From assembly GCA_044356215.1 (NCBI GenBank), contig JBIKWQ010000046.1, positions 1 through 27,785 of the forward strand: DNA of 27,785 nt, read 5' to 3'. This DNA comes from Bdellovibrionota bacterium. Its GTDB lineage: Bacteria > Bdellovibrionota_C > UBA2361 > OMII01. Position numbers and translations under genes: made by a program. Shown here in pieces: positions 1-27,785 of the stretch. A model generated the notes under the pieces. It did no database searches, was not told the DNA's origin, and saw nothing but the letters and a program-made list of their open reading frames with translations. How positions within the stretch are numbered: position 1 is the stretch's first letter; every line of letters begins with the position of its first letter.

Positions 1-2
1 AT

Positions 3-101
3 CTGGCTAAAATCACTGCGGCTTTTGAATTTTCGGTGCTCACCCTGACGGTGCCAGGGTTGCGCGCCGAAAATTTCAAAATCTCTTGTGCTTTTAACCA
101 G
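3..101. repeat. Long imperfect palindrome (REP/MITE-like hairpin, ~100 nt), possibly truncated by the window edge
   Basis: Nested inverted arms: 3-16 CTGGCTAAAATCAC with 88-101 (2 mismatches); 23-39 TTTTGAATTTTCGGTGC with 64-81; 42-47 ACCCTG with 55-60 CAGGGT. Lies just downstream of aroC. Confidence 0.7.
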
Positions 102-193
102 CTGCACCATTTTGGTCCTCCTTAACTACCGTTTTTAGGATTAAGCGTAACTACTCACCGGATTTTTGGCATCGTTGCAGGAATCTCCTTAAA

Positions 194-1279
194 TCAACCG
201 TTCTGCGCGATATGCCTCAGGTAGTGGTCCATTATTACCAGCCCCGCCATTGCATCTACTATCGGCACAGCGCGCGGCAGAACGCAGGGATCGTGTCTGC
301 CAGCCGCTGAAAGCTTCACACGTTCGCCCGCGACAGAGACGGTATCTTGTTCCTTTGAGATAGTAGCTACAGGCTTGAAAGCTACCCTAAAAAAGATCGA
401 CTCTCCCGAGGATATTCCACCCAGAACGCCGCCCGCGTTGTTTGTACTTGGATGAATAGCGCCATCCTCGCGGAGCTCAAAAGGATCGTTGTGCTGGCTT
501 CCACGAAGATGTACAGAGTCAAAGCCATTACCGATGTCGAACCCCTTAGCGGCGTTTATACTTAGCATTGCCTTGCCAAGGTCCGCGTGCAATTTATCGA
601 AAACAGGCGCGCCTAGCCCTTTGGGCGCTCCTTTAATAACACCGCGAATGATGCCACCGATCGAATCACCCTCGCTCTGTACCTGTTTTACAAGTTCGAT
701 CATTTTTGATGCCACATCGGCGTCTGGGCAGCGCACGATGTTAGCTTCGATCATTTTTCGATTTACGTGGGAAGACCGAATTTCAGTTTTAATGCTACCG
801 ACCTGTTCGACGTAGCTTAAGATTTCTATGCCGAGTTTTTCCCTTAAATACTTTTGAGCGATCGCTCCGGCGGCGACCCTTGCTAGGGTTTCCCGAGCGG
901 AAGCCCGCCCACTTCCACGCCAATCACGTCTCCCGTATTTAGCTTGGTATGTGAAATCAGCGTGAGAGGGTCGGTAGAGATTCTTTAGCTCCTCATAGTC
1001 CTCAGATCTTACGTCCTTGTTATTAGCGAGAATTAAGATCGGGGTTCCGGTGGTGTGTCCCTCGAAAACACCGCTTAGGATCTTAATGGTATCCTCCTCT
1101 TTGCGCGGCGTGGTTAGCTCGCTTTGACCTGGTTTCCGGCGATCTAGTTCTAATTGTATGTCGGGCTCTGAAAGTGCTAGGCCAGGAGGGCATCCGTCAA
1201 CCACCACGCCTACGGCTCCACCGTGTGATTCCCCGAAAGTCGAGATCCTAAAGAGTTGGCCGAATGAATTTCCAGACAT
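194..1279 (-). CDS. aroC: Chorismate synthase
   Basis: Motifs TFGESHG, RPSHAD, GSGRASARET, FKPVATI and GRHDPC. Start taken at ATG 1279 (MSGNSFG); the ORF track extends to GTG 1285. Confidence 0.98.
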   Translation of the reverse strand: MSGNSFGQLFRISTFGESHGGAVGVVVDGCPPGLALSEPDIQLELDRRKPGQSELTTPRKEEDTIKILSGVFEGHTTGTPILILANNKDVRSEDYEELKNLYRPSHADFTYQAKYGRRDWRGSGRASARETLARVAAGAIAQKYLREKLGIEILSYVEQVGSIKTEIRSSHVNRKMIEANIVRCPDADVASKMIELVKQVQSEGDSIGGIIRGVIKGAPKGLGAPVFDKLHADLGKAMLSINAAKGFDIGNGFDSVHLRGSQHNDPFELREDGAIHPSTNNAGGVLGGISSGESIFFRVAFKPVATISKEQDTVSVAGERVKLSAAGRHDPCVLPRAVPIVDAMAGLVIMDHYLRHIAQNG

Positions 1280-1293
1280 ATTCACCGAGAAGG

Positions 1294-1986
1294 TTAATTG
1301 AGCGCCCGCATGATTGAGTCTAGTTTATCGAGGGCTAACTGGCCCGGAGCGGATCTCTGAGTCGTATCCATCGGAGCGAATGATAATTCATTTCCCCACT
1401 GAGGCCCAAACACTCGGGTAATCACTCCATGTTTGCCCATACCTAGCACAACGCAGCGTCTTCCAGCCTCACGCAGGTCGATGAGCAGCGAGAGTAATCT
1501 GAGGGCGTCTCGCTGAATGGCGCAGAATGTTGATATCTTTGTTACATGGGCGCCCCAGCCAGCTATTCGAGACGTTATTGAGCGTAGCTCCGTATCGGAA
1601 GGGGTCTGTTTATAGTTGTGGTAGGAGAGGATCGTTTTCAAGCTCAGGCGCTCGGCCTGAGATCTGGTGATCTCCTCAACCTGTGATGAGATATCTAGGT
1701 CAACTAACACATGCTTCCTGGAGAGGGTCTTTAGTATGTCGAAGCGGGTTTCAGAATCGATTTTGCACGATTCGAAATTCTGCCTGCGCGTGACCATAAT
1801 TAAACGATGAGGATAAATACCAACAAGTGAGGCGGCGAAGCCAGGGTCAATATCAGTGATGTAATCGAGCCAAACCTCAAAGAACCTGTAGCGCTCGAGG
1901 TTCTCCTCGATCGTTGTCTGCACCTCTCTTCGTGTGCGTTTGATTATCGGTAAGCAGTATCGGTTGTCACTACGGGGTGTTCGCAT
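1294..1986 (-). CDS. aroD: Type I 3-dehydroquinate dehydratase (divergent)
   Basis: ILSYHNYKQTP (catalytic His), VTKIS (Schiff-base Lys), GMGKHGVITR and SAPGQL; located in the aro cluster. Confidence 0.9.
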   Translation of the reverse strand: MRTPRSDNRYCLPIIKRTRREVQTTIEENLERYRFFEVWLDYITDIDPGFAASLVGIYPHRLIMVTRRQNFESCKIDSETRFDILKTLSRKHVLVDLDISSQVEEITRSQAERLSLKTILSYHNYKQTPSDTELRSITSRIAGWGAHVTKISTFCAIQRDALRLLSLLIDLREAGRRCVVLGMGKHGVITRVFGPQWGNELSFAPMDTTQRSAPGQLALDKLDSIMRALN

Positions 1987-2016
1987 AGAAGTTCTATAAC
2001 AACTAAAGAGCTGTGG

Positions 2017-2045
2017 ATTATAACTTAAAGGGTAGCTGTGGTCAC
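2017..2045 (-). promoter_or_regulatory. Putative sigma70 promoter for aroD-aroC
   Basis: Minus strand GTGACC (2045-2040), 17 bp spacer, TATAAT (2022-2017), about 30 nt upstream of the aroD ATG in a 146-bp gap. Confidence 0.55.
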
Positions 2046-2132
2046 TACGTTTTGAGTTCTATCAGGTGTGATAAGTTAATTTTAGGGATGCAAAGCAACA
2101 GCTCGCTTGAGAGGGCATTCGCTTGGTCTCTT

Positions 2133-2951
2133 CTAGCCAAGAGTAGAGAACATTATTTCACGCGGAGCGTCGGTCCCAGTGTGGATCTTAAACTGAGCCG
2201 CGCCCTGTTCTAAAAACATCTCTAGTCCCTCAACTACTTGGCAGCCAGACTGCCTCGCTAACCTAAGGAGTCGTGTCTCTCGTGGTGAGTATATAGTTTC
2301 GAAGATGATCTGGTGGCTTGCTAGCTGACTAGGGAGGAGGGGAGACGCCTCCAAGTCGTCAGGCATGCCCAGAGGGGTAGTGTTAATTATTACCTTGTAG
2401 CGAGTTGTATCGACCTGTGGCGAGAGCTCGCCGAAATCCGCTCCGAACTTGGTCGCCAAAGCCTTGGCTTTATCCGCAGTTCGATTCAGAACAGTTACCC
2501 TTGCCCCTAACTTAGTCAGGGCGTACACGGCGGCTTGAGCGGCCCCGCCAGCTCCTAAAACCGTGGTTGACGTCTCAGAGAGATCTATTCTGCGCTTAAG
2601 TGGCTGCAATATCCCCAACCAGTCTGTGTTGTGCCCGATAAGTTGACCGTCTACGTTTATGACGGTGTTGACGGCTCCAATATCGCTAGCTGTGGGATCG
2701 ATCTTATTCAGTAGGGGAATTATCGAAACCTTGTGTGGCATGGTTATCGCCAGTCCCTTGATTGATAGGGCTCTTATGCCCGCTATAGCTTCCTTTAAGT
2801 TCTCCGCCTTAACCCGCGATGCCACCATGGCAAAGTCAAGGTTGGTGGCTTTGTAGGCCGCGTTGTGCATCGTAGGTGATAGACTGTGAGCAACAGGGTC
2901 ACCTAATAGTAAGCACAGGGAAGTTTTAGCTGATATCGCGTAATCGCTCAT
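2133..2951 (-). CDS. aroE: Shikimate dehydrogenase
   Basis: GDPVAHSLSPTMHN, ITMPHK, GAVNT, NTDWLG, GAGGAA and NTTPLGM; 4-bp ATGA overlap with aroK. Confidence 0.96.
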   Translation of the reverse strand: MSDYAISAKTSLCLLLGDPVAHSLSPTMHNAAYKATNLDFAMVASRVKAENLKEAIAGIRALSIKGLAITMPHKVSIIPLLNKIDPTASDIGAVNTVINVDGQLIGHNTDWLGILQPLKRRIDLSETSTTVLGAGGAAQAAVYALTKLGARVTVLNRTADKAKALATKFGADFGELSPQVDTTRYKVIINTTPLGMPDDLEASPLLPSQLASHQIIFETIYSPRETRLLRLARQSGCQVVEGLEMFLEQGAAQFKIHTGTDAPREIMFSTLG

Positions 2952-3463
2952 AGTGGCTCTTTCATCTTAGTAATTATTTCGTCCGCGATGACGCCCACGC
3001 TCTTTGAATTAGTGCTAACAATTAGGTCGGCATAGGAGCGATAAACGGGGAGTCGCTTGGAAAAGAGTTCCTCAGCTTTCTGGCGATCACTCAAAAGTGG
3101 TCTATTAGATAAATCGGTAACCCGGTTGAATACCTCATCCAAAGATGTGTCGAGAAAAATAGTATATCCACCGTTTCGCGATAGGTTATTCATATTCTCA
3201 TGATTTCCGACCACTCCACCTCCAGTAGAGATAACAACCTGGCTAGAGTTCCTGAGCGATTCTGTTACTTGGGTTTCTAGTTCCCGAAACCGTGACTCGC
3301 CGAATTTATCAAATATCTCTTTGATATTCGAGCACCCCGAGAGTGATATCGCTAGGTGGTCAGCTTCGATAAACTCATAGCCGATCGTTTGCGCGAGAAT
3401 GGCGGCGACTGAGCTTTTTCCCGAGCCCATAAAGCCGATTAGGATAATTTTTGGCGGTAGCAT
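2948..3463 (-). CDS. aroK: Shikimate kinase
   Basis: Walker A GFMGSGKS, FGESRFRELE, STGGG and RPLL. Start at ATG 3463 (TTG 3466 is an alternative). Confidence 0.95.
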   Translation of the reverse strand: MLPPKIILIGFMGSGKSSVAAILAQTIGYEFIEADHLAISLSGCSNIKEIFDKFGESRFRELETQVTESLRNSSQVVISTGGGVVGNHENMNNLSRNGGYTIFLDTSLDEVFNRVTDLSNRPLLSDRQKAEELFSKRLPVYRSYADLIVSTNSKSVGVIADEIITKMKEPL

Positions 3464-3554
3464 CAATGTATTCTAGAGTACTTGTCTGTCAAAGGAAATG
3501 AGTCAAAACGACGCTAGGGGTGGCAATTATTCCACTACATGCTATACAAAAGTT

Positions 3555-4187
3555 ATGAAGTTTATCTTTTGGGATTGGAATGGAACCCTTATGAATGACG
3601 CGCCGATTCTCTGGCGGTCATTTAACGACTTGGCGACCTCTCGCGGCGGGCGGGCGACTACTTTTGAGAGCTATCGGCAGATTTACCGTCATCCAGTAAG
3701 AGAGATGTACGAGCAGGTTGGTGTTGATTTTACTCGTCACCACTTTGAGGAGATGGCGACTGAGTGGCACGGTCTATATCACAGACTGTTAGACGGAGTT
3801 GAGTTGCACCACGACGCCGTTCACGCCCTTAATACGTTTGAGAAACGTGGAAGTAGACAGGTAGTTGTCTCGGCTCTCCCCCATGATTTTCTGGAGAAGA
3901 TTGTTGATAGGTACGCGGTGCGGAATTTTTTTGAGCATATATCTGGGATTCCTGATGAGCTGGCACACAGCAAGGTGGAGACTGCTATCGCAATGGCGCA
4001 AAAGTTAAGCGCGCAGGGTAGGGATATTACCGTGATTGGGGATTCGTCGCATGACGCAGAGGTAGCAAAGGAGCTGTCCGCGAATTGTTTTCTGGTGGCA
4101 AGAGGGGCTGAAAGTAGGGAGCGCCTTGAGGCTCATGGGTTCCCGGTCCTAGATGATTTCTCGGGCTTGTTTAAGCTTCGTGCTTGA
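3555..4187 (+). CDS. HAD-superfamily hydrolase (phosphoglycolate-phosphatase-like, DWNGT subtype)
   Basis: Motif I FWDWNGTL, motif II VVSA, motif III Lys (HSK) and motif IV IGDSSHD. The start is probably ATG 3555 (MKFIFWD) rather than 3498. Confidence 0.88.
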   Translation: MKFIFWDWNGTLMNDAPILWRSFNDLATSRGGRATTFESYRQIYRHPVREMYEQVGVDFTRHHFEEMATEWHGLYHRLLDGVELHHDAVHALNTFEKRGSRQVVVSALPHDFLEKIVDRYAVRNFFEHISGIPDELAHSKVETAIAMAQKLSAQGRDITVIGDSSHDAEVAKELSANCFLVARGAESRERLEAHGFPVLDDFSGLFKLRA

Positions 4188-4584
4188 GTACTCGCCGCGC
4201 CCAGAATACGAACCTGATCACCGTGTAGAAGCTAAGTAGAACGCAGAGGGCCGCTGATACGCCCTGGATCGGTAAAGCGATTTCATTAAGTTTCTGCGGC
4301 AGCTCCGAGAGAGAATCGTTGCCGCATTGATAGCACTTAGCTAGGATCCCAGGGATTCGTTTCAACACTACCTGTGGTGTTTGGCATTGCGGCACCGGCA
4401 TTGGACAGCCTGCTGTTAATCTTTTAAGGAGTAATCCTAACGCCGCAACCCCTAATACTGAGCTCCCAAGAACCCACGCCGCCCAGCCATAAACCTTCTT
4501 AGGCGTGCGCGACGCCACCACCACAGCCAACAGGCCGGGAAGGATAGCAAATATGACCTCAATGATTTCCGGGAATAAATCCAT
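4171..4584 (-). CDS. Hypothetical membrane protein, ~3 TM helices with a 4-Cys loop
   Basis: Starts 5 bp after the aroA stop with GGAG upstream. Three hydrophobic segments; the loop contains CPMPVPQC and CYQC. Confidence 0.7.
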   Translation of the reverse strand: MDLFPEIIEVIFAILPGLLAVVVASRTPKKVYGWAAWVLGSSVLGVAALGLLLKRLTAGCPMPVPQCQTPQVVLKRIPGILAKCYQCGNDSLSELPQKLNEIALPIQGVSAALCVLLSFYTVIRFVFWARRVLKHEA

Positions 4585-4589
4585 AACTT

Positions 4590-5894
4590 CTACTCCACAG
4601 CTTCGCTTCTGATCTCGATAAGATCAAGTGTTTTCCAGAAGTCAGGGAAAGACTTATCAACAACGCCCGGCTCCTGTATTTCAATGCCATCAGTGACAGC
4701 CGCGCATATCGCGAACGACATCGCCATTCGGTGGTCCTCATAAGTAGCGATCCTCGCGGCTCCTGACGGTCTTCCACCTCGTACAATAATATAATCAGGC
4801 CCCGGAGTTGAGGAGATCCCTAACTTAGCTAGTTCGTGATGCAGAGCCGCTATTCGGTCCGTTTCCTTAACACGCAGAGTTTTAAGGCCTTTAATAATCG
4901 TATCACCTTTAGCGTAGGCGGCAACGACCGCTAAAGTCTGGGCGGTGTCCGGCATTAATTCCATATCAGCTTCAATCGCACGAAGCTCTCCTGGGCCAGA
5001 GACGGTAATGGCGTTATCTCCTTGGCTGACGGAGCACCCCATTCGCTCAAGTAGGGCGGGGAAGTGGATGTCGCCCTGCGCTGAAGAGGGATTAATGTTT
5101 TTAACTGTAATCGATCCCCCCGATACAGCCGCGATAGCCCAAAGATACGAGGCCCCAGAGGCGTCGCCCTCTACTCTGTATCGGCGAGGCTGGTAGCTTT
5201 GTCCCCCTTGTACCGAGATCTTCTTGTAGCTTTCATTTGTCGCGGTAACTCCAAATTCACACATCCCCTGTAGTGTCATATCGATATACGAAGTTGATGT
5301 GGCATCACCCTCTACAGACAGGTCCAGTCCTCCCTCGAGCAGGGGAGAGATTAAGAGTATAGCTGAAAGAAATTGGCTGCTCGTGCTTCCATCGATCTCC
5401 AGCTTCCGGCCGCTTAGCGCCCGTTCGGTTCGTATTCTTAATGGTGGACACCCTGGTAAGCCTAAATAGTCAATAATGGCTCCCGCCTGTCTCAAAGTGT
5501 CGACGAGCGCCATTATTGGGCGTTGATGCATACGCTCTGACCCTTTGAGAGTTATCTCCGCCCCTTTGATAGTAGAGCAGAGCGCCGTTAGAAATCGCAT
5601 CGTTGTCCCCGCGGGGCCAACATCGATCCCTCCGTTGTAAGTTTGAAATCGGCCTCCCGAACCATAGATCTCTATAGTGCTGTTGTCCGGCGTATCAATT
5701 CGAATCCCAAGGAGCCTCAGCGCCGCGATAAATGCTTCGCTATCTCGACTAGGAGACGCGCGAGTTAAGGTGGAGTGGCCACTCGCGCAAGCAGCCATTA
5801 CTAGCGCTCGATTGGTATAGCTTTTTGACCCGGGTACGGTGAAGGTGAAATCGATCGGTCCCTTATTTTCGCGCTTCAGAGCGATGGTGTTCAT
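4590..5894 (-). CDS. aroA: EPSP synthase (3-phosphoshikimate 1-carboxyvinyltransferase)
   Basis: PGSKSYTNRAL, AGTTMRF, SSQFLSA, LRVKETDRI, EDHRMAMSF and KSFPDF. Confidence 0.98.
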   Translation of the reverse strand: MNTIALKRENKGPIDFTFTVPGSKSYTNRALVMAACASGHSTLTRASPSRDSEAFIAALRLLGIRIDTPDNSTIEIYGSGGRFQTYNGGIDVGPAGTTMRFLTALCSTIKGAEITLKGSERMHQRPIMALVDTLRQAGAIIDYLGLPGCPPLRIRTERALSGRKLEIDGSTSSQFLSAILLISPLLEGGLDLSVEGDATSTSYIDMTLQGMCEFGVTATNESYKKISVQGGQSYQPRRYRVEGDASGASYLWAIAAVSGGSITVKNINPSSAQGDIHFPALLERMGCSVSQGDNAITVSGPGELRAIEADMELMPDTAQTLAVVAAYAKGDTIIKGLKTLRVKETDRIAALHHELAKLGISSTPGPDYIIVRGGRPSGAARIATYEDHRMAMSFAICAAVTDGIEIQEPGVVDKSFPDFWKTLDLIEIRSEAVE

Positions 5895-5923
5895 AAGAAT
5901 ATACTGACTAGTATCATTCTAAC

Positions 5924-7018
5924 CTACTTTGCTTGTACCAACGAGATTGCGTCAAGCACGATCGTCGCAGGAACTTCCTGGTCAACAACGGCCGCTCCTA
6001 TGTCGGTAAGTAATGTCCAACGTGACACTCCAGAGACACTCTTCTTGTCTAGGGTCATGGCTTCGATCAGTTCGACCGGCTCCAGGTAGCATGGGAGCTT
6101 CGTCGGTAATCCGGCACGAGCGATCCCCTCGACACATAGCTTCTCTTGGACAGATGATATCAGCCCCATCCTAACGGAGATGAAGCAGGCGGCGACCATT
6201 CCGATCGCCACAGCCTCGCCATGCGTGGTTGGAGAGGTTGTGCGATGTGAGCACGATTCAATCGCGTGACCTAATGTGTGACCGAAATTAAGAGCGCGAC
6301 GTGACCCTAGCTCATACGGGTCGTTTTCGACGGCAGCGACTTTTATCTCGCATGATCGGTGAACTATTTCCGCTAACTCATCTCGTCCCCAGTCACTATA
6401 AGCCCGCGATGTGACGGTTTTAAAGTATTCCTGATCGGCGATTAGTCCGTGCTTAACGATCTCGGCGAAGCCGGAGCGTAGGTCACGGGCGGGGAGCTCA
6501 TTGAGTGTGTCGACATCAATTAAGATTCCGACAGGCTGCGCGATAGCTCCTATCAGATTCTTAACGCCTCCAAAGTTAATCCCGCTTTTTCCGCCTATCC
6601 CCGCGTCAACCTGGGCCAGTAGTGTTGATGGAACTGGAATAAAAGCGATTCCACGCATGTAAGTAGCGGCCGCGAATCCGGCGAGATCTGTGAGCGCTCC
6701 GCCGCCGACCCCAATAACTAGAGACTTGCGGTCTAGCTTGTTATCGGTGAAGAACCCCCAGAGCTCGGTGAGATTCTCGATCGATTTGCAGATCTCACCC
6801 CCGGGAATTATTAACTTTCGTGATTTTGAGCAGTCTATCCGCTCAGCGAGAGCGGAGATAATAGCTTCAGCTCCGGAGTCTCCAACTATTACAACCTTCG
6901 AGTACTTCTGAAGGTCTGCTAGCTCGGCGAGCGAGGACAGGGCGCCCCGACCGATCCAGATCGGGGAAGCCTGATCGCTCGCGGGGAGTTTCAACACTAT
7001 TGTTTGAGGATATACCAA
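5924..7018 (-). CDS. aroB: 3-dehydroquinate synthase
   Basis: GGGALTDLAGFAAATYMRGI, STLLAQVDAGIGGK, LNFGHTLGHAIE and HGEAVAIG. The TTG start abuts the upstream stop, with SD GGAGG. Confidence 0.97.
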   Translation of the reverse strand: MVYPQTIVLKLPASDQASPIWIGRGALSSLAELADLQKYSKVVIVGDSGAEAIISALAERIDCSKSRKLIIPGGEICKSIENLTELWGFFTDNKLDRKSLVIGVGGGALTDLAGFAAATYMRGIAFIPVPSTLLAQVDAGIGGKSGINFGGVKNLIGAIAQPVGILIDVDTLNELPARDLRSGFAEIVKHGLIADQEYFKTVTSRAYSDWGRDELAEIVHRSCEIKVAAVENDPYELGSRRALNFGHTLGHAIESCSHRTTSPTTHGEAVAIGMVAACFISVRMGLISSVQEKLCVEGIARAGLPTKLPCYLEPVELIEAMTLDKKSVSGVSRWTLLTDIGAAVVDQEVPATIVLDAISLVQAK

Positions 7019-9085
7019 CTAAACCTCCATCTTGCGCAGATTAGACATCAATCGCTCAAACTGTGGGAAAAGCAACGCCTGAGGCCCATCACTGAGAGCC
7101 TTTTCAGGTTCAGGATGAAATTCGACTATGATTCCATCCGCCCCAACAGCCTTGGCCGCCATCGCGAGTGGTGGCACAAGCTCACGAACTCCAGCCGCGT
7201 GTGATGGGTCGATAAACACAGGAAGATGCGTTCTTGCTTTAAGCACAGGAACGGCGCTTATATCGAGAGTTCCTCGCGTAGCAGTCTCGAATGTGCGGAT
7301 ACCGCGCTCGCAGAGAAACACCTGTTGATTTCCCCCAGCTAAGATGTATTCGACCGCTTGTAGGAGCTCCTCAATCGATGAGCTCATACCACGCTTTAAC
7401 ATTACGGGAGTTCTGGTTTGTCCAACCACTTTTAGGAGGCTAAAGTTCTGCATGTTGCGAGCACCGATCTGAATTATGTCAGCTTTTTCAGCGACTCTCT
7501 CAACGTCCTCGGTTGTCATTACCTCAGTGATTACAGGTAACCCGAAAGAGCGCCCAGCCTCAACTAACATATCGAGTCCCTCGTAGCCCAATCCTTGAAA
7601 GCTGTACGGAGAGGTGCGTGGCTTAAATACTCCACCACGTAAAATCCGGGCCCCGTTATCTCTGGCGTGCTTAGCGCAGGACATGATCTGTTCACGCGAC
7701 TCAACCGAGCAAGGCCCGGCGATTACTAAGAAGTTACCGTCACCAATCTTAACCCCACCTACATCGATAACTGTATCGGTTGGTTTGTGGTGTCTAGTGG
7801 CGAGAGTGTATCCCTTGTCCTTTGAGCTAACTTTTTTTGTTGGGGCCGTCTCTGGGGCGGTCGCTACTTCAGAGATCTTAGTCTCTGAAGTAAACTCAAC
7901 CGCTGGTGACGCCACCGGCTCGATGTCGCATGCTGGGTAGCATCCGAGAACTTTAATAAAGCGGGAGTTCTTTGTGAGTTCCGCCAGCATGGATTTAATC
8001 TCCGAGGCTGCCGTGTTCCCCGCAAAGTCGATGTAGAACATCTCCTCCCAGGAGTTTCCTTGTATTGGTCGGCTCTCGAGTTTGGTTAAGTTGATCCCAC
8101 GTTCGCGGAAGATCAGTAGGGCTTCAACGAGAGCCCCTGGCTTATTAAGAGTGCGAATAACAATCGACGTTTTCGCCGGTATTCGCGAATCTACCTTTAC
8201 CTGGTTCTTAGCTATAATCAGGTAGCGGGTGAAGTTAGACTCCTGATTCGCTATATCTCTCTTTAGTACGGTCAGCCCGAACATGTGTGCGGCTTCTTCG
8301 CTCGCCAAAGCCGCGCTGAAGCGATCTCCACTTTCCTGGAGCTTTTTCACTCCGCGAGCCGAATCATTCGATAATTCGATCGCGCAATCCGGAATAGACG
8401 ATAGGAAGGTGGCGCACTCGGAAGCGGCGAGGGCGCTGCAGAAAATCCGCCTAATATGAGAGGTTGGTATCTCATCTTTGGCTATCAGGCAGTGTTGAAC
8501 TCGAAATTTCTTCTCTCCAACGATCGATACGTTAGAATTTAACAGTAGGTCGTAGACATCGTTAATCGCTCCTGATGTGGTGTTTTCAATAGGTAGCAAT
8601 CCAAAATCGCATTCACCGGATTCAACCGCTTTGACCGCGCCTTTGAATGACTCAAACCCAATGAATGTCGGGGTCCCTGAGTTTGAATCTCCAAGCACCG
8701 TTGAGAAGTGGCTTTTGCCGGCGAGATGACAGTAAGACCCGTCGATGCCCTGAAAAGCGATCCTTAGAGAGGCGCGAGGCGGGAAGGCGTTTAGCTTGTG
8801 CTGGAGTAGGTCGTGCTGAGCTCTGTTTGATTCAGCTAGCAGTTCATGAAATACGGTCGTTACGAAGTGCGATTCGAGGTTCAGCTGGGATCCTTCGAGA
8901 ATACGCTGGCGGATCACATCGGTCTCACGTGATGAATCGCGGATATCCAGGCCTCCTGCGTCTTTAGTCTCAACAATCTGGCGAGCAAGGCCAAGTCTTG
9001 CAGCGAGTAGTTTTAATAAATTGGAATCTAGTTGATCGATCTCCCTGCGGAGATCTGTCAGTTGATTGTTTATCTCTTTGTCCAT
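7019..9085 (-). CDS. pheA: Fusion of AroQ chorismate mutase, prephenate dehydratase (with ACT domain) and type I-beta DAHP synthase
   Basis: N-terminal LRREIDQLD...LAAR...K...RDSSRE (chorismate mutase); [17 protein letters not shown] and LESRP (PDT/ACT); [35 protein letters not shown] and DPSH (DAHPS). Start taken at ATG 9085 with AGGGA upstream. Confidence 0.93.
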
Positions 9086-9143
9086 GGAAGTCCCTATTAT
9101 AGTCCGATTCAAGTCACATCCAGGTCTGACGCGGCGCGGGGAT

Positions 9144-9174
9144 AAAAAAAAGGCCCCGCTTCGCAGCAGAGCCC
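9144..9174 (-). terminator. Attenuator intrinsic terminator upstream of the pheA fusion
   Basis: Minus-strand RNA GGGCUCUGCU-GCGA-AGCGGGGCCU-UUUUUUU: 10-bp stem (3 G-U pairs), GNRA tetraloop and U-tract, ending ~60 nt before the pheA start. Confidence 0.92.
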
Positions 9175-9200
9175 AATTTCAGCGTACGTTATAAAGCGTA

Positions 9201-9275
9201 CTACCTGGCCTCTGCCTTACAAGGCGGCTCAAAAAAGTAGTAGCTAAAAAAATACGATAGCGATGCATTAGTCAT
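9201..9275 (-). CDS. Phe/Tyr-rich attenuator leader peptide, MTNASLSYFFSYYFFEPPCKAEAR (24 aa)
   Basis: Read by hand: ATG ACT AAT GCA TCG CTA TCG TAT TTT TTT AGC TAC TAC TTT TTT GAG CCG CCT TGT AAG GCA GAG GCC AGG TAG. Seven of eight consecutive codons are Phe or Tyr, followed by an antiterminator and terminator. Confidence 0.9.
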   Translation of the reverse strand: MTNASLSYFFSYYFFEPPCKAEAR

Positions 9276-9282
9276 ACTGGGG

Positions 9283-9311
9283 AGAATAAAGCGTTTGGTT
9301 GGCATAAGCAA
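9283..9311 (-). promoter_or_regulatory. Putative sigma70 promoter of the leader/pheA operon
   Basis: TTGCTT (9311-9306), 17 bp spacer, TATTCT (9288-9283), 7 nt, then the leader ATG. There is no SD in those 7 nt. Confidence 0.6.
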
Positions 9312-9535
9312 CAGAGAATCCCAGAGGCATTATGACAAGGTTTTAAAATCTTGCCCAACTTGACTGATATGGATCTATGTAGTGATTTCAGGTGGTTGCA
9401 TCTGGTTACTGGTATTGGTTCTCAGGATGGGCCATCAAATACCATTTCTTCTGGTGCCAAGAGACTTTTTTCTGCGGTATAGTCCAGTGCGCTTGCGGTA
9501 AGTGGGGCGGGTGTCAATAGCGAGAGAGTCTCTCG

Positions 9536-9552
9536 TTGGCACCTGCGTTGCA
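9536..9552 (+). promoter_or_regulatory. Sigma54 (-24/-12) promoter for the outer-membrane protein gene
   Basis: TTGGCAC-CTGCG-TTGCA matches the TGGCAC-N5-TTGCW consensus exactly; predicted TSS is near 9563. Confidence 0.75.
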
Positions 9553-9592
9553 GTCCGCCAGTGTTTAAACCTGCGGTGGGCCATGTGCGATA

Positions 9593-9805
9593 TTTTTCGT
9601 CTCAAGTTTGGGACGGGGAATGCCGTAACTCGGTAGCAGTTGGTTAGGGCTCTTAAGGATACGACAGTGAGCCTGGTGAAACGGTAAATGTGTATCGCGC
9701 ATCATACGTTTCTCTCGGAAGCTGGCGTAGAAGGAAACCGAGCCCCACGTGCGGGTAGTAGCACGAGTTAACTAAACGCGCCCTGTAGACAGAGGCGTTA
9801 TTTTT
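9593..9805 (+). ncRNA. Candidate structured 5' leader RNA, family not recognised
   Basis: Hairpins 9593-9620 (12 bp, G-U rich) and 9621-9635; long-range helix 9640-9652 with 9765-9775 enclosing GAUAC/GUAUC and GUUUCU/GGAAAC stems; hairpin 9778-9798 followed by UAUUUUU just before SD GGGAG. Confidence 0.4.
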
Positions 9806-9819
9806 GGGAGTGTATACAC

Positions 9820-10950
9820 ATGAAAATAGTAGGAAAGGTGGTGGCAGTGTCTGTCGCGTCTGTTGCCGCGGCATCTTTTAGCTACGCCGATGAGAAGGCT
9901 CACGATTTTTATTTCCAACAGAATCAACAGCGCTTCATCGTGCAACCTCAGAATGCTCGTATGTTCGGTATGGCTGGAAGCACCGCTTTAACAGCGGCGA
10001 ACAGCTTGAGTACGGTAAACAACCCAGCCGGACTCGGTATGATGAAGTACGGTGAGGTTTCAGCCGCTTACGGTTACAACGAGATCACTGGAAACACCCA
10101 GGGTGGAGCTAGTGTGAAGGATAAGCAGAGTTCTGGCCAGGTTTATGGCGCTACTCCTATTGGTCCAGTAAAGGGCGGTCTTCCTGACTACGGAAACTTC
10201 GGTCTCGGATGGTATGGAAGGAGTGGTGATTGGTCAAATGATCCACAGAACACAGACACTGGAACCTACCAGGTTTCTGGAGGTTATGGAAAAGCGATCA
10301 GCGATAACGTAGCGCTCGGTTATGGACTGACCTATCAGAATGACTCAGTCGATTTCGACGGTGGCAAGTATGATTCAAGTGAGAGCTTCCTGCACAATGT
10401 TGGTCTCCAGTATATGGAGTCCAAGGATCTAGTGCTTGGAACAACGCTCACAATTGGCCATGGAAGTCATGACCTAGAGGGAGTTTTGGCTGATCAGACA
10501 GTTGACCAGTTTTCAGTAGGTATCGCCGCTGGAGCTGAGTACATGATGGATGATACAACTCTCGGATTCGGTATCGACTACACAAACTACGATAACAGCG
10601 GAGATAACAATCTCGCTAATCGCACAGGATGGGGTGGAGATTCAACAGGTAAGGCTATGAACGTACGTCTCGGTCTTGAGCAGCGCTTAAATGAGTGGTT
10701 CGCTGTTCGCGGAGGTTATCGTTATGCCTCTAACTTTGACTGGGATTATGACCGCGCCGGTCTAAGCGATCTCAGCGGAAGCGCCAAGTACAACGCTTGG
10801 ACTCTAGGAGCTGGCCTCAACTACGCGTTTGACGAAGGTGACTTCATTCGCGCTATCATGGTTGACTACGGCGTAGAGTACCGCGACGTAGGAAACAAGG
10901 ACTGGCAGCACCTAGTATCTGTAGCCGCTCCGTTCGATCTCTGCATGTAA
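9820..10950 (+). CDS. Outer-membrane beta-barrel protein, FadL/TodX/PorV-like
   Basis: Signal peptide (..ASFSYA/DE); N-terminal NARMFGMAG...NNPAGLG motif typical of this clan; alternating amphipathic beta-strands; SD GGGAG. Confidence 0.8.
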   Translation: MKIVGKVVAVSVASVAAASFSYADEKAHDFYFQQNQQRFIVQPQNARMFGMAGSTALTAANSLSTVNNPAGLGMMKYGEVSAAYGYNEITGNTQGGASVKDKQSSGQVYGATPIGPVKGGLPDYGNFGLGWYGRSGDWSNDPQNTDTGTYQVSGGYGKAISDNVALGYGLTYQNDSVDFDGGKYDSSESFLHNVGLQYMESKDLVLGTTLTIGHGSHDLEGVLADQTVDQFSVGIAAGAEYMMDDTTLGFGIDYTNYDNSGDNNLANRTGWGGDSTGKAMNVRLGLEQRLNEWFAVRGGYRYASNFDWDYDRAGLSDLSGSAKYNAWTLGAGLNYAFDEGDFIRAIMVDYGVEYRDVGNKDWQHLVSVAAPFDLCM

Positions 10951-10986
10951 TTGAAGAGATAGTTCGAAGTAGCTTTAGAGCTGCGT

Positions 10987-11019
10987 AAAACGGGGAGCCT
11001 TGAGCTCCCCGTTTTTTTT
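10987..11019. terminator. Bidirectional intrinsic terminator
   Basis: AAAA-CGGGGAGC-CTTGA-GCTCCCCG-TTTTTTTT between convergent genes. Confidence 0.9.
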
Positions 11020-11020
11020 G

Positions 11021-12103
11021 CTAAATCTCCTCGACGAAATCTTCCTCGGCCTGTTCAACGGAATTTTCCGAATCCACCTCATCGGACTTCGGCGTCGAAT
11101 CGACATCTTTTGTCTCTTTTGGCTGTTTTTCCACTTTAAATTTAGAGTCTATCCGCTCTTTGACACCATTTATCCATGCGGCGCCGATATCCTTATCCAG
11201 TGCGCCACTCTTAACCGCTTCTGATACGCCGCTTACAATAGTTTTATCATCCAGGCCAAACTGTTTGATGATGGAATTAACGTTGGCTCTTAGATCGTCG
11301 ATTGATTTCGCGTTGCTAAGCGCTGCGTTAGCGAGGTACCCAACGAAATCGCTCTGGACCTTCTGGTTTCCCTGGCTCAAGAATGCCACCACTGGGTTAA
11401 GCCATGAGATCGCGTACTTAGTTAGCGGATTCGTCATGTCAGTCTCAAACGGCCGTCTGCCGCCTAACTCAGCCTTTGGCCCGCCATCATAGCCGATATT
11501 AAAACGAGATCCGTTGGCAAGCCCGATGGTGTAGTTTTCGTCTATGACGCCACGCTCTTGCAGAAAGGATCGGATCTGGTCACGGACTTTCTGATCCGCG
11601 TGTTTGCCGGTCTTGATACATCCAAGAAGTCCACCGGCCAAAGCGCCTACAGCCGCCCCGATTGCGGTTCCGGTGCCAGGAAGGATCATGGTGCCGATAG
11701 CGGCTCCTAAGGCTGTTCCACTGGCGGCCCCCTTTGCCGGCGTTGAGCGTCCCCAGTTAGCCGCGATATCGGCCGCTCCAACTATTGCGCCCATTATTCC
11801 CGCCCACTCCGAGGCGACACCCACTGTAGCTAAAGCAGTGGCAGCACCAGAAGTGTCTGTAACGCCTTTTCCCTTGGTGGTTTTTGTAGCTTCCGTTCTC
11901 TTGGATTCCTTATCCGAGACTTTTCCTGCTTTAGCTTCCTTCCCTTCAGCTCCGGAGAGCTGCAAGCCGAGGCTGATCGCCATTGGGAGTATATCCGTTA
12001 GGATTGAATTAGCCTTCTCTCTGCGGGAGTGCTGCTCATTAATTTGAGCTCGATACCCGCGGTTTTCCTCGTTAGGGCTCTTATTTGGCTCTATTCTCGT
12101 CAT
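11021..12103 (-). CDS. Hypothetical protein with a glycine-zipper hydrophobic hairpin and an acidic tail
   Basis: Long ORF containing GAASGTALGAAIGTMILPGTGTAIGAAVGALAGGLLG. Start taken at ATG 12103 with SD GGAG. Confidence 0.8.
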   Translation of the reverse strand: MTRIEPNKSPNEENRGYRAQINEQHSRREKANSILTDILPMAISLGLQLSGAEGKEAKAGKVSDKESKRTEATKTTKGKGVTDTSGAATALATVGVASEWAGIMGAIVGAADIAANWGRSTPAKGAASGTALGAAIGTMILPGTGTAIGAAVGALAGGLLGCIKTGKHADQKVRDQIRSFLQERGVIDENYTIGLANGSRFNIGYDGGPKAELGGRRPFETDMTNPLTKYAISWLNPVVAFLSQGNQKVQSDFVGYLANAALSNAKSIDDLRANVNSIIKQFGLDDKTIVSGVSEAVKSGALDKDIGAAWINGVKERIDSKFKVEKQPKETKDVDSTPKSDEVDSENSVEQAEEDFVEEI

Positions 12104-12251
12104 AAATGATATCTCCATATAGGCAGCGTCTTTGACCGCCAACTGCCGGATTTATTTCTAGTCATTACTATTTCTCTGGCGGCAGGAGACCTTTCGATCC
12201 TTGAGGACGGATTGTTGCGTTAATCAGTTTGCTTGGAAAAAGCCGTAGCTA

Positions 12252-12268
12252 CGCACCTGATTTGCCAA
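12252..12268 (-). promoter_or_regulatory. Possible sigma54 promoter for the glycine-zipper gene
   Basis: Minus strand TTGGCAA-ATCAG-GTGCG: GG-N10-GC spacing is correct, with partial consensus. Confidence 0.4.
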
Positions 12269-12374
12269 AAAGCCTAACTTGCGGGTATCGGTGCACAATG
12301 TTTACACTTGAGGGTAATTTGTGCGTTCTTGCCAAACAGCCAGAACGCCGAGATCAGTTGTGTATGCTTGTTTT

Positions 12375-12941
12375 ATGAAAGTTTTTAATCCGTCGGCGGC
12401 GAAAGCCACGGCTTCGTTGTTAGTGGGCATGTCCTTACCCTTGCTTGGTTGCGGAGATAACAATCCCATCAACCCAGCCAATCGGACCGAGGTAAGTGAG
12501 ATCAGCGCTGACGATTCCTCTATCCAGCGGGGGGACGGAACGGTTGTTAGGGTAAATTTTATATTTAATAGCAGCCAGGTTTTTCTTAATCGCGAGGATG
12601 TCAATTTAGTCATCCGCCTCGATCCTGGATTGGTATACCGAAATGAGTCCGGCGAGCTTTCAGGTTTTGGTTCTCGAGACAGGGATGTGGATCCCAGTGT
12701 GATTCAGTGTCCAGATGGAGCTAGCTTTCTAGTTTTTGATCTGGGAAGATCTCAGCTTGATGACGCTGAGGTATTCGGGTCTCCTTCTAGCGCGCAACTT
12801 AAATTTACCGCTGATGGCGTCAATGAGACAAAGAACGCAGCTATTGAGGCGCGTGCTGATGAGGGTGAGATTCCCTTTGATTGCGCCGAAAATTTCAGGT
12901 CTGATGAGCAAGAGTTTGTAAGTGTGGAAGCTCGTAGTTGA
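12375..12941 (+). CDS. Putative lipoprotein, beta-rich
   Basis: MKVFNPSAAKATASLLVGMSLPLLG-C lipobox from ATG 12375. Confidence 0.75.
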   Translation: MKVFNPSAAKATASLLVGMSLPLLGCGDNNPINPANRTEVSEISADDSSIQRGDGTVVRVNFIFNSSQVFLNREDVNLVIRLDPGLVYRNESGELSGFGSRDRDVDPSVIQCPDGASFLVFDLGRSQLDDAEVFGSPSSAQLKFTADGVNETKNAAIEARADEGEIPFDCAENFRSDEQEFVSVEARS

Positions 12942-13917
12942 ATATCGCAGGAGGTGTTCGGCGCGTCCTCTTTGGTTGAGCGTCTTGGTCGTGATTCTGG
13001 CGATCTCTAGTTGTGTTTCCGCAGATGATGTTATTAATCCCGGCTATAACCGCGACTATGTCGAGGAGGTTCTCAATGAATCAGTTAATACCAACACGCT
13101 TTTCGCGTCGCATGAGTTAATATCGAACGGTCGATTCCTAAAGAGGCGTATCAATCAGCCCGACACCAAGTACGAGATGTTTAGGCTCCCGGTAGAGCTT
13201 TTGTTGACTGAGAAAACGGATTCGGTAAGACCTTTTATAAAGACCGGATTCGGCCTCCTTAAGGTAACCGGAGGAGCTACTTCGATAGATGGTCGCGGAG
13301 AGAGCGATTTTTCGATCACCAAGTCATTAACGTTGCTTTCGGGAGCGGGTGTATATATTGATCTTGCTGATGGATTGTCGATTGCCCCCGCAATAATGGT
13401 CTCTTACACGCACTTAAATAATCAATACGATTTTAATAATCCTTACAGTCAGGATGTCTTGAGCGGGCAGTTCGGTGATTTCTACAACTGGAATCTCGAC
13501 CTATTCACATACACTCCGCAGCTTCGGATTATTTATCAGGAGCAGTTAGGTCCCGGTCGGTTCCGGTATGTTTTATCAGCGTCGCAATTATTCAATGATT
13601 CATTTCACAGTACTAGCGCGGACGTAAAGATTAATTCAGCCTCAGGATTGGTCTCGAATCGTTTTGAGTATCAGCGGGATTTGGGGGTGTCTCTTGGTAC
13701 CGCGGCTGTCGCGCTACAGCCATTTTTCCAGTGGGGCTACATAAGTGGGAGAGCAGCCGCTGGGCTCAATTTCGTTAATATGTATGAGGTCGGTGCGGAC
13801 TTTATATTCAGACTTAAGGAGAAACTCGCCGGAATGACTGAGATCTATGTTGGCGCGAGTTATGTTTCAGCTGATAGCTTCGAGGGATATCACGTGGGAT
13901 TAGGCGCGCATTTTTAG
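12922..13917 (+). CDS. Outer-membrane beta-barrel protein (solitary autotransporter-barrel-like)
   Basis: Signal-like N-terminus, amphipathic strands and a C-terminal BAM signal YHVGLGAHF. The exact start is uncertain. Confidence 0.7.
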   Translation: MWKLVVEYRRRCSARPLWLSVLVVILAISSCVSADDVINPGYNRDYVEEVLNESVNTNTLFASHELISNGRFLKRRINQPDTKYEMFRLPVELLLTEKTDSVRPFIKTGFGLLKVTGGATSIDGRGESDFSITKSLTLLSGAGVYIDLADGLSIAPAIMVSYTHLNNQYDFNNPYSQDVLSGQFGDFYNWNLDLFTYTPQLRIIYQEQLGPGRFRYVLSASQLFNDSFHSTSADVKINSASGLVSNRFEYQRDLGVSLGTAAVALQPFFQWGYISGRAAAGLNFVNMYEVGADFIFRLKEKLAGMTEIYVGASYVSADSFEGYHVGLGAHF

Positions 13918-13929
13918 GAAGCTTACTAG

Positions 13930-14610
13930 ATGACGGACAAAACCCTTATAGTAGCAGCGACCGGTTTTGAGGTGGAACCTACACTTGACGCGTTGGGGAT
14001 TAGAGAGCCGCGTGCGCAGGGGCTCGGCGTATCTGGCCTGTGCCTTGAGTCAGAGCGAGTGGATTGTCTAATAACAGGGGTAGGGCAGCTTCAGTGCGCG
14101 GCTCGTTTAATGTCCCGGCTTTGTGAGCGTGAGTATAGCCGCGTGATACAGGCCGGAATAGCCGGCAGTTTCTCTGAGATCTACCCTAAGCTCGCTGTCG
14201 TCAACGTAACGGAAGAGGTCTTGGGTGATTTCGGAGCGGAGGGAGACGGTAGCTTCCTAGATATCGGTGATATGGGGCTTTTGCCGCGGGAAAGCGCGCC
14301 ATTTACGGAGGGGGTTTTGCGGGTTGAAAGACCGGTTGACCTGCGCGGACTAAAGTTGCCTGAGGTTCGTTCTGTCACTGTAAATCGAACCTTATCGGAC
14401 CCTCGTAGTATTGGATGGGTCACTGGGCGCTACTCTCCTGATGTTGTTAACATGGAGGGGGCCGCTTTCTTTTATGTTTGCTTAACCAAGGGTGTGCCAT
14501 TCGTTGAGCTTCGAGCGATCTCAGATATGGTTGGACCGCGGGACAAATCAAGCTGGGATATTAAGGGCGCTATCCAGGCGTTGAATATGGCCCTGCTTGA
14601 GTTAGTCTAG
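13930..14610 (+). CDS. mqnB: Futalosine hydrolase (PNP/MTA-nucleosidase fold)
   Basis: IVAATGFE, ITGVG, AGIAGSF, TVN, NMEGAAFFY and ELRAISD.VGPRDKSSWDI are typical of MqnB. Confidence 0.8.
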   Translation: MTDKTLIVAATGFEVEPTLDALGIREPRAQGLGVSGLCLESERVDCLITGVGQLQCAARLMSRLCEREYSRVIQAGIAGSFSEIYPKLAVVNVTEEVLGDFGAEGDGSFLDIGDMGLLPRESAPFTEGVLRVERPVDLRGLKLPEVRSVTVNRTLSDPRSIGWVTGRYSPDVVNMEGAAFFYVCLTKGVPFVELRAISDMVGPRDKSSWDIKGAIQALNMALLELV

Positions 14611-15205
14611 CAAAGGTCTCTCTCGCTCTATCCGTAACGGCCTCGATAGTTGAGACGTTGTGGATCACAAAATCACTCTTGGAGATTTTTTCGCTATCCG
14701 GAAGCTGCGCTTTTAATCTTAGTTGAGCCGACTGCAGTGAGAATCCGTCACGTGCCATTATACGCGAGATCTTAAGATCGTCTGGTGCTGCTACTAATAC
14801 TACTTTCTCAATCTCCGGCATTTTGCGGCGAGATTCAAAATAAAGTGGAACTACATACACGATAATCGCGGGCTTGGTTTGTCTAAGTTTGTCTAAATCT
14901 TTAAGCCACAACTGTCTAATTTTAGGGTGTAGGATCTCTTCGACCTTTAGCCGAGCGGCTTCATCCGCGAATATTATCGCCGCTAATTTAGACCTGTTTA
15001 GGGATCCATCGGCTAGCACCAAAACTTCGGAAGGAAAAGCTTTCTGCAGTTCCTTAAGGCCCTCTGAGCCTGGAGCGACGACCTCGCGGGCGAGGATGTC
15101 GGCGTCTACGATAGCTGCCCCCCATGACTTAAATAGTCCAGCGACCAGAGATTTTCCCGACCCTATGCCGCCTGTCAAAGCTACTACTTTGGTGTGTGAT
15201 TCCAT
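14570..15205 (-). CDS. coaE: Dephospho-CoA kinase
   Basis: LTGGIGSGKS, DADILAREVV, LNRSKLAAIIF, ILHPKI and RIMARDG. Confidence 0.95.
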   Translation of the reverse strand: MESHTKVVALTGGIGSGKSLVAGLFKSWGAAIVDADILAREVVAPGSEGLKELQKAFPSEVLVLADGSLNRSKLAAIIFADEAARLKVEEILHPKIRQLWLKDLDKLRQTKPAIIVYVVPLYFESRRKMPEIEKVVLVAAPDDLKISRIMARDGFSLQSAQLRLKAQLPDSEKISKSDFVIHNVSTIEAVTDRARETFARLTQAGPYSTPG

Positions 15206-15337
15206 TTATAAATACCGACCGTAATGTAGTTACGAGGTTACAAGACCCGAGAAAAGAGGGATATAGCTCTTTTCACCTTGCTCAGGTCCCTGTATCGTTT
15301 CGGTAGTAAACGGGCAAGCATGCGCCAAAGGTAATAT

Positions 15338-15994
15338 ATGATAGACGAAAAGATAGAAGAGACAGATTTGACCCCAGACGATAAGAATGAGCCGCTCACA
15401 CTGGAGGACGTTGCTGAAGAGGGGCTGGTCTCAACCCCGCGTTCCCGTGGCCAGGCGACGGAAGAAGATGATGAGACCTGGACGAATCAACCAAAAGGGG
15501 CTGGTGCTGAAGAAAATATCGAAGCATCTGGCGACGATCTTGATGATGAAGACGCTGAAGATGAAGAGGCTGAGCAGGCGAGAGCTCCGCGTCGCCCTAT
15601 TCAGAACGGTCGCGATGTGGTTTGCGATGAGCTTCCGGATAGAGCGCAGAGAGCTGCGCTGCGACTAAAGCCATTTCTGACCGGATCTATAGTTTTTGAC
15701 TTTACTAATTCCGGCGAGCGTTTTCTCTTTGATTGGAGAGATGACGCCCCCTCAACTAAGCCTCTTGCTAGGGAAGTTGGTGTGACGTGTGACGAGGCCA
15801 AAGGATTTATTAATTCGGCTAGCGCGGCGAATGTTGACACTGTAATCGCGATTTCAGAAGCTCATTTGATGGCTGTCAGGTCGGGTTCTTTAAATCCTCA
15901 GGTTGGTATGCTGACCGAAAAGATTAAAGTGAAGGGTAAGGTTGGCCCGGCGGTTTATATCTTCAATCTAATCGCGCCGCGAGTGCGGCATTAG
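15338..15994 (+). CDS. SCP2 (sterol carrier/lipid-binding) domain protein with an acidic disordered N-terminus
   Basis: C-terminal DTVIAISEAHLMAVRSGSLNPQVGMLTEKIKVKG matches the SCP2 signature; the first ~80 aa are very D/E-rich. Confidence 0.7.
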   Translation: MIDEKIEETDLTPDDKNEPLTLEDVAEEGLVSTPRSRGQATEEDDETWTNQPKGAGAEENIEASGDDLDDEDAEDEEAEQARAPRRPIQNGRDVVCDELPDRAQRAALRLKPFLTGSIVFDFTNSGERFLFDWRDDAPSTKPLAREVGVTCDEAKGFINSASAANVDTVIAISEAHLMAVRSGSLNPQVGMLTEKIKVKGKVGPAVYIFNLIAPRVRH

Positions 15995-16037
15995 TTTGTC
16001 AGTAGCGCGAAGCAGCGCGTTATTTTACGAAGTTGTT

Positions 16038-17276
16038 ATGAGTTCTAGTCCCGTTACGGCGTTTACCTCAGTTAATTCGTGTGATTTTTTAGAAGCTCGG
16101 TATCTCGATCCGCACCAGGCCTTACTCCATGAAGAGCTTGAAGGATTACGCAAGGTTCAGCGTGAGCGCGCCACCAGTGGAGCCTCCATTTATGACCTGT
16201 CGATGGTAAATCCGGATATGGCTCCTCCTAGAGCTCTTCTTGATAGGTTGCTTGAATCAGTTACCAAGACCGCGAATCACCGTTACGCTGTATCGCGAGG
16301 GGTGCGTCGGCTGCGCGAAGGTTTTAGCGCGAAGTACAGGGCGAGATTCGGTCACGCGCTGGATCCAGAGACAGATATCTGCGTCTGCTTGGGAAGCAAG
16401 GACGCGACGTTTCACGCGTTACGGGTCCTGATTGAGCCAGGCGACAGAGTTATAGTTCCAGTACCCGCCTATCCAGCGCACCCATCGGCGGTAGCTCTTA
16501 CGGGTGGGCAGTGTATTCCATGGGCCGCGGGTAGAGATGCTAGCGAGGCGGCGGAGGCGCTTAAGGCTCTGATTGATCAGTCACGAGCTAGGGTCCTCTT
16601 ATTGAATTTCCCCTCTAATCCGATGGGGCTAACAGTAACACGACAGTGGTGGTTGGAGATCGGAAAGGTTTGCGCAGCGGCGAATGTGACGATCCTAAAC
16701 GATTTCGTGTACGGGGAGATGTGCTTTTCGGGGGAGCCCGCCCAAAGCGCGTTGTGCGCGGCGGAGGTTGGAGCAACCTGTGTAGAGGTCTATTCCCTAT
16801 CAAAAGCTTACAACGTTCCGGGCTGGAGGGTTGGCGCATTAGTTGGAGATACCGAAATAGTCTCCGCTGTTTCGCGTCTAAAGTCTCAAGCTGACTACGG
16901 ATTGTTTCTGCCGCTGCAGTATGCCGCGGCGCAGGCGCTGGTCTCCGGAGATGACCTTGTGAGCGCTACCGTTCAAACATATCATCGGCGCTTAAGGGTT
17001 CTTGGCGCTGGACTGACTGAACTAGGTTGGAGTGTGACGGCGCCTGAGGCTGGCGCCAGTATTTGGGCCAAGTACCCGGATAAGTTGTTAGCCGGCGAGA
17101 GGAGCTCTAAATTTAGCTCGGTCAATGTAGCGCGACATCTACTCGACCTATCGGGTGTGGTAGTAACACCGGGCATTTTGTTTGGCTCACGGTTCGATGA
17201 TTATGTTAGGCTAGCGGCGGTAACGAATGAGGAGCGCCTGAGAGATGTGGTTGGAGCGCTTCGTAAGGTGGCGTAG
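16038..17276 (+). CDS. PLP-dependent class I/II aminotransferase (AlaC/LL-DAP aminotransferase-like)
   Basis: DLSMVNPD, HRYAVSRG, LGSK, NFPSNP, DFVY and SLSKAYNVPGWRVG (PLP Lys). Start at ATG 16038 or TTG 15996. Confidence 0.9.
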   Translation: MSSSPVTAFTSVNSCDFLEARYLDPHQALLHEELEGLRKVQRERATSGASIYDLSMVNPDMAPPRALLDRLLESVTKTANHRYAVSRGVRRLREGFSAKYRARFGHALDPETDICVCLGSKDATFHALRVLIEPGDRVIVPVPAYPAHPSAVALTGGQCIPWAAGRDASEAAEALKALIDQSRARVLLLNFPSNPMGLTVTRQWWLEIGKVCAAANVTILNDFVYGEMCFSGEPAQSALCAAEVGATCVEVYSLSKAYNVPGWRVGALVGDTEIVSAVSRLKSQADYGLFLPLQYAAAQALVSGDDLVSATVQTYHRRLRVLGAGLTELGWSVTAPEAGASIWAKYPDKLLAGERSSKFSSVNVARHLLDLSGVVVTPGILFGSRFDDYVRLAAVTNEERLRDVVGALRKVA

Positions 17277-17277
17277 A

Positions 17278-18456
17278 GTGGGAAAGAGACACTATCGATT
17301 TTTTGTTCTTCAATTACTTTGGCAGGTCGCTTTCTTCTTCGGGGCGTCAGCAATTTGCCTTTCTCCTGTATTCGCGGACGATAGCTGTGTTAAATCCGCG
17401 CAGCTGGTCAAAAAAGCCCTTGAATTGGGGGAGGGCAGCGAAGGGGAGATCGAGCTGTACAAAGAGGCTCAGACTTTATGTCCCAAGATGGCGGAAGCCC
17501 GATTTAATCTCGGATTAGCCTATCAGAAGCGCGGTGACCTAGATTCCGCGGAGCGAGAGATTCGGGAGTCTGTCAGGCTCAAAGATGAGGAGGCTTTCCG
17601 GGTGGGTCTAGGAGGGATAATGCTTCAGAAGGGCGAAGTTTCCGCCGCTAAGGAGCAGTACGACAAGGTGTTAGAAAAGAATCCGCGTAGCGTTCCGGCG
17701 TTGCAGGGAATAGCCCTAATCCTTGAGAAACAAGGGAAGCTTCAGGAGGCTGTTGAGACGCTTGATAGAGCGGTGGAGGTAGAGCCGACAAATTCGATCT
17801 CGCATTTTAACTTAGGTGTGTTACGTGAGCGATTGAAGCAACCTGATTCAGCTTTGGCGGCCTACAAACGCGCGACTGAAGGAGATTCAAATAATTTTGA
17901 CGCACATTATCTATTGGGAACAACGCGAGCCCGTATGGGGCATTATCAGGAGGCGAGGCAGTCGCTACAGCGCGCGGCTGAATTAAAAGGTGGTGATGTT
18001 CGTGTCCATCTAGCGCTTGCCGAGGTTTACGAGAAGTTGGGAGAGCATTCTAATGCTGAGAACGCCCTGCGGCGGGTGATCTCTTTATCTCCCTCAAACG
18101 CTATCGCTCAGATCAATCTTGGGATAGTTTTGATCGAAGAGCGCCGGTATCAGGAGGCCGTAAAAGTTTTAGAGAAAGCGAGTCTTTTGGATGGCGCCAA
18201 TCCGAGGCTTTGGAGCGCGCTAGGCCGCGCTCAGCTTGAGCTTGGAAACACAGCCGAGGCAGAGAGGAATCTGCGTTTGGCTCTGGAGCGAGATGGCGCT
18301 AATCCATACGCGCATAACAATCTAGGCGTGCTCTATCAGCGTCTGGGTAAATCCGATGAAGCCAGGGAGGAATTCAGTTCAGCTTTGTCGCTACAGCCGG
18401 ACCTCGAGGTCGCCCGGAAGAATCTGGAGTCAGTAGGGGGCTCTGTAGTGGAGTAG
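17278..18456 (+). CDS. Exported tetratricopeptide-repeat protein
   Basis: About 10 TPR units (A.FNLG.AY, AQINLG, AHNNLGVLY) after a signal-like segment. Probable GTG start at 17278, just after the upstream stop. Confidence 0.88.
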   Translation: MGKRHYRFFVLQLLWQVAFFFGASAICLSPVFADDSCVKSAQLVKKALELGEGSEGEIELYKEAQTLCPKMAEARFNLGLAYQKRGDLDSAEREIRESVRLKDEEAFRVGLGGIMLQKGEVSAAKEQYDKVLEKNPRSVPALQGIALILEKQGKLQEAVETLDRAVEVEPTNSISHFNLGVLRERLKQPDSALAAYKRATEGDSNNFDAHYLLGTTRARMGHYQEARQSLQRAAELKGGDVRVHLALAEVYEKLGEHSNAENALRRVISLSPSNAIAQINLGIVLIEERRYQEAVKVLEKASLLDGANPRLWSALGRAQLELGNTAEAERNLRLALERDGANPYAHNNLGVLYQRLGKSDEAREEFSSALSLQPDLEVARKNLESVGGSVVE

Positions 18457-18460
18457 TTGT

Positions 18461-19090
18461 ATGAAACGTCTAAGATTACCAGCCGCGCCTTCACTGTTCG
18501 CTCTGTTTTTGGTTGTGGCTTGTCAGGCCGAAGCGGAAAATTATTCTCCTCGCGATTTTATTAAAGCGGCGCCCCCCGAGCTATTCTTTACTGATGACGA
18601 AATGACAAAAGAACAAAAGGATGCGCTTGTTAAGGGCGGTTTTAAAAGGGTGCCGACCTTTGATTGCTCTGCTTGGGGAGTCTCAGAGGAGAGTGCGGAT
18701 CGCTTGATGCTTCAGTATTGCTCAGATTCATCGGTCACGGTCCATGTTTATCACAACGCCGCTGATAAGGATTTCGTACTGGTAGCGGTTTATAGTGTGC
18801 GGTCCTCTGGGCGAGCGGGAGATCTATCTTTATTTAAGATGATGAATGGCAGTGGGGATTTTAAGCCCTTAACGGAAAGCGATCTTGGCGCGCTTGGTAT
18901 CACCGGGCTCACGGAAAATGACTTTCTTAAAGAAACCGAGAGATTCGCCATCGGGCAGGCGCAACCAGTTAAGTTATCGCTAGGGGAAAAGGGGGAGCTC
19001 AAAGGTGAGCTGTATACTTGGATGGATCCCCGCTGGGAGACCCGCCATCAGCGCTACGAGGTCGGGGTGGCAAGAGGTTCTCTAAGTTGA
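18461..19090 (+). CDS. Hypothetical exported protein
   Basis: ATG 4 bp after the TPR stop; basic then hydrophobic signal sequence; two further Cys in the mature region. Confidence 0.7.
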   Translation: MKRLRLPAAPSLFALFLVVACQAEAENYSPRDFIKAAPPELFFTDDEMTKEQKDALVKGGFKRVPTFDCSAWGVSEESADRLMLQYCSDSSVTVHVYHNAADKDFVLVAVYSVRSSGRAGDLSLFKMMNGSGDFKPLTESDLGALGITGLTENDFLKETERFAIGQAQPVKLSLGEKGELKGELYTWMDPRWETRHQRYEVGVARGSLS

Positions 19091-19211
19091 AGAGAGAGCT
19101 TAATTAGCTGTGTCGATCCCCAAGATACACCGTTCTATAGAAATATGGTGTTGAATTAAATCTGCTGTTTTGTCGTCAAACTGTAGATATTACCGCAACT
19201 TATCTGATTTT

Positions 19212-19234
19212 AAGGTTCTTATAGTAAGAACCTT
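19212..19234. promoter_or_regulatory. Perfect 10-bp inverted repeat in an AT-rich intergenic region (operator or weak terminator)
   Basis: AAGGTTCTTA-TAG-TAAGAACCTT. Confidence 0.4.
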
Positions 19235-19425
19235 GTTTGCTATAAATAAAATAGCGGGCTTCTGTGACGGTCCTTATAGTCAAGAGTCCGTGGCTAGAGG
19301 TTATAAGAGTTATTTTTATAACATCAAGATTTCGGGTTTTTTAGGTTTCAAAAGTGTGGTGAACTGAAAGTAGCTAACCTACTTCAGCTCGCTAGGTCGT
19401 AGATTTAAGTGGGTTATGAGGAGCC

Positions 19426-20571
19426 ATGTCCGCAGTTTTAAGACTTGTACAAGCAGAACAATTTAACGAGCAGCTTGATCTGCCGACAGCGGGGTCTGCC
19501 GAAGGCTCCCACAGTATTCAGCAAGCGTTCCAGTATTGCGCACCGTGGAAGCCTTATCTGGCCAAGTACGTTATCGAGAGGTTCTCAAAGCGTGGAGCTA
19601 CAGTTCTTGACCCGTTCTGCTCTACTGGGATCGTAGGGGTAGAGGCGGCGTTAAGTGGACGGGGGTTTATCGGGGCGGCTAGTGATCACGGCCTGGTTAA
19701 GCTTTCCAGGGCTAGGTTGTTTCCAGCCGATCTGGCGGAGGTGGCTCTCAGGCTTCAGTTCATCCCTTTTAAGAGGCCTGTTGATCTACGCGGATACGCG
19801 GGTCCTTTCCCAAATTTCTTCGAGGCGGACACCTTCAGAGAGCTGATGAATGTAAAGTCATCTCTGCGTTCATCAACAGATGGAGCATCAGAGTTCGTTA
19901 ATTTTATCGTTGCTAATGTTCTGCATGGTCACACTTCGGCGTACCTCTCGGCTTATACATCGCCGTCAGAGTCGCTGTCTCCAGAGGCTCAAGCGGCTTT
20001 AAATCGCAAACGTGGTGAGGTGCCGTCGTATCGCGCTGTGTCAGCCCGTATCCTCAAGAAGGCCGCGGCTCTCTTGCAAGATGGAGTGCCGACCGCTTTG
20101 TCGGGAGCGAGCAAATCAGAGCGCGAGGTTTTCTTCGCTGATCCAGCGGCGTTAGATCGAGTGGCAACCGGTTCAGTTGACTTGGCGTTAGTAGCGCCAC
20201 ACCAGCCAGGTTTGATAGAGCACGGGCTTCGTTCGTGGCTCAGAACTTGGTGGTTGGGGTTAGACCTGCCGAAGTCAAGCGATGAACCTAAAGATATTAC
20301 TCAGTGGAGTGATAACACTAACGCGGTGTTGCTGGAGATGGCTCGAGTGATCAAGTCTGGTGGCCGGGCGGTCATGAGGGTTGGTCAGGGTAGAATTGGC
20401 GCCAAGACGTTTAATTACAAGACTGAAGCGGAAGCTTTAGTTGGAGATTGCCTGCAGAAGTTCTGGCGTGTCGAAGGTTCAATTGCGGAGCGCTACGTTA
20501 GTAAGGCAAATGGTCGAGCCGACAGCTCAGCGCCACTTAGCGCCGAACTCCTGGTATTGCGCCGTAAGTAA
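19426..20571 (+). CDS. N4/N6 DNA methyltransferase homolog with degenerate catalytic motifs
   Basis: IERFSKRGATVLDPFCSTG (motif I region), GSVDLALVAPHQ at the SPPY position and EMARVIKSGGRAV; SD GAGGAG. Confidence 0.75.
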   Translation: MSAVLRLVQAEQFNEQLDLPTAGSAEGSHSIQQAFQYCAPWKPYLAKYVIERFSKRGATVLDPFCSTGIVGVEAALSGRGFIGAASDHGLVKLSRARLFPADLAEVALRLQFIPFKRPVDLRGYAGPFPNFFEADTFRELMNVKSSLRSSTDGASEFVNFIVANVLHGHTSAYLSAYTSPSESLSPEAQAALNRKRGEVPSYRAVSARILKKAAALLQDGVPTALSGASKSEREVFFADPAALDRVATGSVDLALVAPHQPGLIEHGLRSWLRTWWLGLDLPKSSDEPKDITQWSDNTNAVLLEMARVIKSGGRAVMRVGQGRIGAKTFNYKTEAEALVGDCLQKFWRVEGSIAERYVSKANGRADSSAPLSAELLVLRRK

Positions 20572-20585
20572 TCGGCGGTTGATTG

Positions 20586-22277
20586 ATGGCAGACGACGTT
20601 TTCGGAAACACCAAAGGCCTAGCCCCTTCAGAGCTAAGAGCGGTTCGCAAATTGTATCAGCGTTCACTAGATGCCACGGAGATGGTTTCTCTTGATCTCG
20701 CTCGTGAGATGCTAAAGATAGCGCACGAGCTGAGGCGCAGGGTTGGTATTTTAATTAATCGCCAGGGCCGAATAGAGGGAGTAATTCTCGGAACCAAGGA
20801 GATTATCTATCTGCCGGACCTAGGCCGCTATCGTTTGGGGCGTTCACGGCTCAGAAATCTTCGGTTTGTTTTTACCGACCTCTCTCGTGATAAGGATCAA
20901 GCCGCTATTCCGTATGACATCTTCGCAGATCTTGAGCGATTACGCTTTGACGTGGTGGTCAGCGTAAGGGAGGCGACTAATAGGGTCTCTATGTCCTTTG
21001 CCTATCTTGTGCCAGCCAAGGGGCTCGACACCGCGACAACGATGACCGAGGAGGTAAAGGACCTCGCTGTCTTTGAGGATGATTTCCTAGACCGGATGGA
21101 GGCCATCGAGCAGAGCCTTGCCTCAGAGATCGTGCAGCTTGATAGCGATGAAGTAGGGGCGGTGCTGGTCGGGGTTTATGAGAAGTCTGATGTTGAGCCA
21201 GCGGCGTCGATGCTAGAGTTGCGTGAACTGGCTCGTACCGCTGGAGTGCGCGTGGTTGATGAGATCGTACAGCGCCGCAAGATTGATCCTAAGACGTTTA
21301 TAGGAAGTGGAAAGTTGCAGGAGCTAGTGATTCGATGTCTGCGTCTTGGCGCCGAGGTGCTGATCTTCGACGCTGAGCTGAAGCCCTCGCAGTGGCGAGC
21401 TATTACGAACTCCACGGAGCTTAAAGTTATAGATCGCAGTATGCTGATCCTGGATATCTTCGCGCAGCGAGCTCAGAGCGCTGATGGACGGTTGCAGGTT
21501 GAGTTGGCTCAGCTAAAGTATAATTTGCCCCGTCTGGTGGAGAAGGACGCCGGGTTGTCTAGGTTATCGGGAGGGATTGGAGGTCGCGGCCCTGGAGAAA
21601 CTAAACTAGAGCTTGGTCGAAGAACAATTCGCGATCGGATCTCGGAGCTGGAGCGTAGGCTAGACAAAGTTAGGCAATCGCGAGATCTCCGCAGGGGGCG
21701 ACGTCGAGACAACCAGATGGCTCTCGTCTCAGTCGTTGGTTACACAAACGTTGGGAAATCAACGCTGTTTAATCTTTTGACGGGAAGCGCCGCACTGGCT
21801 GAGAATAAGCTCTTCGCGACACTTGATCCAAGTCAGAGAAGGCTCTTCCTACCTAATCATATCACCGATGGATCGTCGGACGTGGTGGGGCGCGTGGTTG
21901 TATTGAGCGACACAGTGGGCTTTATCAGAAAGCTTCCGGCTGAGCTAGAGAACGCCTTTAGGGCGACGTTAGAGGAACTTTATGACGCGGCGCTGCTTGT
22001 GCATGTTGTTGATGCTTCAGATCCGGATGCTCTGGGGAAATACCTGGCGGTTAGGGGGATATTTGAGCAGATGGGGTTAGCGCAGGCGCCGGAACTGGTG
22101 GCGGTGAACAAGATCGATGCTGTCGCAGACGATGTGGCTAATGAGCTGTGTCACCGTCTAAACGGAGTGCCTGTTTCGGCGGCCAAAAAGATTGGGATAG
22201 GGGACCTGCTCGCGGCTATTGACTCTAAGGTGCCGAGCTCAGGAAGGGTGTCATCAGTCGGAGAACTCGAGAGTTAG
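20586..22277 (+). CDS. hflX: Ribosome-splitting GTPase HflX, long form with N-terminal extension
   Basis: LILDIFAQRA, LQVELAQLKY, GGIGGRGPGETKLE, G1 GYTNVGKS, LFATLD, DTVGFI and NKID. Confidence 0.96.
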   Translation: MADDVFGNTKGLAPSELRAVRKLYQRSLDATEMVSLDLAREMLKIAHELRRRVGILINRQGRIEGVILGTKEIIYLPDLGRYRLGRSRLRNLRFVFTDLSRDKDQAAIPYDIFADLERLRFDVVVSVREATNRVSMSFAYLVPAKGLDTATTMTEEVKDLAVFEDDFLDRMEAIEQSLASEIVQLDSDEVGAVLVGVYEKSDVEPAASMLELRELARTAGVRVVDEIVQRRKIDPKTFIGSGKLQELVIRCLRLGAEVLIFDAELKPSQWRAITNSTELKVIDRSMLILDIFAQRAQSADGRLQVELAQLKYNLPRLVEKDAGLSRLSGGIGGRGPGETKLELGRRTIRDRISELERRLDKVRQSRDLRRGRRRDNQMALVSVVGYTNVGKSTLFNLLTGSAALAENKLFATLDPSQRRLFLPNHITDGSSDVVGRVVVLSDTVGFIRKLPAELENAFRATLEELYDAALLVHVVDASDPDALGKYLAVRGIFEQMGLAQAPELVAVNKIDAVADDVANELCHRLNGVPVSAAKKIGIGDLLAAIDSKVPSSGRVSSVGELES

Positions 22278-23042
22278 TCCGTCGTATCCAAGAGCTACTC
22301 CTGTAGGTAGTAGCGCCGATGTTTCATCGTAATCAATGGTGTGAGTTGTGTGAACTAGGTAAGTCTGTTCTGCTCGTAGTTCAGCGGCGATTTCGATCGC
22401 TTCGCTGATGGAATTGTGAGTGTTGTGTTTCTCCCATCTTAGACCATCAAGAAAGAGGTACTTAACACCACGTAGCACGCTCGCGGCTCTGGTAGTTAAA
22501 CCTTTGCAGTCAGTAGCGTACCCGAGCTCTCCGATCCGGAAGCCGGTAACAGTCATATCCCCATGCGGTAAGGGGAAAGGATGGACGTCAGAATCAAACA
22601 GAGAGAACGGGGACTCATTCGATATCTCACGCAAATCGAGTTTAGCTACCTGACCTCCAAGATAGGATGGGTCCGGAGTTACAATGTAAGGGAAAGCTCG
22701 TCTAAGTCCGGCAAGTGTCTCGGAGCTGGCATAGCAATCGATTCGCGCGCCTGACACGAAATTGTAGGAGCGAAGATCGTCGGTTCCGTAAATGTGATCA
22801 GCGTGCGCGTGAGTGTAAATCACGGCATCTATGCGGCGCACCTTGTGGCGTAAACATTGATGCCTCAGGTCCGGGCCGGCATCTATTAAGATCGATCTGC
22901 CGGAGGAGTGATTTATTATCCCCGATGTGCGGTCTCGAAAATTCCTTTCCTTCCCTGAAGTGCATACGGCACACTGACACCCAGGTAAAGGGACGCCAGT
23001 TGAGGTGCCGGACCCGAGTAAAGTAAAAGTATGCCGCATCAC
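22254..23042 (-). CDS. MBL-fold metallo-hydrolase, PhnP-like phosphodiesterase
   Basis: LGSGTSTGVP..GCQCAVC, IDAGPD, THAHADH and YATD. Confidence 0.92.
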   Translation of the reverse strand: MMRHTFTLLGSGTSTGVPLPGCQCAVCTSGKERNFRDRTSGIINHSSGRSILIDAGPDLRHQCLRHKVRRIDAVIYTHAHADHIYGTDDLRSYNFVSGARIDCYASSETLAGLRRAFPYIVTPDPSYLGGQVAKLDLREISNESPFSLFDSDVHPFPLPHGDMTVTGFRIGELGYATDCKGLTTRAASVLRGVKYLFLDGLRWEKHNTHNSISEAIEIAAELRAEQTYLVHTTHTIDYDETSALLPTGVALGYDGLTLEFSD

Positions 23043-23045
23043 GCG

Positions 23046-23531
23046 TTAGCTAGCTTTCTTCTTAGCGTTAATGAAGGAGATCCGGAGCGAATGTAGGACG
23101 TCCTCCATGAAGCGGGTTTCTTCGGCTGATAGATTGCCCTTGGTTCTACGTTGCAACATGGTCATGATATCAATCGTCTGTCGTGCAGCTTCTAAATCGA
23201 GTGGGATCTCCATCCCTTGCGGTGGCGGCATCTCTCCTAACTGCACAAGTACTTGAGTTGCTAGCGACATAATAAACGAGGTGAAAGCGACGGGCTCAGC
23301 CTCGGCATTGTCACTCGATTCCTGCATTGTGAATCCCCTTGATCCCTGATTATCGGCGCTTACTTGAGCTTCGACAGAACTAGCCGCTGTATCAGTTTTT
23401 TGAGTCGCGCTATTCGACTGTGAGTTAGTAGGTGCGGCATCCGCTGGACGTTCCTGTCCCGCTGAGTCAAAGCGGCGTTTATCCAATACTTGAATGGTTT
23501 TCCCTTTCTGATTAGCGTTTTCTTCGTTCAT
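23046..23531 (-). CDS. DUF1844 domain protein
   Basis: FTSFIMSLATQVLVQLGE...DLEAARQTIDIMTMLQRRTKGNLSAEE. Start at ATG 23531 with SD GGAGG. Confidence 0.85.
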   Translation of the reverse strand: MNEENANQKGKTIQVLDKRRFDSAGQERPADAAPTNSQSNSATQKTDTAASSVEAQVSADNQGSRGFTMQESSDNAEAEPVAFTSFIMSLATQVLVQLGEMPPPQGMEIPLDLEAARQTIDIMTMLQRRTKGNLSAEETRFMEDVLHSLRISFINAKKKAS

Positions 23532-23747
23532 ATAGCCCTCCATCCCTTACGATCCTAGCACGTAGAGACATGGCTCGCTATTACCAAGGGACTGGGTAAG
23601 AATTTCCCCCATTTTTTGACTCCCCCTATCAGAATTCTGACACCCCCCGACCTAAAGACAGACACCGCCTAAATCATTTGTATTGTAACCCCTCGAATTT
23701 ATTTGATGCATCCTTTTTTGCCCAGCTTGCATCGTGCGGGTCTTAAG

Positions 23748-23764
23748 TTGGCAAGATTTTCGCA
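23748..23764 (+). promoter_or_regulatory. Possible sigma54 promoter for the ECF sigma gene
   Basis: TTGGCAA-GATTT-TCGCA with GG-N10-GC spacing, ~110 nt upstream of the ATG. Confidence 0.5.
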
Positions 23765-23876
23765 TGCTAAATCACGTAGCGTGTATTCGCTGGGCTCTCC
23801 GGAACAGTTCTGTGACGGAAGCTCGAGGTTTTAGGGCGGTATTTCGCCGCCCGTCTGTAAGGCGAGGTTTTAGCTT

Positions 23877-24512
23877 ATGACAACAAAGAGGAAGAGTGAC
23901 CTAGATCTGATCATAGAATTCCGAGATGGAAATCAGTGTAGCTTCGAAGAGCTACTTTCTCGCTATAGCAGTAAGGTATTTAGTCTCGCCTCCCGTTTGA
24001 CCCGCAATCCAGAGGACGCCGAAGAGGTGCTCCAAGATGTATTCGTAACCGTCCATAGAAAGATCGATAGCTTTGAGGGGAAATCGTCATTCTCTAGCTG
24101 GCTTTACCGGGTTACAGTGAACGCCGCTTTCATGAAGCTAAGAAAACGTAGGCAGGATCAGAGCCTCTCCTTAGAGGACATAGTGCAACAGCAGCACTCG
24201 ATTCCAGCGCTCAAGAGTCCAGAGAGTAGCTATGTTGACGCTCAAAGTATCCGAAATGAGATGCTTGAGGCGCTTGAAACGGCGATTAAGAGGCTACCAG
24301 ATGATTACCGCCCTGTCTTTATCTTGCGGGATGTTGATGGTCTCACCAGTCGTGAGGTAGGCAAGATTCTAGATCTAACAGTTCCGGCGGTTAAGTCGCG
24401 GCTACACCGTTCGCGACTTATGTTGCGTCGGAGACTAAATCGCTTCTTTGATGAGCAACGCGCGCAGAACGTAGTGGACGAGGTTGATTTGGCGCTTACT
24501 TCGGGGGAATAG
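23877..24512 (+). CDS. ECF sigma-70 factor (RpoE/SigW-like)
   Basis: Region 2 DAEEVLQDVF...FEGKSSFSSWLYRVTVN; region 4 LPDDYRPVFILRDVDGLTSREVGKIL...VKSRLHRSR. Confidence 0.95.
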   Translation: MTTKRKSDLDLIIEFRDGNQCSFEELLSRYSSKVFSLASRLTRNPEDAEEVLQDVFVTVHRKIDSFEGKSSFSSWLYRVTVNAAFMKLRKRRQDQSLSLEDIVQQQHSIPALKSPESSYVDAQSIRNEMLEALETAIKRLPDDYRPVFILRDVDGLTSREVGKILDLTVPAVKSRLHRSRLMLRRRLNRFFDEQRAQNVVDEVDLALTSGE

Positions 24513-24564
24513 TGCTGGTAGGGTGCTTTCTAATTTAGCCTAAGCCGGTGTAGGCTATAGACCC

Positions 24565-25446
24565 ATGAGACCAGTAATTATCATCGCTGCCTGTATCGTA
24601 TCCGTTTGCCTGGCGACTGGGTGTGGTACGCCTGATCCGATCTTGCCGAATCCGCCGTCGATAGATCTGAGCGAGGCTACGGCGCGCGGGGGCCAGCTGG
24701 TTAATGGATTGGCCGCGTGCGGATTCTGCCACTCTATTGACGGGCGACCAGATAGCTCGCTGGCTGGTGGTCGTATCACGCGCGACATCTACGGCGAGGT
24801 CGCCGGGCCTAACCTGACTCAATCCGAGAGTGGGATAGGAAATTGGGCTGATGTAGATATAAGAAAGGCTCTTCGTACTAATGTTCGCCCTGATGGTTCG
24901 GAGATTAGCTCTCGTCCTCATCGCGGATTAGGGTGGCTGGCTGATACAGATATCACCGCGATCACGGCATATCTTCGGAGCTTGCCGGCGATAGAAAACA
25001 GAGTCAGCGAGAGGCGACTCTCAGTCATCGATCGAAATACCTCAGGTTTTTTTGAGTCTAAACTCGAGGTCCGTGGATACATTCCTGCGATTAGCCCTCA
25101 ATTTAAGACGGAATACGGCGAGTATCTGGTTGATAACGTTGCGCGCTGCGCGAGCTGTCACAATAAGCCGGATGGTTGGTTCTCATCTGAGGGGTACCTG
25201 GCGGGTGGGGCGGAAGTTTCATTTGATGGCGAATCTAAGGTCGCGCCAAATATCACGATGTCGACATCAAAAGGGATCGGTTCCTGGAGTGATGAAGCAC
25301 TCTTAAATTACCTAGAATCCGGGCAAACGCCAGCAGGGCGTGAAGTTGATAGCCGTTTCTGTCCGGTAGGATTTTATGCCAAGGCCCCGATTGATCATTT
25401 GCGGTCGGTGGTTGCCTATCTAAGAACTGTTCCGGCGGTTGATTAA
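24565..25446 (+). CDS. Diheme c-type cytochrome lipoprotein (dehydrogenase cytochrome-subunit-like fold)
   Basis: Lipobox LATG-C; CGFCH and CASCH; duplicated LAGG...PN(L/I)T...GIG.W unit. Confidence 0.88.
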   Translation: MRPVIIIAACIVSVCLATGCGTPDPILPNPPSIDLSEATARGGQLVNGLAACGFCHSIDGRPDSSLAGGRITRDIYGEVAGPNLTQSESGIGNWADVDIRKALRTNVRPDGSEISSRPHRGLGWLADTDITAITAYLRSLPAIENRVSERRLSVIDRNTSGFFESKLEVRGYIPAISPQFKTEYGEYLVDNVARCASCHNKPDGWFSSEGYLAGGAEVSFDGESKVAPNITMSTSKGIGSWSDEALLNYLESGQTPAGREVDSRFCPVGFYAKAPIDHLRSVVAYLRTVPAVD

Positions 25447-25454
25447 GTTTCGAT

Positions 25455-26477
25455 ATGATTGTTCTTGGGATCGAATCTAGTTGTGATGAAACGGGCCTGG
25501 CGTTGCTTGAGCTCCCAAAAGACGGGGGCCAGGCGCGTCTGATTGGAGAGGTCCTAGCCTCACAGATCAAACTCCATGAATTATACGGCGGAGTGGTCCC
25601 TGAGCTCGCCTCACGTGAGCATATGAAAAATATACCGTTGCTATTCGAGGAGCTAATGAGCCAAGCAGGCTTAGCGCTTCATCAGATCGATGGCATCGGC
25701 GTTACGGCGGGTCCCGGACTTAAGGGATGTTTATTGATTGGGGTGACCTTTGCCTTAGGATTGCAAGTCGCTCATCGCATTCCAGTATTCCCAGTGAATC
25801 ATATCGAGGCTCACATCATGAGTGCTGAGCTGCATTTCCCAACGCTAAAGCCGCCGTATCTGGCTTTAGTGGTTTCGGGAGGTCACACGGAGATCGTATT
25901 GGTTTCAAGCCTTGGGCGCTATTCGTGTCTGGCGAGGACTCGTGATGACGCCGCAGGGGAGGCTTTTGACAAGTCAGCTAACCTTTTAAATCTCCCTTAT
26001 CCAGGAGGTGCGCAGCTGGCCAAGCTGGCGGACGAGGTGGAAGGCTCAAAGAGGTTTTCTTTGCCACGTATTGGGCGGGAGATGGAGGGATTTAGCTTCT
26101 CAGGTTTAAAGACAGCAGTGTCGCTGCTTGTGAAAAAGAATCAGGGATTGTTAAGTGAGGACCCGAGCGCTCGCGGTGAGATCTGTTGGGTGATTCAGGA
26201 CGCTATAGTTGACGCTCTTGTTAATAAAACAGTGAAAGAGGTAAAGGCCAGGGGCCTGCCTCTGGTTGTTTGTGGTGGCGTGTCCGCTAATCGGGAGCTT
26301 GAGCGTAGGTTGAGAGAAAAATGTCGTGAGGTCTATGTGCCGCCACTTAAACACTGCGTTGATAACGGTGCGATGATAGCTTATCTGGCGGCTAGGTATA
26401 TGTCGGCTGGAATAGTAGCTCCTAAGATTGAGATCTATTCTAGGTGGCCAGTAGAGGAGCTTAATTTCTGTGTGTAG
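25455..26477 (+). CDS. tsaD: tRNA N6-threonylcarbamoyltransferase TsaD
   Basis: LGIESSCDET, GGVVPELASREH, GPGL, HIEAH, VSGGHT, DDAAGEAFDK, FSFSGLKT and DNGAMIA. Confidence 0.97.
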   Translation: MIVLGIESSCDETGLALLELPKDGGQARLIGEVLASQIKLHELYGGVVPELASREHMKNIPLLFEELMSQAGLALHQIDGIGVTAGPGLKGCLLIGVTFALGLQVAHRIPVFPVNHIEAHIMSAELHFPTLKPPYLALVVSGGHTEIVLVSSLGRYSCLARTRDDAAGEAFDKSANLLNLPYPGGAQLAKLADEVEGSKRFSLPRIGREMEGFSFSGLKTAVSLLVKKNQGLLSEDPSARGEICWVIQDAIVDALVNKTVKEVKARGLPLVVCGGVSANRELERRLREKCREVYVPPLKHCVDNGAMIAYLAARYMSAGIVAPKIEIYSRWPVEELNFCV

Positions 26478-27345
26478 CTATAAAGCAGATCGGGAGCGGC
26501 GCGGAAGATCCGAGAAGGGGAGAAGAGCCAAAGATACGCTGCGAGATCTCGAAGTTCGACCAACGAAGGAGCGCGGCCAGAATTTTCTGATCCGTCCTGA
26601 CGTTGTTGATCAGATCGTTGGCTTCGCTGATGTGCCTGGCGGGGCTAAGGTTGTTGAGATCGGTCCGGGAACTGGGGCATTAACAGAGCTCTTAGCAAAG
26701 CATTCACCGCTTACTCTAATTGAGATTGAGCCTAAGTTCTGCGCCTATCTTAGGGAAAAATATCCTACTGCGACCATCATCGAGCGCGATGCTCGTTTAG
26801 TTGATTTTTCTGAGATAGGGAGAGATCTTTTTGTATTCGGAAATATCCCATACGTCTTCTCAACAGAGATAGTTTTTCAGCTACTAAAACATCGCGATTC
26901 TATACAACACGCCGTCTTGATGACTCAGAGAGAGTTCGCCGAGCGCGTAGCGGCTTCGCCTGGAGGTCGGGATTATGGCAGTCTCTCGGTAGCGGTGCAG
27001 GTTTTTGCTGATGTTGAACTTGGGCCTATTGTATCAGGGGATTCATTTCATCCGCCTACGGCGGTACAGTCTCGAGTGATGAAGCTCTCGTTTTTAGAGG
27101 CGCCGCGCGTTGAGATCTCCGACCCTGAGTTTTTCGAGGTAGTAGTGCGGGCAGCATTCTCACAGCGTAGAAAGAAAGTTTTAAATAGCTTACTCTCCCG
27201 CGGGCGATGGAGTCGTGAGGTTTTGCAAGAGGCCCTTAAGCAGGCAGCGATATCTCCGGACGCCAGGGCTGAGCAGATCGATATTGAGCGTTTCGCGGCG
27301 CTGGCTAGAGCCCTAACGTCCCTTCAAACTACGAAGCTAGCTTGA
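26470..27345 (+). CDS. rsmA: 16S rRNA m6,2A dimethyltransferase
   Basis: GQNFL, EIGPGTGALT, GNIPY, QREFAER, YGSLSV and FSQRRK; 8-bp overlap with tsaD. Confidence 0.96.
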   Translation: MCSYKADRERRGRSEKGRRAKDTLRDLEVRPTKERGQNFLIRPDVVDQIVGFADVPGGAKVVEIGPGTGALTELLAKHSPLTLIEIEPKFCAYLREKYPTATIIERDARLVDFSEIGRDLFVFGNIPYVFSTEIVFQLLKHRDSIQHAVLMTQREFAERVAASPGGRDYGSLSVAVQVFADVELGPIVSGDSFHPPTAVQSRVMKLSFLEAPRVEISDPEFFEVVVRAAFSQRRKKVLNSLLSRGRWSREVLQEALKQAAISPDARAEQIDIERFAALARALTSLQTTKLA

Positions 27346-27589
27346 CGTGATCATCCGAGTTGGCGACGCCACCCTTCGAGCTGGATGCCTTCGCTCCAGA
27401 GAAAAACGAATCAGGAATCTTACCGATTAACTTCTCAACTGACTCGCGCTTTACGCGCCAGTCGGAGCCGAGCTTAAACCCTTCAATCGTTCCGGCCTTG
27501 ATTAGATCATAGACCTTTGGACGGTGAATCCGGAGAACCTTCGCTACCTCCATGACCGTCAAGAGCAGTGGTTGTTGAGACTTTGTCAT
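27329..27589 (-). CDS. Small excisionase-like (HTH_17/MerR-type) DNA-binding protein
   Basis: LLTVMEVAKVLRIHRPKVYDLIKAGTIEGFKLGSDWRV. Probable start at ATG 27589. Confidence 0.85.
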   Translation of the reverse strand: MTKSQQPLLLTVMEVAKVLRIHRPKVYDLIKAGTIEGFKLGSDWRVKRESVEKLIGKIPDSFFSGAKASSSKGGVANSDDHVKLAS

Positions 27590-27707
27590 AACGATTACCT
27601 TATAAAGATTTCGCAAGAACGTAGACGACTCGCGTCACGCACTTAGTAGTGTTATGGTCTAAAGCTGTTTGGGTGTGACATAAGAGTAGGGCGTCGCAGT
27701 TCTTTAT

Positions 27708-27785
27708 CACCACAGAGGACGCAGAGGACACAGAGAACGGCCATTTTATGGGCAATTATGGGGTTTTCTCTGTGTCCTCTGCGTC
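27708..27785. repeat. Palindromic repeat of CACAGAGGA-type 9-mers, truncated at the window end
   Basis: Perfect 20-bp inverted repeat, 27718-27737 GACGCAGAGGACACAGAGAA with 27766-27785, and a 28-nt spacer. The arms are tandem C(A/G)CAGAGGA units. Confidence 0.85.

Follow-up and report, generated by a model that had tools for sequence, protein, structure and literature searches.

In a Bdellovibrionota bacterium, a shortage of phenylalanine and tyrosine very probably turns on the aromatic amino-acid genes through a small leader rich in Phe and Tyr codons and two RNA hairpins that compete with each other. The element lies on the minus strand of the window (the whole stretch of DNA analysed, 27,785 nt), and we have little doubt that it is a classical ribosome-mediated transcription attenuator. 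A sequence-only reading had proposed an architecture of the pheL/trpL type at this site. Each part of that architecture was found, namely the ORF, the competing arms, the U-tract, conservation and, in models of the ribosome footprint, the switch.

A Phe/Tyr leader with competing hairpins

The features of the leader region are as follows.

9306..9311 (−): −35 box TTGCTT of a predicted promoter, from a scan for promoter spacing
9283..9288 (−): −10 box TATTCT, with a 17-nt spacer from TTGCTT, ending 7 nt before the ATG
9201..9275 (−): leader ORF of 24 codons, MTNASLSYFFSYYFFEPPCKAEAR, with ATG at 9275 and TAG at 9203–9201
9231..9254 (−): control codons YFFSYYFF (4 Phe, 3 Tyr), from the sequence; when the A-site is here, the modelled probability of the antiterminator is about 1
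9207..9216 (−): segment 2 (GGCAGAGGCC), which forms the antiterminator's 5′ arm; GGC.G invariant and pairing of the 6-bp core conserved
9195..9245 (−): long helix of the 1:2 protector, predicted only (−18.5 kcal/mol), in which the Ser-Tyr-Tyr codons pair with a downstream GGUAGUA
9165..9216 (−): antiterminator 2:3, predicted fold −22.3 kcal/mol, with an inner GUACG/CGUAC hairpin at 9201–9184
9151..9174 (−): intrinsic terminator hairpin 3:4, GGGCTCTGCT-GCGA-AGCGGGGCCT, −16.8 kcal/mol; its 5′ arm is common to the antiterminator
9144..9150 (−): U-tract (T7), from the sequence; terminated transcripts are predicted to end here

The 24-codon ORF that had been described as rich in Phe and Tyr and free of Trp is indeed present at 9275–9201 on the minus strand. 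Phe or Tyr occupies seven of the eight codons 8–15, and the ORF contains no Trp codon. Among the 49 pairings of a small ORF with a terminator and a gene in this genome, seven Phe/Tyr codons within nine were reached by this locus alone (two entries, the same locus), and the next best had three. At the genome frequency of Phe/Tyr codons, 6.9%, the binomial P value of the run is 2e-7. Two longer starts, TTG at 9311 and ATG at 9305, fall inside the promoter boxes and were rejected; the invariant ATG is that at 9275.

The spacing of the predicted promoter recurs in relatives. The pattern TTG..-16/18-TAnnnT, ending 5–9 nt before the leader ATG, was found in 26 of 31 leaders (the 30 aligned leaders described below and that of G045), compared with a mean of 0.15 and a maximum of 2 in shuffled sequences and with 43 among the 1896 long ORFs in this genome. 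A Shine–Dalgarno-like motif occurs in just 4 of the 31. As the predicted +1 falls at or next to the AUG, the leader mRNA is probably leaderless on the evidence of these sequence patterns; transcription would start at or next to the AUG, and the peptide would be translated without a Shine–Dalgarno site.

The RNA elements are also located where they had been read. The terminator with its U7, the antiterminator with its inner hairpin and a small GCCU-UGUA-AGGC hairpin were all confirmed at their coordinates by sequence and folding, with GCAGAGGCC at 9215–9207 (−). The terminator at 9174–9151 with its T7 is the sole terminator-like site within 8900–9800. The small hairpin (9225–9214) lies inside the 1:2 protector, which is more than this hairpin and extends as a long helix over 9245–9195. 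The fold of the whole 141-nt leader has modest stability (z −1.87; 9 of 200 shuffles were equally good). An Rfam search of the whole window returned no family at its gathering score, and the leader gave no match to an Rfam aptamer or T-box.

The leader precedes genes of the common aromatic pathway

The fusion gene downstream starts with an ATG at 9085, 59 nt after the U-tract, and heads the following genes.

7019..9085 (−): chorismate mutase–prephenate dehydratase–DAHP synthase (CM-PDT-DAHPS) fusion, the first regulated gene; PRK10622 over residues 6–392 (below cut-off), TIGR01361 over 429–685 (above cut-off)
5924..7018 (−): aroB, TIGR01357 above cut-off, 0-nt gap to the fusion gene
4590..5894 (−): aroA, TIGR01356 above cut-off, after a 29-nt gap
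4171..4584 (−): 137-aa ORF that matches no NCBIfam family, with a 5-nt gap to aroA; several relatives keep it after aroA
194..3466 (−): aroK, aroE, aroD and aroC, from profile matches

These protein family matches uphold the targets named in the sequence-only reading, the fusion, aroB and aroA. In the relatives G025 and G012, aroK-aroE-aroD-aroC are contiguous with aroA. Here, a HAD gene on the opposite strand (707-nt gap) separates them from aroA and the 137-aa ORF, so they may form a separate unit. The gene for prephenate dehydrogenase lies on another contig, outside the operon, and a reading of 130 nt around the start of that gene showed no leader.

That the leader contains no Trp codon fits with the trp operon having a Trp-Trp leader and a DAHP synthase of its own. 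That leader, MSVQPAKAHKNKSQWGNISSHSWWA, is on contig C16 of this genome ((−), approximately 38933–38856), upstream of trpE; it is followed by a C/U-rich tract, without a hairpin-plus-U-tract terminator, and the operon ends in the second DAHP synthase.

Several other loci of this genome were recorded. An ilv-type leader, MTGSLTANALVIISLVIVLTLVRAGCGPLL, with a strong terminator (C27:6190-6345, +) stands before a four-gene cluster that reads from the sequence as ilvB-ilvN-ilvC-ilvD. Leader peptides are thus used at ilv and trp genes as well, which speaks for attenuation at the aromatic locus. Searching this assembly (96% complete) with the proteins of relatives found neither ilvE nor leuA at E<1e-20, and leuC-D-B on contig C10 has no leader of the attenuator's kind. 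A second, stand-alone prephenate dehydratase is encoded at C55:6760-7593. A dispersed repeat that translates as MGKNPQCIT..FAKATA.. occurs beside a terminator-like hairpin on five contigs (C9, C32, C51, C53 and C107).

Modelled ribosome positions switch the RNA fold

We modelled the switch by removing the bases covered by the ribosome and folding the nascent RNA, which treats a kinetic process as an equilibrium. Folding with and without the ribosome-covered segment, the check that the sequence-only reading had proposed, gave in this leader the behaviour expected of an attenuator. With the A-site on codons 7–16, the probability of the antiterminator was approximately 1; it fell to approximately 0.1 at the second Pro codon and to 0 at the stop codon. 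Across the 30 aligned leaders and footprints of 6–12 nt, the modelled antiterminator exceeded 0.6 on the Phe/Tyr codons in 29–30 of 30 and was below 0.2 at the stop codon in 27–30 of 30. In the ribosome-free equilibrium fold, this leader forms the long 1:2 helix and the antiterminator has a probability of 0.03, and such suppression (P<0.3) was seen in only 7 of the 30 equilibrium folds. In the model, segment 2 is paired at 0.40–0.97 before segment 3 is made.

In the mechanism that we propose, a ribosome stalled on codons 8–15 would cover segment 1 and leave segment 2 free, so that the antiterminator forms and polymerase reads into the CM-PDT-DAHPS gene, aroB and aroA. A ribosome that moves past Pro-Pro and reaches the stop codon would cover segment 2, the terminator would form, and a transcript of approximately 130 nt would end at 9150–9144. 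Stalling at Tyr codons, as well as at Phe codons, would lead to read-through.

RNA data covered the neighbourhood of the leader. Between 14 and 20% of the sequence words of 8200–9900 were contained in 24 RNA runs. Contigs assembled from 4 of the 24 cover 9506–10100, on the side of the divergent gene, and one run also covers 8262–8537 at a depth of 2; positions 9065–9490 fall outside this coverage. In three of the four runs, the contigs end at 9506–9508, approximately 310 nt before the divergent PorV-like gene (9820). A promoter-like site at 9454–9483 lies near these ends, a weak hint that the PorV-like gene has a long 5′ leader.

The leader family is conserved across the genus

We searched 61 genomes with the fusion protein, read the upstream DNA at 30 loci and in 20 wider regions, and aligned 30 leaders of the genus, from which a covariance model, R1, was built. 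R1 matched 30 of the 34 other genomes of the genus as well as this one (31 of 35, of which 30 had also given training sequences) and, weakly, 2 of 66 other genomes. Among the four misses, G004 and G030 have no full fusion gene that could be found, and G007 and G028 have the fusion gene with no leader seen. Metagenome contigs added at least nine further leader matches. Of 12 named records with this leader, 5 are labelled Bdellovibrionota, 4 Pseudomonadota and 2 Myxococcota or Deltaproteobacteria, and 1 has no label. In a motif scan, 45 of the 253 matches listed had the antiterminator arm, and 27 of those belong to this leader family, the remainder being unrelated terminators; the 18 matches from genome contigs mostly repeat peptides already counted and were left out of the counts. 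The genomes counted are kin, and conservation and codon counts therefore overstate independence.

Four elements are invariant in all 30 aligned leaders: the ATG, GGC.G in segment 2, the sequence GGCTCTGC, and the 3′ arm together with its U-tract. Nine pairs of the terminator are kept in 30 of 30, and pairing of the antiterminator's 6-bp core is retained in 97.8% of 180 cells, with one-sided changes only. Neither the terminator nor the antiterminator core shows a compensatory change among these leaders, because segment 3, the shared and doubly constrained arm, is invariant. Thus, of the two kinds of conservation that the sequence-only reading had suggested looking for, the Phe/Tyr-rich small ORF is conserved in the genus and stem covariation is absent.

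One alternative explanation is a constitutively leaky terminator, or the end of a small RNA, with an ORF present by chance. The z score of the whole-leader fold is only −1.87, as this would predict, and plain terminators can give weak R1 scores: the matches G023:C158 and G025:C260 (33 bits), which we rejected as false positives, are the 3′ ends of two atpE-like genes, named from the sequence. This explanation is very improbable, given the invariance of both the ATG and the antiterminator arm in 30 of 30 leaders, the promoter spacing in 26 of 31, the codon enrichment and the match between control codons and operon content set out below, all of which argue for attenuation.

Control codons follow operon content

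Grouped by the genes that they precede, the leaders of the genus differ in their control codons.

Class A, pheA as the first gene after the leader (8 leaders, 78 codons): F30 Y18 L2 V1
Class B, ilvE between leader and pheA (15 leaders, 140 codons): F44 Y17 W2 L5 V8
Class C, leu genes ahead of pheA-aro (7 leaders, 68 codons): F8 Y7 L18 V14 I3; for example, MQLNRLAYLFALVVRPS and MFNASALYFFLVVGP
Class D, paralogues that head stand-alone leu operons (3 leaders, 29 codons): F0 Y1 L13 V2; for example, MNSVTTSLLLSLLTTSY

The class D paralogues score 93.6, 80.6 and 39.6 bits with R1 and so share the same RNA scaffold within the genus. G029 carries an aromatic copy as well as a leu copy, MQLSRLTYLLALVVTPS, and the latter has Leu where its relatives of the fused type have a Phe codon. 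In class C, Leu and Val together number 32, compared with 16.8 from shuffles. Phe, at 8, is close to the 6.8 expected from shuffles, which makes aromatic sensing the weakest part of the hybrid reading. Trp codons were seen within the control run in L009 (G024; TFWYF) and L025 (G011; TWYFVF), from two separate clades, and such leaders might read Phe, Tyr and Trp.

In a tree built from the fusion protein, the class C members of the genus fall into two starred clades, and G045 is a further one from outside the genus. Codon type and operon content agree in all 38 tree rows that have both traits; the other 7 of the 45 rows were left out (6 with no leader found, and G033 with its leader on another contig). 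This coupling amounts to only two independent pairs on starred branches, or three on all branches (sign test, p 0.5). An AU test on 22 of the 45 rows did not reject a single clade for the leu-fused members of the genus (p-AU 0.27).

The scaffold is not present on every leu operon: a leader of this kind is absent from 6 of the 10 stand-alone leu operons in the genus, this genome included, and one further operon is cut off. Outside the genus, Leu-run leaders precede leu operons in G052 and G098 and at 4 of 14 other loci. Several of these leaders have a terminator that resembles the one described here, but their R1 scores of 21–34.5 bits are no higher than those of the atpE terminators. In three other families of the order, the CM-PDT-DAHPS fusion has Phe/Tyr-rich leaders (L039, L041 and L042, in G039, G044 and G055; for example, MKAACLTAFFYSFYFSA). 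There, the stop codon caps a perfect hairpin that is followed by C-rich, G-poor sequence with no U-tract terminator, possibly a second, Rho-dependent type. These observations fit the idea that the Phe/Tyr switch of the genus may have been derived from a leucine attenuator.

We tentatively propose, as a view that falls just short of probable, that the Phe/Tyr attenuator arose by recoding of a leucine attenuator. In this scenario, a Leu leader and its leu-ilvE operon would have been fused in front of pheA-DAHPS-aro, the leader would have become a hybrid of Leu/Val and Tyr/Phe codons, as kept in two clades of the genus, and once the leu genes were lost it would have been recoded to Phe/Tyr codons alone, as in this genome. 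If so, the genus offers a natural series with intermediates in which one leaderless RNA switch changed specificity by codon exchange alone.

The codon exchange also bears on whether the nascent peptide, rather than tRNA charging, stalls the ribosome, either by sensing free aromatic amino acids as TnaC does or through a fixed pause at Pro-Pro. Pro lies within the final two sense codons of 21 of the 30 leaders, Pro-Pro follows the control run in this leader, and successive Pro codons are described as slow (PMC4046918). In the folds, however, the CC of the Pro codons pairs with the GG of segment 2. The peptide is unconserved outside the control codons, its content changes between Phe/Tyr and Leu/Val with the operon, and the geometry gives read-through upon upstream stalling, as suits the sensing of starvation. 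We therefore regard peptide-induced stalling as highly unlikely, and tRNA charging as the signal to which the attenuator would respond.

Tyr codons and the specificity of the switch

Whether the attenuator reads Tyr in addition to Phe is a separate matter, and on the evidence below we modestly favour dual reading. At least one Tyr codon lies within the positionally defined control window in 30 of 30 aro-linked leaders, and Phe is also present in all 30. Tyr occurs 18 times in class A, 17 times in class B and 7 times in class C, compared with 4.8, 6.5 and 2.7 from shuffles, and in the same classes the other frames contain 0, 0 and 0 (+1) and 3, 9 and 2 (+2). Both TAT and TAC are used.

A competing explanation is that only Phe is sensed, with UAC/UAU kept mainly for pairing with GUA/GUG in the 1:2 helix, or with Tyr-tRNA charging never low enough to stall the ribosome. 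All three Tyr codons of this leader are predicted to pair with GUA triplets of the protector (0.91–0.99), and those of class C are mostly predicted to be paired (mean 0.85). Classes A and B together have 74 Phe codons and 35 Tyr codons, the leu-only paralogue G029:C38 retains a Tyr codon, and the prephenate dehydrogenase gene lies elsewhere. The Corynebacterium glutamicum leader aroR, the single Phe-Tyr-Phe leader ahead of a DAHP synthase gene for which a test is described, is reported to respond to Phe and not to Tyr (PMC11802643). By contrast, 13 of 23 class A and B leaders, including one whole clade, have at least one conserved Tyr codon that is modelled as largely unpaired (P<0.35), and pairing cannot explain the Tyr codons there; the leaders of G032 and G025 are of this kind. 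Tyr is kept in frame, although the U-run would yield Phe in any frame, and CM, DAHPS, aroB and aroA serve both amino acids. Sensing of Phe alone is thus a real possibility that we rate as appreciably less than probable, and our preference stays with the dual reading. As leaders with paired and unpaired Tyr codons coexist, the genus offers a clean test of Tyr sensing by a leader peptide.

Comparison with known attenuators

The switch very probably represents a known textbook mechanism in an uncultured lineage. As the sequence-only reading had supposed, we found no described example in this lineage in the open-access literature. The surveys of Vitreschak (2004) and Lopatovskaya (2010) may already predict Phe/Tyr attenuators in delta-proteobacteria or other groups.

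A close model is pheL-pheA of E. coli and other enterobacteria (Rfam Phe_leader RF01859; PMC3082878). Common to both are a short Phe-rich leader, a competing antiterminator and terminator, a CM-PDT gene downstream and Pro near the end of the leader. Unlike pheL, this leader has Tyr codons, seems to be leaderless and precedes a fusion gene that includes DAHPS and is followed by aroB and aroA. It scores 21.3 bits (E 0.25) against Phe_leader, below the gathering score of 55, and is therefore not a member of that family. PMC3082878 places pheL-like leaders outside gamma-proteobacteria, naming Bacteroides and Desulfobacterium. A pheA attenuator of B. thetaiotaomicron is listed in PMC1173090, and putative attenuators before aromatic operons appear in PMC1173090 and PMC2659441. 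PMC1262725, PMC4833913 and PMC4046918 served as context only, and the supplements of PMC4833913 hold no gene entry for pheA, aroF, aroA or tyrA.

A Phe/Tyr leader over the common pathway is not a new concept. In C. glutamicum, aroR, a Phe-Tyr-Phe leader, precedes the DAHP synthase gene aroF (PMC4046766), and thus likewise places Phe and Tyr codons ahead of a DAHP synthase gene over the common aromatic pathway. By its description, aroR has three control codons, whereas here seven of eight are Phe or Tyr. A second precedent is a pheA locus of the Bacteroidota, L347 (Rikenellaceae), where, 150 nt before pheA, the leader MKITQNYNTSYFYFFFYFKKE, including YFYFFFYF, is accompanied by a terminator and U-tract; it is the exception among four Bacteroidota pheA loci examined, the other three having no Phe/Tyr leader. 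L347 shares with the genus the mixed Phe/Tyr codons and the terminator before pheA, but differs in terminator sequence and scores at background with R1 (19.4 bits). Dual Phe/Tyr codon content is therefore precedented, and the Tyr response in this leader is putative.

In attenuators of the thr and ilvGM type, a single leader carries codons for more than one end product of a common pathway. Class C leaders, with Leu/Val and Tyr/Phe codons, similarly combine codons for several end products in one leader, but they span the branched-chain and aromatic families, and the genus differs further in that control codons are exchanged on one scaffold. In the open-access literature, we found no report of a leader that mixes branched-chain and aromatic codons or of a single scaffold on which control codons have been exchanged naturally. 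What appears to be new here, judged from the sequences, is that the control codons follow the operon on a single scaffold, from Phe/Tyr through Leu/Val with Tyr/Phe to Leu-rich. How attenuator specificity evolves, and whether one leader can sense amino acids of two families, could both be tested on a few natural 130-nt sequences.
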